DNA from: Roseibium sp.
GTDB lineage: Bacteria > Pseudomonadota > Alphaproteobacteria > Rhizobiales > Stappiaceae
Direction of reading: 5' to 3'
NCBI GenBank assembly: GCA_039986495.1
Contig: JBDWQP010000013.1
Coordinates: forward strand, 88,084 to 152,083
DNA: 64,000 nt
The stretch's first letter is position 1. Every line of letters starts with the position of its first letter. Both the position numbers and the translations under genes were made by a program. This document shows, one piece after another, positions 1-64,000 of this stretch. The notes beneath the pieces were generated by a model. The model had not been told where the DNA came from, did no database searches, and saw nothing but the letters and a program-made list of their open reading frames with translations.

Positions 1-567
1 ACGTTTGGCTACACATTAGGTATGGCATTCACATTCGGCGGCCTGTTCTCGTTTCTCGCAATGTCACAACAGATTTTTGTCGACGTATTTGGCCTGGGAA
101 ATCTGTTCCCAATCGTTTTTGCGGCAATAGCAATTTCGATGGCCGTGTCATCATTTCTCAATTCAAGACTGGTCGAAGCTATCGGCATGCGTCGCCTGTC
201 TCATGCCGCTGCTCTGTTGTACACCGGGGTGGGATTTGCGATCTTTCTCGCCCCAACACTAGGGTTTGAAAAGCTTTGGCTGTTTCTTGGCCTGACGACA
301 GTTGTCATGATGTCCTTCGGATTTTTAGGCGCTAACTTCAATGCAATGGCCATGGAACCTTTGGGCGATATCGCGGGAACCGCTTCGTCAGTTATCGGAT
401 TCGTCAGTACACTCGGAGGCGCAATCCTCGGGCACATCATGGGCCAGCTCTTCGATGGCTCAACCCAGACACTGGGCCTTGCCTATGCGCTTTATGGTAT
501 TTGCGCGATCGGCTGCATTCTGATCGCGGAACGTGGCCGAATGTTTCATGCGCTTGAGCGCGATTGA
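1..567 (+). CDS. Bcr/CflA-type MFS efflux transporter, C-terminal part (5' end outside the window)
   Basis: The frame is open from base 1. It encodes several hydrophobic helices and ANFNAMAMEPLGDIAGTASS, typical of the Bcr/CflA C-terminal half. Confidence 0.85.
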   Translation, partial: TFGYTLGMAFTFGGLFSFLAMSQQIFVDVFGLGNLFPIVFAAIAISMAVSSFLNSRLVEAIGMRRLSHAAALLYTGVGFAIFLAPTLGFEKLWLFLGLTTVVMMSFGFLGANFNAMAMEPLGDIAGTASSVIGFVSTLGGAILGHIMGQLFDGSTQTLGLAYALYGICAIGCILIAERGRMFHALERD

Positions 568-578
568 GCAACCGAAAA

Positions 579-598
579 AGGCGGGCCAAGGCCCGCCT
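579..598. terminator. Bidirectional intrinsic terminator between the MFS gene and ilvE
   Basis: 9-bp stem AGGCGGGCC-aa-GGCCCGCCT with an A-run on the left, between convergent genes. Confidence 0.75.
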
Positions 599-624
599 CT
601 CGATATTACAAGCTCTGTAGAACG

Positions 625-1527
625 TCAGCCAGCAACAGCTTTCAAAGCCGCACCCTGCGGTCTGACAGCAGCATCATAGTCTTCCATCAATGTCTTGATG
701 ATGTCACCGACCTGAAAAGTTTTGCCAGCGATTTCCGAAACAGGGGTTACTTCAGCCGCTGTTCCGGTGACAAAACACTGTTCAAAGCTGGAAAGCTCAT
801 CAGGCATGATGACTCGCTCCACGACTTCAATGCCGCGATCTCGAGCCAGACCAATCACAGTGCGGCGCGTAATCCCGTCCAGGAAACAATCCGGTGTCGG
901 TGTATGGATCTTACCATCCTTGATGAAAAACACATTGGCTCCGGTCGCTTCAGCAACCTGACCGCGCCAATCCAGCATCAACGCATCGGTATAGCCTTTG
1001 GATTCAGCAGCATGTTTGGAAATGGTGCAGATCATATAAAGACCGGCAGCCTTCGCCTTGTAGGGTGCTGTTTGCGGATCCGGCCTGCGATACTCGGCCA
1101 TATCAAGGCGAATACCCTTCAAACGTTCTTCCGGCGCAAAATAGCTTGGCCATTCCCAGGTCGCGATCGCAAGGTGAATTGTGTTTTTCTGGGCTGAAAT
1201 TCCCATCATTTCGCTGCCACGCCAAGCGACAGGGCGAATATAGGCATCCGTCAGCTTCATGCGCGCCAGTGTTTCTTCCTTAGCTGCATTGATCTGCTCG
1301 GCAGTCCACGGAATATCGAAGCCCAACATGCGCCCCGATTCCAGCAGGCGGTCAGTGTGCTCTTCGGATTTGAAAATGCGGCCACCGTAGGCTCGTTCAC
1401 CTTCAAAAACGCTGCTGCCGTAATGCAGCCCGTGGCTCAACACATGAAGTTTCGCATCAGCCCAGGGAACGAAAGTCCCGTCGTACCAAATGTCACCACT
1501 GAGCTGATCAAAAGGCGCTCCAGCCAT
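625..1527 (-). CDS. ilvE: Branched-chain amino acid aminotransferase (PLP class IV)
   Basis: LHYGSSVFEGERAY, PLP lysine in KAKAAGLY, EATGANVFF, LDGITRRTVI, GTAAEVTPV. Confidence 0.95.
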   Translation of the reverse strand: MAGAPFDQLSGDIWYDGTFVPWADAKLHVLSHGLHYGSSVFEGERAYGGRIFKSEEHTDRLLESGRMLGFDIPWTAEQINAAKEETLARMKLTDAYIRPVAWRGSEMMGISAQKNTIHLAIATWEWPSYFAPEERLKGIRLDMAEYRRPDPQTAPYKAKAAGLYMICTISKHAAESKGYTDALMLDWRGQVAEATGANVFFIKDGKIHTPTPDCFLDGITRRTVIGLARDRGIEVVERVIMPDELSSFEQCFVTGTAAEVTPVSEIAGKTFQVGDIIKTLMEDYDAAVRPQGAALKAVAG

Positions 1528-1771
1528 CTTCCATCTCCCGCGCGCTCATTGAGCGTAATTTGTTTCTCATTCGCAGATTCAAATGGGTCCAGATACTTGA
1601 GCCCATTTCGCTGCGGTATTTTTTGCACAGCACGCCAACTATCGGTATCCTGATAACCGCGATGATCCTGATTGGATTCGTTTAGTATTTGATGCCTAAA
1701 ATAGCATCAAAACGACCGATCATTTCGCTCGCGACTGACTAGAAGTAACAATCGGCTAGAATTAAGTCAAT

Positions 1772-2329
1772 ATGACTGACATAAATTTCAAATCTTCGGT
1801 GCCCTCAAGCAGAAATAGCTTGAAAGACATCGGATCGAAACAATCGGAACACACCGATGAGGAGGCATTGCCATATGACCTCATCGAATTATTGTTTTTC
1901 GCCTATAGGGATTTTACCGGAGATCCGGACGATGCCTTAGCCGAATTTGACTTTGGCCGGGCCCACCACCGCGTTCTTCACTTCGTGGAACGTAATCCCG
2001 GGATAATGGTTACTGATCTTTTGGGCATTTTGCGGATCACGAAGCAAAGCCTTGGCCGCGTCTTAAAACAACTGGTGGACGCTGGCATTATTGAGCAGCG
2101 CGAAGGTTCTCACGATCGGCGTCAACGTTTGCTTTATACGACAGAGCGCGGTCATATCCTTGCCGTTGATTTGACGCGTTTACAGAAAAAACGCCTTGAA
2201 CGTGCCCAAATTGGCCTGCCAGATGGGAGTGACGAAATCATTCGCAAGTTTCTGCTGCAAATGATTGACCCCGAGGCTCGCGGCGACATACTCAAACTCG
2301 TTAGAAGCTCGTTCGACTTGCGGGACTAG
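1772..2329 (+). CDS. MarR family regulator (PetP-like)
   Basis: LLFFAYRDFTGDPD, RAHHRVLHFV, LRITKQSLGRVLKQL, DRRQRLLY winged helix. It sits directly upstream of an OmpR/EnvZ pair. Confidence 0.9.
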   Translation: MTDINFKSSVPSSRNSLKDIGSKQSEHTDEEALPYDLIELLFFAYRDFTGDPDDALAEFDFGRAHHRVLHFVERNPGIMVTDLLGILRITKQSLGRVLKQLVDAGIIEQREGSHDRRQRLLYTTERGHILAVDLTRLQKKRLERAQIGLPDGSDEIIRKFLLQMIDPEARGDILKLVRSSFDLRD

Positions 2330-2358
2330 GCAGATCCGCTCGATACCCAATCACAGGA

Positions 2359-3069
2359 ATGGTTGCTCGTATGAATGCACAAACCCCTGATGACAACGCA
2401 TCCCACATTCTTCTCGTCGATGACGACAACAGAATCCGGGATCTTCTCAGCAGGCTTTTGAAAGAGAACGGGTATCGTGTTTCATCGGCAGCAAATTCTG
2501 CTGAGGCTAGAAAATGTCTATCCGGCCTTGAGTTTGACCTGATCATTTTGGATGTGATGATGCCTGGCGAAACCGGGCTGGAACTGGCGCAATCATTGCG
2601 CAACGACTCGCAGGTTCCGATTTTGATGCTGACGGCTCGTTCCGACGCTCCCGACAGGATTGCTGGATTGGAAGCAGGTGTGGATGACTATCTGGCAAAG
2701 CCATTTGAACCGAAAGAACTTCTGCTCCGGATGGCCGCCATATTAAGGCGGGGAAACCTGCGTCCGACATCACCGGCAACTGAAATCCGGTTTGGACCGT
2801 TTTCTTACAATGCGTCTCGCAGGGAACTCAAAAATGGTGAAGCACCCGTTCGCCTGACCGACCGTGAAAAACAGATCCTCTCAATCTTCGCCGAACAACC
2901 CGGGGCAACAGTCCCGCGGCACAAAATTGTTGGCGATGACAGTGGGTTGGGTGAACGTACCGTAGATGTTCAGATCAACCGCCTGCGCCGGAAAATCGAA
3001 GATGATCCGGGCAATCCGATTTTTCTCCAAACGGTGCGCGGTATTGGCTACCGGTTAGCATGCGATTAG
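2359..3069 (+). CDS. OmpR family response regulator (PetR-like)
   Basis: ILLVDDD, LIILDVMMPG, DDYLAKPF receiver motifs; RTVDVQINRLRRKIE and QTVRGIGY winged helix. The start could be 2371. Confidence 0.95.
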   Translation: MVARMNAQTPDDNASHILLVDDDNRIRDLLSRLLKENGYRVSSAANSAEARKCLSGLEFDLIILDVMMPGETGLELAQSLRNDSQVPILMLTARSDAPDRIAGLEAGVDDYLAKPFEPKELLLRMAAILRRGNLRPTSPATEIRFGPFSYNASRRELKNGEAPVRLTDREKQILSIFAEQPGATVPRHKIVGDDSGLGERTVDVQINRLRRKIEDDPGNPIFLQTVRGIGYRLACD

Positions 3070-3080
3070 GCACTGTTTGA

Positions 3081-4487
3081 ATGGCAAGCATTGAAGGATT
3101 AATCAGGAAGGTCACGGTTCCCGCCTCACTCAAACCGTTCCTGAAGCCGCTTTACAACGGATACAGACGGCTATCGCGTTTTGTCTACAGGGTCATGCCT
3201 AAAGGTCTTTATACGCGGACCTTTCTGATCATTGTCGTACCGATGGTCATTCTCCAGTCCGTACTGGCGTATGTTTTCATGGAACGTCATTACGAGCTGG
3301 TCTCACGGCGTATGTCAGAGGCAATTGTCCGGCAGATATCCGCAGTGGTGTTTGTCATTGAGAATTACCCGCAAGACCCGGAACATAAAAAAATCGAGGA
3401 ACTGGGCAGCAAGGCGCTCGGCATGTCGATGTCGCTCACACCATTGGAACCTCTACCAGCACCAACGTCCAAGCCTTATTTCGACGTGATTGATCAAGAA
3501 CTTAGCAAAGCCATAAGCCAAAATATCGGCCGACCATTCTGGATCGATACTGTTGGTCGGTCCCGGTTTGTGGAAATCAGGATACAGTTGGACAACGCCA
3601 TCCTGCGTATCTTTGCCCGCCGCAATCAGACTTACGCATCCAACTCTCATATTTTTCTTGTCTGGATGGTTTCGACATCATTTGTGCTGATATCGATCGC
3701 ATTGCTGTTTCTTCGGAATCAGATCAGACCAATTGTCCGCCTTGCCGATGCAGCGGAAGCCTTCGGCAAAGGCCGACCAGCTGAGAACTTCAAGGCTTCA
3801 GGAGCCCAGGAAGTTCGCCGTGCTGGCATCGCTTTTGTTGACATGCGCCGCCGGATCGAACGCCAGCTAGAACAAAGAACCACGATGCTGGCGGGTGTCA
3901 GCCATGATCTCCGAACCATCTTGACCCGCCTCAGACTCCAGCTGGCATTTCTCGGTGAGAGTTCTGAAAGCGAAGCGATGCGCAAGGATGTCGACGAGAT
4001 GAGCCACATGCTCGAAGACTATCTTGCTTTTGCTAGGGGTGATGGTGACGAGGACGCCGAAATTGCCGATGTCGGGCTGATCCTGGAAGAACTGGAAGAA
4101 GAGGCCGAAATCTCCGGTCACAATGTCACTGTTGCATTTGACGGTTCTTCGGAAGTTGAACTCCGACGCCTATCCATGAAACGGTGCCTGTCAAATCTTG
4201 TCACCAACGCCTGTAAATATGGCGATAGGGTTGAAGTCTCCGGCATAATCGACAACGGCTGGCTCATCATCATGATTGATGACGACGGCCCCGGAATTCC
4301 CGCGGAAGAACGTGAAACGGCTGTTCGGGCCTTCCACAGGTTGGACCTGGCTCGAAATCAGGATGAAAGCGGTAGCGGGCTTGGCCTTGCCATCGCACGC
4401 GATATAGCCAGATCGCATGGAGGCGATCTTTATCTGGAAGACAGCCCGCTTGGCGGCCTCAGAGCCAAATTGCGCATACCAGCCTAG
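3081..4487 (+). CDS. EnvZ-like sensor histidine kinase
   Basis: Two TM segments, HAMP, H-box AGVSHDLRT, N-box NLVTNA, DDDGPG and GSGLGLAI. Confidence 0.95.
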   Translation: MASIEGLIRKVTVPASLKPFLKPLYNGYRRLSRFVYRVMPKGLYTRTFLIIVVPMVILQSVLAYVFMERHYELVSRRMSEAIVRQISAVVFVIENYPQDPEHKKIEELGSKALGMSMSLTPLEPLPAPTSKPYFDVIDQELSKAISQNIGRPFWIDTVGRSRFVEIRIQLDNAILRIFARRNQTYASNSHIFLVWMVSTSFVLISIALLFLRNQIRPIVRLADAAEAFGKGRPAENFKASGAQEVRRAGIAFVDMRRRIERQLEQRTTMLAGVSHDLRTILTRLRLQLAFLGESSESEAMRKDVDEMSHMLEDYLAFARGDGDEDAEIADVGLILEELEEEAEISGHNVTVAFDGSSEVELRRLSMKRCLSNLVTNACKYGDRVEVSGIIDNGWLIIMIDDDGPGIPAEERETAVRAFHRLDLARNQDESGSGLGLAIARDIARSHGGDLYLEDSPLGGLRAKLRIPA

Positions 4488-4510
4488 CAAATTTCAGTTG
4501 GAAGAAGCCA

Positions 4511-4852
4511 TTAATAGAGCCTGCCACCGATAGGCACATCCTTGCTGGGCGCCAACAGTACAACCTCGCCGTCCTCATCGGGGACGCCGAGCGTCAACAC
4601 TTCAGACATGACGGGTCCAATCTGTCGAGGTGGAAAATTGACCACAGCCATCACGAGCCGGTCGATCAAAGTGTCCGGTGTGTAGTGTTTCGTGATCTGC
4701 GCTGATGTCTTCTTGATCCCGATTTCTGGACCAAAATCAATCTGCATCTTGTAGGCTGGTTTGCGCGCTTCTGGAAAATCTTCGACCTTGATAATACGGC
4801 CAACACGGACATCCACCTTTAGAAAATCATCAAAACTAATCTGTTCGCTCAC
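4511..4852 (-). CDS. csaA: tRNA-binding/secretion chaperone CsaA
   Basis: DFLKVDVRVG, ARKPAYK, SAQIT, VVNFPPRQIG, SEVLTLG. A GTG start at 4852 with an AAGGAG RBS is preferred over 4882. Confidence 0.9.
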   Translation of the reverse strand: MSEQISFDDFLKVDVRVGRIIKVEDFPEARKPAYKMQIDFGPEIGIKKTSAQITKHYTPDTLIDRLVMAVVNFPPRQIGPVMSEVLTLGVPDEDGEVVLLAPSKDVPIGGRLY

Positions 4853-4917
4853 GAAAATCTCCTTGTTATCCAAAGCGGCCATGTAGCTTTAGAGCGTTCT
4901 TCGCAAGGCAGGTTTTC

Positions 4918-5610
4918 TCAAGCATTTGCATGCGCTTCGGCATCAGTTTGGCCGTTTTCGTCAAGGTCATCACGCTCATGTCGCTTTCGGCGGCCGGAAG
5001 CTGATCGGACAAATGACTTTAGGCCTTTGGCAAGGCCTTCAATCCTGGAAAGGCGTTTCATGAAGGAAGTCCCTTTGTCCAACTCCTTGTCCAATCTGGC
5101 CATTGTCCGAGGCATGCCTTCATCAATTTCCTCGAGCCAGGTATCCATCACACGAGAAAAAGCAACTGCCAAAGCTTGTGCAACGACCCTTGCCTTCACG
5201 CCCGACAAGTCTATCCCTGCCGCGATCAACATCCATTTTTGTGACCTGACTTCAATCCGGTTGAAGTCCAGCGCCAAACCGGGGTCATGTTTTGCAGCTT
5301 CATGGAGCGTACGAACAGCATCCTTGTATTCAGCCAGGGCATCTATGCGAGACATCAGGATATCAAACAGGCGGTCGCGCGCGGGTTGGTCTCCCATTTC
5401 CGCATCACGTTCATCCAGCACAGACTTGTCTACCTGTTCGGCAAAGGATTTCACCAGTTCGAGTTTTGAGCCATAGGCATCGCGTAGGTCTGAAAGTTTC
5501 ACGTCCGCTGCATCGGCGAGTATCGGCAACGATACATCCTGGTAGGAATGCTCGCCCAGAAGCTTCAGGAACGTTTTGAGGATCTTTTGTTTGGTTTTTG
5601 CGGTTGCCAT
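4918..5610 (-). CDS. TetR/AcrR-like protein
   Basis: N-terminal HTH-like region (LADAADVKLSDLRDAYGSK) and a helical C-domain with RDRLFDILMSR. Confidence 0.75.
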   Translation of the reverse strand: MATAKTKQKILKTFLKLLGEHSYQDVSLPILADAADVKLSDLRDAYGSKLELVKSFAEQVDKSVLDERDAEMGDQPARDRLFDILMSRIDALAEYKDAVRTLHEAAKHDPGLALDFNRIEVRSQKWMLIAAGIDLSGVKARVVAQALAVAFSRVMDTWLEEIDEGMPRTMARLDKELDKGTSFMKRLSRIEGLAKGLKSFVRSASGRRKRHERDDLDENGQTDAEAHANA

Positions 5611-5705
5611 TGAACAAGTCTCCGATGCGGCGTTCTTATCGAAAGATAGGAGACCAAAGCTGCGGCGAAAAGAGTGACTGTCCGCCGCATCTCTATTTAT
5701 TTTGA

Positions 5706-6524
5706 TTATTCGGCCAGTTCCTTCGCCCGTCTGACCGCTGCAGCAACAGCTTCGGTCATTACGGGCTGCAATCCGTCCACATGCATCAAAACATCCAAAG
5801 CAGCGGCAGTCGTGCCGTTGGGGCTGGTAACATTCTTGCGAAGGATAGAGGGATGATCACCAGATTGATGCATCAGTTCGCCAGCCCCAGAGACAGTTGC
5901 CACAGCCAGCTCATGAGCGAGCTCCTCCGGCAACCCTGCCACCTTGCCTGCTTCACTCAACGCTTCTGCGAGAAAGAAGACATAGGCTGGGCCAGATCCG
6001 CTGACACCTGTCACCAGATCGATCTGGCTTTCTTCATCCAGCCAGACCACCTTGCCAACAGCTGACAACAATCGGGCGATGGTCTGTTTTTGCGGCTCGG
6101 AGACAAGATCAGTTGGGTAGACAGCAGTAATTCCCCGCTTCACCATGGCAGGTGTGTTCGGCATGCATCGTGCAACTGGAATATCGCTAAAGACCGACAG
6201 AAACTTCGAGACCGGTGTTCCTGCTGCAACAGACAAGATCAGCGTATCCGGCTGAACGGCTGATATAAGGCCCGGCAACACTGCATCCATCATTTGCGGT
6301 TTGACCGCAATGAGAACGATACTTGCGATCAAATCGTCTGGCACGGACGTCACATGACGAATGCCATGTTGTTTGAGCAGGGATTCCATGTCCTGCGACA
6401 ATTTAGGGTCACAGACAACAATTGAGGATGGATCGATGCCATCGGCCATCCATCCTGCCAGCATTGCGCCTCCCATCTTGCCGGCGCCGACAAGCAGGAA
6501 GGGACGTTCTTTGGAAAAAGTCAT
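5706..6524 (-). CDS. proC: Pyrroline-5-carboxylate reductase
   Basis: GAGKMG, IAVKPQ, RCMPNTP, SGSGPAYVF, VTSPNGTT. Confidence 0.97.
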   Translation of the reverse strand: MTFSKERPFLLVGAGKMGGAMLAGWMADGIDPSSIVVCDPKLSQDMESLLKQHGIRHVTSVPDDLIASIVLIAVKPQMMDAVLPGLISAVQPDTLILSVAAGTPVSKFLSVFSDIPVARCMPNTPAMVKRGITAVYPTDLVSEPQKQTIARLLSAVGKVVWLDEESQIDLVTGVSGSGPAYVFFLAEALSEAGKVAGLPEELAHELAVATVSGAGELMHQSGDHPSILRKNVTSPNGTTAAALDVLMHVDGLQPVMTEAVAAAVRRAKELAE

Positions 6525-7021
6525 GCTTCTCCTGCGGTTTCAAACAAGGCAGTTTTCATTGCTTCAGAGGCAGTTTGACCCGCCCAAACAACGAATTGAA
6601 AGGCTTGATAGAAACGCTCACAATTTTCAAGGGCATTTGTCAGCATTGCTTCGATCTGGGCGGACGATGCCTCCGCACCACCAGTCAACAAAAGCGACTG
6701 TCGGAACATGATGACACCTTCCTTGCTCCAAAGATCAAAATGCCCAGCCCAAATCTGCTCGTTGACCAATGCCAGTAATCGCACGATTTCGGTTTTACGC
6801 AGTTCAGTTACCTTCAAGTCGAAAGCACATGCCAGATGCAGCGATTCCACATCCCCCATCCAGGAAAAAGACACGTGATAATCACACCAGCTTCCGGCGA
6901 CGGAGATGGTAATTTCATCTTCGTCCGACCGGTCAAAGGTCCAGTCGTTTAAAGCTGCAACAGTTTCAATCGTATCTACGGGGTTACCAGGTCGCTCGAA
7001 TTCGATTTCCATCAAGCTCAT
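6521..7021 (-). CDS. YbjN domain protein
   Basis: NPVDTIE, WCDYHVSFSW, NEQIWAGHFDLW, CERFYQAFQFVVWAG. ATG at 7021 has an RBS, and the stop overlaps the proC start (ATGA). Confidence 0.85.
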   Translation of the reverse strand: MSLMEIEFERPGNPVDTIETVAALNDWTFDRSDEDEITISVAGSWCDYHVSFSWMGDVESLHLACAFDLKVTELRKTEIVRLLALVNEQIWAGHFDLWSKEGVIMFRQSLLLTGGAEASSAQIEAMLTNALENCERFYQAFQFVVWAGQTASEAMKTALFETAGEA

Positions 7022-7363
7022 GACGCCGTCTCCCTTTCGAGCCGGGGCCGTATACCCGATCAAACGACCGGATGGGCCGCCGGGACAAGTCGTAAACGAG
7101 GAGCAAAGACGCTTCCTGATACTGGTCCTAGAGTCGAACCGGTTCCGTCTTGCTCCGACGAATCCCTGTTGTTTCGAGTATAGGATCAGGAAGGATTTGA
7201 GCGAAACATGCCTTGCACCGAGGCAATGTTGAAACTTGTGGACGACTCAACAAGACATCTCGCCAATTTGCTCAAAAACACTGGGATACCGCCAAGTCTA
7301 ATTGTCGTAAAACTGTTACAGACAATTAACAGAAATCAGCAGTTTGGACTTCAAAGCGCTCGA

Positions 7364-7630
7364 TCAAGCGCTCTTATTTGTCCGTTTTGCAGGCTTTTCG
7401 AGTTTTGCCAACCGAGCTTCCAGTTCTTCGATTTTATCGAGAGCCTTCACAGCCATGTCTTTCACAGCTTCATGTTCTTCACGCGAAACAATGTCCATGT
7501 CGGACAAAAAGCGTTCGGCCTGCGCTCTGAATGCAGTTTCCACCTCACGGCGAGCACCTTGTGCAACACCGGCAGCATCCGTCATCAGTTTAGCGAAATC
7601 ATCGAGAATACGGTTTGGGCCCTGGGTCAT
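7364..7630 (-). CDS. ubiK: Ubiquinone biosynthesis accessory factor UbiK (BMFP family)
   Basis: 88 aa; MTQGPNRILDDFAKLMTDAAG, DIVSREEHEAVK, LEARLAKLE coiled coil; GGAGG RBS. Confidence 0.85.
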   Translation of the reverse strand: MTQGPNRILDDFAKLMTDAAGVAQGARREVETAFRAQAERFLSDMDIVSREEHEAVKDMAVKALDKIEELEARLAKLEKPAKRTNKSA

Positions 7631-7810
7631 TTGACCCTCCTTGTTCAGGAACAGATTTACACCCGACAGGTATGGGGGTTTTGAAACAACTTCAAGCACC
7701 TATTCTGCCGCACAAGTGAAATGGTGATGACTTGACGGACGTATTGAGATCCCGCATGCGTTGCGCCACATTATAACTGGCCGTCAAAAGCTGTTCAAAA
7801 GAGGTCTGAA

Positions 7811-8644
7811 TTGCCACCTGTGTCCGCACTGCCTTTTCCGGCTATTGATCCGGTTATCTTTCAAATCGGTCCCTTTGCACTGCGCTGGTACGCGCTGGCT
7901 TACATCGTTGGTATAATACTGGCTTGGCGCTACATGCGCTTACTCGCATTAAACGACAGGCTTTGGGGAAACCTTAAAAGACCTACATTGGCAGACCTTG
8001 ATGATTTTGTTCTTTGGGGGACGCTCGGCATAATTATCGGCGGGCGCCTTGGGTATGTTCTGTTCTATAACCCCGCCTATTACCTCGCCAATCCCTTTGA
8101 AGCTCTAGCTGTCTGGTCGGGAGGGATGTCCTTTCACGGCGGCTTTGCCGGAACGGTGATTGCCATAGCCCTTTTTGCCTGGCGTCGTGGCCTTTCGATC
8201 TGGACATTGTTCGATCTTGCCGGATGTGCTGCGCCAATTGGATTGTTCTTCGGACGTATCGCAAATTTCATCAATGCAGAGCTTTGGGGCCGGGTTACAG
8301 ACGTGCCCTGGGCATTCGTGTTTCCGGGCGGCGGACCGGAACCACGCCATCCAAGTCAGCTCTATGAAGCCGCACTTGAAGGCTTACTGCTCTTTGCCAT
8401 TCTCAGATTTCTAAGCACCCGGTTTGAACTCCTCAAAAAACCTGGTTTCATGGCTGGAGCGTTCGCTTGCGGATACGGCCTTTCCCGGTCGTTTGTTGAA
8501 CTCTACCGCATGCCCGATGCCCATATCGGCTATTTGAATGGTATTTTCACCATGGGCATGTTGCTTTCCGCCCCAATGATCCTTGCCGGTATCGCAACCA
8601 TGATCTGGGCGAGCACTCGCAACCCGAAAGCCGTCAATCCGTGA
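7811..8644 (+). CDS. lgt: Prolipoprotein diacylglyceryl transferase
   Basis: LRWYALAY, GGRLGYVLFY, GGMSFHGG, GRIANFINAELWGR, RHPSQLYEA. Confidence 0.97.
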   Translation: MPPVSALPFPAIDPVIFQIGPFALRWYALAYIVGIILAWRYMRLLALNDRLWGNLKRPTLADLDDFVLWGTLGIIIGGRLGYVLFYNPAYYLANPFEALAVWSGGMSFHGGFAGTVIAIALFAWRRGLSIWTLFDLAGCAAPIGLFFGRIANFINAELWGRVTDVPWAFVFPGGGPEPRHPSQLYEAALEGLLLFAILRFLSTRFELLKKPGFMAGAFACGYGLSRSFVELYRMPDAHIGYLNGIFTMGMLLSAPMILAGIATMIWASTRNPKAVNP

Positions 8645-9729
8645 CGGGATTAAAAGAAAAGATAAAAGCCCGGCTTACTTCTGACGGTCCCATGTCGATT
8701 GCACATTACATGACGATGTGCTTGAGCGACCCTGAGGCCGGTTACTACACAACACGTGAACCGTTCGGTGAAAAAGGTGATTTCATTACGGCTCCAGAGG
8801 TTAGCCAAATGTTTGGTGAGCTGATCGGAGCAGTTTGTCTGGGAGCCTATGAAAGCCTGGGGTGTCCCGAACAGTTTGAACTCGTGGAACTTGGCCCAGG
8901 TCGCGGCACTTTGATGAACGATATCGTTCGAACTGTTGCCCTCCGCCCCGACTTTGTTGATGCTGCACACCTGAACCTTATCGAGATGAGCCCGCGATTA
9001 CGGAACATACAGCTCAAAACGCTTGGCAATTCTAAACTCAAACCTTCTTTTCTGGACCGTTTTCAGGATCTCCCAGACAGACCAGTTATTCTTGTTGCCA
9101 ACGAGTTTTTCGATGCGCTGCCAATCCATCAGTTTGTCAAAACTCCAGATGGCTGGATTGAGAGGCAGATCGGACTCAGCGAAGCCGGAGAACTGATGTT
9201 TGGCCTTGGGACAGCCCGTTTACCCGACACAGCAGTTCCAATCGGGGCAAAATCATCTCCAGTGGGCACCATTTTGGAAACACAACCAGCAGCCAACGCA
9301 TTTGTTGAGGAAATCGGAGCACACTTGGCAAAATATGGCGGCGCGGCTCTTTTTTTAGACTATGGCTATCTCAAGTCGGCTCCGGGCGACACATTACAAG
9401 CCCTCCATAATCATGCCTTTGATGATCCACTTGCAAATCCGGGCGAAGCTGACTTGACCGCTCACGTCAATTTCGAAGCGTTGGCGATTGCGGCAACAAA
9501 TGGCGGAGCATTTGCCCTCCCACCTCTCGAACAAGGTGAGTTTCTGCTCCGCTCAGGCCTTTTGGAACGTGCCGGATCCCTTGGCCATGGAAAATCCCAG
9601 CAGCAGCAAGAAGCACTCCATGATGCAGTTGAGCGCCTTGCTGCCCCTGATCAAATGGGCCAACTCTTCAAAGTTCTCGCGATCACTGGAGATGGGGCTC
9701 TCTTCCCGCCATTTGACTCGATCCCATGA
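8641..9729 (+). CDS. SAM-dependent methyltransferase, MidA/NDUFAF7 family
   Basis: GYY...GDFITAPEVSQMFGEL, ELGPGRGTL, ANEFFDALP, DYGY, DLTAHVNF. Confidence 0.92.
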   Translation: MTGLKEKIKARLTSDGPMSIAHYMTMCLSDPEAGYYTTREPFGEKGDFITAPEVSQMFGELIGAVCLGAYESLGCPEQFELVELGPGRGTLMNDIVRTVALRPDFVDAAHLNLIEMSPRLRNIQLKTLGNSKLKPSFLDRFQDLPDRPVILVANEFFDALPIHQFVKTPDGWIERQIGLSEAGELMFGLGTARLPDTAVPIGAKSSPVGTILETQPAANAFVEEIGAHLAKYGGAALFLDYGYLKSAPGDTLQALHNHAFDDPLANPGEADLTAHVNFEALAIAATNGGAFALPPLEQGEFLLRSGLLERAGSLGHGKSQQQQEALHDAVERLAAPDQMGQLFKVLAITGDGALFPPFDSIP

Positions 9730-9783
9730 AGTCACCAAGGATCCATATAAGGTGAAACGATTTTCCGTTTCCGGAGTGTTGGA

Positions 9784-10548
9784 ATGAAACTCGAAGCACA
9801 TGACTTGAAAATTGATGGAATCCGCCATGGCTTTTTCACCCGTGAAGGCGGTGTATCGGAAGGAATTTATGGAAGCCTGAACATCGGTCTCGGCTCAGAC
9901 GATGATCGCGATAATGTTTTAGAGAACCGGCAAAGAGTGGCCGAAGCTCTTCGAACTGGTCAGAGCCCCTTGATGACACCGCATCAAATACACTCGGCGG
10001 ATGTGATTTCCGTCGATGGCTTGTGGTCTGAGGATGCAGACAGGAAAGCCGATGCACTGGTCACAAGCACCCCAGGTCTTGCAATAGGTATTGCGACAGC
10101 GGATTGTGGTCCGGTTCTTTTTGCAGATCCCGTGGCCAAGGTTATCGGTGCGGCTCACTCTGGTTGGAAAGGCGCACTTACCGGAATTCTTGAAAACACA
10201 GTCGCTGCGATGGAGGTTCTTGGTTCCAAAAGACAGAACATCACCGCTGTGTTGGGGCCTACCATTTCGCAAGACTCTTATGAAGTCGGCCCGGAATTTC
10301 ATGGACGCTTTGTGGAAGAAGACCAAAAGAACGCTCGCTATTTCATTTCGTCAGACCTTCAAAATCATTTTCTTTTCAATCTTCCGGCGTTCGTAGTCGA
10401 TCGGCTGAATCAGCTCAACCTGGCTAATGTTTCCAATTTGGAACAATGCACCTACTCAAAAGAATCACAATTCTTTTCGTACAGACGAACCACACATCGC
10501 AAGGAACCAGATTACGGACGCCAGATCAGTGCAATTGTTCTGGATTGA
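9784..10548 (+). CDS. pgeF: PgeF/YfiH laccase-domain protein (purine nucleoside phosphorylase-like)
   Basis: HGFFTREGGVS, QIHSA, TADCGPVLF, AAHSGWKG, FFSYRR. Confidence 0.92.
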   Translation: MKLEAHDLKIDGIRHGFFTREGGVSEGIYGSLNIGLGSDDDRDNVLENRQRVAEALRTGQSPLMTPHQIHSADVISVDGLWSEDADRKADALVTSTPGLAIGIATADCGPVLFADPVAKVIGAAHSGWKGALTGILENTVAAMEVLGSKRQNITAVLGPTISQDSYEVGPEFHGRFVEEDQKNARYFISSDLQNHFLFNLPAFVVDRLNQLNLANVSNLEQCTYSKESQFFSYRRTTHRKEPDYGRQISAIVLD

Positions 10549-10744
10549 AGTGCTGTCAGTAATGACTAAAACCAGTTTTATAAGCGCAACGCGCAAACGA
10601 ATGAGAATACGGAAGCTTATCCACTCCGCCTCTCGACCTGCCGGTCAAGTCAGGTTAAACCAATTCGTAACTCGGAATCTATTGTAAGCCATATCGCATG
10701 CAGAGATCTCCGCCCATTGTTTTAAGCCGGGCCTGAACGCATCT

Positions 10745-11272
10745 ATGTCCAATCTAGCAAGCAAACTTTTCGGCCGTCCCGCCTTTAGGGCAATAGCAAC
10801 TCTGCTACTGCTTGTAGGGCTTGCAGCCTGCCAATCATCACCGCAACCCTCCTCTGCGATTTCATCTTCACCGGCACAACCTGCAATCTGGAATTCAGTT
10901 GACGAGGAGCAAGGCGTTACCTTTGCCTTCGAACCGTTCACCGGAGCGCCGGGCAACATTGCCGATGATTTGTCAAATGCGATTGGATCTGAAGCAGCTA
11001 ATCAGGGCTTGGTACTGGTCAGACGCGTTGGTGCTGACGCCACCTACAGGGTCAACGGATATCTCGCCGCCACGGGGCAACCCGGAAAAGGCACCATCTT
11101 TTACGTGTTTGATATCGTCGACCGGTCAGGAAAACGCCTCAAACGAATCTCTGGCTCTGAAGAAACAGGAGGCAGCATTGGTGATCCTTGGCAGGCGGCA
11201 GGTAGCGGAACTCTCGACAGGATTGCACAGAGGTCTGTGATTGAAATAAAAGCGTGGCTAAACCGACGCTAG
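10745..11272 (+). CDS. Conserved hypothetical lipoprotein
   Basis: Signal peptide with lipobox LAAC, a Ser/Pro linker, then a globular domain. Confidence 0.75.
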   Translation: MSNLASKLFGRPAFRAIATLLLLVGLAACQSSPQPSSAISSSPAQPAIWNSVDEEQGVTFAFEPFTGAPGNIADDLSNAIGSEAANQGLVLVRRVGADATYRVNGYLAATGQPGKGTIFYVFDIVDRSGKRLKRISGSEETGGSIGDPWQAAGSGTLDRIAQRSVIEIKAWLNRR

Positions 11273-11506
11273 AGACAAATAAATCGTTTAAACATCGATT
11301 GAGTCATAAAAACGGGAAAAAAGATTAGCTTAAGACCTTCGGCCTGTTGTGGTCAGCGTAGTTGATTGTTACAACGCCGCCGCCTGCTAAGGATTTCCAT
11401 CGCAATCCTGAACATCGGGCACCACAACGACCTAGGCCCTTTACCGCTTGATTGTTTGGCAATCTGCCCTGCAATCCCGGCGTCGCACCAGAAGGACTTG
11501 CGGCTC

Positions 11507-12439
11507 ATGAAGATCGTCGCGGGCAACTCCAACAGAGCCCTGGCAGAAGAGATTTCCAAATACTTGGATGTCCCTCTTGCCAAATGCCAGGTCCGGCGCT
11601 TTGCCGACCAGGAAATCTTCGTAGAAATTCAGGAAAATGTACGGGGTGAGGACGTCTTTGTCGTCCAGCCGACCAGCTATCCTGCCAATGACCATCTCAT
11701 GGAGTTGCTCATTATCATTGATGCACTCCGCAGATCGTCCGCGCGCCGGATTACAGCTGTTATCCCGTATTTCGGCTATGCCCGACAAGATCGCCGTGCT
11801 TCCGGCAGAACACCCGTTTCAGCGAAGCTGGTGGCCAACCTCATTACGGAAGCCGGTGCAGACCGGATTTTGACCCTGGATCTCCACGCTGGACAGATTC
11901 AGGGTTTTTTCGATATCCCGACAGACAACCTGTTTGCCGCTCCTGTCATGACACGAGACATCAAGGAACGCTACGCGACAGACAATGTCATGGTGGTCTC
12001 ACCAGACGTTGGCGGCGTGGTTCGTGCCAGGGCTCTCGCCAAACGCATCGAAGCTCCGCTCTCCATCGTCGACAAACGTCGCGACAAACCTGGGGAATCG
12101 GAAGTCATGAACATCATCGGTGATGTGAACGGCTTTGATTGCATTCTCGTCGACGACATCGTCGACAGTGGCGGAACACTTTGCAACGCAGCTGATGCGC
12201 TGCTGGCAAAAGGTGCCAAATCTGTAACGGCATACATTACACACGGCGTATTGTCAGGCGGTGCAGTCGCTCGGGTAACATCATCCAAACTGAAAGAATT
12301 GGTCATTACCAATTCGATCGAACCGACAGCTGCGATCACCGCTGCGGCCAATATTCGTGCGATTTCAATCGCGCCCCTGATTGGTGAAGCGGTCAATCGG
12401 ACAGCATTGGAAAAATCGGTTTCCAGCCTGTTCAGTTAA
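11507..12439 (+). CDS. prs: Ribose-phosphate pyrophosphokinase
   Basis: [56 protein letters not shown]. Start set at 11507 (310 aa). Confidence 0.97.
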
Positions 12440-12442
12440 TAC

Positions 12443-12471
12443 AAAGGTCGGCCACTGGGCCGACCTTTTTT
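12443..12471. terminator. Bidirectional terminator between prs and the MCP gene
   Basis: AAAGGTCGGCC-actg-GGCCGACCTTT followed by Ts. Confidence 0.85.
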
Positions 12472-12489
12472 CCGAACTTTTTGTTAAAA

Positions 12490-15066
12490 TCAGGCCGCAG
12501 CAACTTTATCCAGGAACCCGTCAACGACGGATTTAAGGTGCAGTGTCTGCTCGGCAACTTCATCGGAAGCAGATTTAACCTGGCTTGCCGATTGAACGGC
12601 TTCCGATACAGCATTTTGCACACCCGATATGTTCTGCGTAACACCTTTGGTGCCGACAGCGGCTGCCCGGACGTTTTCAGAAATCATGGATGTTGATGCA
12701 TCTTGCTCTTCAACCGCGGCAGCTATGGCTGCTGTTGTTGCATCTGCTTCTTCCATCGTGTCCCGGATTTCCTGGATCGCTTGAACGGACTCGTTCGTTG
12801 CTTCCTGAATGGCCTCAATCTGGGCACCGATTTCTTCAGTCGCCTTGGACGTCTGCGTCGCCAATTCTTTCACTTCTGATGCGACCACAGCGAACCCACG
12901 ACCGGCATCACCGGCACGCGCAGCTTCAATTGTGGCATTCAGGGCCAGTAAATTGGTCTGTTCGGCAATAGCCTGAATCAAGGTAACCACTTCACCGATC
13001 TTGGTTGCACCTTCAGCAAGCCCCTGAACCTTCTCGGTCGTGGTTCTTGCTTTGCCAGTTGCATCGGTCACGATTTGCGTTGCTCGTGTTACCTGCTCAC
13101 CAATTTCAGTGATGGACGATGCCAGCTCTTCCGCTGCGGTGGCAACGGAATCAACATTGTCGGACGCAGTGGTTGAATTCTCGGATGCATCCGAAGCCAG
13201 TCCGGCAGATTCATTCGACACCTGGTTCAAGGCATCTGCTGTCGTCTGCATCTGATCCATATTTGCACTGACATTGCCAAGAACAGCTTCTATTTCACCT
13301 CTGAAATCGACAATCAGCTGCTCGACTTCCTTCTGGCGGACGGCTTGAGCTTCCTGCTCTTCCTGGGATCTTTCCTGCAGGTCATGGCGTTCAATGGCAT
13401 TTTCCTTGAATACCATCAGAGCCGATGACAACTCGCCGATTTCATCTTGTCGCTTCAGGACTTTGATATCGACGTTCAAGTCTCCATCAGCAAGCTGGCG
13501 GGTCGCATTTACAAGATTTGCCAATGGGCTGGCGAGACCGCGATCAACCACAAGAACGCTTATGAGGCCGGTGATCAACAGACTCGCGACACCAACGATG
13601 ATCAGAGCCGTTGCACCTCTTGAGAACAACTCCTTTACAGCAACTGAATCTGTTCTGACTGTCTGTAACTCCAGTTCAATAAGTTCAGTTACAGCACCGC
13701 CAATACGTTCAACGGCTTGCGACATTTCCTGCACCTGGGCTTCGGCAGCTGCAGCCCGCTTCAGCTGATGAACATGATCAACAAGGAGACCGGTTTCCGG
13801 ATCGCCAAAACTGAGAAGTTTGGCGAGTTTCTCTTTCACCTCAGTCAATTCAAGACTACCCAAACCGTCAGCCATATGTTTGGCATCTGCGGTAATCTTT
13901 TCCTGAATTGGGATAATCAATTCCGGATTGGTTGTCAGGCCACCTTGAACGAGGGTCGCCACAAATTTGTTGGCAAATGCCTGGGCTTCGATTGTCTTTT
14001 TCAACTCACCAACCTGATTGTTTAACAGGTCGGAAATCAGCGCTGAATTCTCATCGACGGCAGTTTCGGTGTCGATGGTCAGGGTAAAGAGGCGGTCATC
14101 AATCTGAGTTATGAGAGCATCATCTATTGCTTTTTGCAATTTGATTGCTGTGTCAAGCACTTGGCGTTGACGACTGGCAGATATGAAGCTCTCCGAAGTA
14201 CGAGCACTTGAGATTTTGACAGACAGGTCAACCAGACTATCGAATGCTTCGTTAGTCCCGATCTCAAGACCCTCTTCACTCATTAATGAACGCAATTCGG
14301 CTATCTTGGCATTGGTCGCAGTCACTTTATCCTCAAACAGGGTCGCAAGTGCTGCATCGTCGACATAAGCCACCGTTTCGGTGAGCCCGGCAAGAAGATT
14401 TGTTTCTGCACGCAACTCAAGGAACATCCTGAGTTTACCCATTTCCTTGTCAGCGAGATTGCTGACGAGGGCTCTGCCTTGTTCCATCGCATCTTCACCG
14501 CCAAGAACGACGGTGAAGTAGGCGTCATCGACAACCGGCGTTATGATCTTGTTGATGCCGTCAAATGTCGTGAAAAGATCCTGTAGACGAAGATTTTTCG
14601 CGTCTCGGGCAGAGATCAACGTCCGTGTTGTTTCGTCCAGTGCGCCGAGGCTCTCACCAAACGACCCACTTTCATTCTCCAGAACATGAACGATATCTGC
14701 GTTCGTTTCAGTCCGGACAATATTCGTTTCGCTATCGAGCAGAGATTGTACCGAATTCTGAAGAGCTGCGAACGCTGCTGCTTGCTGTTCGCCAGTGATG
14801 CTATTTGCAACTGCACCAGCAGCGGCCGCGATATCAGCGCTGGTCACAGCCAGTCTTGCTGCGCTTCCGATGGAAGGCAGGCTGTATTGCGCAAGTTGGT
14901 CAAATCCCTGTTCAACTGATCGGAAAGAGTACAATCCAATTCCGACTGCGACTGCGGTGAGGGCAACGATCGATCCAACTGCGGCAAACAATTTTCCGCG
15001 AATTCTCAGCTTCACCAATGGCTTGCCTGAACCTATCGACATGGCTTTTTTGATATTTAGCTTCAC
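12490..15066 (-). CDS. Methyl-accepting chemotaxis protein with a very large all-helical periplasmic domain
   Basis: TM1 about aa 26-47, about 435 aa periplasmic region, TM2 about aa 485-507, HAMP, and the signalling tip [34 protein letters not shown]. Confidence 0.95.
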
Positions 15067-15111
15067 AATACCCTACCCAATTCTGCGATTGCCCAGACTT
15101 TGGAAAAATTC

Positions 15112-15149
15112 TTGCGCGCCGGTACTTTCCACCCGGAACCGGCGCGCAA
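15112..15149 (-). other. 12-bp stem-loop between the binding-protein gene and the MCP gene (mRNA stabiliser or partial terminator)
   Basis: TTGCGCGCCGGT-N14-ACCGGCGCGCAA. Confidence 0.6.
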
Positions 15150-15157
15150 ATCAGCAA

Positions 15158-16327
15158 TTAGCTGCCGGTCTTGTTGATCGGAGCAAAGCTTCCGTCTTTT
15201 TGAATGGCTGTCATGAAGACGTCATCCATCCCCTGGCTATCGCCAGGACCAAATGTCAAAGTGACACCGCCAAGATCAAAGGCGCCTGTTGACCAGAATG
15301 CATTCAGGAAGTTTTCACGTGTCACATCCTTGCCGGCGTTTTCAAGACCCATGACGGCAAGCTTGCCAACAACATAACCTTCAAGTGTCACAAATCCTGG
15401 CTCTGCAGCCGGATCAATTGCCTTGAGAGCCGCCTGATAAGCCTTCACCATCGGAATGCTGTCATCCCACGGGAATGGCACAACCTGAGAAACAATAACA
15501 CCTTCACCGGCATCACCAAGCTCTGCAGACAGCGCCTTGGAACCGACAAAGGAAATATTGACGAACTTGGCATCCATTTTGACTTTACGCGCGAGTTTGA
15601 TGAATTCGGCAATCGGTTTGTAGGCGCCAACCATCACGACTGCTTGCGGTTTTGCCTTACGGATCTCAAGCAGAGCTGATTTCACCGCTGTTGTATTTCG
15701 CTGATAGGTGCCTTCAGCAACCAGGCTCATGCCACGCTTTTCAAGAGCTGCATTTACACCGGCCAGACCGACACGGCCAAAACCGTCATCCTGGTAAAGG
15801 ATCGCAATTTTATCTAGCTTCAGATCGTCATGAAGGTGCTGGATCCAGGCTTCTGTTTCCGCACCATAGGTGGCTCGAACATTCACAATGTTGCCATGCG
15901 CAGGGTCACGCAGGAAACCGGCCCCAGTGAACGGCCCGACAAAAGGAACTTTTGCGGCAGTTGCGATCGGCTGGGTTGCCTTGGAAGTTGGCGTGCCAAC
16001 GGGACCAATAAGGCTGAATACCTTGTCTTCCTTGATCAGCTTGTTTACCTGCGCAATAGAGCGGTCAGGCTCATAACCATCGTCGTAACTGATGAGTTCG
16101 ATTTGACGGCCATGAACACCACCATTGCTGTTGGCTTCCGCAAAAGCAGCTTCCAGGCCGAGTTTCATACCCGTGCCAAGGGCAGCAGCAGGACCTTCTA
16201 GCGCAGCAGCTTGCCCAAACAGGATCTTGTCGTCAGAAACACCGTCTTCGGCCATTGCAGGCCCAACCAATACCATCGCAGTTGCAGCCATGGCTGCTGC
16301 TACGGACTTCCGGTCAAACAATTTCAT
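15158..16327 (-). CDS. Orphan periplasmic binding protein (LivK/type I fold)
   Basis: Signal peptide, ILFGQAAALEGPAA, GGVHGRQIELISYDDGYEP, GPVGTPT. No permease or ATPase gene is adjacent. Start set at MKLF (16327). Confidence 0.9.
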   Translation of the reverse strand: MKLFDRKSVAAAMAATAMVLVGPAMAEDGVSDDKILFGQAAALEGPAAALGTGMKLGLEAAFAEANSNGGVHGRQIELISYDDGYEPDRSIAQVNKLIKEDKVFSLIGPVGTPTSKATQPIATAAKVPFVGPFTGAGFLRDPAHGNIVNVRATYGAETEAWIQHLHDDLKLDKIAILYQDDGFGRVGLAGVNAALEKRGMSLVAEGTYQRNTTAVKSALLEIRKAKPQAVVMVGAYKPIAEFIKLARKVKMDAKFVNISFVGSKALSAELGDAGEGVIVSQVVPFPWDDSIPMVKAYQAALKAIDPAAEPGFVTLEGYVVGKLAVMGLENAGKDVTRENFLNAFWSTGAFDLGGVTLTFGPGDSQGMDDVFMTAIQKDGSFAPINKTGS

Positions 16328-16819
16328 TCTAATTCCCCCTAGGAATGGAAGTGTCAGCGACACAACTACCTCCTACGGTTTCACGAACCTCTTAATAAGA
16401 TCTTTTGAAAAACAAAGTAAAAAGCAAAAAACAGAAACTATTCATACACAAATGAAAATATTACTGATCGCTTCATAGTTACTATCACCAATGAACCTAT
16501 TTTTATTCGGTAAATGAATTAATTACCCATACGTAATCAAACTACTGATTTATTGTCGATTTTGACGAAACAGAATTGCGAACTCAGATTAGATGCAAAG
16601 AAAACGTAGTATTCCAGCTATATTTCATCAGTTCAATTCTGTTGGTTCAAACTAGCTAACAAACTAAAACTGGAAGATAATTTTCGGTTGACCCGTTGTT
16701 CAAGACCAACTGATCCCGACTAAGCATTGTTTTTGCTTTCAAAATTTGCTTTCGAGGTATTCAAAATACCAGAGAAGTGCGCGGGTCCGGGTGAACGGGA
16801 TATCAATTCACAAAATGCA

Positions 16820-16842
16820 AGGCGCCGGGATCACCGGCGCCT
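16820..16842 (-). terminator. Probable terminator after the secreted-protein gene
   Basis: AGGCGCCGG-gatca-CCGGCGCCT, 4 nt past the stop codon. Confidence 0.65.
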
Positions 16843-16846
16843 ACTT

Positions 16847-17599
16847 TCAGTCTGCGGCAACAACACCCGGCAGACTCAAATCACCAGATGCAACATCAAA
16901 AACATCCACGACGCAAAGAAGTGGCGCATGGACATTCTGGTTGACGCGCAGAGCGGATGTCACCCCATCATACTTCATGCCAGCCACGATGGACGGGTCA
17001 TTAAATGGAACGTTGATTGTGATTTCTTCACCGTTCAGGATCGGTGAAAACCCGGGGCTGTCGATATAAATCGGTAACCCAGGCCAGGTTGCCGGCATTT
17101 GTGGCGTAGCGCCGTCAGGTATGTCCTGGACGGAAAGCGCACCACTCCCGCAAATTTCGTTGGGCGTCAAAACAACCCAATGTGAGTGCCACTTGGCACC
17201 GTCATTGGCAAGGTCTCCGTCACCATTCTCGTCGAAGAGAGGTGTGTCATCGAAATCCGGATGGCTCGTGGCTACAAGCGCAAGTATTCCCTTTCCGTCT
17301 TCGAAACCAACGGATTTCGGTTCCAGTGTTGTCGGCCAGACGTAAGCTTCTACCGGGGCGCCGCCAAGTTGACCGGCAGGTTCCGGAACTGTCGCACCTG
17401 CGGTCCCTTGTAAAGTCATGTGAAACGTCACCACCCGCCCTTTTCGATGAACGTGTGCGGCGAGAATATCGTAATTCGGATCAATCTGAGTGTTCAGTGG
17501 CGAGACGATTGCGCCTTCCTGGTGGATCGCATGCGACCCATCAGCGAGTGCTGCAAAGGGGATCGCTGCGGCGACAAGGCTTCCAAGGATGTTTTTCAT
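16847..17599 (-). CDS. Uncharacterised secreted His/Asp-rich protein
   Basis: Sec signal (MKNILGSLVAAAIPFAALA/DG), AGGAG RBS 9 nt before ATG 17599, motifs SHPDFDDTPLFDENGDGD and WHSHWVVL. Confidence 0.8.
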   Translation of the reverse strand: MKNILGSLVAAAIPFAALADGSHAIHQEGAIVSPLNTQIDPNYDILAAHVHRKGRVVTFHMTLQGTAGATVPEPAGQLGGAPVEAYVWPTTLEPKSVGFEDGKGILALVATSHPDFDDTPLFDENGDGDLANDGAKWHSHWVVLTPNEICGSGALSVQDIPDGATPQMPATWPGLPIYIDSPGFSPILNGEEITINVPFNDPSIVAGMKYDGVTSALRVNQNVHAPLLCVVDVFDVASGDLSLPGVVAAD

Positions 17600-17634
17600 A
17601 GTCGGCAACTCCTGTTTTCTATACGTCGATCTTT

Positions 17635-17682
17635 TAATAGCGACTCGCTATTATTGCAAGTTTAATTTCGAGTCGCTACATT
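17635..17682. promoter_or_regulatory. Divergent promoter with two operator copies and a shared TTGCAA -35
   Basis: Perfect 19-bp IR TAATAGCGA-C-TCGCTATTA (17635-17653); second copy at 17663-17681 (14/19 identical); TTGCAA at 17654-17659, then N17, then TACATT at 17677-17682. Confidence 0.8.
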
Positions 17683-17688
17683 ACTGCC

Positions 17689-18240
17689 ATGAAGACTCGC
17701 TCACAAAAGCAAACCATCCAGGATTTGATCGACCGATTGTCGCGGCTGAATGCCGCTGAAGAATGGAACGGACCGCTGAACCCGTCCCAGTTCGCGGCCT
17801 TGTCCTATCTTGGCCGTGCCAATCAGATGTCCCGTGCACCGTCCCATGTTGCAGACTACCTGGCGACAACACGCGGCACCGCATCGCAGACGCTCAAGGC
17901 CCTGGCACGCAAAGACCTTATTGAGGAGACACGGTCCGAAACCGACAAGCGCAGCATCCGCTATGATGTAACCGCGGCAGGATTGGATATTCTGGAGCAC
18001 CCGTCAGCGCTTAACGGTGCTATTGGCGCGCTGGAGTCCGAAACCTCGGAAGCCTTGGCTACAGGGCTTGAAACGCTGGTAAACACTGCACTTAAACGCC
18101 AAGGCGGCAGATCATTTGGCATCTGCATCACATGTCGTCACCACGAAGAGCAAAGAGATGGTGGATATTGCCGCCTCCTCAATATTACGCTTTCTCCCAG
18201 GCAAACCACCCAAATCTGTAACGAACACTCACCATCTTAG
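17689..18240 (+). CDS. MarR family regulator with C-terminal Cys4 motif
   Basis: LNPSQFAALSYL, TRGTASQTLKALARKDLI, DKRSIRY winged helix; C-terminal C-x2-C-x11-C-x15-C. Confidence 0.9.
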   Translation: MKTRSQKQTIQDLIDRLSRLNAAEEWNGPLNPSQFAALSYLGRANQMSRAPSHVADYLATTRGTASQTLKALARKDLIEETRSETDKRSIRYDVTAAGLDILEHPSALNGAIGALESETSEALATGLETLVNTALKRQGGRSFGICITCRHHEEQRDGGYCRLLNITLSPRQTTQICNEHSPS

Positions 18241-18249
18241 GAACTTTAC

Positions 18250-18939
18250 ATGGACAAGAATGCTTCCATTCTGGGTCTTTACATCGGCCAACCGGAACAT
18301 CGCTGGGAAGGCAAAGAGCCGTCTGCCATCCGTAAGACACGCGCGGAAGGCACACAGGACGTGAATCAGACGGGATTCGTTCTCGATCAACAAGCTGACT
18401 TGACCGTGCATGGTGGTTTGGAAAAGGCAATTCACCACTACCCGTCTGAGCATTACAGCCAATGGCAGGAACAGTTTCCGGAAACCAGTGCAGCCTATCA
18501 AATTGGAGGTTTTGGTGAAAACCTATCGACAGCAGGCTTTACGGAAGAAGATCTGTGCATTGGGGACATAATCGCGGTTGGATCGACGCGCCTGCAAATT
18601 TCACAAGGTCGCCAGCCTTGCTGGAAACTCAACCTGCACACCGGAAATTCCAAAATGGCTGCAGCATTTCAAAAAGCAGGCAAAACCGGCTGGTACTATC
18701 GGGTTCTGGAAACAGGACATATAACGGTCGGTGACGACATGAAAATAGTCGAACGCCTCTGCCCTGACTGGATATTGCGCGATGTAATTCTGGCACGGTT
18801 CAATCCGCGCCTTGATCAGGAAACCGCGGCAAGGCTCGCCGAGCTTCGGGAGCTCGCCGAACCTTGGCGGATATCATTCGCAAAGAAAGCACATCCTGCG
18901 TTTCACGAAGTTACGTCCAGGCGCCTAAAAGGCGTCTGA
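18250..18939 (+). CDS. MOSC domain protein, YiiM type with 3-alpha domain
   Basis: SAIRK, DQQADLTVHGGLEKAIHHY, FGENLST, SQGRQPCWKL, GWYYRVLETG. Confidence 0.92.
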   Translation: MDKNASILGLYIGQPEHRWEGKEPSAIRKTRAEGTQDVNQTGFVLDQQADLTVHGGLEKAIHHYPSEHYSQWQEQFPETSAAYQIGGFGENLSTAGFTEEDLCIGDIIAVGSTRLQISQGRQPCWKLNLHTGNSKMAAAFQKAGKTGWYYRVLETGHITVGDDMKIVERLCPDWILRDVILARFNPRLDQETAARLAELRELAEPWRISFAKKAHPAFHEVTSRRLKGV

Positions 18940-18945
18940 GACCAA

Positions 18946-21108
18946 TTAGGCCGCTTCGACCTCTTTGAGGAAACGATCAACAGTGTTCCGCAGCTGAACG
19001 GTTTTCTCACTAACATCATTGGACGCATTCAGGACTTCACTCGCTGACCCGCTTGTGGTTTTTGACTTGTCACTGATTGTGACCATAGCTCCGGCAACCG
19101 TCCGCGTACCTTGTGCGGCCTCTTGAACATTCGAAGAGATTTCGTTGGTCGCCAGACCCTGCTCCTGAACCGCTGTTGCGATGGTTTCGGTATAGCTATC
19201 AACCTGCCCCATCGTCTCAGCAATAGACCCGATAGCAGACACTGCGTCTGTCGTGGCGGCCTGCACTTCCGCGACCTGAGAGGCAATCTGTTCGGTTGCT
19301 TTCGCGGTTTGGGTCGCCAAATCCTTCACTTCAGAAGCCACCACAGCGAACCCTCGACCAGCCTCACCGGCACGAGCTGCTTCGATCGTCGCGTTCAGCG
19401 CAAGCAAATTGGTTTGTTCTGCTATATCGGAAATCAGATTGACGACGTCGCCAATGTTCTGAGCAAGTTTGGCCAATCCGCCAATCCGGTCATTGGTTTC
19501 CTGAGCAGAGGAAACTGCTTCACGAACGATTTCGGTTGTACTGTCGACCTGACGGCTAATTTCCTGGATAGATGCGGACAACTCTTCTGAAGCCGATGCA
19601 ACGGTTTGCACATTCGCAGACGCCTGTTCAGACGCTGAGGATGCATTGGTCGCTTCGCCTGCTGTTTCATCCGCGATCCCGTTCAGGCCGCGAGCGGCAT
19701 CTTGCATCTTGCCATTGTTTTCAACAACGACATCAAGCATTTCCTCTACATCGGTCCGGAAGCCTTCAATAAGTGCTTTAACAGTTTCTGCCTGTTGTTC
19801 ACGCGCGTTCTGACTTTCGCCCTGCTCTTGCTGCAACTGTTCTCGTTCCAGAGCATTCTCACGGAACACTTTCACCGTGTTTGCCATGTCAGCGATCTCG
19901 TCGTTTGTTGCCTGACGAGGCACATCAATATCCGTATCGCCATCAGCCAAGGCTTCCATCGCTTGTGACAAGCCCTTGATCCGTCCGACAAGACGACCAG
20001 AAATGATAACCCCGAAAACGCCGGCACCAACGGAGCTCAGCACCGCGATAAGCAGGATCCAGTTCCGCAGGGCCGTTAGTGGGGCAAGGACTTCTGCAAC
20101 GTCCTGAACAACAACAAGGGAATAGGAATGTCCAAGGTACTCAAATGGCACCAAGGCTGCGTAGACTTCGCGACCCTGGAAATCACTCAGAGTATTAAAG
20201 ACAGGCGCACCGCCCATAGCAGCCAAAACAGTATCGTTCTTGAGAAGATCACTCATGACTTCTGAGGCATCTGCTGTACGGTTGCTATCGTTCTGGATGA
20301 TCCCGTCGCCATTGACCAAAAATACGTTTCCAGTTTCACCAAGCCCGGCATATTTGCCGAGCATCTTGCTGATCTTCGCAACAGGCGTTTCATAAATGGC
20401 AACACCGATGATCTTTGACCCCACGGAAATCGGGGCTGAAAGAAATCCTGTCGGTATATCGCCTGCCGCCACATACGGTGCCGCATCGACAATGTGAATT
20501 TCGTCCGGTGCCCCTTGAAGCGCGGTCTGGAATGCAGTGAAAACGCTTGTTTCATTCCAGGGCGCCGAATTCAGGTTCTGAGCAAAGTCACCTTTTTTGT
20601 GAACCGAGTAGATGACATCGCCAGCCGGATTGGCGAGCAACAATTCTGGAAAACTGTTGGCGGCGGCAAATTCTCTCAAGGACGTATGATGTTTCGAATG
20701 TGCTTTATCGTAGGGCTTGCGCCCAGCCTTCACCAATTCAGAACGCTGATCATCCGGATGCGGATTGTTATCAATATAAACCTTCGTCAATAGCGCCTGA
20801 GCCTTGTCTCCGTATTTGGCCCAGTTCTTGTCAAAATCGGAATAAGCAGCCCGAAGGTTTTTACCGGAGGCATGCCCGGATATGAGAGAACGTTTCGTCG
20901 CGAAATAGTCGAGCAATGCATCTTTACGGCTCTCAGCAAGACCCATCAGGCGCTCTTCAGCCAACCCCCGGATACTTTGCGCACCAGAGAGGTAACTGGC
21001 AGCCCCAACGCCCGCAGAGCAGATGAGCGCAATTCCCACCATTATCGCTGGCAACTTTCTCGATACTTTCACAGACGTCCCCTCCAAACTTGGGAAAGGT
21101 AAGGCCAT
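18946..21108 (-). CDS. Methyl-accepting chemotaxis protein, dCache-type sensor
   Basis: Two TM segments, periplasmic YIDNNPHP...[51 protein letters not shown]. Confidence 0.95.
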
Positions 21109-21129
21109 TTGGCCTTACCTTGTTAGATC

Positions 21130-21699
21130 TTAGAGTTTTTCGACGTTTACACCGAAGGTCACAGCGCCGATGGGCTCACCTGAATCCGGATCAACAACAG
21201 GAACGCTCACCTGGCTCTGAAGCAATTGGGTACTGTCGTCCTGCTCAAGCTCACTGACATGTACAGAGCCTTTGCCAGCACCAAATGTTTCTTTCCACTT
21301 AGCCTCGTCACCCTGCCAATAATCCGAGGTGACATCGCTTTGGCCGACATTCAAGCCTTTCGCGTCCATGACAAAAACTTCAGTGTAGAGACCGTCACTG
21401 CTCTCCTGAATACCCGCCAAATAGCCAGAAAGGCTATTGTCGAGGATGCTATCGATCATTGGCTGATCGACAGCTTCCGTTTCAGCGCGCCATGTCTTGT
21501 CGAGCTCGTCTATTTTTGCCTGATCGTGGCCAGCTGTTTCGCCGTTTTGAGCTTTGACAGCTGCAATGACTTCAGATGAAGACGCAATCTCAGCAATATT
21601 GGAATTTGCCAGCGCTTCAAGTTCGGACTGAAATTCATTGGAAAAAGCAGCACTGGTCGTCATGACCAAAAATAACGCAGAATGCGTAAGGGCTTTCAT
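21130..21699 (-). CDS. Stand-alone secreted Cache/PDC-like domain protein
   Basis: Signal peptide; EVFVMDAKGLNVGQSDVTSDYWQGDEAKW; QSQVSVPVVDPDSGEPIGAVTFGVNV; 21 nt upstream of the MCP gene. Confidence 0.8.
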   Translation of the reverse strand: MKALTHSALFLVMTTSAAFSNEFQSELEALANSNIAEIASSSEVIAAVKAQNGETAGHDQAKIDELDKTWRAETEAVDQPMIDSILDNSLSGYLAGIQESSDGLYTEVFVMDAKGLNVGQSDVTSDYWQGDEAKWKETFGAGKGSVHVSELEQDDSTQLLQSQVSVPVVDPDSGEPIGAVTFGVNVEKL

Positions 21700-21917
21700 C
21701 AGAGTAATCTCCACTTGGTTCCGATCCCTCACCAAACGTCATACAAATTAATTTCAAGTTTATTTTAAGTAATAAATTAAGTTGCGTTATTTTTTACTAC
21801 ACTAATTAATGTATTTTTGTATATGAAATAAATTATCGCGTTTTATCAAGTGTAACATTGCCTGTATTGATACAATTACTTATGACTGTCGTTTCTAAAA
21901 AGGAATTTGCCCGCGAC

Positions 21918-21946
21918 TTGCTCACCCGCAGACTTTCGGGTATACC
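21918..21946 (+). promoter_or_regulatory. Sigma70-type promoter of rplY
   Basis: TTGCTC-N17-TATACC. Confidence 0.55.
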
Positions 21947-22060
21947 GCGCTCGCGTCTCACCCCTGGAGGAGGCGTATCTGGGCCGATTCCGAACAATTC
22001 AAGTCTGATCCAAGACGTGATCGTTCGCCGGCCCAATTCTATACCCAAAGGAGTTTCCCC

Positions 22061-22690
22061 ATGGCTGCAAGCTATGAGCTGAAGGCATCGGCACGGGACC
22101 GGGTGGGCAAGGGGGCCGCACGGTCACTGCGTCGTGAAGGCCTTCTACCTGCCGTAATCTACGGTGACAAAAAACCTGCCCTACCGATTACAATTCCGGT
22201 GAAAGAAACGACACTTACCCTGCACAAGGGTGGGTTTCTGATCAACATCGGCACGATTGACATCGACGGCAAAAAACACAAAGTCATCGCAAAGGACTAT
22301 CAGCTGCACCCGGTGCGCGATACTGTCCAGCACGTTGATTTCCTTCGCGTTTCTGCCAACACAGTTCTGACTGTTGATATCCCGGTTGTCTTCATCAATG
22401 AAGAAGAATGCCCAGGTATCAAAAAGGGCGGCATGCTGAACGTTGTTCGCCACACTGTGGAAATGAACGTTCCTGCTGACGCAATTCCAGAATCCCTGGT
22501 CTTCGACCTGTCAGAAACGGACATCGGCGACACGCTGCATATCTCGGCGACCACTTTGCCGAAGGGTGCACAGCCAACCATCACCGATCGTGACTTCACA
22601 GTTGCAACGCTTGCGGCCCCAGGTGGCGGCGCGCAGGACGATGATGAAGCTGAAGCGTCTGAAGAAGGCGAAGAGGAAGCAAGCGAATAA
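22061..22690 (+). CDS. rplY: 50S ribosomal protein L25/Ctc
   Basis: [36 protein letters not shown], acidic tail; AAGGAG RBS. Confidence 0.97.
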
Positions 22691-22711
22691 GCTTGTTGTT
22701 CTAAGACATTC

Positions 22712-22767
22712 GCAGGAGGCGACCCTCGCCTCCTGCCCTCAAAAGCAGCCACCCTTGGCTGCTTTTT
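22712..22767 (+). terminator. Tandem hairpins after rplY (the second is an intrinsic terminator)
   Basis: GCAGGAGGCGA-ccc-TCGCCTCCTGC, then AAAAGCAGCCA-ccct-TGGCTGCTTTTT. Confidence 0.75.
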
Positions 22768-22796
22768 CGTTTCAGGACGGATCTTGTAGGTAAGCC

Positions 22797-23546
22797 ATGA
22801 AACTGATCTTCGGCCTTGGCAATCCGGGTGCAAAATATGCAGGACACCGGCACAATATCGGCTTCATGGCCGTCGACGAGATTCATCGACGTCATTCCGG
22901 TTTCCAGCCATGGCGTGCGCGTTTCCAGGCTCAGGTTTCTGAAGGACGGCTGGGATCGGAAAAAGTCCTGCTGATCAAACCGTCGACACACATGAACGAA
23001 TCCGGCCGATCCGTCGGTGAAGCCATGCGGTTCTATAAGGTTGAACCGGAAGACATTGTCGTCATCTATGACGAACTGGATCTGCCACCGGCGAAATTTC
23101 GGATGAAAAAGGGCGGCGGCCACGGTGGCCACAATGGCCTGCGCTCCATCTCGGCACATATTGGCCCCGAATACCGGCGACTGCGCCTCGGGATTGGTCA
23201 TCCAGGCGACAAAAAACTGGTTTCCAACTACGTGCTTGGTGATTTCGCCAAGGCGGATCATAAATGGCTGGATCCGCTATTGACCGAGGTCGCCGATCAG
23301 GCCGAGCTTCTGGCAGACGGCAAGGACAGCCAGTTCGCCAACAAGCTCACACTGGCTCTGGAGCCTGAAAAAGCGCAACGGAAAGCCAAACCGACGAATG
23401 ACCAACCGCAGGCAGCCAAACCTTCACCACCTAAAGCCAAGAGCCACATTCACCAGGCTCGCCAGCAGAAGCCTGTTTCTTTGCCGAAGTCCGGCCCAAT
23501 GGCGGACATGCTGAAAAAATTGCTCGGTGGCGGCAACAAGAGTTAG
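22797..23546 (+). CDS. pth: Peptidyl-tRNA hydrolase
   Basis: [40 protein letters not shown]. Confidence 0.97.
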
Positions 23547-23635
23547 GCCTCAAACCGGTGCAAGCCTTGACCTCGCCTCGCCCCTCGGGCATGTAGCGCG
23601 GCAACAGTTTCAGACACAAACGAAAGCGAACTCTC

Positions 23636-24736
23636 ATGGGTTTCCAGTGCGGCATTGTCGGACTGCCGAATGTTGGCAAGTCCACGCTCTTCAATGCGCT
23701 GACCAAGACAGCGGCTGCTCAGGCCGCGAACTATCCTTTCTGTACCATCGAGCCTAATACCGGTGAAGTGGGCGTTCCCGATCCGCGCCTGTATGCCATT
23801 CGGGATATCGCAGGATCCAAGGAAGTTATTCCGACACGGATTACCTTCGTTGACATCGCCGGTCTTGTGCGCGGCGCGTCCAAAGGCGAAGGCCTCGGCA
23901 ACCAGTTCCTGGCCAACATCCGTGAAGTCGATGCCATTGCACATGTGCTCCGGTGTTTCGAAGATGACGACATTACCCATGTCGAAGGCACGATCGATCC
24001 TATCGCGGATGCGGAAACCGTCGAGACCGAACTTATGGTCGCCGACATGGAAAGCCTTGAAAAACGCGTTGCGCCTTTGCAGAAAAAGGCAAACAGCGGC
24101 GACAAGGAAGCCAAAGCCGCCGTCCCGATCATGGAAGCGGCATTGGCCCTTCTTCAGGACGGCAAACCGGCCCGTCAGCTCGACTTGACTGATCCGGAAG
24201 AACAAAAGATCCTCGAAGGCCTGAACCTTCTGAGCTCCAAGCCGGTTCTTTACGTGTGCAACGTCGAAGAAGCATCCGCCGACAAGGGTAATTCCCTGTC
24301 CGCTAAAGTCGCGGAAATGGCAAAGGCCGAGGGCGCGGCTTCGGTTGTAATTTCCGCCGCTATCGAAGCGGAAATCTCACAGCTCGACAGTGAAGAACAA
24401 GCAGAATTTCTGGAAACCATAGGTCTTGAAGAACCTGGTCTCGACCGCTTGATCCGCACCGGTTATGACCTGCTCGGCCTGATCACCTATTTCACGGCTG
24501 GTCCGAAGGAAACCCGAGCCTGGACAGTCACTGAAGGGACCAAGGCCCCGGGCGCAGCCGGTGTGATCCACACAGACTTCGAGCGTGGTTTTATTCGCGC
24601 GCAAACCATCGCCTATGAGGATTACACAACGCTTGGCGGTGAAAACGCTGCCAAGGAAGCCGGTAAGGCGCGCGATGAAGGCAAGGAATACATCGTCAAG
24701 GACGGTGATGTTCTGTTGTTCAAGTTCAATACCTGA
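23636..24736 (+). CDS. ychF: Ribosome-binding ATPase YchF
   Basis: GIVGLPNVGKST, NYPFCTIEPN, DIAGLV, FTAGPKE, IHTDFERGFIRA. Confidence 0.98.
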   Translation: MGFQCGIVGLPNVGKSTLFNALTKTAAAQAANYPFCTIEPNTGEVGVPDPRLYAIRDIAGSKEVIPTRITFVDIAGLVRGASKGEGLGNQFLANIREVDAIAHVLRCFEDDDITHVEGTIDPIADAETVETELMVADMESLEKRVAPLQKKANSGDKEAKAAVPIMEAALALLQDGKPARQLDLTDPEEQKILEGLNLLSSKPVLYVCNVEEASADKGNSLSAKVAEMAKAEGAASVVISAAIEAEISQLDSEEQAEFLETIGLEEPGLDRLIRTGYDLLGLITYFTAGPKETRAWTVTEGTKAPGAAGVIHTDFERGFIRAQTIAYEDYTTLGGENAAKEAGKARDEGKEYIVKDGDVLLFKFNT

Positions 24737-24765
24737 TCTGCCATCCAGCCAGTCCAATGAAATCA

Positions 24766-24799
24766 CAAAAAGGCGCTGCATTTTGCAGCGCTTTTTTTG
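24766..24799 (+). terminator. Intrinsic terminator after ychF
   Basis: GCGCTGCA-ttt-TGCAGCGC followed by T7. Confidence 0.85.
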
Positions 24800-24927
24800 T
24801 TGCACCACGTCAGAACCGTCATCTTTGGATCTTGCCTGAATATTTGATTAGTTGGCAAAATTATTGTTGTCCAAAAAATTCCATTCCCCTAGTGTAATGA
24901 AATAAAAATTCCGTTTGGGAGGATGGT

Positions 24928-25953
24928 ATGAAAAAATTGAAGACGTTTGCGTCGGTTGGAATACTCGGCCTGATGGTCGGTGCCCCGGCATTGGCAGCAG
25001 AAAAACTCACTTTGTATTGCAGCGCTCAGGAAGACTGGTGCCAGCTCATGGCCAATGGTTTTGCGGATGCGACTGACATCAAAGTCAACATGACACGCAA
25101 GAGCTCTGGTGAAACCTTCGCCCAGATCAAGGCCGAAGGTTCCAATCCCAAGGGTGATGTCTGGTGGGGTGGCACCGGCGATCCTCATTTGCAGGCAGCA
25201 GAAGAAGGCCTGTCAGAAGCTTATGTGACACCGATACGCGGCGAATTGCAGGACTGGTCCATTTCACAGGCGACATCCGCCAGTGACAAGACAATCGGCA
25301 TTTACTCCGGCGCTCTTGGATACGGTTATAATTCTGATCTGCTTGAAAAAGCCGGCCTTCCAGCGCCAGCCTGCTGGAAGGACCTGTTGAAGCCGGAATA
25401 CAAAGGCCACGTGCAAATGGCCAATCCGAATTCATCAGGCACTGCCTACACGACACTCGCAACCATCGTTCAGCTCTTTGGCGAAGACGAAGGATTTGAG
25501 TTCATGAAGGGCCTGCACAAGAACATCAACCAGTACACAAAGTCCGGATCTGCTCCGATCAAGGCAGCTGCACGCGGCGAAAACACCATTGGTATCGTGT
25601 TCATGCATGACGCAGTCAAACAGGCTGCTGCAGGTTTCCCGATCAAAGTGGTCGCACCATGCGAGGGCACCGGCTACGAAATCGGCTCCATGTCGATCGT
25701 CAAGGGCGCTCGTAATCTGGACAATGCGAAGAAGTTCTATGACTGGGCGCTTTCAGCCGATGCGCAAGGTCTTGCTCTGCAAGTGAACGCATTCCAGGTT
25801 CCCTCAAACAAGGGCGCGCCGACATCGGACAAGGCACCTGATCTGTCGACTATCAAGCTGATCGACTATGATTTCGCCAAATACGGCTCCAGCGCAGAGC
25901 GCAAGCGCCTCCTGAAAAAATGGGATGATGAGGTTTCGACACTGCCGCAATAA
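24928..25953 (+). CDS. ABC substrate-binding protein, AfuA-like (sugar-phosphate/'Fe3+' family)
   Basis: Signal peptide, LTLYCS, SSGETFAQI, DVWWGGTGDPH, ANPNSSGTAY, FMHD, GTGYEIG. Confidence 0.85.
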   Translation: MKKLKTFASVGILGLMVGAPALAAEKLTLYCSAQEDWCQLMANGFADATDIKVNMTRKSSGETFAQIKAEGSNPKGDVWWGGTGDPHLQAAEEGLSEAYVTPIRGELQDWSISQATSASDKTIGIYSGALGYGYNSDLLEKAGLPAPACWKDLLKPEYKGHVQMANPNSSGTAYTTLATIVQLFGEDEGFEFMKGLHKNINQYTKSGSAPIKAAARGENTIGIVFMHDAVKQAAAGFPIKVVAPCEGTGYEIGSMSIVKGARNLDNAKKFYDWALSADAQGLALQVNAFQVPSNKGAPTSDKAPDLSTIKLIDYDFAKYGSSAERKRLLKKWDDEVSTLPQ

Positions 25954-25955
25954 CA

Positions 25956-28160
25956 GTGAACACCTCAACATTAAGAAAATCCGCCCATCCGATTCTGATC
26001 TTCTGGATCATGATCGGATGGCTCGGGTTTGCCGTTCTTCCCTGGTACGGAATTGAAGACTTCTGGACGCTGGAGTGGCTCGTCGACGGATATCCGTTCG
26101 ACAGCGACTATGCGCCTGGACTGTTCCTCATTGCCCAAGGTGAGAAACTCTGGCTTGCACCGCTGATATTACCACTTATCGGAGCCCTTGCAGCTCTCGC
26201 GCTGCCCAAAACTCATCCAAATTACGCTAACATTTTAGTTCTTGCTGGAGGGTTTGGCGCCGCATGGCTGATTGCGCAAGGCTTTGGCATTGGCCTGCGT
26301 GGCTGGACGTTTGCCTGGCAAGAAACCTTGTTTGGACCACTTGGAGACCGCCAATTCGGCATGGGCTATGGTGCCATGCTCCTTGCGACAAGCTTCCTCT
26401 TTCTGCTCACCCAGGGAATTGCCGCAAGAGGTGCCGTTAACGGCGATGTCTTCGTTGTCTCGTCCATCGGCTTTGTGATCACAGTCGTTTCGGTTTTCGT
26501 GTTTTTTCCGATCGCCAAGTTGTTGATTGCAGCCTTCATCACTGAAGACAACACATACTCTGTTGTTGTGTTCTTTTCGAAGTTTCTAAGCTCGCGGCTC
26601 TGGAGCCTTGACTGTCTGTCAGGCGGACGTTGCGGCGCAGCGTGGAACTCTCTGTTTCTCGCCATTCTGGTCGGTTTTTTGACAACGGCACTCGGTTTGG
26701 TGTTCGCACTTGTCGCGACACGTACCCAGTTCAAGTACAAAAAGCTGCTACGGGCACTCACGGTTCTGCCGATCATCACTCCACCCTTTGTGATCGGACT
26801 GGCAATCATCCTGCTGTTTGGTCTATCCGGTACAATCACCACCACCTTCGCCGACACTTTTGGTCTTCAGCCCACCCGTTGGGTTTACGGCATGCCCGGT
26901 GTCCTGATTGCCCAGGTACTGGCGTTTACGCCGATTGCCTTTCTCGTCCTGATTGGCGTTGTCGAGGGCGTCAGCCCTTCGATGGAAGAAGCTGCCCAAA
27001 CACTTCGGGCCAGCCGCTGGCAGGTTTTCAAAACGGTTTCCCTGCCCTTGATGCGCCCGGGACTGGCAAACGCCTTTCTGCTTGGTTTCATTGAAAGTAT
27101 GGCCGACTTCGGCAATCCGCTGGTTCTCGGCGGTAATTTCGATGTCCTGTCGACAGAGATTTTCTTTGCCATCGTCGGTGCGCAATATGATCAGGGACGC
27201 GCAGCGGTTCTGGCCATTGTCTTGCTCGGCTTTACGCTCTCGGCTTTCTATGCACAGCGTTTCTGGCTCGGCAAGAAATCCTATACGACTGTTTCGGGCA
27301 AAGGTGATTCCGGGATACACCCGAACCTGCCGCTCCAGCTGACCGTGCCAGTTTATGCAATTGCAGCTGTCTGGGCGCTGTTCACCATCGTGATTTACGT
27401 GATGATCATCTACGGCTCATTTGTAGAGCTGTGGGGTGTCAACAACACACTCACCTTCAAACACTATGTCACAGCCTTCTCACTTCGGTTGACGGAAGAA
27501 GGCATCCGCTGGACGGGATCTGCGTGGAACAGCTTCTGGACTACGGTTCAGATCTCCGCCCTTGCCGCCCCGCTGACTGCAGCGGTCGGATTGATCACTG
27601 CATATCTTCTGACCCGGCAATCCTTCATGGGCAAGAACGCCTTTGAATTTGGCACTATGTTGAGTTTCGCGATCCCGGGAACGGTCATCGGCGTGAGCTA
27701 CATTCTAGCATTCAATGTGCCACCAATCGAGATCACCGGCACGGGTGTCATCCTGATCATCAGCTTTATCTTCCGCAACATGCCGGTTGGCGTGCGGGCG
27801 GGGATTGCCTCGATGAGCCAACTAGACAAGAGCCTGGATGAAAGTTCGCTCACGCTTGGCGCCAACAGCGCCGCAACGTTCAGACGGGTGATCTTGCCGC
27901 TCCTGAAACCGGCGATTCTGGCAGCTCTGGTCTATTCGTTCGTGCGGGCCATGACAGCAATCTCTGCGGTCATTTTCCTGGTCAGCGCGGAATACGACAT
28001 GGCGACGAGCTACATCATCGGCCGGGTTGAAAACAACGATTACGGTCTGGCAATCGCCTATTCAACGACCTTGATCTTCGTGATGCTGGCCGCAATCGGC
28101 ATCCTCCAGCTGCTGGTTGGACGCACCAATATTGGTCGCCGCAATCGCGGAGCCAAGTAG
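25956..28160 (+). CDS. ABC permease with fused duplicated domains (AfuB/FbpB type)
   Basis: 734 aa polytopic protein with two EAA loops (SMEEAAQTLRA; SLDESSLTLGA). Confidence 0.92.
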   Translation: MNTSTLRKSAHPILIFWIMIGWLGFAVLPWYGIEDFWTLEWLVDGYPFDSDYAPGLFLIAQGEKLWLAPLILPLIGALAALALPKTHPNYANILVLAGGFGAAWLIAQGFGIGLRGWTFAWQETLFGPLGDRQFGMGYGAMLLATSFLFLLTQGIAARGAVNGDVFVVSSIGFVITVVSVFVFFPIAKLLIAAFITEDNTYSVVVFFSKFLSSRLWSLDCLSGGRCGAAWNSLFLAILVGFLTTALGLVFALVATRTQFKYKKLLRALTVLPIITPPFVIGLAIILLFGLSGTITTTFADTFGLQPTRWVYGMPGVLIAQVLAFTPIAFLVLIGVVEGVSPSMEEAAQTLRASRWQVFKTVSLPLMRPGLANAFLLGFIESMADFGNPLVLGGNFDVLSTEIFFAIVGAQYDQGRAAVLAIVLLGFTLSAFYAQRFWLGKKSYTTVSGKGDSGIHPNLPLQLTVPVYAIAAVWALFTIVIYVMIIYGSFVELWGVNNTLTFKHYVTAFSLRLTEEGIRWTGSAWNSFWTTVQISALAAPLTAAVGLITAYLLTRQSFMGKNAFEFGTMLSFAIPGTVIGVSYILAFNVPPIEITGTGVILIISFIFRNMPVGVRAGIASMSQLDKSLDESSLTLGANSAATFRRVILPLLKPAILAALVYSFVRAMTAISAVIFLVSAEYDMATSYIIGRVENNDYGLAIAYSTTLIFVMLAAIGILQLLVGRTNIGRRNRGAK

Positions 28161-28164
28161 GATA

Positions 28165-29268
28165 ATGACAATGGAACCTGCAACAAGCCTGACACCCAAG
28201 AGCCATGCGGCATCCGTGTCATTCAAGAATGTCACCAAGGTCTACGGCAAGGATGTCGTCGCCGTAGATGACATCTCTCTTGATATTGAAGCTGGCAAAC
28301 TCGTCACCCTGCTCGGCCCATCAGGTTGCGGCAAGACAACGACCCTGCGCATGATCGCCGGGTTGGAAATGGCAACAACCGGCAAGATCCTGATTGGCGG
28401 AGCTGATGTCACGACACTGCCGGCAACGGACCGTGACGTCTCCATGGTGTTTCAATCCTATGCCCTGTTTCCGCATATGAATGTCCTGGAGAACGTTTCC
28501 TACGGCCTGAAATTCAGCGGCTACAAAAAAGCCGAGACAAGGGAACGGGCCCTTGCCGGTCTCGAACTCGTCGGCCTGAAGGGGTATGGTGACCGCCTGC
28601 CTTCCGAGCTTTCCGGCGGACAGCAGCAGCGTGTTGCGGTTGCAAGGGCGCTCGTGCTTGAACCCCAAGTGCTGCTGTTTGACGAACCACTCTCCAATCT
28701 GGACGCCAAATTGCGCCGGCAGGTGCGTGAGGAAATCAGGGACATCCAGCAGTCGCTCGGGCTCACAGTTGTCTATGTCACCCACGATCAGGAAGAAGCG
28801 CTCGCAGTCTCTGACCGAATTATCGTGATGCGCAATGCCCAGATCGCCCAGGAAGGCGCACCGCGCGATCTTTATGAAATGCCCGATGATCAATTCGTGG
28901 CTGACTTCATTGGGGAAGCTAATTTGGTGAAATGCCAAATCGACAACGTTGATGGCGATCAGGCAACGGTCAGCATCGGCTCTTATCGACAGACGTTGCC
29001 CGCACGCGGTTTGCTCGCGGGTCCGGCAGTCCTTGCGGTGCGCCCAAATCGCATCCGGATCGATGCGGCAGGCACCGATGTTGGCATTGCAGCCCAAGTC
29101 TCCAAGGCGACCTATGTCGGGCGCCATATGGAATATACGCTTGCCGCTGAATTCGGTACGCTGTTTGTTACTTCGGGCGACATCGGTTCACCGCTTCCAA
29201 CCGGAACAGATGTCAGCCTGTCATTCCAGCAAGCTTCTCCGGTTCTGCTCCCCGCGGAAAATCAGTAA
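28165..29268 (+). CDS. ABC ATP-binding protein (AfuC/PotA type, TOBE)
   Basis: GPSGCGKTT, LSGGQQQRVA, LLFDEP, VTHDQEEA. Confidence 0.95.
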   Translation: MTMEPATSLTPKSHAASVSFKNVTKVYGKDVVAVDDISLDIEAGKLVTLLGPSGCGKTTTLRMIAGLEMATTGKILIGGADVTTLPATDRDVSMVFQSYALFPHMNVLENVSYGLKFSGYKKAETRERALAGLELVGLKGYGDRLPSELSGGQQQRVAVARALVLEPQVLLFDEPLSNLDAKLRRQVREEIRDIQQSLGLTVVYVTHDQEEALAVSDRIIVMRNAQIAQEGAPRDLYEMPDDQFVADFIGEANLVKCQIDNVDGDQATVSIGSYRQTLPARGLLAGPAVLAVRPNRIRIDAAGTDVGIAAQVSKATYVGRHMEYTLAAEFGTLFVTSGDIGSPLPTGTDVSLSFQQASPVLLPAENQ

Positions 29269-29468
29269 ATCGCGCTGGACAGCATCGCATTCACCTGTCG
29301 ACGGAAATACCCGCAATAGTTTCCGGGGCATTTCCAAAGTCCAATGATGCCACACAGGGCGAATTGCTATGGCACCGGGTGTGCGTGTTGAGGACTGGAC
29401 TTCAACTAATTCAGCAGCAGCAGACTAAGAGCTGCACTTAGAAACCAGGTATTCATTTCACCGAAGAC

Positions 29469-29509
29469 CAACAAGGCCCGAACCATCCCACTTGGTTCGG
29501 GCCTTGTTG
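29469..29509. terminator. Long hairpin between the two convergent ABC operons
   Basis: 17-bp perfect stem CAACAAGGCCCGAACCA-N7-TGGTTCGGGCCTTGTTG. Confidence 0.8.
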
Positions 29510-29521
29510 TAGCTGCCAGCA

Positions 29522-30274
29522 TTAACGCTTGGCAGCGTAGTAAGACACTCGCCGTTCCAGATAGGCCAGAAATTCTGACACTGAAAAGGCTAGTGCAAAC
29601 AGCACCAACAGAACCGCCCAAAAATGTGCCATCAGGAAATTGTTGGCATAGAGTTCGAACAACGCACCGAAGCCGACGATCGAGATCAGTAGTTGGCCAA
29701 TGATCACACCTTTCACGGCCCGGATAACGCCAATGCGGACCCCGCCCAGGATTTCCGGAAGAGCAGCCCAAAAGTAAATCTTGTAAAAGGCCTGAAGTGG
29801 TTTTGCCCCATAGCAGCGCGCCATCTCGACCAATGAGCGGTTGATCTGCAACACACCGGCTCGGGTATTCAGGATAATGATCCAGATCGCAAACAGGGTT
29901 GTGGTGATGATGATCGACTTCATACCAAAACCGAAGAGAACCATAAGTACAGGCACAAGAGCCGTAAGCGGAGCACTCAGGAACATGTTGACCCAGGGTA
30001 AAAGCAGTTCGTCGATCAGACGGTTTTTACCCATCAGGATCCCGATAGGAACACCAATCACGATGGAGAAAAATACACCGGCTGAAAAAGCGTAGGCCGT
30101 TTCAGAAAGTGCTTTCAGAAAAGGTTTGGTCCCAATCACCTGGAACAAGGTAACAATAACTTCTGACAAGGGCGGGATGAAGAAGGTCACATCCATACGC
30201 CCGACAATTTCCCAGAGTAGCCCCCACAAGATGAGCGAAGACATGGCGGGTAAACGGTAGCCGTAAATCGTCAT
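29522..30274 (-). CDS. NitT/TauT family ABC permease
   Basis: Six TM helices, EAA-like loop SLVEMARCYGA, ALPEILGGVRIG. Confidence 0.9.
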   Translation of the reverse strand: MTIYGYRLPAMSSLILWGLLWEIVGRMDVTFFIPPLSEVIVTLFQVIGTKPFLKALSETAYAFSAGVFFSIVIGVPIGILMGKNRLIDELLLPWVNMFLSAPLTALVPVLMVLFGFGMKSIIITTTLFAIWIIILNTRAGVLQINRSLVEMARCYGAKPLQAFYKIYFWAALPEILGGVRIGVIRAVKGVIIGQLLISIVGFGALFELYANNFLMAHFWAVLLVLFALAFSVSEFLAYLERRVSYYAAKR

Positions 30275-30285
30275 GAGCTCCCTCC

Positions 30286-31107
30286 CTATTCCACGTAGCT
30301 GCGTAGTGAAGCCCAGATACCATCTACGATATCCAGATACTCGGAGTCGCGTCTGATATTCTCGACATTCTTGTTTCGAAGCCCGCTCGGACGGATGATC
30401 TCTGAGACACGGCTCGGACGAGGCAGGAGAATGGCTATTTGATCAGACACATAAACCGCTTCCTCGATCGAATGGGTCACGAAGATGAAAGTCTTGTTCT
30501 CGTGCTGCACCAGATTCAGAAGGTCTTCCTGAAACTTTCGCCGTGTCTGCTCATCCACCGCCGAAAATGGTTCATCCATCAACAGAACGTCGGCATCCAC
30601 CGTCAAAGCCCGTGCGAGGCCAACGCGCTGACGCATCCCGCCGGAGAGTTCGTGCGGGTAACTGTTTTCAAATCCCGCCAATCCGACATCTGCGATGTAC
30701 TTTTCTGAAATCGCTTCCCTTTCGGATTTGGCCACACCACGCAATTCCAGCCCGAAAGCAACATTTCGTATGACACTTGCCCAGGGCAACAAGGCAAAAT
30801 CCTGAAACACAAAAGCACGATCGGGACCAGGCCCATCAACAGGCTTGCCGTTGACTTCTATTTCACCACTGTTTGGCTCAAGCAGGCCGGCAATGATTTT
30901 TAAAAGCGTTGTCTTGCCGCAGCCGGAGGGCCCCAACAGAGACGTCAATTGGCCGCGCGGAAACTCCAGAGTGAGATCTTTCAGCGCTTCAACATTTCCG
31001 TAGGTCTTGGAAATACCGCGTGCGACAACCGCATTGTCTGTTCCCGGCGTATCAGCAGTATCAATGACTTCTTTAATCTGAGGCATAACCACGGACATTT
31101 CCTTCAA
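30286..31107 (-). CDS. NitT/TauT family ABC ATP-binding protein
   Basis: GPSGCGKTT, VFQDFALLPW, LSGGMRQRV, LLMDEPFSAVD. The exact start is uncertain. Confidence 0.93.
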   Translation of the reverse strand: MKEMSVVMPQIKEVIDTADTPGTDNAVVARGISKTYGNVEALKDLTLEFPRGQLTSLLGPSGCGKTTLLKIIAGLLEPNSGEIEVNGKPVDGPGPDRAFVFQDFALLPWASVIRNVAFGLELRGVAKSEREAISEKYIADVGLAGFENSYPHELSGGMRQRVGLARALTVDADVLLMDEPFSAVDEQTRRKFQEDLLNLVQHENKTFIFVTHSIEEAVYVSDQIAILLPRPSRVSEIIRPSGLRNKNVENIRRDSEYLDIVDGIWASLRSYVE

Positions 31108-31834
31108 AGAGATAAACTTCCAACCGCTCCAGAAGGTTCAGGAACAAGACGGCAAGGACGATGATGGAGAAGATCGCGGCATACATGGCAGGGTAATCCG
31201 CGATCGAGCGGCTGTATGTGATAATGTCCCCGACACCGGTCGGAGTAATCTTGAGTTCGGCCAGGATTGCTCCGATAAAACCGGCGGAAACCCCGAGCCT
31301 CAGACCACTGAAAATCACCGGCGAAGCAGCAGGAATAATGATTTTCAAGATAATCTCTGCATCTGAAGCCAGGAAAGACCTGCCCATTTCTTTGAAAGAA
31401 GAGGGCGTATTTCTGACCGCGCTCGCAGTGTTCAGTACAATCACGGGCATGGCCATAATGCACACCACAAAAACTTTCGACGTCAGACCAATGCCATATG
31501 CCATGACCAGGAGCGGGATCAGCGCGGCCAACGGCGCAGCTTGCATGACAATAAAGATCGGAGAAAACAGCCATTCAAACTTGCTGCTGAGCCCAATCCA
31601 GAGACCCAGCCCAATCCCGAAGACTGCCGAGATCGTAACCCCAATCACCAGCGGACGAAGGGTTTCGACATAGGCTTGAAAGAGAGTTCCGTCAGCAGCC
31701 ATTCGAACCAATGCAGCCATCGATTCAAAAAAGGTCGGGAAGGCGTAACTTACTGGAATCATACCAGCGATCTGCCAGGCCCCGAACAAGACAGCTGCAG
31801 ACAATATCTTCAGCCAGAACGAACGGCTTTTCAT
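31073..31834 (-). CDS. NitT/TauT family ABC permease
   Basis: TM helices, KEMGRSFLA, IIIPAASPVIFSGLRLG. Confidence 0.9.
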   Translation of the reverse strand: MKSRSFWLKILSAAVLFGAWQIAGMIPVSYAFPTFFESMAALVRMAADGTLFQAYVETLRPLVIGVTISAVFGIGLGLWIGLSSKFEWLFSPIFIVMQAAPLAALIPLLVMAYGIGLTSKVFVVCIMAMPVIVLNTASAVRNTPSSFKEMGRSFLASDAEIILKIIIPAASPVIFSGLRLGVSAGFIGAILAELKITPTGVGDIITYSRSIADYPAMYAAIFSIIVLAVLFLNLLERLEVYLFEGNVRGYASD

Positions 31835-31863
31835 AAGTCCTAGTCCCTTGATTTGCAGGCGCG

Positions 31864-31893
31864 AAAAGCGACCGCCGATTGTCCGGCGGTCGC
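31864..31893 (-). other. Stem-loop after the binding-protein gene (stabiliser or partial terminator)
   Basis: GCGACCGCCG-attgtc-CGGCGGTCGC followed by T4 on the minus strand. Confidence 0.65.
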
Positions 31894-31903
31894 AAAAATT
31901 GGC

Positions 31904-32881
31904 TTATTTCGTCGCTGCATCAAGCGGAGCAAGGTACCAGAAGTCCTCAATATTCAAGGACGATAGATCACCTTCCAGTTGGCCAGCATCCGAATACCAT
32001 TCGATATCCGCTGTCGCTGCCTTACGGCCGCCGCCATTCGGGTCATAAAGACCACCCGCAACTGCATCGCTGTAGAACTCATCCAGGTTGCCCAGAATTT
32101 CTGGCGGCAGCTGTCCGATAGGGCCATCAGGATCCGTTTCCCTGCTGATAACGGTCGGATCTTTCGCCATATCCTGCCAGACACTGACCAGAGCACTTAC
32201 AAAGATATCGACGTCTTTTTCGTTGCTCTTGATCCAGTCAAGATTGGCGAAAAGTGCTTCGTCACTTGCTTCAACTTCGAACATTGGCAACACATTGAAT
32301 TTGTCACCGGCGATCTTCATGACTTTGTTCTTGTTCGACAGATCGACGATGGTCGCGTCAGTCTGTCCAGCCATAAGCGCTGCAACCCGGTTCGATGAAC
32401 CTGGTACATAGGAGCGGTCGCCAAATTTTATGTTGAGCTTGTCTTCGATCACGTTTGCAATGGAGTCCGTGCCACCACCGCGTGAATGAAGCATGATCGG
32501 CTCACCATTCAGCTCTTCAAGAGTGCTGTATTTTTTGGAGGTCACCGGAAAGAATTTCAGCTTTGAAAGCTGGAAAACAATGCGGATAGGGGCTTTTGAG
32601 CGCTGCATCGCAGCATATGGCGTCCCGAACCCAATGTCCATTTGCCCGCTCAAGACAGCCTGAATCGCCAACTCTTCATCCGAGAACGCTGTCCATTCGT
32701 AATCCAGTCCGTTGGCTTTGGCGCGATCGAGAGCGACGAAAAACGCGGCAAGTTCATCCGACGGTGTTTCCGCCAAGGCTATTTTGATTTTACCGGCAGC
32801 GTCTGCTGTCCCGGCCATAAGTCCGATCGCCAGCGGAATGACCGCTACTGCCGCACCCAATCTGCGCAAAAGTGACTTCAT
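31904..32881 (-). CDS. NitT/TauT (SsuA/THI5-like) substrate-binding protein
   Basis: Signal peptide MKSLLRRLGAAVAV, AIQAVLSGQMDIG, RVAALMAGQTDATI; GGAGG RBS before 32881. Confidence 0.88.
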   Translation of the reverse strand: MKSLLRRLGAAVAVIPLAIGLMAGTADAAGKIKIALAETPSDELAAFFVALDRAKANGLDYEWTAFSDEELAIQAVLSGQMDIGFGTPYAAMQRSKAPIRIVFQLSKLKFFPVTSKKYSTLEELNGEPIMLHSRGGGTDSIANVIEDKLNIKFGDRSYVPGSSNRVAALMAGQTDATIVDLSNKNKVMKIAGDKFNVLPMFEVEASDEALFANLDWIKSNEKDVDIFVSALVSVWQDMAKDPTVISRETDPDGPIGQLPPEILGNLDEFYSDAVAGGLYDPNGGGRKAATADIEWYSDAGQLEGDLSSLNIEDFWYLAPLDAATK

Positions 32882-32976
32882 CGTTTTTCCTCCCGAATGT
32901 TGGACCTTTTGGCCCGATAGTTTCAGAAACGTCCTCGGCGTCTTTGGCTCATTGGACACTCTGAATACAGTTCTCC

Positions 32977-33723
32977 TCATACCTGCTCGAACAAACGCGC
33001 CGAAACAGAGCTTATGTGCTGCCACATGGCGTCATGCGCGGCTTTTGGATCGCGCGCCTCAATGGCTGCGCAGATACGATCATGTTCGGTAAAGCTTGTG
33101 TGGTTTTCCGGCGGCCGCTCCGTTTCACGAATGACGGTGTTTACGGCAACGGTCCTGCTCACCTTGTTCAATTGATCAAACAGACCGATCAGCAGGATAT
33201 TGTCGGTCGCTTCAGCAATAGCGTAGTGAAACAAATCATCCTGGGCTTCATACAGTTCCCAGCTATTGGCTTCACGTGCTCGTTTCTTGGCCTGATTGAT
33301 CTTTTTCAGCGTTTCGCGGGACGCATGGATCGCCGCCTCCCGCGCGATCACAGCTTCAATGCATTGTCTTGCACGCATCATCTTTACCGGCGTAATTCGG
33401 TGACCGATGTCGGCTAACACTCCGAAATCAATCTGATCTTCTTGTCCGGATATGAAGGTTCCTTTGCCAACATGGCGCCAAATCACACCGTCACGTTCCA
33501 GGGTGTCCAACGCTTTGCGCAATGCAGTTCGGGTCATTTCAAGCTGACCAATGAGCTCGCGTTCTGGCGGCAGCCGGTCTCCCGGCTCATAGCCTTTTTT
33601 GGCGATGAACTCCTTCAGGACCCCAACTGCGTGACTGCGCTCAGATGCATCGACTCTCGTAAGCAAGAATTGGCTCTCCCTCGTTCGGTCAGCGTGACTG
33701 ATAACACCAAATTGGTCGATCAA
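32977..33723 (-). CDS. GntR/FadR family regulator with FCD domain
   Basis: PGDRLPPERELIGQLEMTRTALRKAL, GKGTFI, DDLFHYAIAEATDN, EHDRICAAI. The true start may lie a little downstream. Confidence 0.93.
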   Translation of the reverse strand: MIDQFGVISHADRTRESQFLLTRVDASERSHAVGVLKEFIAKKGYEPGDRLPPERELIGQLEMTRTALRKALDTLERDGVIWRHVGKGTFISGQEDQIDFGVLADIGHRITPVKMMRARQCIEAVIAREAAIHASRETLKKINQAKKRAREANSWELYEAQDDLFHYAIAEATDNILLIGLFDQLNKVSRTVAVNTVIRETERPPENHTSFTEHDRICAAIEARDPKAAHDAMWQHISSVSARLFEQV

Positions 33724-33862
33724 TTTTAGATCAATACGTTGATTAATCCGGAATCAATTTAATAATGCAAGAAAAAACGAAAAAATAAAATATTGGTTGT
33801 GATTGGTTGGAAATTCAGTAGGGTCCTTTTTAAGTCAAAATATCAATTTGCAGAGGTGATTT

Positions 33863-34549
33863 ATGTCTAAGTTCGTGATCGAGCCACCGCAGATGGCAAC
33901 GTTGCCGGTGAAGGGAACAGACAGCGAGTTCCCGGTCCGCCGGGTGTATTGCATCGGCCGGAATTACGCGGCTCATGCAGTCGAGATGGGCCACGATCCT
34001 GATAAAGAACCACCCTTCTTTTTCCAGAAAAACCCCAACAATCTCGACACCTCTGGGACATTCCCATACCCGCCAAAATCTGAAGATGTCCATCATGAAG
34101 TGGAACTGGCTGTCGCTTTAAAATCGGGCGGCAAAAACATTCCGATCGACGAAGCACTCGATCACGTGTTCGGCTATGCCATGTCACTCGACATGACCCG
34201 TCGTGACCTGCAGGGGTTGGCTAAAAAGATGGGTCGCCCTTGGGAAATCGGGAAAGCCTTCGAGGATTCTGCACCAATCACGCACCTGGTTCCGGCGACT
34301 GAATGCGGGCATCCCGACAAAGGAACAATCGTGCTCAAGGTAAATGGTGAGGTTCGTCAGGAAGGTGATTTGAACCAAATGATCTGGAAGATCCCGGAAA
34401 TGATCTCCTACCTGTCTGACTATTTTGAACTCGCCGCTGGCGACGTGATCATGACCGGAACCCCGTCAGGGGTTGGCCCGGTCAACCGCGGCGATAAAAT
34501 GGAAGCGACCGTTGACGGGTTGCCGCCGCTTCTGGTGAACGTCGTCTAG
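33863..34549 (+). CDS. Fumarylacetoacetate hydrolase family protein (NagK/YcgM-like)
   Basis: RVYCIGRNYAAH, HHEVEL, LDMTRRDLQ, GKAFE, MTGTPSGVG. Confidence 0.93.
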   Translation: MSKFVIEPPQMATLPVKGTDSEFPVRRVYCIGRNYAAHAVEMGHDPDKEPPFFFQKNPNNLDTSGTFPYPPKSEDVHHEVELAVALKSGGKNIPIDEALDHVFGYAMSLDMTRRDLQGLAKKMGRPWEIGKAFEDSAPITHLVPATECGHPDKGTIVLKVNGEVRQEGDLNQMIWKIPEMISYLSDYFELAAGDVIMTGTPSGVGPVNRGDKMEATVDGLPPLLVNVV

Positions 34550-34574
34550 TATAGACTAATTTTCCACAATGACG

Positions 34575-34604
34575 CCCCGGCGGAACACTCTGGCGGGGTT
34601 TTTT
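34575..34604 (+). terminator. Intrinsic terminator after the FAH gene
   Basis: CCCCGGCGGA-acac-TCTGGCGGGG (one mismatch) followed by T6. Confidence 0.7.
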
Positions 34605-34927
34605 ATCAGCTGCGATCCAACCCCAACATTACCAATGGATTTGGCCCTCTCTGATCGGACCATTTCTGGCGATCATGACGTTTGGCGGGGTGACCATCCA
34701 GGTCAAAAATTGCAACAAGGCGCGCTCCAGCATTCAATTCCTGTGCACGAACTTTGTCTGAGTTTCTGATTGCCATTATTCGACCTCAAATCTTGCCCGA
34801 CATTGTGTCCAAGCATTCACTCGGCAAGTGGGAACTGATTGTGGCCAAGGGGTGTTCTTCAGATTACAGATTTCACATTTTCTGTGATCTACTCCTGATG
34901 TAATTCACGGGATTCGGAGCCTAAGCA

Positions 34928-36703
34928 GTGACAACAGATCAAATTCTGCTCTTCGCATTGTTCGGAGCGGTTTTCGCCTTACTGGTCTGGGGACGCATTC
35001 GTTTCGACCTGATTGCTTTTGCAGCGCTTATTCTGGCAGCCTTTTTGGGCCTAATCCCCTCCAATCAGGTCTTCTCCGGCTTCGGCCATCCGGCTGTCAT
35101 CATCATTGCGCTGGTTCTGATTGTCTCCAAGGGCTTGATGAATTCAGGGGCGGTGGAAATGATCGCCCGGCACCTGCTGTCCACCTCTAGGGGATTGTCC
35201 AAGCATATTGGGTTGATGGCCGTCGTTGGAGCTGGTCTTTCCGCGATCATCAACAACGTGGCGGCACTGGCCTTGCTTATGCCACTGGATATCGAGGCTG
35301 CCAAAAAAGCAAAACGCGCTGCTGGCTTGACGCTCATGCCGCTGTCGTTTGCGACGATCCTTGGCGGTATGATCACACTCATCGGCACTCCGCCAAACAT
35401 CGTCATTGCTGCCTACAGGGCAGATGCACTTGGCGCACCATTCTCGATGTTTGATTTCACCCCTGTCGGCCTTGTTGTTGCGACTGCGGGAATTGCCTTT
35501 GTCACACTTTTTGGCTGGCGGCTGTTGCCAAAGCGTTTCAGCGCGCCGGTAGAAGAGGACAGCTTTGCGGAAAGCCTCTACAGCGCTGAACTAAAAGTCG
35601 GCAAGATCCCGGACGAAAAACCCGTCACGGTTGGTGATCTCTATCCAATCGCGGATGAGAAGGACATTGCCATCGTCGGCCTGATCCGCAATGGCCACAG
35701 GATCAGGGGCTTTGCCCGCCGGGAAAACATTCGGGAAAACGATTTCCTGTTGGTCGAGGGTGACCCGAAAGCCATTGAAAGCTTCATGGGGGCAGCCAAA
35801 CTCGAATTCGCCGGATCAGAACGCCACAAAGGTGGACTTGGCGGTGGAGCCCTTTCACTGATGGAAGCCATTGTTCCAGATGGTGCACGCGTGACCGGTC
35901 GATCAGCCTTCAGCCTGCGTTTACTCTATGGTCACAAGGTAACCCTGCTCGGGATATCACGGCAGGGTCGCCGGATTCAGAACCGGGTGCGCCACGAACC
36001 GACACGTCCCGGCGACGTCCTGCTACTGCTCGGACGCCCTGAAAGGCTTGATGGTGCTTGTAACTGGCTCGGTGTTCTACCGCTGGAAGGCCGGACAACC
36101 GACATGGTGCAGCGGAACAAGGCCTGGTTGGCCATTGGCGGCTTTATTCTGGCGATTGCCGTCGCTGTTGCCGGATTTGCCTACTTGCCGGTGGCACTGG
36201 CTGCTTGTGTTGTGCTCTATGCCGCCACAGGGCTGGTTAGTGGATCGGAGGTCTATAATGCAGTGGAGTGGAAAGTCATTGTGCTGCTTGGCTCCCTCAT
36301 CCCGCTTGGACAGGCCTTCGAGCAAGCAGGAAACGCCCAACTCATTGCAGACGGGATCGTTCAGATAACCGCTGGATCACCCGCCTGGGTAACCCTGACT
36401 GTCCTGATGATCGTCACAATGACCTTGTCCGACTTCCTCAACAATGTCGCAACCTGCCTGATTGCCGCACCGATATCTGTTCAGATAGCCAACACACTTG
36501 GTGTCAATCCGGATCCGTTCCTGATGGCGGTTGCCGTCGCCGGCTCATGCGCTTTCCTGACGCCAATCGGCCACAAGAACAACACCATCATCATGGGACC
36601 TGGCGGGTACCGTTTCGGCGATTACTGGCGCATCGGCCTGCCGCTGGAAATCCTTGTTCTTGCTGTCTCAATCCCCGCGCTTTTGTTTTTTTGGCCGTTA
36701 TAG
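34928..36703 (+). CDS. SLC13/DASS-like permease with TrkA-C domains
   Basis: SAIINNVA, TLIGTPPNIV, SDFLNNVAT, FLTPIGHKNN, GGYRFGDYWRIG; central soluble region. Confidence 0.9.
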   Translation: MTTDQILLFALFGAVFALLVWGRIRFDLIAFAALILAAFLGLIPSNQVFSGFGHPAVIIIALVLIVSKGLMNSGAVEMIARHLLSTSRGLSKHIGLMAVVGAGLSAIINNVAALALLMPLDIEAAKKAKRAAGLTLMPLSFATILGGMITLIGTPPNIVIAAYRADALGAPFSMFDFTPVGLVVATAGIAFVTLFGWRLLPKRFSAPVEEDSFAESLYSAELKVGKIPDEKPVTVGDLYPIADEKDIAIVGLIRNGHRIRGFARRENIRENDFLLVEGDPKAIESFMGAAKLEFAGSERHKGGLGGGALSLMEAIVPDGARVTGRSAFSLRLLYGHKVTLLGISRQGRRIQNRVRHEPTRPGDVLLLLGRPERLDGACNWLGVLPLEGRTTDMVQRNKAWLAIGGFILAIAVAVAGFAYLPVALAACVVLYAATGLVSGSEVYNAVEWKVIVLLGSLIPLGQAFEQAGNAQLIADGIVQITAGSPAWVTLTVLMIVTMTLSDFLNNVATCLIAAPISVQIANTLGVNPDPFLMAVAVAGSCAFLTPIGHKNNTIIMGPGGYRFGDYWRIGLPLEILVLAVSIPALLFFWPL

Positions 36704-36801
36704 GACCAAAATCATACACTTCTGGATTGATGAATGAGCTCCCTCCGCACTATATTATATCTGAAATGATGAACGTACATCATATTTAAAAAGGTGAGCC
36801 A

Positions 36802-37701
36802 ATGACCACTCCAAAACGGATCCTCTTCACTGGTGGCTCGGGCAAAGCTGGCAAGCATGTCATTCCCTATCTTCTGGATCAGGGTCACCGGGTCGTAAAC
36901 GTTGATCTGACCCCGCTGGATCACCCAGGCGTCGACAATCTGACAGCGGACATCACCCAGTCCGGTGAGATGTTTAATGTCATGACCAGCTACGCCAATT
37001 TCGACGAACTGGAGCCGGGAAACGGTGTTCCTAAATTTGACGCTGTTGTCCATTTTGCGGCCGTGCCACGCATTCTCCTGCAACCCGACAACAAGACGTT
37101 CGAAGTCAATACCATCGGCACCTACAACGTCATCGAAGCAGCAGTAAAACTTGGTATCAAGAAGATCGTTATTGCTTCATCAGAGACCACCTACGGTGTC
37201 TGTTTTGCTGATGGAACTGTCGATCCGGACGTCCTCCCGGTCGAAGAAAACTATGACGTCAACCCCATGGACAGCTATGGCCTGTCAAAAGTCGTGAATG
37301 AAAAAACTGCACGGGCCTTCCAGAGACGATCCGGTATCGACATTTACGCGCTTCGAATTGGCAACGTCATGGAGCCGCATGAATACGACCGATTCCCGGA
37401 TTTCTTCGAAAACCCGGCACAACGGCGAAGAAACATCTTCTGTTACATCGATGCACGGGATCTTGGCCAGATTGTTGATCGGTGCCTAGAGAAGGATGGA
37501 TTGGGGTATCAGGTTTTCAACGCCGGTAACGACACGAATTCCGTCGATATTCCCAACAGCGAAATCCTCAAACGCTTCTTCCCCAATGTTCCACTTGTCC
37601 GTGAACTTGGAGACCATGAGGCTTTATTTTCAAACCGGAAGATCCGGGAGGTTCTGGGTTTCAGAGAAGAACATAACTGGCGCAAATATGTGAAAAGCTG
37701 A
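36802..37701 (+). CDS. NAD-dependent epimerase/dehydratase (extended SDR)
   Basis: TGGSGKAG, VVHFAA, ASSETTYG, YGLSK. Confidence 0.9.
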   Translation: MTTPKRILFTGGSGKAGKHVIPYLLDQGHRVVNVDLTPLDHPGVDNLTADITQSGEMFNVMTSYANFDELEPGNGVPKFDAVVHFAAVPRILLQPDNKTFEVNTIGTYNVIEAAVKLGIKKIVIASSETTYGVCFADGTVDPDVLPVEENYDVNPMDSYGLSKVVNEKTARAFQRRSGIDIYALRIGNVMEPHEYDRFPDFFENPAQRRRNIFCYIDARDLGQIVDRCLEKDGLGYQVFNAGNDTNSVDIPNSEILKRFFPNVPLVRELGDHEALFSNRKIREVLGFREEHNWRKYVKS

Positions 37702-37751
37702 GCCTGACGCCAAATACGCTACAACCAAATTACAAAGTTAGGAATTCACAG

Positions 37752-38651
37752 ATGGCGAAACCGGTAATCGGATTCATCGGGGTCGGCCTGATGGGCCATG
37801 GCATGGCCAAGAACATCGTCGAAAAAGGCTTTCCCCTTGTCATCATGGGCCACCGGAACCGGGAACCGGTTGAGGATCTCATCGGACGTGGTGCGACGGA
37901 AGTCCATTCCCCGAAGGAAATGGCTGCAAAGTGCGACATCATCCATCTTTGTGTTTCGGGAAGTCCGCAAGTCGAAGAAATCATCCGCGGCCCAAATGGT
38001 CTATTGGCTTCCGGAAAATCCGGTCTGATCGTGATCGATTGCTCCACGTCAGATCCAGTTTCGACGGAGCAGCTTGCAGCAGAACTCAAAACTATAGGCG
38101 TTGATTTCGCTGATGCTCCTCTTTCGCGCACGCCAAAGGAAGCGGAAGCCGGTACCCTGGACGCAATGGTCGGCGCGTCTCCTGAAGTCTTCGAAAAGAT
38201 CAAACCAGTCATTGAATGTTGGGCCGGTGTGATTGTTCATCTGGGAGAAGTCGGTCTCGGTCACAAGATGAAACTGATCAACAATTTCATCGCCCAGGGA
38301 TACGGTGTTCTCTATTCAGAAGCGCTTGCCATTGCGCGCAAATCCGGGTTGAGCGCTGAGCAAGTCGATTCCGTTATTCGGCCGGGCCGACTGGCCAACG
38401 GGTTCTATGAGACCTTCATGAAATGGACGCTGGAGCGCGATAAAAACGCCCACAAATTCTCCATTTCCAATGCGCACAAGGACATGCGGTATCTTGCAAA
38501 TCTTGCGACCAGCATTGGCGCGGTCAGTCCGATGCAGTCTGTAGTCAAAAACAGCTTTGCTGCCATGGAAGCCTCGGGAGACGGCGAAAAATACCTTCCG
38601 ATGATTGCAGACTTCATTGCGCAGACCAATGGACTGGAAAACGACGACTGA
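37752..38651 (+). CDS. NAD(P)-dependent beta-hydroxyacid dehydrogenase (3-hydroxyisobutyrate/tartronate semialdehyde reductase family)
   Basis: GFIGVGLMG, IDCSTSDP, DAPLSRTP, catalytic Lys in KMKLINN. Confidence 0.9.
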   Translation: MAKPVIGFIGVGLMGHGMAKNIVEKGFPLVIMGHRNREPVEDLIGRGATEVHSPKEMAAKCDIIHLCVSGSPQVEEIIRGPNGLLASGKSGLIVIDCSTSDPVSTEQLAAELKTIGVDFADAPLSRTPKEAEAGTLDAMVGASPEVFEKIKPVIECWAGVIVHLGEVGLGHKMKLINNFIAQGYGVLYSEALAIARKSGLSAEQVDSVIRPGRLANGFYETFMKWTLERDKNAHKFSISNAHKDMRYLANLATSIGAVSPMQSVVKNSFAAMEASGDGEKYLPMIADFIAQTNGLENDD

Positions 38652-38796
38652 ATTTGTGAAGGGCGAGGCCGCCAAAATCGACGGTCGCCCCGGAGACCTG
38701 CGGCCGATCAACGGAAACGTTTACATAATTCTTCCCTAAGGGTAGCTTTTATGCAGGTAAGCCTGACACAAGACTTGCTACTCGAGGGAGCTAACC

Positions 38797-39159
38797 ATGA
38801 ACATAATAAAATCCGTATGCTGCGCAGCGGCACTGACCCTCTATGCAACAACTGTCTTAGCGCAGGGCACTGGATCTGAAGGATATTTCCAGATCCACAA
38901 CAACACTGGCGGCAATATCGTCGTTGGCTTTTATACAAATGCGGGTGATGGCTGGAGCGACAATTGGTTGGCAGATGCATTGTCTCCCGGCGAAAATGCG
39001 ACAGCGGAATTCACTGCAAACACCGGAAACTGCGATCAAGTTTTTCAAATCGGTTGGCTCGGTGAAAACAACACGGAAGTTATTGATGAGCCGATCGCAA
39101 TCGACATTTGTGCCGCCAGCAATGTCTATTTGGATGACAACGAGATTTATTACGATTGA
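38797..39159 (+). CDS. Small secreted hypothetical protein
   Basis: Signal peptide, FQIHNNTG, WSDNWL..LSPGE, two mature-region Cys; GGGAG RBS. Confidence 0.75.
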   Translation: MNIIKSVCCAAALTLYATTVLAQGTGSEGYFQIHNNTGGNIVVGFYTNAGDGWSDNWLADALSPGENATAEFTANTGNCDQVFQIGWLGENNTEVIDEPIAIDICAASNVYLDDNEIYYD

Positions 39160-39228
39160 TCAGTCATCAGATATCGAATCGATGTAAGCGTGTTATCTGC
39201 GTTTCATCTCGATTTGTGCTGATATTCC

Positions 39229-39684
39229 ATGCCCGACACCCTCTATTTCGAAGACTTTGAAACCGACCAGAAATTCGATCTGGGCTCACTGGTCGTTTCC
39301 AAAGAGGACATCATAGAATTCGCATCTGAATTCGATCCGCAGCCGTTTCATCTCGATGAGGAGGCAGGCAAGACGTCCTTGCTTGGCGGCCTGGCGGCTT
39401 CAGGATGGCATACCGGCGGGCTTGTTATGCGTCTTCTTGCTCAAGGTTTGTTGAACCGCTCAACCTGTCAAGGTTCTCCGGGCGTTTCTCGCCTGAAATG
39501 GATGCATCCCGTGTTTCCGAATGACACATTGTTCGCTGAGGCAGTTGTCCTTGAAAGACGTGAACTCCGCTCAAAACCAGGCCTTGGCCTCGTCACCGTT
39601 CGGGTGAACGCACACAATCAGAACGGCAATCAGGTTCTTCTTTGGGAAAATGCGATCCTCTTCCGCAAGCGGGAGAATGGATGA
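39229..39684 (+). CDS. MaoC family dehydratase
   Basis: FDPQPFHLD, GLAASGWHT, PVFPND. Confidence 0.92.
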   Translation: MPDTLYFEDFETDQKFDLGSLVVSKEDIIEFASEFDPQPFHLDEEAGKTSLLGGLAASGWHTGGLVMRLLAQGLLNRSTCQGSPGVSRLKWMHPVFPNDTLFAEAVVLERRELRSKPGLGLVTVRVNAHNQNGNQVLLWENAILFRKRENG

Positions 39685-40187
39685 TGGCAAAATTCTTCGA
39701 AGAAATGGAAATCGGCGAGATCACCGAACTTGGGTCTCATAGCTTTACAGCAGAAGACATCATCGCGTTTGCGCAGAAATACGACCCGCAACCATTTCAC
39801 TTGAGTGAAGAAGCAGCAGCAGAGACGCACTTTGGCCGCCTGTGCGCCTCAGGCTGGCATACGGCATCAGCCTTCATGAAGCTGTTTGTAGCGACGTCAA
39901 AACGACAGCGAGAAGAGGCCCTGCAGATCGGAAAAACGCCTGCCCGATTTGGACCATCTCCGGGTTTTGAAAATCTGAAGTGGATCAAACCGGTCTTTGC
40001 CGGTGACACGTTGAGCTACCAGTGGGTGACTACCAGTACAACAGAAAGCCGCAGTCGCCCGGAATGGGGGCTGGTCCATTTTGATGTACTTGCCCGCAAT
40101 CAAGACGATATTCTGGTGTTTTCCTTCAAGGGAACGGTATTTGTGGAGCGGCGCAAGGCGCTGGCCGCCCCAACCAGTTCTATTTAG
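39681..40187 (+). CDS. MaoC family dehydratase (second, translationally coupled)
   Basis: YDPQPFHLS, CASGWHT, PVFAGD; ATGA overlap with the first maoC. Confidence 0.92.
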   Translation: MMAKFFEEMEIGEITELGSHSFTAEDIIAFAQKYDPQPFHLSEEAAAETHFGRLCASGWHTASAFMKLFVATSKRQREEALQIGKTPARFGPSPGFENLKWIKPVFAGDTLSYQWVTTSTTESRSRPEWGLVHFDVLARNQDDILVFSFKGTVFVERRKALAAPTSSI

Positions 40188-41206
40188 GTCGGCTTGCGAC
40201 CCGTCACCAGCATGGTCATGCCTGGTATCATGACCTTGGTCTCGACGTTTTCGAAACCTGCACCTTCCATCAAACCGGCCACATAATCGCTGGTGATGGA
40301 TTTGGCTTGCGGATTGAACGCTGTGTGCTGCAATTGCCAGAGCGCGGCAAGTTTTGGACCTTCCCGGTCTTCATCGACCATGAAGTCATGCACCATGAAG
40401 TTTCCACCCGGTTCCAGAACGTCCATTGCCTTGCGAACCAGTCCTGGAATCGCCGTTCCCGGTACGCCGGAAAAGAGATAGGACATCAGAACAGCACCGG
40501 CACTCTCCGGCCACGTATCCTTAAGGGCATTGCCGGGTTGATATCTTATGCGGTCCGACAGGTTTTCTTCCTCAATAAACTCCATGCCGACATTGGCAAC
40601 ATTGGGAAAATCGAGAATTGTGGAGCTCATTTGCGGATAGGCTTCACACAACGAAATCGAGAAAGCACCAGTCCCGCCACCAACATCAAGCAGTGTTTTC
40701 ACCTTTGACAGATCGACCATCCGGGCAAGCCCCCGACCAGGGCCCAGAGAACCCGCATGTTGGGACTTAGAATACAATCGCGCCTGCTCAGGATCGCTGA
40801 ACCATTCTTCATAGGACGCGACATTTTCTGGATCCAGATCATCCGTCAACGCCTCGTTGAGCTGCGTCAGGAACGGATACATCTGCTGATCAATCTGCAG
40901 CCTTAAATAATCGCCAAAATCATACTTCCGGCCTTTGACCAGAAAGGCTTCCGCCGCAGGGGAATTGGTGAACCCGTCACCTTCTTTGCGCACCAAACCC
41001 AGGCTGGTCAATGCGGTTAAAAGCGTGGTTGCTCGCTCACCATCCAGTGGGCATTTTTCGGCCACCTGATCTGGTGTTAAATATTTTTCAGATAAAACCG
41101 AAAACAAACCAACATGAAGTGCAGAAAAAAGAGCTTTCGAGCCCATAAATCCAAAAGCAATATCAGAAATTGACTCCGCCGTTTCAAGCGGAATTGCAGC
41201 AGACAT
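40184..41206 (-). CDS. dsyB: DsyB, MTHB S-methyltransferase of DMSP biosynthesis
   Basis: 340 aa class I methyltransferase (LLDVGGGTG). Long stretches match my recollection of Labrenzia DsyB: ISDIAFGFMGSKALFSALH, SPAAEAFLVKGRKYDFGDYLR, SQHAGSLGPGR, LMSYLFSGVPG, GPKLAALWQLQHTAFNP. The maoC/GNAT/bluB/apt/mtnP context matches the reported Labrenzia locus. Confidence 0.88.
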   Translation of the reverse strand: MSAAIPLETAESISDIAFGFMGSKALFSALHVGLFSVLSEKYLTPDQVAEKCPLDGERATTLLTALTSLGLVRKEGDGFTNSPAAEAFLVKGRKYDFGDYLRLQIDQQMYPFLTQLNEALTDDLDPENVASYEEWFSDPEQARLYSKSQHAGSLGPGRGLARMVDLSKVKTLLDVGGGTGAFSISLCEAYPQMSSTILDFPNVANVGMEFIEEENLSDRIRYQPGNALKDTWPESAGAVLMSYLFSGVPGTAIPGLVRKAMDVLEPGGNFMVHDFMVDEDREGPKLAALWQLQHTAFNPQAKSITSDYVAGLMEGAGFENVETKVMIPGMTMLVTGRKPT

Positions 41207-41287
41207 AAAATAACCTCCTCGGAGTATACTCCGTCAGTAAATGTGCAGCACCAAAATCAGCTTTTGGATACTCTGGTATTTTTCGCG

Positions 41288-41315
41288 ATTATAGGCATTG
41301 TGCACCGCAGCGCAA
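41288..41315 (-). promoter_or_regulatory. Predicted sigma70 promoter of dsyB
   Basis: Minus strand TTGCGC (41315-41310), N16, TATAAT (41293-41288). Confidence 0.65.
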
Positions 41316-41381
41316 CAGAACACTGTTGCGGAATTCGCAAAAGCAAAAACCGGCTAATATGCTAGCGCTCGTCAGGAGGGG

Positions 41382-41867
41382 TCAGATACTGAGCGCAAAC
41401 AGCACTTCGTCGTGGATTTCGATACCATAATCGCCTCGCAGCGGGATACCGGGTTTCAGCTCACGCTCGCGGTCGATAACACCCTGCCCGATCCGTTCCA
41501 GCCTGAATCCACGGCGCTGATAAAAGCGGAAAGCATCCAAATTGTCGTTGGATGTGCGAACGGTCAGACGGTCAATCCCGGTCGACTTGATTTCGTCTAT
41601 TGCAGCATCCAGAAGAAGACTCCCCACGCCGCCCCATCGATTGATGGAATCGAGCGTCAGAATTTCCCACTCATTTTCCCGTTTGATCAGGGTTACAAGC
41701 CCGACCAATTCATTGTTGGACCATGCAGTGTATCCCGGCAACCTGGATGCATCGATCATCTCACCGTCGATCAGGATATCGGGTGACGTCCAGCGCTGGA
41801 GCAATAACTTGAGAACATCGGGATGATCTTCGGCGGTTGTTGCACGGATCGTAACTGACATTGACAC
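41382..41867 (-). CDS. GNAT family acetyltransferase
   Basis: RWGGVGSLLL, TSNDNLDAFRFYQRRGF. Confidence 0.9.
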   Translation of the reverse strand: MSMSVTIRATTAEDHPDVLKLLLQRWTSPDILIDGEMIDASRLPGYTAWSNNELVGLVTLIKRENEWEILTLDSINRWGGVGSLLLDAAIDEIKSTGIDRLTVRTSNDNLDAFRFYQRRGFRLERIGQGVIDRERELKPGIPLRGDYGIEIHDEVLFALSI

Positions 41868-41870
41868 TCC

Positions 41871-42530
41871 CTAGCGGCGGAACAACCGCGTTTGTAATGG
41901 GCTCCGGCTTTGCCAGCGCACCCGTTCCAGTTCCGGATCGATATGTTCTTCTTCCGGATACCCGACGCATAGATAAGCCACGAGCTGCCAGCTATCGTCA
42001 ACCTCCAGAATGGTTGCAACCTCAATTGGATCCAGTATTGACACCCAGCCCATACCAATTCCTTCAGCACGCGCAGCCAGCCATAATGTGTGAATCATAC
42101 TGACAACCGAATAGGCAAGCGTCTCCGGCATGGTCGCCCGGCCAAGACCATGGCCCTGCTCAGGATCCATGTCACAGTAGATCGCCAAGTGAACTGGTGC
42201 CTCGCGCAAACCGGCAAGTTTTAGCTCGCGGTACTGGGCAGCTTTTTCATTGTCATAAGCCTTGGCAGCAGTGGCATTTTCTTCTTCAAAACACCCAATG
42301 ATCTGAGCTCGTTTGGCGGCTGATTCTACGGCCACAATCCGCCAGGGCTGGCTGTTGCCGACAGATGGAGCTAGGTCAGCCAGCTCCAGAATGTGCTTGA
42401 GTGTTTCAGGTGAGACTTTATCGGTCTTGAAACGGCGCACATCACGGCGCCATCTCAGCAATGTTTCAAATCCCTTCCGAAAGGCCTCTGAAAACTCAGG
42501 CTTTCCGGTATCCGAGACTACTTCCCCCAT
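41871..42530 (-). CDS. bluB: 5,6-dimethylbenzimidazole synthase
   Basis: WRRDVRRF, APSVGNSQPWR, LKLAGLREAP, LWLAARAEGIGMGWVS, AYLCVGYP. Confidence 0.93.
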   Translation of the reverse strand: MGEVVSDTGKPEFSEAFRKGFETLLRWRRDVRRFKTDKVSPETLKHILELADLAPSVGNSQPWRIVAVESAAKRAQIIGCFEEENATAAKAYDNEKAAQYRELKLAGLREAPVHLAIYCDMDPEQGHGLGRATMPETLAYSVVSMIHTLWLAARAEGIGMGWVSILDPIEVATILEVDDSWQLVAYLCVGYPEEEHIDPELERVRWQSRSPLQTRLFRR

Positions 42531-42536
42531 TGGACT

Positions 42537-43085
42537 TCAATGTCCGGGGAATTCGACCAGAGTGCGCACAGGAACCTTGAGGTCTTCCAGTTTTTTGCGT
42601 CCGCCCAAATCTGGCAGATCAACAATGAAACAGGCCGCTTCGATATTAGCGCCCATGGATCTCAGCAGTTTGCAGGCAGCTTCGGCGGTGCCGCCTGTTG
42701 CGATCAAATCATCGACCACAATCACTCGATCGCCTGGCTGGATTGCATCCTTATGCATTTCCATTTCATCCAATCCGTATTCAAGAGAATACGCAATTCG
42801 AACAGTCTCGTAAGGCAACTTGCCCTTCTTCCGGATCGGAACAAAGCCAGCAGAAAGCTGATGAGCCACAGCGCCACCAAGAATAAAGCCGCGCGCTTCG
42901 ATACCAGCGATTTGGTCAACTTTTGACCCGGCCCAAGGCTGCACCAACGCATCGACAGCTCGACGAAACGCGCGCGCGTTGCCCAGGAGCGTGGTGATAT
43001 CGCGGAACAGAATGCCCTCTTTCGGGTAGTCCTTGATCGTGCGAATCGCGCTGATCAATTCATCCTGGATCGTCTGATCGACCAT
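42537..43085 (-). CDS. apt: Adenine phosphoribosyltransferase
   Basis: [37 protein letters not shown]. Confidence 0.97.
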
Positions 43086-43208
43086 TGGTTCATTTCCCTA
43101 AATACAATTGCACACAGTAAGTCCTACTGCGTTGCCCCGACCGCTATATATATCAATTTTAGCCAGTTGGTCGACGCAATTTCACGTAGTTTGAATATGC
43201 AGAACAGT

Positions 43209-44093
43209 TTAGTCAGGCTTGTTCAGAATCCGACCAGCGACAGCATCCAGTTTGGCGACAAGTACCGGATCGCGTTTGTCCGGTGCCGTCATCATCGCAA
43301 ACTCAAGTGCTGTATCTGATCCTGCAGGGCAGGATTGATGCTCCTTCGGCAGATCGCGTGCCACACGGGCAACAAGGCGCTGCGCGTTTTCAGCATTTTC
43401 ATGGAGAACCTTGATGATCGCCTGTATGTCGACCTCACCGTGATCTGGATGCCAGCTGTCATAGTCTGTGACCATAGCAACAGTCGCATAGCAGATCTCT
43501 GCTTCACGGGCGAGCTTGGCTTCCGGCATGTTGGTCATGCCGATCACGGCACATCCCCACGATCTGTAGAGTTCACTTTCGGCCAGGGAAGAGAACTGAG
43601 GACCTTCCATCGCCAAATAGGTACCGCCCTTGTGGCAAGTGAGACCTTCGGCTTCACCAGCGGCTGCGACAGCCTCTACAAGCTTGGGGCTGGTCGGTGT
43701 CGCCATGGAAACATGGGCAACACAGCCGGTGCCAAAGAAACTTTTCTCACGGGCGATCGTGCGATCAATGAACTGATCGACCAGAACAAAGGTCCCCGGA
43801 GCCAATTCCTCTTTCAAAGAACCGCATGCGGACACGGACAAAAGGTCCGTCACGCCGCAACGCTTCATCACATCGATGTTTGCGCGGTAGTTGATTGATG
43901 TCGGCGAATAGACATGACCACGGCCATGGCGCGGCAGAAATACAATTTTCAGACCATTGATCGTGCCAATCCTTACCTGATCGGACGGAGTGCCCCAAGG
44001 GCTCTCGACAGTAATCCATTCTGAATTCTCGAGGCCCGGCAGATCATAGATCCCTGACCCTCCGATTATTCCAAGAACTGCATCCGCCATCAA
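43209..44093 (-). CDS. mtnP: S-methyl-5'-thioadenosine phosphorylase
   Basis: GIIGGSG, LPRHGRGH, INYRANI, MEGPQFS, GMTNMPEAKLAREAEICY, TDYDSW. Confidence 0.95.
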   Translation of the reverse strand: MMADAVLGIIGGSGIYDLPGLENSEWITVESPWGTPSDQVRIGTINGLKIVFLPRHGRGHVYSPTSINYRANIDVMKRCGVTDLLSVSACGSLKEELAPGTFVLVDQFIDRTIAREKSFFGTGCVAHVSMATPTSPKLVEAVAAAGEAEGLTCHKGGTYLAMEGPQFSSLAESELYRSWGCAVIGMTNMPEAKLAREAEICYATVAMVTDYDSWHPDHGEVDIQAIIKVLHENAENAQRLVARVARDLPKEHQSCPAGSDTALEFAMMTAPDKRDPVLVAKLDAVAGRILNKPD

Positions 44094-44169
44094 AAGTCCC
44101 CCACGTTGAAGAAAGCCTGAAGTTCCTTGGTGATTACCAAGCAGTCATCAAATTGAACAGGCATAAAAC

Positions 44170-44197
44170 AAAAAAGGCGGGCTTGAAGCCCGCCTTT
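44170..44197 (-). terminator. petABC terminator
   Basis: AAAGGCGGGCT-tga-AGCCCGCCTTT with a T-run on the minus strand. Confidence 0.85.
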
Positions 44198-44223
44198 CTA
44201 ATTACTGACGTTAACCGGCGAGC

Positions 44224-45063
44224 TTAGTGCTCAACGTTCCGCCACAGCTTTTTCTTGGTGAAGTACAAGAGGCCAGCAAAGAAGATCAGGAAGATCATAA
44301 CACGGAAACCGATTTTCTTGCGGGCTTCTAAATGCGGTTCAGCAGCCCACATCATGAACGCCGCAACGTCACGAGCATACTGCTCGGTCGTCATTGGCGT
44401 GCCGTCTGTGTATTCAACTGCTTCTTCATAGAGCGGCGGTGCCATCGAAATGAACTGACCAGCCAGGAAGGAGTGGTTGTAGTACTGGCCGTCCGGCACT
44501 TCGATACCTTCAGGATCTTCTTCATATCCAGTCAGCAGTGAATAGATGTAGTCAGGTCCATTCTCTTGGTACTGCGTGAAAGCATCGAAGACGAACCACG
44601 GGAAACCACGCTGTGCAGCGCGCGCCTTGGCGAGCAACGAGAAATCTGGCGGGTAAGCGCCATTGTTTGATGCCCGCGCTGCCTGCTCATTGGGGAACGG
44701 CGACGGAAAGCGGTCAGCCAGAATAGCTGGACGCTCAAACATTTCGCCATCGTCATCCGGACCATCGATCACAGTGTATTCTGCGGCAATCGCCTTGGCT
44801 GCATCTACAGAGAAGCTTGGGCCGCCGTCTTCAGCAAGATTGCGGAAGGCAACTTGGCGAAGGCCGTGACATGCGGAGCAGTTCTCACGGTAGACTTTAA
44901 AACCGCGCTGCAGTTGGGCACGGTCGAAACTCCCAAAGGGTCCCGCGAAGGACCAACTTTGGGGATGGATCTCGACACTACCACCGGCAGCCATTGCCGG
45001 GGCTGCGATGGCAACAGTTGCCACCGCTAGAAGGGATCGAACCATTTTGATCATGGTGCTCAT
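44224..45063 (-). CDS. petC: Cytochrome c1
   Basis: Signal peptide, QRGFKVY, heme motif CSACH, MAPPL axial Met, C-terminal TM anchor. Confidence 0.97.
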   Translation of the reverse strand: MSTMIKMVRSLLAVATVAIAAPAMAAGGSVEIHPQSWSFAGPFGSFDRAQLQRGFKVYRENCSACHGLRQVAFRNLAEDGGPSFSVDAAKAIAAEYTVIDGPDDDGEMFERPAILADRFPSPFPNEQAARASNNGAYPPDFSLLAKARAAQRGFPWFVFDAFTQYQENGPDYIYSLLTGYEEDPEGIEVPDGQYYNHSFLAGQFISMAPPLYEEAVEYTDGTPMTTEQYARDVAAFMMWAAEPHLEARKKIGFRVMIFLIFFAGLLYFTKKKLWRNVEH

Positions 45064-45092
45064 TGTCTCAAATAACTCCTGATCGGTTCGCG

Positions 45093-46358
45093 TTACTTCG
45101 TGTCCGGTGCAGATGTTGCACCAGCCGGTTTGGCAGAACCACCTTTCAACACAGCTTCAGATATTGAAGCCGGAAGAGGTAGCGGTTTTTCCAGGAACCC
45201 GAGCATCGGAAGAATGATCAGGAAGTGGGCGAAGTAATACACTGTGCAGATACGCGACAGAATGACGTAAACGCCTTCCGCTGGCATCGCGCCGAGATAA
45301 CCCAGAACGACAGCATTGGCAGCAAAGATCCAGAAGAACTGCTTGAACAGTGGCCGATAGGAACCGGACCGTACTTTGGATGTGTCGAGCCACGGCAGGA
45401 CGAACAGGATAGCGATCGCACCAAACATGGCGACAACACCGCCAAGCTTGTCCGGGACAGCACGAAGGATCGCGTAGAACGGCAAGTAATACCATTCAGG
45501 AACGATGTGCGCTGGCGTGACGAGCGGGTTCGCTTCGATGTAGTTGTCCGGATGCCCCATGAAGTTCGGAACATAGAACGCGAACCATGCGAAGAAGATC
45601 ATGAAGACCACAATCGCGAACAGATCCTTGATTGTATAATAAGGATGGAACGGGATCGTGTCTTGTTTGGTCTTTGGCTGAACACCTGTTGGATTGTTGT
45701 TACCTGTGGTGTGGAATGCCCACACGTGCAGGATAACAACGCCGACAATCATGAACGGAAGCAGGTAGTGCAGTGAGAAGAACCGGTTCAACGTTGGATT
45801 ATCAACGGAGAAACCGCCCCACAACCAGATTACGATCTGTTCACCGACCAGCGGGATCGCAGAGAACAGGTTGGTGATCACGGTCGCACCCCAGAAGGAC
45901 ATCTGCCCCCAAGGCAACACGTAGCCCATGAAGCCGGTGCCCATCATGATGAGGAAGATGATCACACCGAGAATCCAGGAAATCTCACGTGGCGCCTTGT
46001 ATGACCCGTAATAGAGACCCCGGAAAATGTGAATATAGACCGCGATGAAGAACATCGACGCGCCGTTCGCATGCAGATAGCGCAGCATCCAGCCGAAATT
46101 CACGTCACGCATGATGTGCTCGACACTATCGAACGCCAACGTCGTGTGCGGCGTATAGTGCATCGCAAGCACGATGCCTGTGATGAGCTGAGCAATCAGC
46201 ACGAAGAAGAGAATTCCACCAAATGCCCACCAGTAATTGAGGTTCTTCGGTGTTGGGAAGTCTACGAACGATCCGCGTACGAGCGAAATAACCGGCAAAC
46301 GGCTTTCCAGCCACTTTGCCGCGGCGCTCTGCGGTACATATTGTGAATGTCCAGCCAT
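45093..46358 (-). CDS. petB: Cytochrome b
   Basis: [38 protein letters not shown]. Confidence 0.98.
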
Positions 46359-46382
46359 GGCTGTCTCCTAAAACTTTTGCCG

Positions 46383-46946
46383 TTAGCCGATTTTGACCAT
46401 CGAGTCGCTGACGAACTCAAGCGGCGGTATCAGCAAATTCTCGGGAGCCGGGCCCTTACGGATCCGACCGGCTGTGTCGTAGTGAGAACCATGGCAAGGA
46501 CAGAACCAGCCATTATAGTCACCGGCATCACCCAGTGGCACGCAGCCAAGGTGCGTACAGATACCAACCTGAATCAGCCAGTTTTCCTTGCCTTCTACGC
46601 CGCGGTGGACATCAGACGCATCAGCATCTGCAGGCAGGTTGGCGTTTCGCGCCAACTGATCGGGAAGATCGGAGATCGGTACGGTCTTGGAATCTTCCAC
46701 TTCCGCTTCTGTGCGGTTGCGGATGAATACCGGCTTGCCGCGCCATTTCACCGTAATTGACTGCCCCTCTTCCACGGCAGAGATATCAACTTCAATAGAA
46801 GCCAATGCCAAGGCGGAGGCATCAGGGTTCATCTGATCGATGAACGGCCATACCAGCGCGCCAGCGCCCACAACGCCCATGGCGCCGGTCGCAATATAGA
46901 GGAAATCGCGGCGGGTAGGTACCGCCTGATCCGTATCGTTTGCCAA
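46383..46946 (-). CDS. petA: Rieske iron-sulfur subunit of the bc1 complex
   Basis: Tat motif TRRDFL, CTHLGC, CPCHGS. TTG start at 46946 with a GAGAGGA RBS. Confidence 0.96.
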
Positions 46947-47257
46947 GGTCGCGTCCTCTCGAAACCATTTCAACCTGTACCGAAAGCCCGTTTCATGTAC
47001 TGACCTTCTGCACAACGCAGTGCAAAATCATCAGAAACATGCCGGGCTCAACGGTGACCTGGTGCAGCAGAATTCCACACCAGCCAAAGCGGCTTGTCTT
47101 TTTGCACCCTTCGATACGCTTGTCCAGTTCAACAAACGACCGAATACGCAATTGTCGCAGGCTATTTGCCCCCCGCGCCGCCTTTCTGCCCTTTTTATAC
47201 GAAGCAGCGCAAGACCGGAATAGTGCTGATGCCCGGTCTTACTCATGTTCTTTCGTA

Positions 47258-49096
47258 TTATGCCGCCTGAACCGGGGCCAAAAAGCCTCCAGATTGATGA
47301 CGCCACAGCTGCGCATAGAGGCCATTTCGATCCAAAAGCTCCTGATGAGAGCCTGCTTCAATGATTCGGCCATTATCCATCACGATAAGCCTGTCCATTG
47401 CAGCAATTGTGGAAAGACGGTGGGCAATTGCGATCACGGTCTTGCCCTCCATCAGATGGAACAGGCTTTCCTGAATGGCGATCTCAACTTCGGAATCAAG
47501 GGCAGACGTTGCTTCGTCCAGAGCCAGAATAGGGGCATTCTTCAACAGAACCCTGGCAATCGCTATCCGTTGGCGCTGACCTCCGGACAACTTCACACCA
47601 CGCTCGCCCACGTGAGCTTCCAGGCCTCTACGGCCATTCTGATCCTCAAGGTCGTGGACAAAGTCAAGCGCATGGGCTTTTTCAAGAGCAGCAATCACCT
47701 CATCTCGGCTGACATCAGATTTGCCATAGGAAACATTCTCGAAAATTGAGCGATGCAGCAGGGATGTATCCTGCGTTACCACACCAACATTCGCCCGGAT
47801 GTCATCCTGCCGAACCTGAGCCAGATCATTTCCGTCAACCAGGATCCGGCCACCTTCCAGGTCATAGAAACGCAGAAGCAGATTGACCAGCGTCGATTTA
47901 CCAGCACCGGACCGCCCGATCAGTCCGATTTTCTCGCCCGCCTTGATGGTCAGACTAAGATCCTCGATGACACTGGTTTCTTTGCCATAATGGAACCGGA
48001 TTTTGTCGAACTGGATCTCTCCCCTCTCGACAGCCAAAATCTTGGCGTCAGGAACATCGACAACATCTCGTTCGCGAGAAATTGTGCTGATGCCATCTTG
48101 TACGGTTCCGATATTCTCAAAGAGGCCAGAGATTTCCCACAAGATCCACTGGGACATTCCCTGAAAACGCAGAACCAAAGCGACTGCGACGGTAATCTGC
48201 CCGGTCGTCACGAGATCAGCCTGCCATAGTCCGATAGACATGGCGGACACGGCGAAAAGCAATGCCATGTTCAGGGTTGTCAGAGTGATATTCATGCCGG
48301 TCACAAGCCGCATCTGAAGAAAGACTGTCTTCAGAAACGATGTCATTGACTGTTTGGCATAATCCTCTTCCCGTGCCGCGTGGGAGAAGAGCTTGACGGT
48401 CGAGATATTGGTATAGGCATCAACCACATGACCGGTCATGACTGATCGCGCATCGGCCTGATCCCGAGACACATTTTTCAGCCGGGGCACGAAGACCTTG
48501 ATGGTAAGAAGATAGCCACACAGCCAAACTGTAAACGGAATAAGGAAGTAGATGCTTGCATCCGCGACAACAAACAGCGCTGCTATAAAATAAACGATCA
48601 CATAAACAAGAATGTCAGCGATCCGGGTAACAACTTCACGGACAGCAAGAGCTGTCTGCATCATCTTGTTGGCAATTCGGCCAGCAAAATCGTTTTGGTA
48701 GAATGCAACGCTCTGCCGAAGCAGATATCGGTGTACCCGCCAACGAACGGACATTGGGTAGGTGCCCAGGATTCCCTGATGGAACACCATTTCCCAAATC
48801 GCGGAAATACCCGGGAGCAGGATGAGGATCACGATCCCCATCCAGAGCAACTGCCCCCAGTTATCCTCGAAGAATGTATCCGCGTTCTCAGTCCCCAGCC
48901 AATTCACCAAATCGCCCAGAAACGTGAAAATGAAAACCTCAAGCGTGGCGATAATCGCTCCAAGAACGGACGCAACCGCCAATATCGGCCACACAGGCTT
49001 GGTATAGAACCAGCAAAAGGCCCAGAACCCCTTGGGTGGAACATCAAGATCCGTGTCTTCGAACGGATCAACCAATTCTTCAAAGAACTTAAACAT
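47258..49096 (-). CDS. ABC exporter half-transporter (TMD+NBD, MdlB/MsbA-like)
   Basis: Six TM; GRSGAGKST, LSGGQRQR, LDEATSALD, IAHRL. Confidence 0.95.
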   Translation of the reverse strand: MFKFFEELVDPFEDTDLDVPPKGFWAFCWFYTKPVWPILAVASVLGAIIATLEVFIFTFLGDLVNWLGTENADTFFEDNWGQLLWMGIVILILLPGISAIWEMVFHQGILGTYPMSVRWRVHRYLLRQSVAFYQNDFAGRIANKMMQTALAVREVVTRIADILVYVIVYFIAALFVVADASIYFLIPFTVWLCGYLLTIKVFVPRLKNVSRDQADARSVMTGHVVDAYTNISTVKLFSHAAREEDYAKQSMTSFLKTVFLQMRLVTGMNITLTTLNMALLFAVSAMSIGLWQADLVTTGQITVAVALVLRFQGMSQWILWEISGLFENIGTVQDGISTISRERDVVDVPDAKILAVERGEIQFDKIRFHYGKETSVIEDLSLTIKAGEKIGLIGRSGAGKSTLVNLLLRFYDLEGGRILVDGNDLAQVRQDDIRANVGVVTQDTSLLHRSIFENVSYGKSDVSRDEVIAALEKAHALDFVHDLEDQNGRRGLEAHVGERGVKLSGGQRQRIAIARVLLKNAPILALDEATSALDSEVEIAIQESLFHLMEGKTVIAIAHRLSTIAAMDRLIVMDNGRIIEAGSHQELLDRNGLYAQLWRHQSGGFLAPVQAA

Positions 49097-49556
49097 GACG
49101 TACCTTTATGAGTGCAGCCAGAACAGGGTCCACTCCCCCGACCTGCGAGGACGCAGGCCGATCATCGACAACTCTTATGCCCTGATACCTCGACGCAAAA
49201 GCTGCCGAAGCGATCAAGCTGACCAATGAAAATGCAACGATGCCCGTGCCAAACAACATGTTTTTCAACTTGCTGACGAATTCAGAAGCCGTCAGAGAAT
49301 CACCATTCATGCCAACAATCTCTATTGACGAAACTTCGCCATAGAACACCGGAACAAACAGCAAAACGGTCAGGGCAACGGTTGCCCCGACAAAAAGGGC
49401 AGCCCCTTTTGCGATCGAGCCTGCGACTGAACGCCAGCCAGAAGGCTGCACGCCATCTGCTGGAATATGAACATCTGCGCGAACGACACGGTCGTCCTGC
49501 AACAGATCAGGACCATTTACGGGCCCCAAAGGCCCAAAAGGATTGCGGAAAGACAT
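49089..49556 (-). CDS. Hypothetical 2-TM membrane protein
   Basis: GGAGA RBS before ATG 49556, two hydrophobic helices, 8-nt overlap with the ABC start. Confidence 0.6.
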   Translation of the reverse strand: MSFRNPFGPLGPVNGPDLLQDDRVVRADVHIPADGVQPSGWRSVAGSIAKGAALFVGATVALTVLLFVPVFYGEVSSIEIVGMNGDSLTASEFVSKLKNMLFGTGIVAFSLVSLIASAAFASRYQGIRVVDDRPASSQVGGVDPVLAALIKVRHV

Positions 49557-49986
49557 CACTTGTCTCCGATAGTCGAGAATATGTGGAGTGACGTCGGCAG
49601 ACACGCAAGTGCACGCGTGCAACCATGAGCTAATTTGGCTTAAGCCAGACGTCGGAAATGTTTGTGGAATTCAGACAACTTCTTAGCAGAAGCTTGCGGA
49701 ATTCCTTAGCCAGACCACTGAGGCCGAAGCAGCTTGCATCATTAGATGAAAAGTCATGTACGCCCTCCTGGTTGCGCGGTCGGGAGACCACTTGGATAGT
49801 CAAAACCAACTACTGAAAGTTGGTCCGATTATGGGTACCTGCATTTGCCAATCAAGGAAAGAGCGGAAATCACGTTTGAAGTATCATTTTAGACAATGTG
49901 ACAAAATAGCTACACACGACACACATCGGCAACACATCCCGCCTGTCGGTCACGCTCGCCAGGCTCTCTGTGTTCGATGATCAGGT

Positions 49987-51081
49987 TTATAACGCCTGAC
50001 TGGCAAGCTTGCGTTTCTGCCGATGAGCACGACCAAGTTCATCCGTGTACCAGGCCAATTGTCCCTGCCCGGATTTCTTGGCTTCATAGAGCGCTATGTC
50101 GGCACGATTTATCAATTCAGATGGCGTTGAAATTGAACCATCAGATATCATAATCCCAATGCTCCCTGCTACATTGAGCGTCAACTGCTCCCATAACAAA
50201 GGCTCTGAAATACCTTGTAAAACACTGCCCGCCAATTCCGACAAGGCTTTCGAGTTTTCCGGATTAGGCACTGCAACGACAAACTCGTCACCGCCAACAC
50301 GTGCAACAAGCCCCTGCTTGCCTACAACCGACTGGACCACTTCCGCAACTCTCACAAGAACCGCATCCCCGGCACTGTGGCCATAAGCATCGTTAATGTC
50401 TTTGAACAGGTCCAGATCCAGGTGTAAAACACCGATAGAGCCGTTTTCCTCCCTGATTTCAGCCAACCAGTGCTCCAGATATTTGTTCAGCTTTGAGCGA
50501 TTGGCCACTTCGGTAAGATCGTCGTGTTCGGCTTTGTATTTCAGGCGCTTTCGAACTGTCTCCAGCTCATCAAGGTGCTCAATCTGATGTGTAATATCCC
50601 GGGAAATGACTATTATTTTGGTTTCCTTAAGAGTATCTCCTTCGAAGACAGCAAATATGAGCTCGTTCCAAAACAGTTCGCCGCTCTTCCGGCGGTTTTG
50701 GATGCGCTCTTCGAAACCTGATTTGATCACATTCAGATCATACCGGAAATTTGCGACGTCCTCATCGGACAATTTATTGTCATCGGTCAGCACAAATTCC
50801 TGCGGCCGCCGCCCGAGAATTTCTTCCGCCGAAAAGCCGGTAATCCGGCTATAGGCCGGGTTTGACCACTCTATGTGACCGTAAATGTCCTGAACCAACA
50901 AGCCGTCGTGCACATGCTCAACAACCAGTTTCAGGATCCTGTTGTCCTTGCCCGTCTCAGAAGAAACATCAGTTCCAAACACATTCAGGTTGTAATGCCT
51001 TGAAACAATATAGAGTGCGAGAAAGCCGACGAGACCTGACCCCAAACCGAGCAAAAGCGGATCTTCAAATACCCACCCCAT
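49987..51081 (-). CDS. Diguanylate cyclase (TM-PAS-GGDEF)
   Basis: N-terminal TM, PAS (NPAYSRITGF...NRRKSGELFW), HDDLTEVANR, DLDLFKDINDAYGH, intact GGDEF. Confidence 0.92.
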   Translation of the reverse strand: MGWVFEDPLLLGLGSGLVGFLALYIVSRHYNLNVFGTDVSSETGKDNRILKLVVEHVHDGLLVQDIYGHIEWSNPAYSRITGFSAEEILGRRPQEFVLTDDNKLSDEDVANFRYDLNVIKSGFEERIQNRRKSGELFWNELIFAVFEGDTLKETKIIVISRDITHQIEHLDELETVRKRLKYKAEHDDLTEVANRSKLNKYLEHWLAEIREENGSIGVLHLDLDLFKDINDAYGHSAGDAVLVRVAEVVQSVVGKQGLVARVGGDEFVVAVPNPENSKALSELAGSVLQGISEPLLWEQLTLNVAGSIGIMISDGSISTPSELINRADIALYEAKKSGQGQLAWYTDELGRAHRQKRKLASQAL

Positions 51082-51231
51082 ACTCGATGACCTCTCATTG
51101 TTTCGTTCTATAAAACAAACTCAATGTATCTTTAAATCATCGTATTAGAATAGCAAATGCACACAATACTCGCAAAACTACCTAGTCAATTTCAGAACAA
51201 AGAATTACGAAAAATTCAGAAGATCCGCATC

Positions 51232-52551
51232 TTAAACAGAACGGACACTTTGCAGGAATTGCGACACTTGAGTTTGCAGACTATTGGACAACCCAGCAAG
51301 CTCTGACGAGGCCGAATTCATACCCTCGGTTGCAGACCGACTAGAATCCATGGCATCGCATAAGGAACTGACATTCCCGGTCACCATCTCTGAACTGGAG
51401 CGTGCGGTTTGAGCGTTGCAGCTGATTTCGCCGGTTGCGGTGGCTTGCTCTTCAACGGCTTCGCGGATCTTAACAGAGATTTTGCTAACCCGGTCGATGG
51501 TTTCGGTGATGGATGCAATTGCAGCTTCCGAAGATTCAGCAACTTCCTGAACCGAGGCAACCTGGGCAGAAATATCGTCCGTTGCCTTTGCGGTCTGGTC
51601 TGCCAATGCTTTGACTTCGTTTGCAACAACAGCAAAGCCACGCCCTGCTTCCCCTGCACGAGCAGCTTCGATTGTCGCATTCAGTGCAAGAAGATTCGTT
51701 TGAGATGCGATCTGACTGATTAGTTCAACAATTTCGCCGATAGCACGACCGGTTTCAGACAACCTTCCAACTATTTCATCGGTTTTCTTGGCTTCTGCAA
51801 CAGCAGAACCCGCAATATCGGCCGCCTGATCGACATCCTCACGAACATGAGCTAACGACTCTGATAGATGGTTGGCAGACCCGGTTACAGCTTCGACAGA
51901 TGAGCTCGCATCCGTTGTGGCATTTCTGACTTCGTTCACGGCACTGAGCGACATTTCAACAGCTTCATTCAACTGGACGGAATTGCTTTGAACTGTTCCT
52001 GCAGCTTGAGAAAGCGCGGCAACCACGCTCATGACAGACTTTTCGAAGTCGTCAGCAACGTCCTGCATCAATTCATTACGTTCTTTGCTCAACGCGTCCT
52101 GGTGCGCCAATTCTTTTTGAGCCTGTTCTTTGGCCTGTTCGGAAAGGTTTGATCGGAACATGGTCACAGAGCGTGCAATTGCGCCGATTTCATCACTTCG
52201 GTCTTCACCGTCGATCTCAATGTCCAGATCGCCTTCTGACATTCGATCCAAACCATTTTGGAGACGCGCAAGCGGTCGTGCCACACCAAGTGCAAGGACA
52301 ACGGCAAGGCCAAGAAATGCAAGGCCGACCGGCGAAACCACGAGGCCGACGGTGATCATTTGATCCAGGATAAGAGAGTCAATCTTACCCGCGACATTCC
52401 CGGACAAGAACTGCTCTGCTCCCTCATGGGTGCCAATTTCACCCATAATGGCTTGGCGGAACGTGTAAAATGCAAACGCCGTACCTGCCATCATGATTGC
52501 ACAGGCAGTGAAAACCATTGCGATGAAACGGCCATTGATAGAAAGCGTCAC
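51232..52551 (-). CDS. Methyl-accepting chemotaxis protein with minimal periplasmic loop
   Basis: TM1, about 35 aa, TM2, [38 protein letters not shown]. Confidence 0.93.
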
Positions 52552-52755
52552 GATATCAGAACTCCAGACAAGCTAGAGGGCGGCAATCGCCGTCCTGAGC
52601 GCCTGCACCAGGACCGCAGGCTCAGGTGTAGCCCTAAACTGACACACGTAAAAATTTGGTAATAATCCGAATGTCAAAAATATCAATTTTCTATTATTAA
52701 CTATAATCTGCAGCGTTTTAAAAAATAGCGCATCACCCCCGGCGATGCACCGCCG

Positions 52756-53160
52756 TCAAACAGTAATCATGCGGGTTAGCAGGAATCCGGCCCCGGCGGA
52801 AACTGCGGAGAGTGTTGCCCCCCAGGCTACATCAACAACAGTGACAATCACTGGCCAGTTCTTAAGCGTGGCGAAGTTGGTAACATCGTAAGTCGCGTAG
52901 GTAAAAAATCCGAACATCGCTCCGAACAGGACAGCATAGGCAAAGCTGTCGTTCTTAAGTGCTGGCAGCACTGCAAAAATCACGATCCCAACTACATAAA
53001 TAACGTAGAAAGTACCGGCAGCTGCCATATTCGGCTTGTCCATCAGCAAGTGACCGATCCGGTCGAAATAGAACTTGGTAGCAACCTGTGTAAGCCACAC
53101 AAAATCGATGGCAAAAAACACAAATGCGGTGGTGAAATAGGCAGCGATAACTTGAAACAT
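52756..53160 (-). CDS. DUF2177 family membrane protein
   Basis: IDFVWL, YATYDVTNFATLKNWP, VDVAWG. Confidence 0.85.
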   Translation of the reverse strand: MFQVIAAYFTTAFVFFAIDFVWLTQVATKFYFDRIGHLLMDKPNMAAAGTFYVIYVVGIVIFAVLPALKNDSFAYAVLFGAMFGFFTYATYDVTNFATLKNWPVIVTVVDVAWGATLSAVSAGAGFLLTRMITV

Positions 53161-53253
53161 GTGGCCCTCAGGTGATGTGCTTCAAATGTACGTCATTCTC
53201 CGCCAAGCGGATCAGCAACGCATTGAGGAATTTGGAACAAGAGGCCCTTCTGC

Positions 53254-55116
53254 TCACACCAAACCCGGTATAGCTTGCAGAAAACCGCCAGATTGGCGGC
53301 GCCAAAGTTGAGCATACAGGCCTGTTTCATCTTTCAGCAATTCGTCATGCGCTCCCTGTTGAACAATTCGGCCATTTTCCATCACGATCAGTCGGTCCAA
53401 TTCAGCAATGGTGGACAACCGGTGCGCAATAGCGATCACCGTTTTTCCGGACATAAGTCCTTGCAGGTTTTCCTGAATTGCCGCTTCCACTTCAGAATCG
53501 AGAGCCGAGGTCGCCTCATCCAGCACGAGAATGGGCGCATCCTTTAAAAGGACGCGCGCAATTGCGATCCTCTGGCGTTGCCCGCCGGATAGTTTGACAC
53601 CGCGTTCGCCGACAAATGCATCGAACCCTTTCCTGCCTCTTTTGTCTTCGAGATCATGAATGAATTCGAAAGCGTGGGCTTTTCGAGTTGCCCGGATCAA
53701 CTCTTCCTCGCAGGCAGCTGGCCGACCATAAAGGATGTTTTCGCGGATAGATCGGTGCAGAAGCGATGGATCCTGTGTCACCATTCCGATGGATCTGCGC
53801 AGGGATTCTTGCGTAACATCCCGCAAATCATGGCCGTCGATCAAAACTCGACCAGCTTCAACATCGTAGAACCGTAACAATAGACTCGCGAGTGTGCTTT
53901 TGCCTGCCCCGGATGGGCCTACCAGCCCAACCCGCTCACCCGGCTCAATGACCAGGCTCAGATTATCTATGACACCGTTGGTTTTTCCGTAGTGGAATTG
54001 AACACGCTCGAATACAACTCGCCCGTCAACAGCCGTAAGCTCTATAGCATCCTGCTTGTCAGTAAGAAGGACCGGCTTGACGATCGTCTCCATGCTGTCC
54101 TGCATCGCGCCGAAGTTCCGGAATAATCCATTCATTTGATTGAAGAGACGATTGAGCAGAATATTCAGGCGCAGCACAAGACTGAGAGCGAACGCTACGT
54201 GACCGGTGCTGATCGCGCCAGATTGCCAGATCTGCAGCGCCATTGCGGTTATTGCGACAATCATCACGCCGTTTAACAGCGACATCACCACCCGGATGGT
54301 TGTCAGAAGGCGGGTGAATTCCTTTAGCGTTTCAACAAATGCGCGGAAAGACTGTTGGGAACCGTGGCTTTCCTCCTTCGCCGATCCGAACAGTTTGACC
54401 GATTGAATGTTCGTGTAGGTATCGACCAAACGCCCCATAACGCCGGAATAGGAGTTAGCAGTATCTTTGGCTTTTTCCCGCACTCGAGGAATGAGATACC
54501 GGGCAACCAGAACAAAACTCAAAAGCCAAAGACCGACAATCCCGCCAAGCCGGACATCCAGGTCAGTCACAAGAACCAGCGTCGTGATTGCATATACAAA
54601 TATAAACCAGGCCACCTGAAGCAGGTTGGTCATGAAATCGCCAGCAGAAATCCCCGCCTGCATAACCTTCTGCGACAAACGCCCCGCCAGATCATCATGA
54701 AAAAAACTGAGGCTCTGGCGCATGACCTGCTGATGCGCCTGCCAGCGAACCAGATTGAAAAATCCCGGCACAATTGTCTGTTCTTCGACAAGCGCGGTCA
54801 GGGAGTTCACTAAAGGTCGCAACAAGACAACGACTGCCGCCATGCCAATCAGCGTCCACCAATGATCAGCAAAAAACGAACTTCGATCACTTCCTTCCAG
54901 CAAATCAACAAGTCTGCCCAGAAAATTGAAGACCGCGACTTCGACAAACGCAGACAAAATGCCCAGTACCAGCATGGCCACAAAAGGCCATCGAACCTGC
55001 AGGACGAAATACATCAGAAACCGGAGACCACCATGAGGCATCTCATTGGCAGGTGGCGAGCGAAACGGATCAATCCAGGATTCAAAAAGCCGGAAAAGCG
55101 GGAGCACGGAAATCAC
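53254..55116 (-). CDS. ABC exporter half-transporter (paralog of 47258-49096)
   Basis: GPSGAGKST, LSGGQRQR, LDEATSALDSEVE, IAHRLST. Confidence 0.95.
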   Translation of the reverse strand: MISVLPLFRLFESWIDPFRSPPANEMPHGGLRFLMYFVLQVRWPFVAMLVLGILSAFVEVAVFNFLGRLVDLLEGSDRSSFFADHWWTLIGMAAVVVLLRPLVNSLTALVEEQTIVPGFFNLVRWQAHQQVMRQSLSFFHDDLAGRLSQKVMQAGISAGDFMTNLLQVAWFIFVYAITTLVLVTDLDVRLGGIVGLWLLSFVLVARYLIPRVREKAKDTANSYSGVMGRLVDTYTNIQSVKLFGSAKEESHGSQQSFRAFVETLKEFTRLLTTIRVVMSLLNGVMIVAITAMALQIWQSGAISTGHVAFALSLVLRLNILLNRLFNQMNGLFRNFGAMQDSMETIVKPVLLTDKQDAIELTAVDGRVVFERVQFHYGKTNGVIDNLSLVIEPGERVGLVGPSGAGKSTLASLLLRFYDVEAGRVLIDGHDLRDVTQESLRRSIGMVTQDPSLLHRSIRENILYGRPAACEEELIRATRKAHAFEFIHDLEDKRGRKGFDAFVGERGVKLSGGQRQRIAIARVLLKDAPILVLDEATSALDSEVEAAIQENLQGLMSGKTVIAIAHRLSTIAELDRLIVMENGRIVQQGAHDELLKDETGLYAQLWRRQSGGFLQAIPGLV

Positions 55117-55267
55117 CTAGGGAAATAGAGTGCGATTCTTGTTCCATCTTACACATGTGTCTCCCATTTGGATCTGCCAATAGCCGAATTCCGGCGACCA
55201 ACATTGAATGACAAACAAAAGCCCAACTGCTAAGGACGCATCTTTCATCAACGGCCAGATCGGTTTC

Positions 55268-55738
55268 ATGCCTGACATCGCCCTTTATCTTCCAGACATT
55301 CCGCAAAACACCGGCACAATATTAAGGCTCGCCGCCTGCATGGATGTAACCGTGCATCTGATCGAGCCAGCCGGATTTCCGATTTCGGACAGCGCACTCA
55401 AACGCGCTGGAATGGACTACCTGGAGCGGGCAGCTCTCAAACGGCATATGTCATTTGAGGAATTCCAGGACTGGCGCAACTCAGAACAGCGACGACTGGT
55501 GCTTTTGACGACCAAATCATCCAGCTCGTATACAGATTATGAGTTTCAGGAGGCCGACATCCTGCTCCTTGGGCGTGAAAGCAAAGGTGTTCCTGATGAC
55601 GTCCATGACCTGTGCGATGCACGGGTAACAATCCCGATGGCGAAGGATATGCGCTCTATTAATGTTGCTATCTCGGCGGGTATGGTACTCGGCGAAGCCT
55701 TGCGGCAAACCGGCACATTTCCTAAAAGCCAAGACTGA
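55268..55738 (+). CDS. trmL: tRNA (cytidine/uridine-34 2'-O)-methyltransferase
   Basis: PDIPQNTGTILR, LKRAGMDY, LGRESKGVP, RSINVA. Confidence 0.95.
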   Translation: MPDIALYLPDIPQNTGTILRLAACMDVTVHLIEPAGFPISDSALKRAGMDYLERAALKRHMSFEEFQDWRNSEQRRLVLLTTKSSSSYTDYEFQEADILLLGRESKGVPDDVHDLCDARVTIPMAKDMRSINVAISAGMVLGEALRQTGTFPKSQD

Positions 55739-55791
55739 TCCTGTTCAGTTGTTCTTTGCAGCAACCTACCCAATTCCTCGAGGCCTAATTC

Positions 55792-56718
55792 ATGAACGCT
55801 CCTTCCCCAGAACAACGTGGTGGCCCAATCCCGAACGGGATCGAGCAAAAAAAGGAAATAGCGCCGACATGGTTCAGGGAATTGAGGGACCGTATTTGCA
55901 AGTCATTTGAGGATCTTGAGGATGAAATAGGCGCCCTCTCAGGCCCGATGGCTGACCAGCCGGCAGGCCGGTTTGAACAAACGCCCTGGGAGCGCACAGA
56001 TGCAACGGGTGCCAAGGGTGGCGGCGGTGTCATGTCGATGATGCATGGCCGGGTGTTTGAGAAAGTCGGCGTCCATATCTCAACCGTCCACGGAGAGTTC
56101 TCACCAGAATTCCGGGGGCAGATCCCGGGCGCGAATGAAGACCCACGATTCTGGGCTTCGGGCATCAGCCTAATTGCTCACCCGCACAATCCGAATGTTC
56201 CAGCCGTTCACATGAACACTCGCATGGTCGTGACCACCCGCCAGTGGTTCGGCGGCGGTGCCGACCTCACCCCCGTTCTCGATGCGCGCCGAACTCAGGA
56301 AGATCCGGATACGGTCGCTTTCCATGAAGCCATGGAGGCTGCCTGTTCAGCTCACGATGTCGCCGATTACGATGCCTACAAGGCCTGGTGCGACGACTAT
56401 TTTTACCTGAAGCATCGTGATGAGGCCCGCGGTGTTGGCGGCATATTTTACGATTATCTGCACAGCGGAGATTGGGACGCTGATCTCGCCTACACCAAGG
56501 ATGTCGGTCTTGCGTTCCTCAACATCTATCCGGAACTGGTTCGCCGGAACTTCGAGACACCCTGGACAGACGCCCAGCGTGAGGAACAGCTCATACGGCG
56601 CGGACGGTATGTGGAGTACAATCTGCTTTATGATCGGGGAACGATTTTTGGCTTGAAGACCGGTGGCAATGTCGCCTCGATCCTGTCTTCCATGCCGCCT
56701 GTCGTAAAGTGGCCCTAA
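55792..56718 (+). CDS. hemF: Oxygen-dependent coproporphyrinogen III oxidase
   Basis: [53 protein letters not shown]. Confidence 0.97.
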
Positions 56719-56727
56719 AAAACGGGC

Positions 56728-57843
56728 CTATGCGGCGGCACCGCTGCCAGCAACGGCTTTTGTTCGGCTAACTTCACCGAAACTCCGGTTCAGAACCATG
56801 CCAGCGAATTGCGCCAGCATCTGTTGGTCGAGTTTGCCGCCCATCTCTTTCATGATTGAGATCGCAGTCCGCACCGGCACGCCTTCTTTGTAGGCGCGTT
56901 CTTCCGTGAGGGCTGTGAAGATATCGCAAATTGTCATCATGCGGACTTTTGGGGTGATCCGGTTTCCCTTCAAACCATTGGGATAGCCTGATCCGTCCAG
57001 AAACTCATGATGTTGAATTGCCATTTTCTTGATATCAATCGGCACTTCAAGGCGCGGTTTCAGGACTTCCTGTCCAAAAACCGGATGCTTATCAATGAGC
57101 GCACGCTCTTCGGTCGTCAGTTCGCCAGGTTTGTCCAGGATCGTCAGGGGAATGCGCATCTTGCCGATGTCGTGAACAAGCCCACCCGCAATCATCTCCC
57201 GGCAATCTGCTTCTGACCATCCCAGAAAACGTGCAAACGCACCGGCAATTCCAGCCACAACAAGTGAGTGACTGTAGGTACCACTGTGGTGGCACTGAAC
57301 CGCCTCGAGCCAAGACGTCAACCCATCGAGATCAATCGCTGTCAGCAATTCGGACGCGCTGTCATCCATCGCTTTGATCTGGATATTGGCTTCGATCACG
57401 GCTGATAGGCAAAGCGTTTCCAGAAATGCATCCGTTTTCAAAAACGCCTTTTTGACCTTCTCCGACGTTTCAATCGGGAGATCGGCTAACGGGTCGGTAT
57501 TGGTGCGTGCCTTTATCCGCTTTAGCATCAATGCCAACGGCGTATCGCGGTCCATAACCTCGGATTTTCCAAGAGCTGATGCCTGGATCACTTCACGGCG
57601 GATGGTTTTGGACGCCAGACAATATACCGGGATCTCGGCAATGCTGGCCCATGATGCCTTCAATGCGGACAATCCCGCATCAGTGGCATTCAACAACTCG
57701 ACAATTGCGAGCCCCGCATCACCGACGGTCTTCGGTGAGACTCTGGCCATATCGATTAGTCGTGCCGGAAAAAAAAACGGCAACTTGCGAACCGGAGAAT
57801 CCAACGGGAGCGGACCATCAGAGATTAGAACGATTTCCATCAA
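56728..57843 (-). CDS. HD-GYP phosphodiesterase with a degenerate receiver-like N-domain
   Basis: TYSHSL, VHDIGK, HHEFLDGSGYP, DIFTALTEERAYK. Confidence 0.9.
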   Translation of the reverse strand: MMEIVLISDGPLPLDSPVRKLPFFFPARLIDMARVSPKTVGDAGLAIVELLNATDAGLSALKASWASIAEIPVYCLASKTIRREVIQASALGKSEVMDRDTPLALMLKRIKARTNTDPLADLPIETSEKVKKAFLKTDAFLETLCLSAVIEANIQIKAMDDSASELLTAIDLDGLTSWLEAVQCHHSGTYSHSLVVAGIAGAFARFLGWSEADCREMIAGGLVHDIGKMRIPLTILDKPGELTTEERALIDKHPVFGQEVLKPRLEVPIDIKKMAIQHHEFLDGSGYPNGLKGNRITPKVRMMTICDIFTALTEERAYKEGVPVRTAISIMKEMGGKLDQQMLAQFAGMVLNRSFGEVSRTKAVAGSGAAA

Positions 57844-57943
57844 TAGACTCGCAGCGCCTCAATACCTCAATCTCCGACAGTCTCACGCAGCGTTCACGTC
57901 AGCAGAGATTTTAATATAATTGGCGGTACTTCTTTATTTTCCG

Positions 57944-59191
57944 CTAAGAAATATCAGCAAGACCGGCAATTAGCGCTTCGTTTTCGAGTTTGTAACCTGT
58001 CTCGCACCAGGTCTTCTCCAGCTGTCTCAACTTGGCACCAAGACCAGGCCCCGGCTTGTGTCCGGCCGCAATGAGATCAGCCCCCTTCAACGGGAAAACA
58101 GGAACACTCTGGCTTCTCAACTGATCCAGATAGCTTTCGTTCTCCTCAACTCTCTCATTGTGGTCCTGTGCAGACAGTGTCGCCCAGCGCGCAAGATGCC
58201 CGTCTATGGCCCCTTGTCGGCCAAATTCATAAAGCATTGCTTCAGCTTCTGGGAGTTCATCAAGTTGGCGCAGGAATTTGATCGCACTCCAGGCAATTTG
58301 CATCCGTTTACGCTCTGCATTGGAAAGGCGGAGCCGGTCCGCAATGCGCTCTATATCCTCACGAACAAATCCGGCAAGAACAGTCAGTCCAAGCTCCGGA
58401 TCACGTGTTTCTGACACCAGCGGATCCAGATCGCGCAGCGCTGCGTAATCTTCAACACGCGCAATGCCGCCAGTCGCAATTTCCCAAAGACCGCAATCAT
58501 TCATCATGCGCAGTGCAGTTGCTGCGAGCGGTGCTTGCATGAGACGGCGCATCTCATGTCCGATGCGCTCTGCAGACAGTTGGCGTAATCCGTCCCGTTG
58601 ACGGAGACAGGCCCCGAGCCCGTCCACGTCCATCTCACCCTGACCGTAAGCCGCGTAAATCCGGAAAAACCGCAGAATTCTAAGATAGTCTTCCCGCAAT
58701 CGTGTATCCGGGTCTCCGATAAAGCGCACCCGGCGGTCAAGGCAGTCTTGCAAACCACCAAGCGGATCATGCAATTGACCATTGCGGTCCGCATAGAGGG
58801 CATTCATCGTGAAATCGCGCCGCTCGGCGTCTTTCACCCAGTCTTTGCCAAAAATGACTTTTGCCTGACGACCGAATGTTTCGACATCCTCGCGCAACGT
58901 GGTCACTTCATAGGCGAAGCCGTGGCTTACCACTGTGATCGTTCCGTGGTCGATTCCGGTCGCAATCGATTTCAGCCCAGATGACGATGCACGCGCAGCC
59001 ACATCTTGCGGCGTTGCCGTCGTTGCGATATCGACATCCGGGATAGAGTGACCGAGCAGGGTATTCCGGATTGCACCGCCAACAACCCGCGCTTCGTCTC
59101 CATTCCTCTCAATTGCAGAAAACAGTGCCTGCAAACCACGCGCGTTCAACCAGTCGGCACGGCGCAATATATCGTCGGCATCTTCCGTCAT
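57944..59191 (-). CDS. cca: CCA tRNA nucleotidyltransferase (class II)
   Basis: VVGGAIRN, DVDIATT, RRDFTMNA, EDYLRILRFFR. Start set at 59191. Confidence 0.93.
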   Translation of the reverse strand: MTEDADDILRRADWLNARGLQALFSAIERNGDEARVVGGAIRNTLLGHSIPDVDIATTATPQDVAARASSSGLKSIATGIDHGTITVVSHGFAYEVTTLREDVETFGRQAKVIFGKDWVKDAERRDFTMNALYADRNGQLHDPLGGLQDCLDRRVRFIGDPDTRLREDYLRILRFFRIYAAYGQGEMDVDGLGACLRQRDGLRQLSAERIGHEMRRLMQAPLAATALRMMNDCGLWEIATGGIARVEDYAALRDLDPLVSETRDPELGLTVLAGFVREDIERIADRLRLSNAERKRMQIAWSAIKFLRQLDELPEAEAMLYEFGRQGAIDGHLARWATLSAQDHNERVEENESYLDQLRSQSVPVFPLKGADLIAAGHKPGPGLGAKLRQLEKTWCETGYKLENEALIAGLADIS

Positions 59192-59195
59192 CGTG

Positions 59196-59456
59196 TTATT
59201 CAAACCGGCCCGGGATGAAGACTCCATCACGCAATTCCGAGGGAATGTATTCAGTGCCTTCCGGGCTCTTACCCAAAAAGGCAACAGCTACCATGGCTAA
59301 TATAGCCAGGGCCAAACCAACAAGCGTCAACCAGGCGACCGGTCCCCTGGTCCAACTTTTTGGGTCCTTGTTTTTCTTGGTCAGATAGAGCCACGCCGAG
59401 TAACAGGCGAAGGGAAGCAAAAACAAAAACAATTGCGTCAAAACAATGCGCAGCAT
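59196..59456 (-). CDS. DUF6111-like small membrane protein
   Basis: Two TM helices, YIPSELRDGVFIPGRFE; TAATG overlap with the upstream Nudix gene. Confidence 0.8.
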   Translation of the reverse strand: MLRIVLTQLFLFLLPFACYSAWLYLTKKNKDPKSWTRGPVAWLTLVGLALAILAMVAVAFLGKSPEGTEYIPSELRDGVFIPGRFE

Positions 59457-60106
59457 TAGCGATACACCGTGTCGTAAAGTGAGCGGATAATTCCGGCCGT
59501 TACACCCCATATGTAACGGTCGTTGTAGGGCATGGCATAAAAATACCGTCTTTGCCCCTGCCATTCGCGGCTCAGTTTCTGATGATTTGCAGGATCCATC
59601 AAAAAGTGGAACGGAACCTCAAAAACATCTTCGACTTCATCCGGGTTTGGCACAAATGAAACTGTTTCGCGGATCAGTGCAACAATTGGTACAACCTTGT
59701 AGCCTGACCCCGTCAGGTAAGGTGCGAGACTTCCCAGTGGTGTTGCGATCATCGGTGGCAGCCCGATTTCCTCATGGGCCTCGCGGAGCGCAGCTTCGAC
59801 AGGTCCTGCATCTTCCGGATCAATTTTTCCACCCGGGAATGCCACCTGACCCGCATGAGAATTCAAATGACCAGTGCGCTGTGTAAGAACAACACTTGGA
59901 CCGTCGCCATGGTCCTTTAGCCCTATCAACACCGCTGCATCGCGCGGCGGGCCATTCCATTTGGCATAAGGACCAAGATCCGGATTAAGCACATGATCTC
60001 CGGTCTCAGGTTGAGGACCTGATTGCGCGGCTGTTGCCAAGCGCTCTTTCAGATCCAGAGCCCAGTTCGCCAGATCAGCTTCCTTTTCAACTGTGAAAGC
60101 GGTCAT
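59456..60106 (-). CDS. CoA pyrophosphatase (Nudix, NudL type)
   Basis: AAVLIGL, HAGQVAFPGG, Nudix box ALREAHEEIGL, IWGVTAGII. The start could be 60127. Confidence 0.92.
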   Translation of the reverse strand: MTAFTVEKEADLANWALDLKERLATAAQSGPQPETGDHVLNPDLGPYAKWNGPPRDAAVLIGLKDHGDGPSVVLTQRTGHLNSHAGQVAFPGGKIDPEDAGPVEAALREAHEEIGLPPMIATPLGSLAPYLTGSGYKVVPIVALIRETVSFVPNPDEVEDVFEVPFHFLMDPANHQKLSREWQGQRRYFYAMPYNDRYIWGVTAGIIRSLYDTVYR

Positions 60107-60146
60107 GTGATCCAATTCATGCAGCACATATTATCATTTCAATCCA

Positions 60147-60752
60147 TCAAACATCATGGCTTAGCAGGCTTGAATCAACGGCGAAGTACCGTCCGCTGCT
60201 CCAAACACCCATCTCAGGTCCATTGTCACTTGCCCGTTCTACCATGAGGTCTGCCAGCTGATACATCAGCGCTCTGGTAAAAAGTGCTTCCAGACGCCCT
60301 CGGACATTCACATAGGGCTTCAGTCCACCACTTTCAGGTTCTTTTTCAAATCGCAATGGGCGTTCTGGCCCAACGGTGACCAAATCACCCATATTTGTCC
60401 GCAAGGTGAGCACTTGTGTTTCACCAATTCCATCGACAGCCATTTCAACTGCAACCAGCGGCGCATCATCGACAGTAATGCCAATCTTTTCGACAGGTGT
60501 TACCAAGTAGTGTTTGCCGTCTTCATCTTTGCGAAGAACAGAGGCAAACAACCGCGCCAATGCCTTGCGACCGATCGGAGAACCCATGTAAAACCATGTT
60601 CCGTCTCGAGCGATACGGATGTCCAGATCACCACAAAACGGCGGATTCCATTTTTCGACGGGCGGCAGTGCCTTGTCCGTCGCATCAGAGCGGCTCATCA
60701 GTGCCTGCAGGCCTGCTGGAAGGTTGCCGTCGGTATTCTTGCTCGTACTCAT
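60147..60752 (-). CDS. DUF1285 domain protein
   Basis: PPVEKWNPPFCGDLDIRIARDGTWFYMGSPI, LVTPVEK, VDDAP. Confidence 0.9.
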   Translation of the reverse strand: MSTSKNTDGNLPAGLQALMSRSDATDKALPPVEKWNPPFCGDLDIRIARDGTWFYMGSPIGRKALARLFASVLRKDEDGKHYLVTPVEKIGITVDDAPLVAVEMAVDGIGETQVLTLRTNMGDLVTVGPERPLRFEKEPESGGLKPYVNVRGRLEALFTRALMYQLADLMVERASDNGPEMGVWSSGRYFAVDSSLLSHDV

Positions 60753-61030
60753 ACCTGTCTCAATCAGTATCCGGTACCTTCGCAACACCCGGATTTTTGT
60801 CAATTCGGGTGCTCGCGTGATTGTCATCGTTTTGGTTCGGACCAGGGAATCCGCCGGTTTATCCCCCAACCATTGTAAAAATCTTGGACCTTTCCACTGT
60901 ATGGCGCACATTTGCGCCTTATCTACTGACTTATATGGTGTCAGACTGCGTGAGTCGTAGCAATTTGGCTAAACCTTTAAAACAGCCTTTTTGGCAGTCG
61001 AACACGACAAAGCAACAGGACAGGTGATAC

Positions 61031-62050
61031 ATGAGCGTTGTTTCCCCCTCCAGCCCATCAGAAGCGGATCTGGCAGCTGTTGCTGAAGGTGCCGAACGTG
61101 CGGTAGGTCGCATCGGCGATGCCAAGGCCGATATAGCCCGGATCATTTTCGGACAGGAAACTGTGGTGGAGCAGTCTCTCGTGACCATCCTGGCAGGTGG
61201 ACACGGCTTGTTGGTCGGTGTTCCAGGGCTTGCGAAAACCAAGCTGGTGGAAACACTCGGAACAGTCCTAGGACTTGATGCAAGCCGCGTCCAGTTCACG
61301 CCGGACCTGATGCCCTCGGATATTCTGGGAGCCGAAGTCATGGAACAGGGGGCCGATGGCGGCCGTTCCTTCCGCTTTATTCCCGGTCCGATCTTTTCAA
61401 AACTTCTTATGGCCGATGAAATCAACCGGGCCAGCCCACGCACCCAGTCCGCTCTCCTGCAGGCAATGCAGGAATATCATGTGACTGTTGCGGGCCATCC
61501 CCATGACTTGCCACGGCCCTTCCACGTTCTAGCCACACAGAACCCTTTAGAACAGGAAGGAACATACCCTCTTCCTGAAGCTCAGCTTGACCGTTTCCTG
61601 ATGCAAATTGATGTCCACTATCCGGATCTCGATGCTGAACGGCGCATCCTTATGGAGACAACGGGTGCTGAACAAGCCACAGCGCAAACAGCAATGACTG
61701 CTGACGAATTGATAGAGTACCAGCAACTCGTCAGGCGCATGCCGGTTGGAGAATCTGTAGTCGATGCGATCTTGCGCCTCGTGCGTTCTGCACGCCCTGA
61801 GGAAGGCTCAACCGGCTCCGACATCACAAAACTGATTGCCTGGGGTCCCGGACCACGCGCCAGTCAGGCCTTGATGCTGACGGTCAGAGCAAAAGCTTTA
61901 GTCGATGGCCGATTAGCTCCGTCTATTGACGACGTACTGGCGCTGGCTGAACCGATCCTCCAGCACAGAATGGCATTGACATTTGCTGCTCGCGCAGACG
62001 GGCACACTGTCCGCGATGTTATCCGGCGCGTTAAAGAAACAATCGCCTGA
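61031..62050 (+). CDS. MoxR family AAA+ ATPase
   Basis: GVPGLAKT, QFTPDLMPSD, ADEINRASPRTQSALL, ATQNPLEQEGTYPLPEAQLDRF. Confidence 0.96.
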   Translation: MSVVSPSSPSEADLAAVAEGAERAVGRIGDAKADIARIIFGQETVVEQSLVTILAGGHGLLVGVPGLAKTKLVETLGTVLGLDASRVQFTPDLMPSDILGAEVMEQGADGGRSFRFIPGPIFSKLLMADEINRASPRTQSALLQAMQEYHVTVAGHPHDLPRPFHVLATQNPLEQEGTYPLPEAQLDRFLMQIDVHYPDLDAERRILMETTGAEQATAQTAMTADELIEYQQLVRRMPVGESVVDAILRLVRSARPEEGSTGSDITKLIAWGPGPRASQALMLTVRAKALVDGRLAPSIDDVLALAEPILQHRMALTFAARADGHTVRDVIRRVKETIA

Positions 62051-62090
62051 CAATCTAGTTAGAAAAAGCCTTGGAGGATTGCCGCTCTCG

Positions 62091-63014
62091 ATGGATCCAC
62101 AAAACACACAGCAAGACATCAACACTGACACGTGGCCGAACATTATCGGTGAAGCGCGGTCTGTTGCTGATGCTCTGCCGGATCTGTTGGTTGAAGCAAG
62201 CCATGTTGCCAACTCCGTTATCTCCGGGTGGCACGGGCGCCGGCGTGCAGGGCCAGGTGAAAGTTTCTGGCAGTTCCGCCCGTTCAATATGGGTGAACCA
62301 GCCAAAAGGATTGATTGGCGACGCTCGGCGCGAGACGACCATCTCTATGTCCGCGAGCGCGAATGGGAAGCTGCTCATACAGTCTGGCTTTGGGCTGATC
62401 TATCGTCCTCTATGGTGTTTCAATCCCGGTTGTCTCAAGTTGCCAAGCGGGACAGGTCAATTGTCTTGATGTTGGCATTGGCTGACATGCTGGCTGAAAC
62501 CGGTGAGCGGATCGGCCTTCCCGGCTTGACTCGCCCTTTTTCGGACAGGCGGGCCGCTGAACGTCTGGCTGATGCCTTGACCCATCTGTCGAAACCAATC
62601 GCTTTACCTGACACAATGTCAGTGAAGCGGTTTGCAGATGTTGTGCTCATTTCAGACTTTCTCGATCCTCTGGAAGAGATATCTGCCTGGATCGCACGCG
62701 TTGCCAGTACTGGCGCGAAGGGGCATTTGGTTCAGGTTCTGGATCCAATTGAAGAGATTTTTCCTTTCGACGGTCGTATCGAATTTACCGACCCGGAAAG
62801 AGGCATTCGTCTCACGACGGGGCGGGCTGAGAACTGGCGCGAAGACTACAAGAGGAAACTCGAAGCGCACCGCGCGGAAGTAAGAGATATAGCCATGCGC
62901 GCTGGCTGGACCTACGTGCTTCATCACACTGACCGTCCGGCGGCAGAGCCATTACTGGTTCTGCACAGCGCCCTGTCCGGCGCCCTGGATGTCATGCAGA
63001 AAGGAGGCGTCTGA
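62091..63014 (+). CDS. DUF58 domain protein (MoxR-associated)
   Basis: GWHGRRRAGPGESFWQFR, IDWRRSAR, DLSSSM, ISDFL. Confidence 0.92.
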   Translation: MDPQNTQQDINTDTWPNIIGEARSVADALPDLLVEASHVANSVISGWHGRRRAGPGESFWQFRPFNMGEPAKRIDWRRSARDDHLYVREREWEAAHTVWLWADLSSSMVFQSRLSQVAKRDRSIVLMLALADMLAETGERIGLPGLTRPFSDRRAAERLADALTHLSKPIALPDTMSVKRFADVVLISDFLDPLEEISAWIARVASTGAKGHLVQVLDPIEEIFPFDGRIEFTDPERGIRLTTGRAENWREDYKRKLEAHRAEVRDIAMRAGWTYVLHHTDRPAAEPLLVLHSALSGALDVMQKGGV

Positions 63015-63017
63015 CCC

Positions 63018-64000
63018 GTGTTCGCAAGTTTGCCGCTCACCTTTACCGCGCCGTGGATTCTGGCGGCACTTGCACTCCTGCCAGTGATCTGGTGGCTTTT
63101 GCGTTTGACACCGCCGCGCCCGCGTCAGATTTCGTTTCCCCCGACCCGTCTTCTATTGGACATCGATCAACACGAAGAAACGCCGCAACGCAGTCCCTGG
63201 TGGCTCACCCTTTTGCGTCTGCTGCTCGCAGCATTGTTGATTATCGCTCTTTCCGGTCCGGTCTGGCGCGCTGCCGACCCAGTTGAGACCAAAGACGGTG
63301 TCCTCTGGCTCCTGATCGACAACGGCTGGACGTCTGCCAAAAGTTGGGATGCGCAGGTCAGTACTGCAGAGCAAATCCTTGCGACCGCTGAGCGCGAAAA
63401 CCAGCCGGTTCTTTTTGCTGCGACTGCAGAAGGGCCTGGCCAGAGTTTTGTTCCTGAAGCAGCAAGCTCAGCACTGGAAAAACTACGAGCACTCGAGCCA
63501 AAGCCTTATGCGCCGTTGCGCAGCGAAATCAGCATTAGTCTCAGAAAAGCCGCACAAAAAACGCCACCCGGCGCCGTCGTCTGGCTGTCCGACGACACTC
63601 ATTCAGATGATATTTTTCATTCTGACTTGGCAGCAATTACCGGAGATGCTCCGATAACTGTCATGACGGGACTGGATACACCTTTGGGATTGAAAGACCT
63701 TTCCAATGACGCCGAGGCATTGGCTCTAACCCTTGTTCGGCATCCTGCGAACCGAGCCACAACAGCAACAGTTCGGGCGCTCGATCTCAAGGGCCTCATA
63801 CTGGGTGAAGTTCAAACGTCTTTTGAACCCGGCAAAACGGAGACAGAAGCACGTTTTGAGCTCCCAAGCGAGCTGCGCAATGACATCGCCCGCGTCGAAA
63901 TAGCAGGCGAAGCAGCAGCGGGAGCCATTCAACTGGTTGACGACAGATGGCGCCGACGCATTGTCGGATTGATTTCAGGCCAATCCGGAGCACTCGATCA
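63018..64000 (+). CDS. BatA/vWA-like membrane protein (DUF4159-associated), runs off the 3' edge
   Basis: Absent from the ORF track because no stop lies in the window. GTG at 63018 after an AAGGAGG RBS translates as MFASLPLTFTAPWILAALALLPVIWWLLRLTPPRPRQISFPPTRLL...SPWWLTLLRLLLAALLIIALSGP...LIDNGWTS. Confidence 0.88.
   Translation, partial: MFASLPLTFTAPWILAALALLPVIWWLLRLTPPRPRQISFPPTRLLLDIDQHEETPQRSPWWLTLLRLLLAALLIIALSGPVWRAADPVETKDGVLWLLIDNGWTSAKSWDAQVSTAEQILATAERENQPVLFAATAEGPGQSFVPEAASSALEKLRALEPKPYAPLRSEISISLRKAAQKTPPGAVVWLSDDTHSDDIFHSDLAAITGDAPITVMTGLDTPLGLKDLSNDAEALALTLVRHPANRATTATVRALDLKGLILGEVQTSFEPGKTETEARFELPSELRNDIARVEIAGEAAAGAIQLVDDRWRRRIVGLISGQSGALD

Follow-up and report, generated by a model that had tools for sequence, protein, structure and literature searches.

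The 89-nt gap between marR and a divergently transcribed gene for a secreted protein in a marine Roseibium (Stappiaceae, Alphaproteobacteria) carries an arrangement that we read, with good though not complete confidence, as two back-to-back sigma-70 promoters with a common -35 element, both occluded by a local MarR repressor, one of them giving rise to a leaderless marR(-MOSC) mRNA. The window, which is the whole 64,000-nt stretch of DNA that was analysed, was read directly, and every element listed in a first-pass annotation was found at the same positions (Table 1). The arrangement far exceeds chance expectation. The hexamer TTGCAA is palindromic and is the sole hexamer with TTG at positions 1-3 on each strand. 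Rightward, a 17-nt spacer (17660-17676) separates it from TACATT, which is followed by six nucleotides (ACTGCC) and the ATG of marR. Leftward, a second 17-nt spacer (17653-17637) leads to CTTTTA, that is, TAAAAG on the minus strand. The two -10 candidates lie 41 bp apart and the predicted transcription starts about 65 bp apart.

Table 1. Elements of the marR control region and its neighbouring genes, in window positions. Promoter elements, operators and transcription starts are predictions.
Feature	Position	Strand	Remarks
Terminator-like hairpin	16820-16842	-	closes the leftward transcription unit
Divergent secreted-protein gene, 250 aa	16847-17599	-	ORF with signal peptide; uncharacterised family
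Shine-Dalgarno AGGAG of the secreted-protein gene	17609-17613	-	9 nt before ATG; CTCC kept in 23/23 aligned loci
Predicted leftward transcription start (G on minus strand)	17624	-	7th nt past the leftward -10; would give a 25-nt leader
Leftward -10 candidate TAAAAG	17631-17636	-	TA start at N17 in 23/23 relatives, commonest TATTAA
Predicted operator 1, TAATAGCGAcTCGCTATTA	17635-17653		perfect 9-1-9 inverted repeat; core 17638-17650, centre 17644
Predicted shared -35 hexamer TTGCAA	17654-17659	both	own reverse complement; invariant in 23/23 loci
Predicted operator 2, TAATTTCGAgTCGCTACAT	17663-17681		core TTTCGAGTCGCTA at 17666-17678, centre 17672
Rightward -10 candidate TACATT	17677-17682	+	relatives' consensus TA[C/T]A[A/T][A/T], +23 to +28 from the first T of TTGCAA
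marR gene, 183 aa	17689-18240	+	MarR winged helix and C-terminal Cys4/His module; A of ATG is the predicted +1
MOSC/YiiM-like gene	18250-18939	+	Pfam MOSC E = 1.3e-36; NCBIfam PRK11536 below cut-off

Conservation was assessed over 23 aligned loci, drawn from Roseibium as well as from two further families; their MarR proteins share 48-70% identity with that of the window. A 44-bp block (-19 to +24) is 90% identical over these loci, compared to 39% for the adjacent flank. Since conservation extends over the entire block, an unvarying TTGCAA within the genus is not by itself a specific sign. The claim that the palindrome is a -35 common to both promoters is supported by the geometry, in that all 23 loci place a hexamer beginning with TA exactly 17 nt away in both directions. 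A search of the 4.92-Mb genome for the two-way pattern, in which one hexamer fits TTGACA whichever strand is read and a TA-box follows after N17 in either direction, gave 17654 as its single match. The region thus presents a -35-like hexamer on both strands with a -10-like box within 16-18 bp in each direction, as is expected of divergent promoters with a common -35. TTGCAA is present also in the more distant relatives L042, L043, L045, L048 and L058. A consensus promoter scanner (threshold 9/12) called neither promoter; each agrees with the E. coli consensus at 8/12 only. We did not count this miss against the promoters, since alphaproteobacterial -10 boxes mostly lack the -7T, which is present in only 30-43% of the promoters of this class; the first-pass annotation had noted the frequent loss of this last T, and it is documented (PMC7703639). 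Three alternative -10 boxes, TTTAAT (+7 to +12, rightward), TAAACT (leftward) and TATAGA (17619-17624), were rejected for want of a -35 partner, of an A at position 2, or of conservation.

It is unlikely, in our assessment, that TTGCAA serves marR only, with the secreted-protein gene using another promoter or sigma factor and the leftward TA being a TAATA extension of the operator 1 palindrome. The leftward -10 does overlap the 19-bp extension of that palindrome; the TA of each -10 is also part of an operator or of its extension, and its conservation could partly reflect contacts with MarR rather than with sigma. The leftward -10 ends in T at none of the 23 loci, and nnGCAA persists in homologs that lack the divergent gene (L053, L060 and L063). 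The shared -35 is not universal, because L018 has the non-palindromic TTGCAC, a displaced operator 1 and no leftward -10 at N17. Several observations speak against this reading. The L042 locus keeps TTGCAA-N17-TAATAG leftward although its operator 1 sits farther downstream and its spacer has no sequence relation to that operator; in L045, with a leftward spacer likewise unrelated to operator 1, TATCTC stands exactly 17 nt from TTGCAA. At the mirror position, the extension of operator 2 shows no conserved TA, and MarR therefore needs no such extension. L044, a locus without the secreted-protein gene, has operator 2 only, and the CAA half of its -35 has been lost (TTGCGC, non-palindromic). No other -35/-10 pair occurs in the stretch from operator 1 to the Shine-Dalgarno sequence, and the predicted leftward start follows the purine/pyrimidine rule in some 70% of loci (a minus-strand purine at +1 in 16/23, a pyrimidine before it in 17/23). 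A -35 common to both promoters is the reading that we retain. As a separate observation, the coincident -35 is conserved together with the operators over the three alphaproteobacterial families sampled, that of Roseibium and those of L017 and L043.

The marR message probably starts at its ATG, as judged from promoter geometry across the relatives. In the marR frame no canonical start precedes the ATG at 17689, and none of GGAG, GAGG or AGGA occurs upstream of this ATG. Among the 23 close loci the ATG is invariant and lies 34-36 nt (35 +/- 1) from the first T of TTGCAA; the -10 is a TAYNNN box that ends 5-7 nt before it, the gap sequence is unconserved, position -1 is a pyrimidine in 23/23 and a Shine-Dalgarno sequence is found in 0/23. 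In the window this gap measures 6 nt, and in L042 8 nt. The 35-nt distance holds with a spacer of 16 (L043) or 18 (L045), the change in the spacer being offset by the gap. Farther out, the ATG is at +35 in L018, L044, L048 and L058 and at +34 in L060. The first 50 nt of the predicted mRNA fold with an MFE of -3.6 kcal/mol, which 162 of 200 shuffles equal or better, and leave the AUG unpaired. The features by which leaderless genes are recognised are accordingly present, namely an AUG start, a -10 with 5-8 nt between its end and the start codon, no Shine-Dalgarno sequence and an unstructured, accessible 5' end, in agreement with the proposal made from the window sequence. Genome-wide, TANNNT at -12 was found in 2.6% of the ATG genes without a Shine-Dalgarno sequence, compared to about 1.3% at other in-frame positions; this roughly twofold signature is modest and weak, being partly confounded by in-frame stop codons. 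Non-AUG starts are inefficient on leaderless mRNAs, and marR starts with ATG in all of the more distant relatives inspected. Each of the 171 leaderless mRNAs mapped in S. meliloti is AUG-initiated (PMC3616915), and the 375 mapped in Caulobacter are translated equally to leadered ones (PMC4117421).

A leadered marR would start upstream of operator 2 or from another promoter, would have a short AT-rich leader without a Shine-Dalgarno sequence, and would owe its TAYNNN box to the edge of operator 2. This strikes us as quite improbable. The -10 does share its first two bases with the last two of the operator core, a Shine-Dalgarno sequence is absent from 75% of Caulobacter genes (PMC4117421), and true, longer marR leaders are present in more distant homologs (L020, L021 and L063). 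But an A at +26 and A/T at +27 and +28 are conserved beyond the operator core, and the fixed distance from -35 to ATG, together with the invariant -1 pyrimidine, +1 A and ATG, also speaks against such a leader. The 89-nt gap holds no other promoter-like element, the box TTTAAT lacking both the essential A at position 2 and a -35. We therefore keep the leaderless reading for marR in what follows. An Rfam scan of 17300-18000 returned no RNA family, and for this reason a riboswitch or leader-RNA reading of the region was dropped.

The two predicted operators are placed one in each promoter. Operator 1 fills the leftward spacer and abuts the leftward -10, while operator 2, on the marR side, overlies the 3' portion of the spacer and the initial two bases of the -10. 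The identity of 14/19 between them given by the first-pass annotation holds in the inverted orientation; the direct orientation gives 13/19. At one mismatch or fewer, the core TAGCGANTCGCTA occurs once in the 4.92-Mb genome, versus 12 matches per strand for a reversed control pattern. A position weight matrix built without the window's own sites scored operator 1 at 24.5-26.6 bits and operator 2 at 27.4 bits, above all 20 column-shuffled controls (maximum 22.7). Every Roseibium genome that encodes a close MarR has the operator 15-mer at its marR locus, and none (0/~11) of the genomes without such a MarR has it. The 23 close loci retain both sites, which can still be recognised in those of remoter relatives. 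MarR operators are typically (pseudo)palindromes of 16-20 bp that adjoin the regulator gene and co-occur with the regulator across genomes; the two 19-bp sites have these features, and they support the earlier suggestion of two operators for one MarR, the operator having been found only in genomes that carry that MarR. The assignment of operator 1 to the secreted-protein gene and of operator 2 to marR is likewise supported. The accompanying idea of a strong site and a weak site does not stand as a general rule: most relatives have one imperfect 13-mer, TAGCGAGTCGAAA, at both operators, the two copies being inverted relative to each other, and the idea holds only in some species.

The consensus form of the operator is TAGCGA-N-TCG(A/C)(A/T)A. 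The regulon appears to be local, according to the matrix scan of the genome and the one-mismatch counts in relatives. Beyond the two operators, the scan gave one borderline site (C14:801867; 23.0 bits compared to the control maximum of 22.7) and one site within a coding region, and extra one-mismatch matches in relatives were no commoner than for the control pattern. Additional regulon members were rejected on these grounds. A third copy of GACTCGCT at 17694-17701 was considered as a third operator and rejected, as it is conserved in no relative. The consensus site, together with its strictly local co-occurrence with the regulator, shows this MarR to be a dedicated one. Thus, deletion of marR or an operator-reporter would be a direct route to the inducing signal, and then to the function of the secreted protein.

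The uniform conservation of the block, about 90% within the genus, and the pairing of the two operators into one extended inverted repeat (17638-17653 against 17663-17678, 88% complementary) would also suit a single composite site, at which two MarR dimers or a tetramer contact TTGCAA and the resemblance to promoters is incidental, or at which MarR activates one direction; a MarR proposed to auto-activate its leaderless gene does exist in ForZ (PMC12421854). We regard such a composite site as very improbable. In relatives the operator centres are anywhere between 27 and 57 bp apart, whereas the -35 keeps its place with respect to operator 2, the -10 and the ATG. TTGCAA lies 1.5 bp off the symmetry centre of the operator pair, and operators between a -35 and a -10 at the optimal 17-bp spacing occupy the classic position of a repressor. 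Repression at two promoters is the reading with which we proceed.

The MarR assignment of the regulator is clear from its sequence family and predicted fold. MarR_2 matched with E = 8.5e-12, and the HTH_27 and MarR models of Pfam were likewise above their cut-offs. The structural model (pLDDT 81) has FabT, MepR and ZitR as its top fold matches, each with a probability of 1.00, and FabT is also the closest sequence match in the PDB (E = 3e-4), the similarity to characterised MarRs being remote. Residues C146, C149, H152, C161 and C177 are invariant. The stop codon of marR (TAA) overlaps the Shine-Dalgarno sequence (AAGGAA) of the MOSC gene, with which marR is probably co-transcribed; the MOSC gene is found in most relatives, not in all, and a literature search for a MarR-YiiM module gave nothing specific. 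The secreted-protein gene starts at the ATG at 17599, not at the TTG at 17608, and is divergent to this MarR in 26 loci. Its product has no sequence match in Pfam, NCBIfam or the PDB, and its model (pLDDT 55) has no Foldseek match at E <= 0.001. More than 6000 homologs exist, all 'hypothetical' or unnamed except for one UniRef label, 'CHRD domain-containing protein'.

Taken together, these elements suggest the following mechanism. A single palindromic TTGCAA would serve two sigma-70-type promoters, each with an optimal 17-bp spacer and a -10 that begins with TA and lacks the final T. Rightward transcription would start at the A of the marR ATG and yield a leaderless marR-MOSC mRNA, translated without a Shine-Dalgarno sequence, and leftward transcription would start near 17624, with a canonical GGAG in the short leader. 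A MarR dimer is predicted to bind the two palindromic operators of 13-19 bp, one per promoter spacer and -10 (centres at about -20 and -17), and in doing so would sterically exclude RNA polymerase; we infer repression rather than activation. Operator 1 would control the secreted-protein gene, and operator 2 would provide autoregulation. Release of the repressor may be brought about by a signal that is probably sensed via the conserved C-terminal Cys4/His module. Because the -35 elements coincide, the two promoters could never be occupied by two polymerases together, and the two directions may compete once derepressed.

The design of this control region is ordinary, although well conserved, and its regulatory principle is already known. 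The tetR-tetA regions of Tn10 and Tn1721 have overlapping back-to-back promoters in a gap of less than 100 bp, with a divergent repressor and target; a pair of palindromic operators, with about 30 bp between their centres, lies over the core promoter elements, one dimeric repressor silences both genes until an inducer releases it, and the tetR mRNA of Tn1721 is leaderless. The Roseibium region is similar in its divergent repressor and target, its gap of less than 100 bp, its predicted back-to-back promoters, its two predicted promoter operators at a comparable spacing, the proposed repression of both genes by one dimer, and its repressor mRNA, predicted here to be leaderless. It differs in that the regulator belongs to the MarR and not the TetR family, the target is a secreted protein rather than an efflux pump, and the two -35 hexamers coincide fully in one palindrome. 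At lambda PRM/PR, cooperative binding to OR1-OR3 is accompanied by activation of PRM, and the -35 elements are adjacent rather than shared. Back-to-back divergent promoters, operators within the core promoters and a repressor mRNA that starts at its AUG (predicted here; the lambda cI mRNA is mentioned as leaderless in PMC9031893) are common to both. Unlike the lysis-lysogeny switch, the region described here has a chromosomal local regulator, two operators and a shared -35.

Divergent MarR systems are also familiar, among them marO of E. coli marRAB/marC, MexR-mexAB, HucR-uricase and OhrR-ohrA; in E. coli, marR is transcribed with a leader, whose Shine-Dalgarno sequence falls within site II. 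With the marO-type systems the Roseibium locus shares a MarR-family dimer, two palindromes over the -35/-10 in a divergent gap and, by prediction, autoregulation along with control of the neighbour; the MarR sequence similarity is only remote, and the Cys4/His C-terminal module is additional. Leaderless mRNAs are very common in actinobacteria, the hosts of CrtR and ForZ. The genes for these two regulators (CrtR of Corynebacterium glutamicum, PMC5401885; ForZ of Streptomyces formicae, PMC12421854) are reported to be leaderless and divergent to their targets, with a single binding region in the DNA between the two genes. The resemblance lies in a MarR-family regulator that is divergent to its target and has a leaderless transcript of its own (predicted here); the difference is in the number of operators, two here and one there, and in the shared palindromic -35, which is described for neither. 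The bidirectional promoters of Warman and Grainger share the -10, with starts mostly 18 bp apart and also 10 or 23 bp apart; polymerase binding is mutually exclusive and competition matters only under strong transcription (PMC12825309, PMC10268837). In both cases a short pseudo-symmetric element would engage RNA polymerase either way, in a mutually exclusive manner (predicted here). The element shared in Roseibium is the -35, and the separation of its -10 candidates and predicted starts places it outside that class, which is defined by overlapping -10s and starts 10-23 bp apart (PMC12825309). A literature search for a shared palindromic -35 in a MarR region gave nothing specific.

The coincident palindromic -35 might be, instead of an accident of packing, a selected either/or device that sets the ratio of secreted protein to leaderless marR-MOSC inversely, an idea that we hold to be doubtful. 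If it is true, polymerase would pick an orientation at each binding event after derepression, the region would found a '-35-sharing' bidirectional class, separate from the -10-sharing one already described, and an uncharacterised periplasmic protein family of more than 6000 members would be under the control of a Cys4 (metal- or redox-sensing) MarR. The three-gene module in any case gains a testable regulatory map, with two operators and their consensus, two predicted starts and a probably leaderless regulator mRNA. Both of its main proteins are uncharacterised, the secreted family with its thousands of members in marine Alphaproteobacteria and the MarR subfamily with a Cys4/His tail. Competition between polymerases at a common -35 could be studied cleanly in this natural region, as could the translation of leaderless mRNAs in an alphaproteobacterium that is not a model organism.

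From the CAT of the secreted-protein gene to the ATG of the divergent marR, the 89-nt intergenic region and its borders read CAT, agtcggcaaCTCCTgttttctatacgtcgat, CTTTTA, ATAGCGACTCGCTATTA, TTGCAA, gtttaatttcgagtcgc, TACATT, actgcc and ATG. The first-pass annotation had placed here two promoters sharing one palindromic -35 element, an operator in each spacer and a probably leaderless marR. All its coordinates are correct on direct reading of the window, and its 14/19 identity between the operators was reproduced in the reverse-complement comparison. Each promoter matches the E. coli consensus at 8/12 positions and is missed by a simple scanner.

Features of the divergent control region and the flanking genes (window coordinates)
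Feature	Position	Strand	Remarks
Secreted-protein gene	16847-17599	-	real start ATG 17599 (CAT, 17597-17599), preceded by AGGAG
Candidate leftward -10 TAAAAG (plus strand CTTTTA)	17631-17636	-	17-nt spacer from TTGCAA
Operator 1 (predicted)	17635-17653		perfect 9-1-9 palindrome
TTGCAA, candidate shared -35	17654-17659	both	direct reading
Operator 2 (predicted)	17663-17681		versus operator 1: 13/19 direct, 14/19 as reverse complement
Candidate rightward -10 TACATT	17677-17682	+	17-nt spacer before, 6 nt then marR ATG
marR	17689-18240	+	ATG at 17689
Third copy of half-site GACTCGCT	17694-17701		marR codons 2-5
Cys/His tail of MarR	18124-18219	+	residues 146-177
marR stop and MOSC Shine-Dalgarno	18238-18252	+	AAGGAA overlaps TAA
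MOSC/YiiM-like gene	from 18250	+	ATG; starts 9 nt past marR

The bidirectional arrangement occurs once in this genome of Roseibium (formerly Labrenzia). In the window, single promoter-like matches (-35 with at least 4/6, N17, TAnnnn with at least 4/6) have a density of 0.22 per kb per strand; the pattern of one hexamer fitting both strands, with a -10 at N17 each way, is found exactly once genome-wide, at 17654. Twenty-three close loci, with MarR proteins 48-70% identical to that of the window, were anchored on TTGCAA. The block from -19 to +24 shows 90% pairwise identity in these loci, compared to 39% for the adjoining 22 nt, and TTGCAA is invariant in the alignment. The rightward hexamer (+23 to +28) is TA[C/T]A[A/T][A/T], most commonly TATAAA and TACATA, and ends in T in just 4/23 loci; -7T is present in only 30-43% of alphaproteobacterial promoters (PMC7703639). 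The leftward hexamer at N17, most frequently TATTAA, starts with TA in 23/23. More distant relatives (L042, L043, L044, L045 and others) served as quasi-independent tests. In L042, where operator 1 has shifted to lie downstream of the leftward -10, the spacer is unrelated in sequence, and leftward TTGCAA-N17-TAATAG is kept. L045 reads TTGCAA-N17-TATCTC leftward, followed by operator 1. L044 has marR and the MOSC gene without the secreted-protein gene, and one operator, at the operator-2 position; its -35 is TTGCGC, the half reading TTG leftward being lost. L018 has TTGCAC and no leftward -10 at N17. The invariant hexamer, the TA at N17 both ways in 23/23 loci and the leftward pair kept in L042 support the shared palindromic -35 as a prediction, and on this comparative evidence it is reasonably probable that the element is truly shared by both promoters.

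The ATG of marR is the first canonical start 3' of the upstream in-frame stop, and the resulting N-terminus lines up with those annotated for 39 homologs. In 23/23 loci marR starts with ATG, preceded by C or T. GGAG, GAGG or AGGA is found within 20 nt upstream of marR in 0/23; the left gene, starting 51-60 nt from TTGCAA, has CTCC (GGAG) in all 23. With the A of ATG as +1, the -10 occupies positions -12 to -7 and the -35 element has its first T at -35, an exactly canonical geometry. The gap between -10 and ATG, unconserved in sequence, is 5 nt in 7 loci, 6 nt in 15 and 7 nt in 1. Both L043 (16-nt spacer, 7-nt gap) and L045 (18-nt spacer, 5-nt gap) place the first T of TTGCAA 35 nt from the ATG; the -35-to-ATG distance is 35 nt in L018, L044, L048 and L058, 34 in L060 and 37 in L042. 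The predicted 5' end of the marR mRNA is unstructured. The uniform ATG, the missing Shine-Dalgarno sequence and the distance compensation in L043 and L045 uphold the predicted leaderless marR, which we consider likely. Such a transcript is plausible in this class, given the 171 leaderless mRNAs of S. meliloti, all with an AUG start (PMC3616915), and the 375 of Caulobacter, whose translation efficiency equals that of leadered ones (PMC4117421). More remote relatives (L020, L021, L063) have longer marR leaders; their deviation and that of L018 indicate that the shared -35/leaderless design is not universal. Separately, TANNNT and TA.A.. hexamers at -12 from ATG are in approximately twofold excess among genes of the window's own genome without a Shine-Dalgarno sequence, in a crude gene set partly confounded by in-frame stops; there are hints of perhaps a few dozen more leaderless genes in this Roseibium.

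The operator core TAGCGANTCGCTA, with at most one mismatch, has 1 occurrence in the 4.92-Mb genome, compared to 12 per strand for the reversed control pattern. Against a PWM built from relatives only, with the window left out, the two operators score 24.5-27.4 bits; the maximum for 20 column-shuffled PWMs is 22.7. Every Roseibium genome that encodes a close MarR has the operator 15-mer at its marR locus, and none of the genomes lacking such a MarR contains it, a co-occurrence that fits a dedicated local regulator. The two predicted sites are very likely the MarR operators. Outside the window, the same genome has an operator-like AATACCGAGTCGAAATT (C14:801867-801883, 23.0 bits, AT-rich gap), ending 3 nt 5' of an ATG whose PAS/chemoreceptor-like product begins MTIFSNKLPRSVLDAFSRSQAMIEFTPDG. 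This candidate second MarR target is borderline, since the shuffled controls reach nearly the same score. The half-site GACTCGCT recurs in a third exact copy 24 nt past the operator-2 copy; it is conserved in no relative and is therefore probably due to chance.

In most relatives both sites are one asymmetric 13-mer, TAGCGAGTCGAAA, inverted to each other, with the perfect half TAGCGA on the side away from the -35 and the degenerate half TTTCGA on the side facing it. A perfect operator 1 is seen in the window and in six more loci (L009, L010, L014, L016, L019, L043), so the strong/weak split is lineage-specific and not the ground plan. The proposal of a strong site for the target and a weak one for autoregulation thus does not hold as a general rule; its pairing of operator 1 with the secreted gene and of operator 2 with marR is supported by L044. 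This generality aside, the first-pass interpretation is supported and its observation confirmed.

MarR homologs occur in 24/61 related genomes; further homologs come from public contigs and from the wider class. In 26 loci marR and the secreted-protein gene are divergently oriented, and most loci, though not all, carry the MOSC gene. Operator centers are 27 to 57 bp apart across relatives; fixed phasing is thus unneeded, and each operator travels with its own promoter. Module composition varies among L016, L017, L019, L020, L021 and L044, and the MOSC gene is absent beside marR in five relatives. The conserved core is therefore MarR with its own operator, the secreted gene with operator 1 being a separable unit. 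Three loci with MarR homologs of 38-40% identity (L047, L051, L052), members of a more distant subfamily, are laid out differently: TTGACT-N16-TACATT with an operator in its spacer is followed by a leader of ~60 nt, within which another operator directly precedes the ATG.

The marR product belongs to the MarR family (Pfam MarR_2, 8.5e-12). Its tail is predicted to form a small beta module that is not part of the MarR fold. It carries C146-x2-C149-x2-H152, C161 and C177-H-E-H, invariant in 40 homologs, and resembles a metal or Fe-S/redox sensor; no solved MarR structure matches it. The overlap of the marR stop with the MOSC Shine-Dalgarno sequence suggests a single leaderless bicistronic mRNA, its second cistron having a normal Shine-Dalgarno sequence. 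The secreted protein (250 aa, with signal peptide) is without a Pfam, NCBIfam or PDB match, and its model (pLDDT 55) has no confident fold. Its family has >6000 matches at E <= 1e-5, and it is more strongly conserved than its regulator (65-84% versus 48-70% identity). One UniRef entry labels a family member "CHRD domain-containing". Protein P0122 (eukprot g2089.t1), which comes from a eukaryotic data set, shares 82% identity with the Roseibium protein; bacterial contamination or a symbiont is its most likely source.

In the following scheme, we infer the start sites, the binding of MarR, repression and competition between polymerases. MarR dimers at operator 1 (center ~-20 of the leftward promoter) and operator 2 (center ~-17 of the rightward promoter), each between -35 and -10, would exclude RNA polymerase from both promoters, the usual MarR-family mode (PMC5401885). 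The C-terminal module (C146, C149, H152, C161, C177) probably governs release of the repressor, which would yield a Shine-Dalgarno-led mRNA for the secreted protein and a leaderless marR-MOSC mRNA. As the -35 elements coincide, two polymerases at once would be sterically impossible; in bidirectional promoters that share a -10, competition makes a difference only when the promoters are highly active (PMC12825309). The Warman/Grainger symmetric promoters share the -10, whereas the Roseibium region is predicted to share the -35 and is thus not of that type. The functional layout is that of Tn10/Tn1721 tet and lambda PRM/PR, here built with a MarR protein, and CrtR (PMC5401885) and ForZ (PMC12421854) are reported cases of leaderless marR-family genes lying in divergent regions. 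Particular to the Roseibium case are the uncharacterized nature of the controlled proteins, the complete coincidence of both -35 hexamers in TTGCAA, and the conservation of the arrangement across several families.

Follow-up and report, generated by a model that had tools for sequence, protein, structure and literature searches.

A small Cache-like protein encoded beside a divergent dCache chemoreceptor in Roseibium sp.: a probable two-part chemical sensor

Organization of the locus

The window analysed here is a stretch of 64,000 nucleotides from Roseibium sp., and two neighbouring genes on its (-) strand are described. The upstream gene (21130..21699, (-)) is an open reading frame whose 189-residue translation has a single Cache/PDC-like fold; a database copy of this small protein is also 189 aa long and 99% identical. 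The downstream gene (18946..21072, (-)) encodes a methyl-accepting chemotaxis protein (MCP) of 708 aa, counted from GTG 21072 on the basis of the open reading frame and the orthologue starts. In front of the small gene, an AT-rich intergenic region (21736..22060, no strand assigned) extends to the divergent rplY and is the presumed promoter region of the pair. Its GC content is 40% overall and 23% at 21760-21900, and the promoter scan found no sigma-70 consensus match in 21736..22060.

The MCP reading frame is already open from ATG 21108 (18946-21108, (-), 720 aa), and the 21-nt gap reported in the earlier note holds just for this ATG. The database copy P0151 and all orthologues begin with MKVS..., which corresponds to GTG 21072, and GGAGGGG is found 6 nt upstream of this GTG. 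Judged from these sequences GTG 21072 is probably the start, and with this start the gap to the small gene is 57 nt.

A stem-loop of 11 bp, AAGGTAAGGCC-AAAT-GGCCTTACCTT (21096..21121, (-)), is located between the two genes, with ATG 21108 in its loop. Its minimum free energy is -25.9 kcal/mol (z -2.88) and no T-tract follows. Hairpins of different sequence are found at the same place in seven orthologous loci (L001-L005, L013 and L019), while the enrichment of intergenic hairpins across 61 loci is only modest. The hairpin could be a terminator, which would count against the joint function that we propose below. Neither a consensus terminator nor a promoter was detected between the genes by the respective scans. 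Two terminator-like matches were obtained in the region, fewer than in shuffled sequence, and both fall within the codons of the signal peptide. The small gene and the MCP gene are presumably co-transcribed.

Structure and conserved residues of the small protein

The N-terminus of the small protein is hydrophobic and is followed by a cleavage-type site, A-x-S/A before NEF. The predicted signal peptide, read from the sequence, covers residues 1-20 (MKALTHSALFLVMTTSAAFS, followed by NEF; 21640..21699, (-)). The family consensus has the same layout, with a hydrophobic N-terminus and then A-x-A before NEF, and residues 1-18 have pLDDT values below 50 in the AlphaFold2 (AF2) model. The earlier note had described a free secreted Cache-like protein in front of a dCache MCP. 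The open reading frame, the PDC fold and the dCache receptor are all borne out, and from the signal-peptide-like N-terminus we infer that the protein is secreted to the periplasm. The mature form would have about 169 residues and a pI of 4.05, and it contains no Cys. Nothing follows the PDC core: the polypeptide has neither a second hydrophobic segment nor a fused transmembrane signalling module.

The AF2 model (pLDDT 84.6) consists of five N-terminal helices (residues 24-100) and a five-stranded PDC core with strands at residues 105-112, 117-120, 152-154, 159-169 and 176-185. The N-terminal helices, the five-stranded antiparallel sheet and the intervening helices that characterise a PDC fold are all present. 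Foldseek matches the model with a probability of 1.0 to the sensor domains of KinD, DctB, Mlp24 and Tlp3, at TM scores of just 0.35-0.46, and WalK-YycH models are also among the matches. The Pfam dCache_1 profile gives a weak hit (E 3.5e-4, 20.6 bits, below the gathering score of 45) that spans profile positions 11-154, the distal half. By hhalign, the small protein aligns with the distal module of the paired sensors described below, with a probability of 74%. Searches with the small protein gave no match among the NCBIfam profiles and nothing meaningful among PDB sequences. DUF3365 does not match it, nor does any SBP family profile, the fold being PDC instead.

Two blocks of the small protein are almost unchanged among its relatives. 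The motif TSDYWQGDEAKW (residues 124-135; 21295..21330, (-)) spans the loop that follows strand 2 together with the beginning of the next helix, and its residues T124, D126, W128, Q129, G130, D131, E132 and W135 are invariant in 21 diverse homologues. According to the AF2 register and the alignment, this loop is predicted to occupy the canonical ligand-site position of Cache domains. The motif is retained as SSDYWQGDEAKF and TSDFYQADEQWW in fused relatives. The second block, DDSTQLLQSQVS (21205..21240, (-)), was assigned to strands 3-4 by alignment and the AF2 model. Residues D154, S156, T157, Q161, Q163 and S165 of this block are invariant, and their spacing of i, i+2, i+4 places all of them on one side of the sheet.

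The family to which the small protein belongs is large and uncharacterised, with 4229 proteins, 3868 representative clusters at 50% identity and more than 598 loci in genomes that represent species. Of 401 evenly sampled Pseudomonadota genomes, 32 (about 8%) carry a member. VC_A0032 of Vibrio cholerae, which is 49% identical to the small protein, is a member and has been detected at the protein level (PMC11452002). No functional study of the family turned up in our literature search, which covered VCA0030-32 and free-standing or orphan Cache proteins associated with chemoreceptors.

In some relatives the PDC unit is fused to other domains, namely PilJ (twice), SBP_bac_3 and Peripla_BP_5, and in the distant relatives L195-L197 it is the N-terminal sensor of histidine kinases. 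The gene of one Peripla_BP_5 and PDC fusion (L198) overlaps by 4 nt a dCache histidine kinase gene whose sensor is related to that of the window, an arrangement that may be taken as a precedent in relatives for a two-part sensor. At the locus of the PilJ-PDC fusion P0234, no signalling neighbour is found.

Structure of the chemoreceptor

Residues of the MCP are numbered here according to the 720-aa form. Pfam identifies dCache_1, HAMP and MCPsignal in this order. The periplasmic dCache sensor domain, delimited by Pfam, AF2 and Foldseek, covers residues 43-349 (20062..20982, (-)), the HAMP domain residues 369-418 (19855..20004, (-)) and the signalling domain residues 530-688 (19045..19521, (-)). 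The dCache_1 match extends over residues 45-334 and profile positions 2-240 of 240, with 37.3 bits, which is below the gathering score of 45; PF02743 is listed for most orthologues in precomputed Pfam annotations. The AF2 model of the sensor (pLDDT 91) shows two tandem PDC modules with the dCache order of secondary structure elements and one long N-terminal helix, between two transmembrane helices. Foldseek retrieves PctA, Mlp24 and Tlp3, with TM scores of 0.73-0.75 normalised to the PctA ligand-binding domain. We also considered an origin of the MCP by a sensor swap, with the cytoplasmic part taken from the common partner MCPs. The comparison is uninformative, as the signalling domain shows about 50-55% identity to many paralogues in its own genome and equally to partners from other genomes.

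dCache_1 receptors such as PctA, Mlp37 and Tlp3 hold their ligand in the membrane-distal module. The dCache_1AA amino-acid sensors, in a definition reportedly given by Gumerov and colleagues in 2022, carry Y...R.WY after strand 2 and a Tyr and an Asp on strands 3 and 5. R-x-W-Y is found neither in the 19-residue loop after strand 2 of the window MCP nor in its canonical relatives, which read VFKE.DYATN there. Our assignment of the pocket rests on the secondary-structure register of the AF2 model. A profile of canonical sensors aligned to McpH and Tlp1 just in the part from strand 3 to the proximal module.

Divergence of the paired sensors in Stappiaceae

For comparison we collected the sensors of this dCache family in 121 Stappiaceae genomes. 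The canonical form, which the earlier note gave as GYYDIFLI...VYTVFKExDF, is real: the own-genome paralogue C7:247101-249278 reads GYYDIFLFDLEGDLIYSVFKEEDY, and the same motif occurs in 41 sampled unpaired members of the family. In the window MCP, GYYDIFLF is replaced by SFPELLLA (residues 152-159; 20632..20655, (-)), which in the distal module lies at strand 1 and ahead of it. Likewise, (L)IYTVFKE(L)DY is replaced by a different 10-residue block (residues 166-175; 20584..20613, (-)) in strand 2 and the following loop. The YIDNNP family motif (residues 111-116; 20761..20778, (-)) is kept in the paired and the unpaired clades. GRKPYD (20707..20724, (-)) holds R130, K131 and P132, which are specific to the paired clade (90-100% conserved, vs 0-15% in unpaired sensors).

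The divergence of the pocket proposed earlier is supported by the alignment. The near-invariant canonical positions W143, F144, Y153, Y154, F157, F159, F170, E172 and T177 are all replaced in the window MCP, and so are D188, R194, F206, F209, P214, S215, F222, Q240 and M241. The AF2 model places the substituted positions in the membrane-distal module, in strand 1 and the stretch leading up to it and in the loop that follows strand 2. Most of them are variable within the paired clade; positions 153, 154, 170 and 172 are each 33-43% conserved there. Among the 41 columns of the distal module that are at least 90% conserved in the canonical family, 13 are kept and 28 are lost in the paired clade, whose distal module has just 15 columns at this level. 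In the proximal module the number rises from 12 in canonical sensors to 21 in the paired clade. Conservation has shifted away from the distal module in these sensors, and the proximal module has become more constrained. Residues Y111, N115, P116, Y133, H137, H141, R145, Y167 and K171 are shared with the canonical receptors, and D174, N178, W184 and D208 are likewise kept. Since conserved polar residues (H137, H141, R145, K171, D174, N178, W184 and D208) persist, the receptor may still bind a ligand of its own, and the alignment supports a pocket that is remodelled and not clearly destroyed.

The small gene lies directly upstream of all 54 sensors of the divergent-motif subclade (36-100% identical to the window sensor) and of none of the 96 canonical paralogues with GYYDIFLF...VFKE (26-34% identical). 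The test suggested in the earlier note, of divergence against presence of the upstream gene, thus gives 54/54 against 0/96, but the paired sensors form one clade (support 100/100) with a single long stem of 0.99 substitutions per site, and the correlation therefore counts as about one evolutionary event. The outcome favours the proposal of the earlier note. Two further long-branch cases, L194 and L198, are present in the sensor tree, and at one counter-case (L027) a sensor with the canonical motif has the small gene 308 nt upstream.

In 53/53 pairs the small protein is more conserved than its sensor (mean identity 71% vs 51%), and the identities of the partners correlate (r = 0.85). The pair is retained in 49 genomes and has been duplicated as a unit in five, in tandem in one of these (G090). 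The mean net charge of the paired sensors is -8, vs -19 in unpaired ones (p = 1e-7), and the clade-specific residues K98, R122, R130, K131, K232 and R277 contribute to this shift; the mature small protein, as noted, is acidic. The small gene holds a conserved position beside rplY-pth, whatever comes after it, and it is found without the receptor at L084 and L088-L092, while no sensor of the paired clade occurs without the small gene (54/54). In place of an MCP, the orthologues at L088-L092, which come from several genera of Stappiaceae, have same-strand genes for an NMT1-type substrate-binding protein, an ATPase and a permease behind them. Some other orthologues have nothing behind them where an MCP would be. 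Open frames of 779-780 aa at the small-gene matches in three genomes (G033, G063 and G072) were rejected as large fusions: they run antisense to rplY/pth in GC-rich DNA, where the small gene is the genuine one.

Linkage to chemoreceptors beyond Stappiaceae

We examined the 80 closest loci of the small gene, each from a different species. An MCP lies directly downstream on the same strand in 69 of them, upstream on the same strand in 6 and nearby on the opposite strand in 1, and there is none in 2; the last 2 are uninformative. An MCP therefore adjoins the small gene in 76/78 informative loci, with a median gap of 53 nt, and VC_A0032-VC_A0031 of V. cholerae is one such pair. In the 401-genome sample, about 17/23 free copies of the family stand beside an MCP or a HAMP protein. 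Both Alpha- and Gammaproteobacteria show the adjacency repeatedly, and the type of MCP differs. Given these counts and the Stappiaceae comparison (54/54 vs 0/96), the adjacency of the small gene and the MCP is not due to chance.

At least four unrelated architectures occur in the periplasmic part of the partner receptors, namely a domain of about 120 aa without Pfam match, CHASE3, a large helical domain, and dCache. Pairing with dCache is characteristic of Stappiaceae and not the rule, and the small protein is the conserved element. This diversity is awkward for a single conserved docking surface and argues against the explanation that we prefer. The commonest partner domain, that of about 120 aa, is not exclusive to paired genes, as just 6/17 of its matches in the 401 genomes are adjacent to the small gene. 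Comparison of this domain with the small protein or dCache by hhalign gave probabilities of 12-15% at most. A G-x-x-(I/L/V)-R pattern seen by eye on the first periplasmic helices of the partner receptors is too poorly conserved to be claimed as a shared feature.

Comparison with known sensor systems

In the LuxP-LuxQ system of Vibrio harveyi, soluble periplasmic LuxP recognises autoinducer-2 and sits on LuxQ, whose periplasmic tandem PAS/PDC region does not bind the signal, and the two genes are adjacent. The pair in the window resembles it in having adjacent genes for a soluble, presumably periplasmic protein and for a membrane sensor with a dCache-like region. The differences are that LuxP has a periplasmic-binding-protein fold instead of a single Cache/PDC unit and that LuxQ is a hybrid histidine kinase and not an MCP. 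Furthermore, contact and ligand are proven for LuxP-LuxQ and are proposed for the window pair.

Indirect sensing through a secreted binding protein docked on the receptor is also the principle of Tar-MBP, Trg-RBP/GGBP, Tap-DppA and Tsr-LsrB of E. coli and of TorT-TorS. The partners there are of the SBP/PBP fold and are usually shared with an ABC transporter, whereas here the fold is Cache and the window contains no transporter. The binding-protein-dependent receptors of E. coli differ also in being four-helix-bundle sensors. To our knowledge, all known partners in indirect chemoreception are binding proteins of the SBP/PBP fold. The adjacency of the two genes is as in the TorT/TorS type. A neighbouring pair in the same window (12490-16363) encodes a PBP and a TorS-like MCP, also side by side.

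Free secreted Cache domains are known as stand-alone haem proteins (sCache_heme, DUF3365/Tll0287). These are called atypical, as fusion to signalling modules is seen in more than 90% of Cache domains, and they carry a CXXCH c-type haem with proposed redox roles (PMC12889525). The small protein differs in having no Cys and no DUF3365 match and in being genetically tied to MCPs. In Agrobacterium tumefaciens, the small periplasmic ligand-binding protein PruR controls the adjacently encoded membrane signalling protein DcpA via its periplasmic domain; PruR binds pterin and has another fold, and the output is c-di-GMP turnover and not chemotaxis (PMC11194511). The canonical dCache receptors, such as that at C7:247101-249278, have the same fold, the same dCache-HAMP-MCPsignal order and about the same length as the window MCP, but are just 26-34% identical and have no small gene upstream. 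Our search for a characterised ligand of this canonical YIxxNP/GYYDIFLF dCache family found none.

Proposed mechanism and alternatives

We lean, with somewhat better than even confidence, to the explanation that the two genes encode a two-part periplasmic chemosensor in which the small protein binds the ligand and docks on the receptor. The linkage, the co-occurrence, the shift of constraint, the charge difference and the alignment of the small protein's fold with the distal module all speak for it. A partnership of the two proteins is supported by these genomic patterns; recognition of the ligand in trans and physical contact are proposed, with only indirect support from gene linkage and conservation. 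The product of the first gene would be an acidic protein, secreted and soluble, that forms one complete Cache/PDC unit and has a predicted ligand-site loop and one sheet face almost invariant from Roseibium to Vibrio. The second gene encodes a dCache chemoreceptor whose membrane-distal module has lost most of the residues invariant in ligand-binding relatives, while a few residues specific to the clade, most of them basic, have been acquired. The free Cache protein would bind a small molecule in the periplasm and then dock on the periplasmic domain of the receptor, and the docking would alter receptor signalling to CheA.

It is possible, but unlikely, that the small protein is instead an accessory modulator or adaptor, which stabilises or inhibits the receptor or sets its sensitivity, as YycH/YycI do for WalK, or couples it to other periplasmic components, while the dCache domain keeps a ligand of its own with changed specificity. 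The many family-conserved polar residues retained in and around the distal module would fit this, and so would the retrieval of WalK-YycH models by Foldseek. The fusion of the PDC unit behind the ligand-binding domains PilJ (twice), SBP_bac_3 and Peripla_BP_5 likewise suggests that the unit may be an adaptor, the coupling piece, and not the ligand binder, a role that would fall to the other domain in those proteins. However, the near-invariant residues of the small protein are at the canonical Cache ligand site and not on an obvious flat surface. A new specificity should moreover fix a new conserved pocket, whereas positions 153, 154, 170 and 172 reach just 33-43% conservation and the distal module has 15 highly conserved columns vs 41 in canonical sensors.

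Distinctly less probable is a coupling without contact, by which the small protein binds, buffers or delivers a compound and the co-regulated MCP independently senses the same or a related one. The transporter genes that take the place of the MCP at L088-L092 and the PilJ-PDC fusion without signalling neighbour could be read in this way. But in 75/78 loci the same-strand neighbour is an MCP, which points to chemotaxis and not to uptake. In addition, every member of the paired sensor clade has the small gene, and the two genes have been duplicated together. The loss of constraint in the distal module is also not what is expected of an independent sensor. We regard it as highly improbable that the two genes adjoin by an accident of synteny, that the divergence is ordinary drift of a paralogue and that no functional relationship exists. 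The Stappiaceae association does trace to a single ancestral event, and the small gene does stay beside rplY-pth irrespective of what comes after. Against this stand the recurrence of the adjacency in Alpha- and Gammaproteobacteria with different MCP types, the short gaps (median 53 nt), and the retention of the pair in 49 genomes with its duplication as a unit.

The two-part sensor that we prefer might also be part of something wider, though we hold this larger picture, taken as a whole, only tentatively and think it rather doubtful. It comprises a widespread 'trans-Cache' class, the receptor's distal module as a docking platform and the PDC unit as a general coupling module. A separate secreted ligand-binding Cache module would plug into receptors of several architectures, and in the present case the dCache sensor would be split, with its distal module supplied in trans. 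The (T/S)SDYWQGDE PDC unit would then also tether binding domains of the PilJ, SBP_bac_3 and Peripla_BP_5 types to membrane sensors.

Pairs of this kind are found in hundreds of bacterial species, among them Vibrio cholerae, and probably represent an undescribed two-part chemical sensor. As the VC_A0032/VC_A0031 pair belongs to the family, the hypothesis can be tested directly in established laboratory systems. If it is true, a free Cache protein serving chemoreceptors would be a new way to build sensors in bacteria. A group of MCPs whose sensor domains are small or degenerate, and whose ligands are missed when the receptor alone is screened, would find an explanation as well.

The gene pair

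The small-protein gene (21130-21699, minus strand) is an open reading frame of 189 aa. Its N-terminus reads as signal-peptide-like, MKALTHSALFLVMTTSAAFS followed by NEF, and the protein has no cysteine and a computed pI of 4.05 in its mature form. The downstream gene on the same strand encodes a methyl-accepting chemotaxis protein (MCP) with Pfam matches to dCache_1, HAMP and MCPsignal. Every sequence string that the earlier note had read in the two proteins was found at its claimed position: TSDYWQGDEAKW at residues 124-135 of the small protein and, in the MCP, YIDNNP at residues 111-116, the first divergent block SFPELLLA at 152-159 and the second, of 10 residues, at 166-175 (720-aa frame from ATG 21108). 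The 21-nt gap proposed between the genes has to be revised. It rests on ATG 21108 of the longest ORF, which is probably not the MCP start. The database copy and all orthologues begin with MKVS(R/Q)KLP, equivalent to GTG 21072, which is preceded by the SD sequence GGAGGGG and gives an MCP of 708 aa. From these sequence features GTG 21072 is most likely the start, and with this start the gap is 57 nt.

A perfect stem-loop of 11 bp (21096-21121, minus strand; dG -25.9 kcal/mol, z -2.88) is found in the gap, with ATG 21108 in its loop. It was not called in the terminator scan and has no T-tract. Hairpins of differing sequence occupy the same site in orthologous loci (L001-L005, L013 and L019), those of L001-L005 keeping the core AAGGC...GCCTT with variable outer pairs. 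Across 61 loci the hairpin enrichment between the two genes is modest (mean z -1.3 vs -0.3, p = 0.027). By analogy with binding-protein operons, the hairpin may stabilise the upstream message and so provide a surplus of the soluble partner; alternatively, it may attenuate read-through. On the other side, 325 nt of AT-rich DNA (21736-22060) separate the small gene from the divergent rplY. The GC content is 40% there and 23% within 21760-21900, compared with ~52% for the window, and the promoter scan found no match to the sigma-70 consensus in this region.

Co-occurrence in Stappiaceae

Both proteins were searched in 121 Stappiaceae genomes and their coordinates were compared, which gave 150 sensor hits. 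All 54 hits of the paired subclade (36-100% identity to the window's sensor) have the small gene directly upstream on the same strand (orthologues 56-100% identical), while none of the 96 canonical paralogues, sensors of the GYYDIFLF...VFKE type with 26-34% identity, has one. Receptor divergence thus tracks the upstream gene, a check suggested in the earlier note. The pair occurs in 49 genomes; five of these carry the whole pair in duplicate, arranged in tandem in one of them (G090). The identities of the partners correlate (r = 0.85), and the small protein is more conserved than the receptor in 53/53 pairs (mean identity 71% vs 51%). In the maximum-likelihood tree the Stappiaceae paired sensors form one clade (support 100/100) with an unusually long stem of 0.99 substitutions per site, and its sister is a group of canonical unpaired sensors. 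Because the paired sensors form one long-stem clade, the perfect correlation goes back to what is essentially a single ancestral event, after which the pair was strictly retained.

On other contigs of the window's genome lie three more paralogues from the YIxxNP superfamily, all dCache MCPs, which differ in how much of the canonical motif they have lost: C7:247101-249278 is canonical, C8:13990-16167 reads GYGDLYLL...VTKGDEF and C3:184902-187061 reads GLFSDVALA...SYRKGEEF. No small gene is found upstream of these three.

Remodelling of the receptor

In 41 canonical sensors, which share only ~45-58% overall identity, conservation is 85-100% at W143, F144, Y153, Y154, F157, F159, F170, E172, T177, D188, R194, F206, F209, P214, S215, F222, Q240, M241 and further positions. 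An alignment bears out the earlier reading that the substitutions fall on family-conserved positions: these are replaced in the paired clade and mostly variable within it, with positions 153, 154, 170 and 172 each only 33-43% conserved. The canonical distal-module core has 41 columns conserved at ≥90%, and the paired clade keeps 13 of those and has 15 in all; the proximal module has 12 such columns in canonical and 21 in paired sensors. This shift would be the pattern expected from loss of function of the ancestral distal pocket, not from its retuning towards another ligand. A good number of the family's polar residues survive all the same, namely Y111, N115, Y133, H137, H141, R145, Y167, K171, D174, N178, W184 and D208. 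The pocket is therefore best described as remodelled; it is not proven dead.

The paired clade also has its own invariant residues, mostly basic (K98, R122, R130, K131, P132, V165, G230, K232, Y253 and R277), and its sensors have a mean net charge of -8 vs -19 for canonical ones (p = 1e-7). This basic shift fits the docking of a very acidic partner and is not independent evidence for it.

Folds of the two proteins

The AF2 model of the MCP sensor (pLDDT 91) is a textbook dCache domain; its Foldseek superposition with the ligand-binding domain of PctA has a TM-score of 0.73-0.75. The model puts the first divergent block in strand 1 of the distal module and immediately ahead of it, and the second block in strand 2 and the loop after it. 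In dCache_1 receptors (PctA, Mlp37, Tlp3) the ligand-contacting motif sits in this loop. Alignments of the sensor profiles with PDB entries are confined to the later portion of the domain, so the pocket has no residue-level match to a solved complex.

The small protein (AF2 pLDDT 84.6) consists of five helices (24-100) and a five-stranded PDC core. In Foldseek, the PDC/Cache sensor domains of KinD, DctB, Mlp24 and Tlp3 are matched with probability 1.0, though a difference in the helical part keeps the TM-scores at only 0.35-0.46. Its sub-threshold Pfam dCache_1 match spans profile positions 11-154, the distal half, and the part of the partner sensor to which the family profile aligns (probability 74%) is its distal module. 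Among 21 homologues (down to 56% identity) 41 positions are invariant. They cluster in the turn between strands 1 and 2, in strand 3, in the loop after strand 2 (T124, D126, W128, Q129, G130, D131, E132 and W135) and on one face of strand 4 (Q161, Q163 and S165). Homologue alignment and the AF2 model place these clusters at the predicted canonical Cache ligand site. Since Asp, Glu, Gln, Ser and Thr abound at this site, alongside two Trp and one Tyr, one could speculate that the putative ligand is polar or cationic.

Family and linkage to chemoreceptors

The small protein matches 4229 clusters at 90% identity, and a family profile search gives 3868 representatives at 50% identity. Species-representative genomes hold >598 loci, and 32/401 evenly sampled Pseudomonadota genomes carry the family. 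In the best 80 loci, each from a different species, the nearest MCP lies directly downstream on the same strand in 69 (median gap 53 nt), upstream on the same strand in 6 and nearby on the opposite strand in 1; 2 have no MCP and 2 are too short to tell. An MCP or HAMP protein adjoins ~17/23 free small-gene copies of the even Pseudomonadota sample. The family is large, uncharacterised and tied to chemoreceptor genes.

The Vibrio cholerae member, VC_A0032 (Q9KND3, 49% identical), is annotated 'uncharacterized protein' and is followed by the MCP VC_A0031 (521 aa); the pair lies at 6004-8227 in L060, the locus of strain ATCC 14035. Literature searches found no functional study of either. VC_A0032 has been detected in proteomics (PMC11452002), an AphA ChIP-seq peak lies between VCA0032 and VCA0033 (PMC6855506), and VCA0031 is among the MCPs with reduced expression in an hns mutant (PMC4332508).

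Partner receptors are varied. In most of them the periplasmic domain measures ~120 aa and gives no Pfam hit; CHASE3 is present in some and a large helical sensor in one; dCache partners are the Stappiaceae ones and L194, a locus from another class. Many Stappiaceae genomes (L093-L100) also carry a second small paralogue (40-50% identical), absent from the window's genome. It pairs with a ~561-aa MCP, and the one scanned (L094:2340-4025) has a periplasmic CHASE3.

In L194 a 68-nt gap separates the small gene from the dCache MCP downstream, which reads HWTD...VQKKGD. In L198 a Peripla_BP_5-PDC fusion gene (2571-4358) shares 4 nt with the gene of a dCache-HAMP histidine kinase (4355-6346), whose sensor reads ENHD...LARE and is related to the window's. 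Both sensors lack the canonical residues and lie on long branches. A counter-example is L027 (Cucumibacter), with a canonical GYYDVFLF...AKEADF sensor 308 nt after a small gene.

Discussion

The observation of the earlier note is confirmed, and its interpretation, ligand recognition in trans beside a diverged receptor pocket, is partly supported. We lean towards a two-part sensor, in which the Cache protein, predicted to be secreted, would capture a small molecule and dock on the periplasmic domain of the receptor, and in Stappiaceae the dCache distal module would have turned from a pocket into a platform. Accidental synteny is very hard to credit beside the strict retention of the pair.

Several findings complicate the simple two-part story. 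Among Stappiaceae orthologues without an MCP, those of genus g6 (L088-L092) precede genes for an NMT1-type substrate-binding protein, an ATPase and a permease, and L084 (genome G107) has no partner downstream; these small genes still sit beside rplY-pth. The ~120-aa partner domain also exists without the small gene (adjacency in 6/17 hits). A complete PDC unit with the motif (T/S)SD(Y/F)(W/Y)Q(G/A)DE is moreover attached C-terminally to domains that bind ligands in the periplasm, either two PilJ domains, SBP_bac_3 or Peripla_BP_5 (L198:2571-4358, L192:5129-6910, L191:4167-5477, L193:4268-5623, and database proteins P0234, P0238, P0249, P0255 and P0341). In such fusions its role may be coupling and not binding; the locus of one PilJ-PDC fusion (P0234) has no signalling neighbour. 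The small protein could likewise be an accessory or adaptor to a receptor that keeps its own ligand, which we consider unlikely; the polar residues retained in and around the distal module speak for this reading. Functional coupling without contact between the two proteins is less probable still.

The proposed working of the two-part sensor resembles that of LuxP-LuxQ, TorT-TorS and the binding-protein-dependent receptors of Escherichia coli, but the soluble partner lacks the SBP fold that defines that group. Another binding-protein/receptor pair lies 4 kb off in the window (12490-16363, minus strand), the 'first split receptor' implied by the title of the earlier note: a Peripla_BP_6 protein with no transporter, then an 858-aa MCP with a TorS-like sensor (NCBIfam TorS match at residues 22-610). 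The recently described stand-alone haem Cache proteins resemble the small protein only in being free Cache domains; it has neither a cysteine nor a DUF3365 match. The paper on them (PMC12889525) puts the share of Cache domains fused to signalling modules at >90%, so that a free, MCP-linked Cache family of this size is unusual.

Follow-up and report, generated by a model that had tools for sequence, protein, structure and literature searches.

A conserved PhaR-type box in the promoter of the DMSP-synthesis gene dsyB of Roseibium: a predicted link between carbon storage and DMSP

Dimethylsulfoniopropionate (DMSP) is a nitrogen-free osmolyte, and its synthesis by bacteria, for which dsyB is the key gene, feeds both the marine sulfur cycle and DMS production. 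PhaR is a repressor that senses the granules of polyhydroxybutyrate (PHB) in which carbon is stored. Transcription of dsyB responds to nitrogen and to salinity (PMC10989797), and this raises the question of which regulator acts at its promoter. The initial annotation of the DNA studied here knew of no described dsyB regulator, and our literature searches (on the dsyB promoter, its transcription and its regulation, on dsyB with polyhydroxybutyrate, and on PhaR with dimethylsulfoniopropionate) likewise returned neither such a regulator nor a link between PhaR and DMSP. That annotation proposed a PhaR-type box inside the dsyB promoter of a Roseibium sp. genome. We follow the proposal through the window, i.e. 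the whole 64-kb stretch analysed, through the 4.9-Mb genome, and through the dsyB loci of relatives.

The dsyB promoter and its PhaR-type boxes

The gene downstream of the proposed promoter (Table 1) has full-length likeness to biochemically and structurally characterised DsyB: its product matches the solved Nisaea DsyB structures, PDB 7wdq and 7wdw, with an E-value of 4e-124 across residues 7–339, and carries the Pfam domains Methyltransf_2 and Dimerisation (O-methyltransferase dimerisation domain). On the ORF map dsyB is monocistronic, with a convergent neighbouring gene.

Table 1. Features of the dsyB locus in the window.
Feature	Position	Strand	Basis and remarks
dsyB (SAM-dependent MTHB S-methyltransferase of DMSP synthesis)	40184..41206	minus	PDB match and Pfam domains
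Predicted dsyB 5' UTR, two hairpins	41207..41283	minus	start (~41283-41281) predicted from -10 position
Shine-Dalgarno GAGGAGG of dsyB	41214-41220	minus	within predicted 5' UTR
-10 hexamer TATAAT	41288..41293	minus	6/6
PhaR-type box 2, TGCGGTGCACAA, inside promoter spacer	41298..41309	minus	12/12 to TGCRNYGCASMA
Weaker box 1, TGCGCTGCG	41306..41314	minus	fits S. meliloti core YGCRNYGCR; overlaps box 2 and -35
-35-like hexamer TTGCGC (relatives: TTTGCA/TTGCAT)	41310..41315	minus	3/6 vs TTGACA
8-bp perfect inverted repeat CGCAACAG-tgtt-CTGTTGCG	41311..41330	minus	arms 41330-41323 / 41318-41311, 4-nt loop
GNAT acetyltransferase gene, upstream of and co-oriented with dsyB	41382..41867	minus	Pfam Acetyltransf_1

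Read on the minus strand from 41330 to 41288, the upstream DNA is cgcaacag-tgtt-ctgTTGCGC-TGCGGTGCACAA-tgcc-TATAAT, and the dsyB ORF begins 82 nt downstream of this stretch. The promoter letters first described here, TTGCGC-TGCGGTGCACAAtgcc-TATAAT, are thus correct and stand ~100 nt ahead of a genuine dsyB. The 16-nt spacer between the two hexamers is filled by the box, within a promoter-like block, conserved in relatives, of the form TTGC..-16/17-TATAAT. A simple consensus promoter scanner left the dsyB promoter uncalled, because TTGCGC agrees with TTGACA at just three of six positions.

The PhaR consensus given in the annotation, TGCRNYGCASMA, agrees letter for letter with the one that Nishihata et al. 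2018 (PMC6201568) derived from the DNase-I footprints TGCGACGCACAA, TGCGTCGCACAA and TGCGCTGCACAA in Bradyrhizobium diazoefficiens; its reported 12/12 fit to the dsyB box (41309-41298) was confirmed. A 13-mer form of the box, TGCGGTGCACAAT, extends to 41297, and box 1 is offset from box 2 by 5 nt upstream. The flanks of the dsyB box in this genome are G+C-rich (TTGCGC and CAATGC), and the A+T-rich arms of the extended Sinorhizobium meliloti motif, WNWDDN-core-NHHWNW, are absent. Such arms are newly reported for PhaR sites of S. meliloti (PMC12542648) and are not part of the B. diazoefficiens definition; given G+C-rich flanks in place of these arms, the affinity of PhaR for the dsyB site in this genome may be lower.

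The box class across the genome and the regulon it marks

By number alone the box is unremarkable: the window holds two matches to TGCRNYGCASMA against 1.35 expected, a count not above chance. The earlier expectation of ~0.5 was therefore too low, while the accompanying argument that position rather than count is what matters is one we share. The second match, TGCATCGCAGCA at 32604-32615 (+), lies within an ORF by our own calls and is probably due to chance. Genome-wide there are 78 matches, 43 inside ORFs and 35 in the intergenic 11.5% of the genome (the fraction that our own ORF calls leave), and for the narrower TGCRNYGCACAA 11 of 15 are intergenic. A weight matrix was also derived, independently of dsyB, from phasin promoters: those of 26 other Roseibium species supplied its 40 unique boxes. 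Its 13-nt core finds 34 sites of at least 17 bits in the genome, of which 21 are intergenic (binomial P 4e-12). The PhaR-type box class in this genome is thus strongly intergenic and behaves as a real cis-element. The dsyB box scores 19.6 bits on this core and ranks 14 of 34; just four sites inside ORFs in the whole genome score as high or higher. On the full 21-nt matrix the dsyB site scores 4.4 bits in this genome vs 13–18 bits in relatives, because its flanks here are G+C-rich, and this is the main weakness at the level of sequence.

The genome encodes a single phaR, identified at equivalog level (TIGR01848, 149 bits; cutoff 109). The gene is single-copy in all 37 Roseibium genomes, so that a phylogenetic profile of phaR against the box is uninformative within the genus. 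Several phasin genes are present. Two of their promoters carry two TGC-N3-GCA boxes each, the pair in the phasin promoter on contig C8 lying on either side of a TTGACA -35 hexamer; on the opposite strand, two of these phasin boxes read TGCGCYGCACAATAA and belong to the 13-mer class of the dsyB box. The phasin boxes are conserved across 26 other Roseibium species. Further boxes lie upstream of phaZ (TIGR01849, 657 bits) and of ppa, which encodes inorganic pyrophosphatase and where a PhaR motif is also found in S. meliloti (PMC12542648). Among other genes preceded by intergenic boxes are a pyruvate carboxylase-like and a fadB-like gene, and genes for an acyl-CoA synthetase and a patatin-like lipase.

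On contig C8, PhaR-type boxes lie upstream of a gene for a nasT-like ANTAR response regulator (C8:50905-50919; L144:206-220) and upstream of a gene for an NrtA-like nitrate/sulfonate binding protein (C8:52743-52771; L144:2044-2072). The latter region holds the best matrix match in the genome (28.6 bits), with a sigma-54-like TGGCACgcttcCTGCT ~120 nt downstream. These sites raise the possibility that PhaR controls nitrate assimilation as well, in keeping with a role in balancing carbon and nitrogen. In the 400 nt upstream of glnK (contig C7:128582) there is a box with one mismatch, CGCAGCGCACAAT (13.1 bits); variants starting with CGC are listed among the PhaR sites of Bradyrhizobium. A separate observation is a cluster of three PhaR-type boxes within 95 nt on C8 (C8:415985-416079; L143:386-480), with no ORF called downstream. 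An sRNA like MmgR (cf. mmgR of S. meliloti) at this triple box was considered and found unsupported, the Rfam search giving a partial ar14 match elsewhere in the piece only.

Conservation of the promoter block within and beyond Roseibium

DsyB loci were gathered from 27 genomes (the window's own, 23 other Roseibium and two other genera) and from 80 named genomes, the latter in a search that yielded roughly 400 dsyB loci. Among the Roseibium relatives DsyB is 72–91% identical in the main clade and 55–56% in a divergent clade found in three genomes. In 16 Roseibium species the dsyB promoter has the form TTGC-N-Y-TGC-R-N-Y-GCACAAT-NN-Y-TATAAT, placed 97–110 nt ahead of the dsyB start; R. aggregatum IAM 12614, R. 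marinum, R. sediminicola and Stappia sp. BW2 belong to this set. The GNAT gene is the upstream neighbour in some relatives only, and the block is kept at this distance with or without it.

Averaged over the 16 species, the 28-nt block is 89% identical, vs 30–35% for the 40 nt on each side and 50% for third codon positions of dsyB. The flanks are scrambled. In the 12-mer box, variation is limited to the R, N and Y columns, and the two TGC-N3-GC boxes differ at their central N3, with four letters seen at the middle N and two each at R and Y. Elsewhere the block varies at two positions following CAAT and at the Y that precedes TATAAT. That TGC and GCA are invariant among the 16 partly reflects how this subset was chosen, a limit that applies neither to the invariance of CAAT nor to the R/N/Y pattern. 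The TTGC of the -35-like hexamer is invariant in the same species, and so is TATAAT where the spacer box is perfect; elsewhere in the genus the -10 hexamer is TATGAT or TATAGT. A TGCAYTGCR element over the -35, the counterpart of box 1, occurs in 22 of 26 aligned Roseibium dsyB promoters, with a 1-nt variant in one more and no such element in three.

The boxes of individual relatives lead back to known PhaR sites. That of R. aggregatum IAM 12614 is TGCGTCGCACAA and, at the same position, that of R. marinum and several others is TGCGCTGCACAA; both are letter-identical to the footprinted phaP1 and phaP4 sites of B. diazoefficiens (PMC6201568). Four species, R. algae, R. denhamense, R. aquae and R. 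polysiphoniae, lack the spacer box and have one 5 nt upstream instead, over the -35; in R. algae this is a perfect TGCAATGCAGCA with a 12/12 fit. Going by these alignments, the 5-nt shift looks like the turnover typical of functional binding sites. The box is missing from two Roseibium dsyB promoters. A comparison with the dsyB promoters of other Roseibium, Labrenzia and Stappia had been named at the outset as the way to check the box; it came out positive, with the wobble at R, N and Y that is expected of a PhaR site. We conclude that the block is very probably a conserved functional cis-element.

Beyond Roseibium, the region upstream of dsyB contains strong boxes in a Minwuia MAG (L066:~1425-1440), in Thalassobaculum fulvum (L082:~1340) and in an unclassified alphaproteobacterial MAG (L084:~1440-1455), in the last of these again within the spacer (TTAAAG-18-CATAAT). 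The box is absent at the dsyB of Breoghania, at that of Stappia sediminis and at most distant dsyB loci. Upstream regions outside the genus yield four matches in 13.5 kb vs one in 192 kb of a mostly coding control; with average intergenic DNA as the reference, only a modest excess would be left. The three boxes may represent an independent recurrence of the dsyB wiring.

The inverted repeat that the initial annotation placed over the -35 has a different status. It is present and perfect, but its sequence is unconserved in the dsyB promoters of relatives, and the window contains 31 8-bp inverted repeats vs ~8 expected. Transcribed, it would form an RNA hairpin of -11.9 kcal/mol with no T-run after it. 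At this position the nearest relative (91% identical) has a stronger, unrelated hairpin (-21.4 kcal/mol), which fits an RNA hairpin that ends or insulates the GNAT transcript. The repeat is probably such a hairpin, after or at the end of the upstream GNAT transcript, and unrelated to the operator.

A predicted PhaR switch, its alternatives and the dsyB leader

The mechanism that we propose takes the 28 nt at 41315-41288 as a sigma-70-type dsyB promoter, with an operator for PhaR (AniA) in the spacer and a weaker second box over the -35. When PHB is low, free PhaR would bind TGCGGTGCACAA between -35 and -10, exclude RNA polymerase and repress dsyB. Under carbon excess and nitrogen limitation PHB granules would form and sequester PhaR; with PhaR titrated away the promoter would be free, and dsyB, hence DMSP synthesis, would go up. 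In L. aggregata dsyB is reportedly upregulated on nitrogen starvation, as described by Curson et al. in 2017. Both dsyB transcription and DMSP rise on nitrogen starvation in N. denitrificans (PMC10989797). The titration of PhaR by PHB granules, on which the initial annotation built its proposal, is the accepted model and has been confirmed for S. meliloti, where sequestration relieves repression (PMC12542648). It is from this sequestration that derepression of dsyB under carbon excess and nitrogen limitation would follow. The salinity induction of dsyB is left unexplained by the mechanism.

The PhaR reading of the box draws support from the published motif, from the equivalog phaR, from the same box at phasin, phaZ and ppa promoters of the genome, and from conservation in relatives. 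On these grounds PhaR is likely to be the ligand of the element. For its direction of action we rely on position. The PhaR sites verified by footprinting or EMSA at phaP1 and phaP4 (PMC6201568) and at S. meliloti phaZ (PMC12542648) lie at or beside the -35 of repressed genes; known PhaR repression sites flank or overlap the -35 or sit just downstream of it (PMC6201568, PMC12542648). By analogy, a box that fills the -35/-10 spacer would be in a repressor position, and the evidence leans towards repression of dsyB by PhaR with relief by PHB. Taken whole, a PhaR operator in the dsyB promoter with repression relieved by PHB granules is a reasonably probable account of the locus.

Known PhaR systems provide close parallels. 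With the phaP1/phaP4 operators of B. diazoefficiens (PMC6201568), which repress, the dsyB site shares the 12-mer class TGCRNYGCASMA and, in the predicted promoter, a position beside or overlapping the -35. It differs from them in its target, a methyltransferase of DMSP synthesis rather than phasins, and in having one strong spacer box and an overlapping weak box where B. diazoefficiens has two separated boxes flanking the -35. The AniA/PhaR regulon of S. meliloti (PMC12542648) shares the palindromic core YGCRNYGCR and, at phaZ, a single site just downstream of the -35; it is pleiotropic, with ppa and genes of central carbon metabolism among its targets, and the present genome also has boxes at ppa and at the pyruvate carboxylase gene. 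In contrast to the S. meliloti sites, the dsyB site of this genome lacks A+T-rich arms, and the S. meliloti regulon as reported includes no gene for osmolyte or sulfur metabolism (PMC12542648). Turning to a third system, the dsyB site again has counterparts at the level of the core. In Rhodobacter sphaeroides and Paracoccus denitrificans, PhaR binds TGC-N3-GCA or 'TGC-rich' operators at phaP and phaR, and binding to PHB releases it. The TGC-N3-GCA core, TGC repeats spaced by 5 nt (TGCGC-TGCGG-TGCAC at dsyB) and the proposed titration by PHB are common to these operators and to dsyB; to our knowledge they control PHB genes only.

How else might the block be explained? A functionless chance match, for which one could cite the count in the window and the 43 genomic matches inside ORFs, is highly improbable: the box stands in a conserved island amid scrambled DNA across at least 16 species, and the four in-ORF sites that reach its core score are few for a genome of this size. 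Equally improbable is that the inverted repeat is the operator of a separate dsyB regulator. Its perfection, its overlap with the -35 and the over-representation of such repeats in the window speak for such an operator, but the repeat sequence is lost even in the 91%-identical relative, where an unrelated hairpin stands in its place. A more substantial alternative, though we regard it as improbable, is that the block is a real regulatory promoter whose conservation is owed to another protein or to a constraint intrinsic to the promoter, the likeness to PhaR sites being coincidental. All 28 nt are conserved, including TTGC, CAAT and TATAAT, beyond the bases that PhaR specifies, and the dsyB flanks lack the A+T-rich arms of the phasin and S. 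meliloti sites. Because the entire block from -35 to -10 is conserved, part of the constraint would indeed come from the promoter itself. Against another protein stand the variable columns, which coincide exactly with R, N and Y in the PhaR consensus, and the box that is shifted by 5 nt yet kept in four species; a palindrome in an alternative register, ATTGnGCnGCnCAAT, is broken in R. aggregatum, where TGC-N3-GCA is perfect, and boxes of the 13-mer class to which the dsyB site belongs also stand at phaP and phaZ of the genome.

Specific candidates for such another system fared no better. Control by NtrC and sigma-54 was rejected: the NtrC-type TGCAC-N7-GTGCA and sigma-54 patterns are absent from the dsyB promoter, there is no upstream GG-N10-GC, and a GGTGCA half-site is found in this genome only. 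Conversely, four of five canonical Ntr promoters checked (glnB-glnA and three GS paralogues) are without TGC-N3-GCA boxes, the fifth being the near-match of glnK. A promoter of RpoH or EcfG type was also rejected, the -10 context not being kept as CC/CGTT in relatives. Finally, PhaR might bind the box and yet modulate dsyB only slightly or positively, with other systems chiefly responsible for how the gene responds to nitrogen and salinity. PhaR also activates some genes in B. diazoefficiens (PMC6201568) and S. meliloti (PMC12542648), salinity induction has no obvious link to PHB, and the site here may be weak, given its score on the full matrix. We nevertheless consider this reading unlikely, if worth keeping in mind, as the spacer site would occupy a repressor position and the known PhaR sites there belong to the repressed phaP1, phaP4 and phaZ.

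Under the PHB-relieved repression that we prefer, dsyB would be a new target of a known regulator acting through a known type of operator, and the conserved site offers a concrete and testable mechanism for the response of dsyB to nitrogen limitation. If this is true, DMSP output is tied to carbon storage, and the PhaR regulon extends to osmolyte and sulfur metabolism. We are evenly divided on the broadest form of the proposal, that PhaR would be the first transcriptional regulator identified for DMSP synthesis in bacteria, a carbon/nitrogen-balance switch that senses PHB and turns on dsyB and apparently nitrate-assimilation genes, with a wiring that arose or was kept independently in Roseibium, Minwuia, Thalassobaculum and the unclassified MAG. 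R. aggregatum IAM 12614 has the box, and the published dsyB mutant of L. aggregata (PMC10989797) marks this species as genetically tractable.

Transcription of dsyB would start at ~41281-41283, judging from the spacing to the -10. Among sequencing runs, the four that contain the dsyB locus are all DNA assemblies, and four RNA runs under the same species label contain no reads on it. One RNA-seq run (X23) contains the dsyB of R. aggregatum (L036:1683-2536), with the 3' end of the gene joined to a GGATCCGAATTCGAGCTC-like polylinker; because of this vector-like junction we take the run as heterologous expression of the cloned gene, and it is therefore useless for mapping the native start. The predicted 5' UTR has a fold energy of -18.2 kcal/mol (z = -1.8), and Rfam returned only noise on the 5' UTR and promoter. 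A hairpin, CGGAGTA/TACTCCG, lies immediately 5' of or overlapping the Shine-Dalgarno sequence [window 41207-41283 (-)], and many relatives (L033-L051) have a CTCAG/CTGAG hairpin in their dsyB 5' UTRs that differs from it in letters and register. RNAalifold on 11 dsyB 5' UTRs gave no consensus structure, the alignment being poor and the hairpins in different registers. The Shine-Dalgarno hairpin may be an element of translational control.

Further upstream on the same strand, at 42537-44093 (-), the window contains ORFs that we named by eye as adenine phosphoribosyltransferase-like and methylthioadenosine-phosphorylase-like; a nitroreductase gene and then the GNAT gene lie between them and dsyB. 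The closeness of a methionine-salvage gene to the methionine-consuming DMSP pathway may be more than coincidence.
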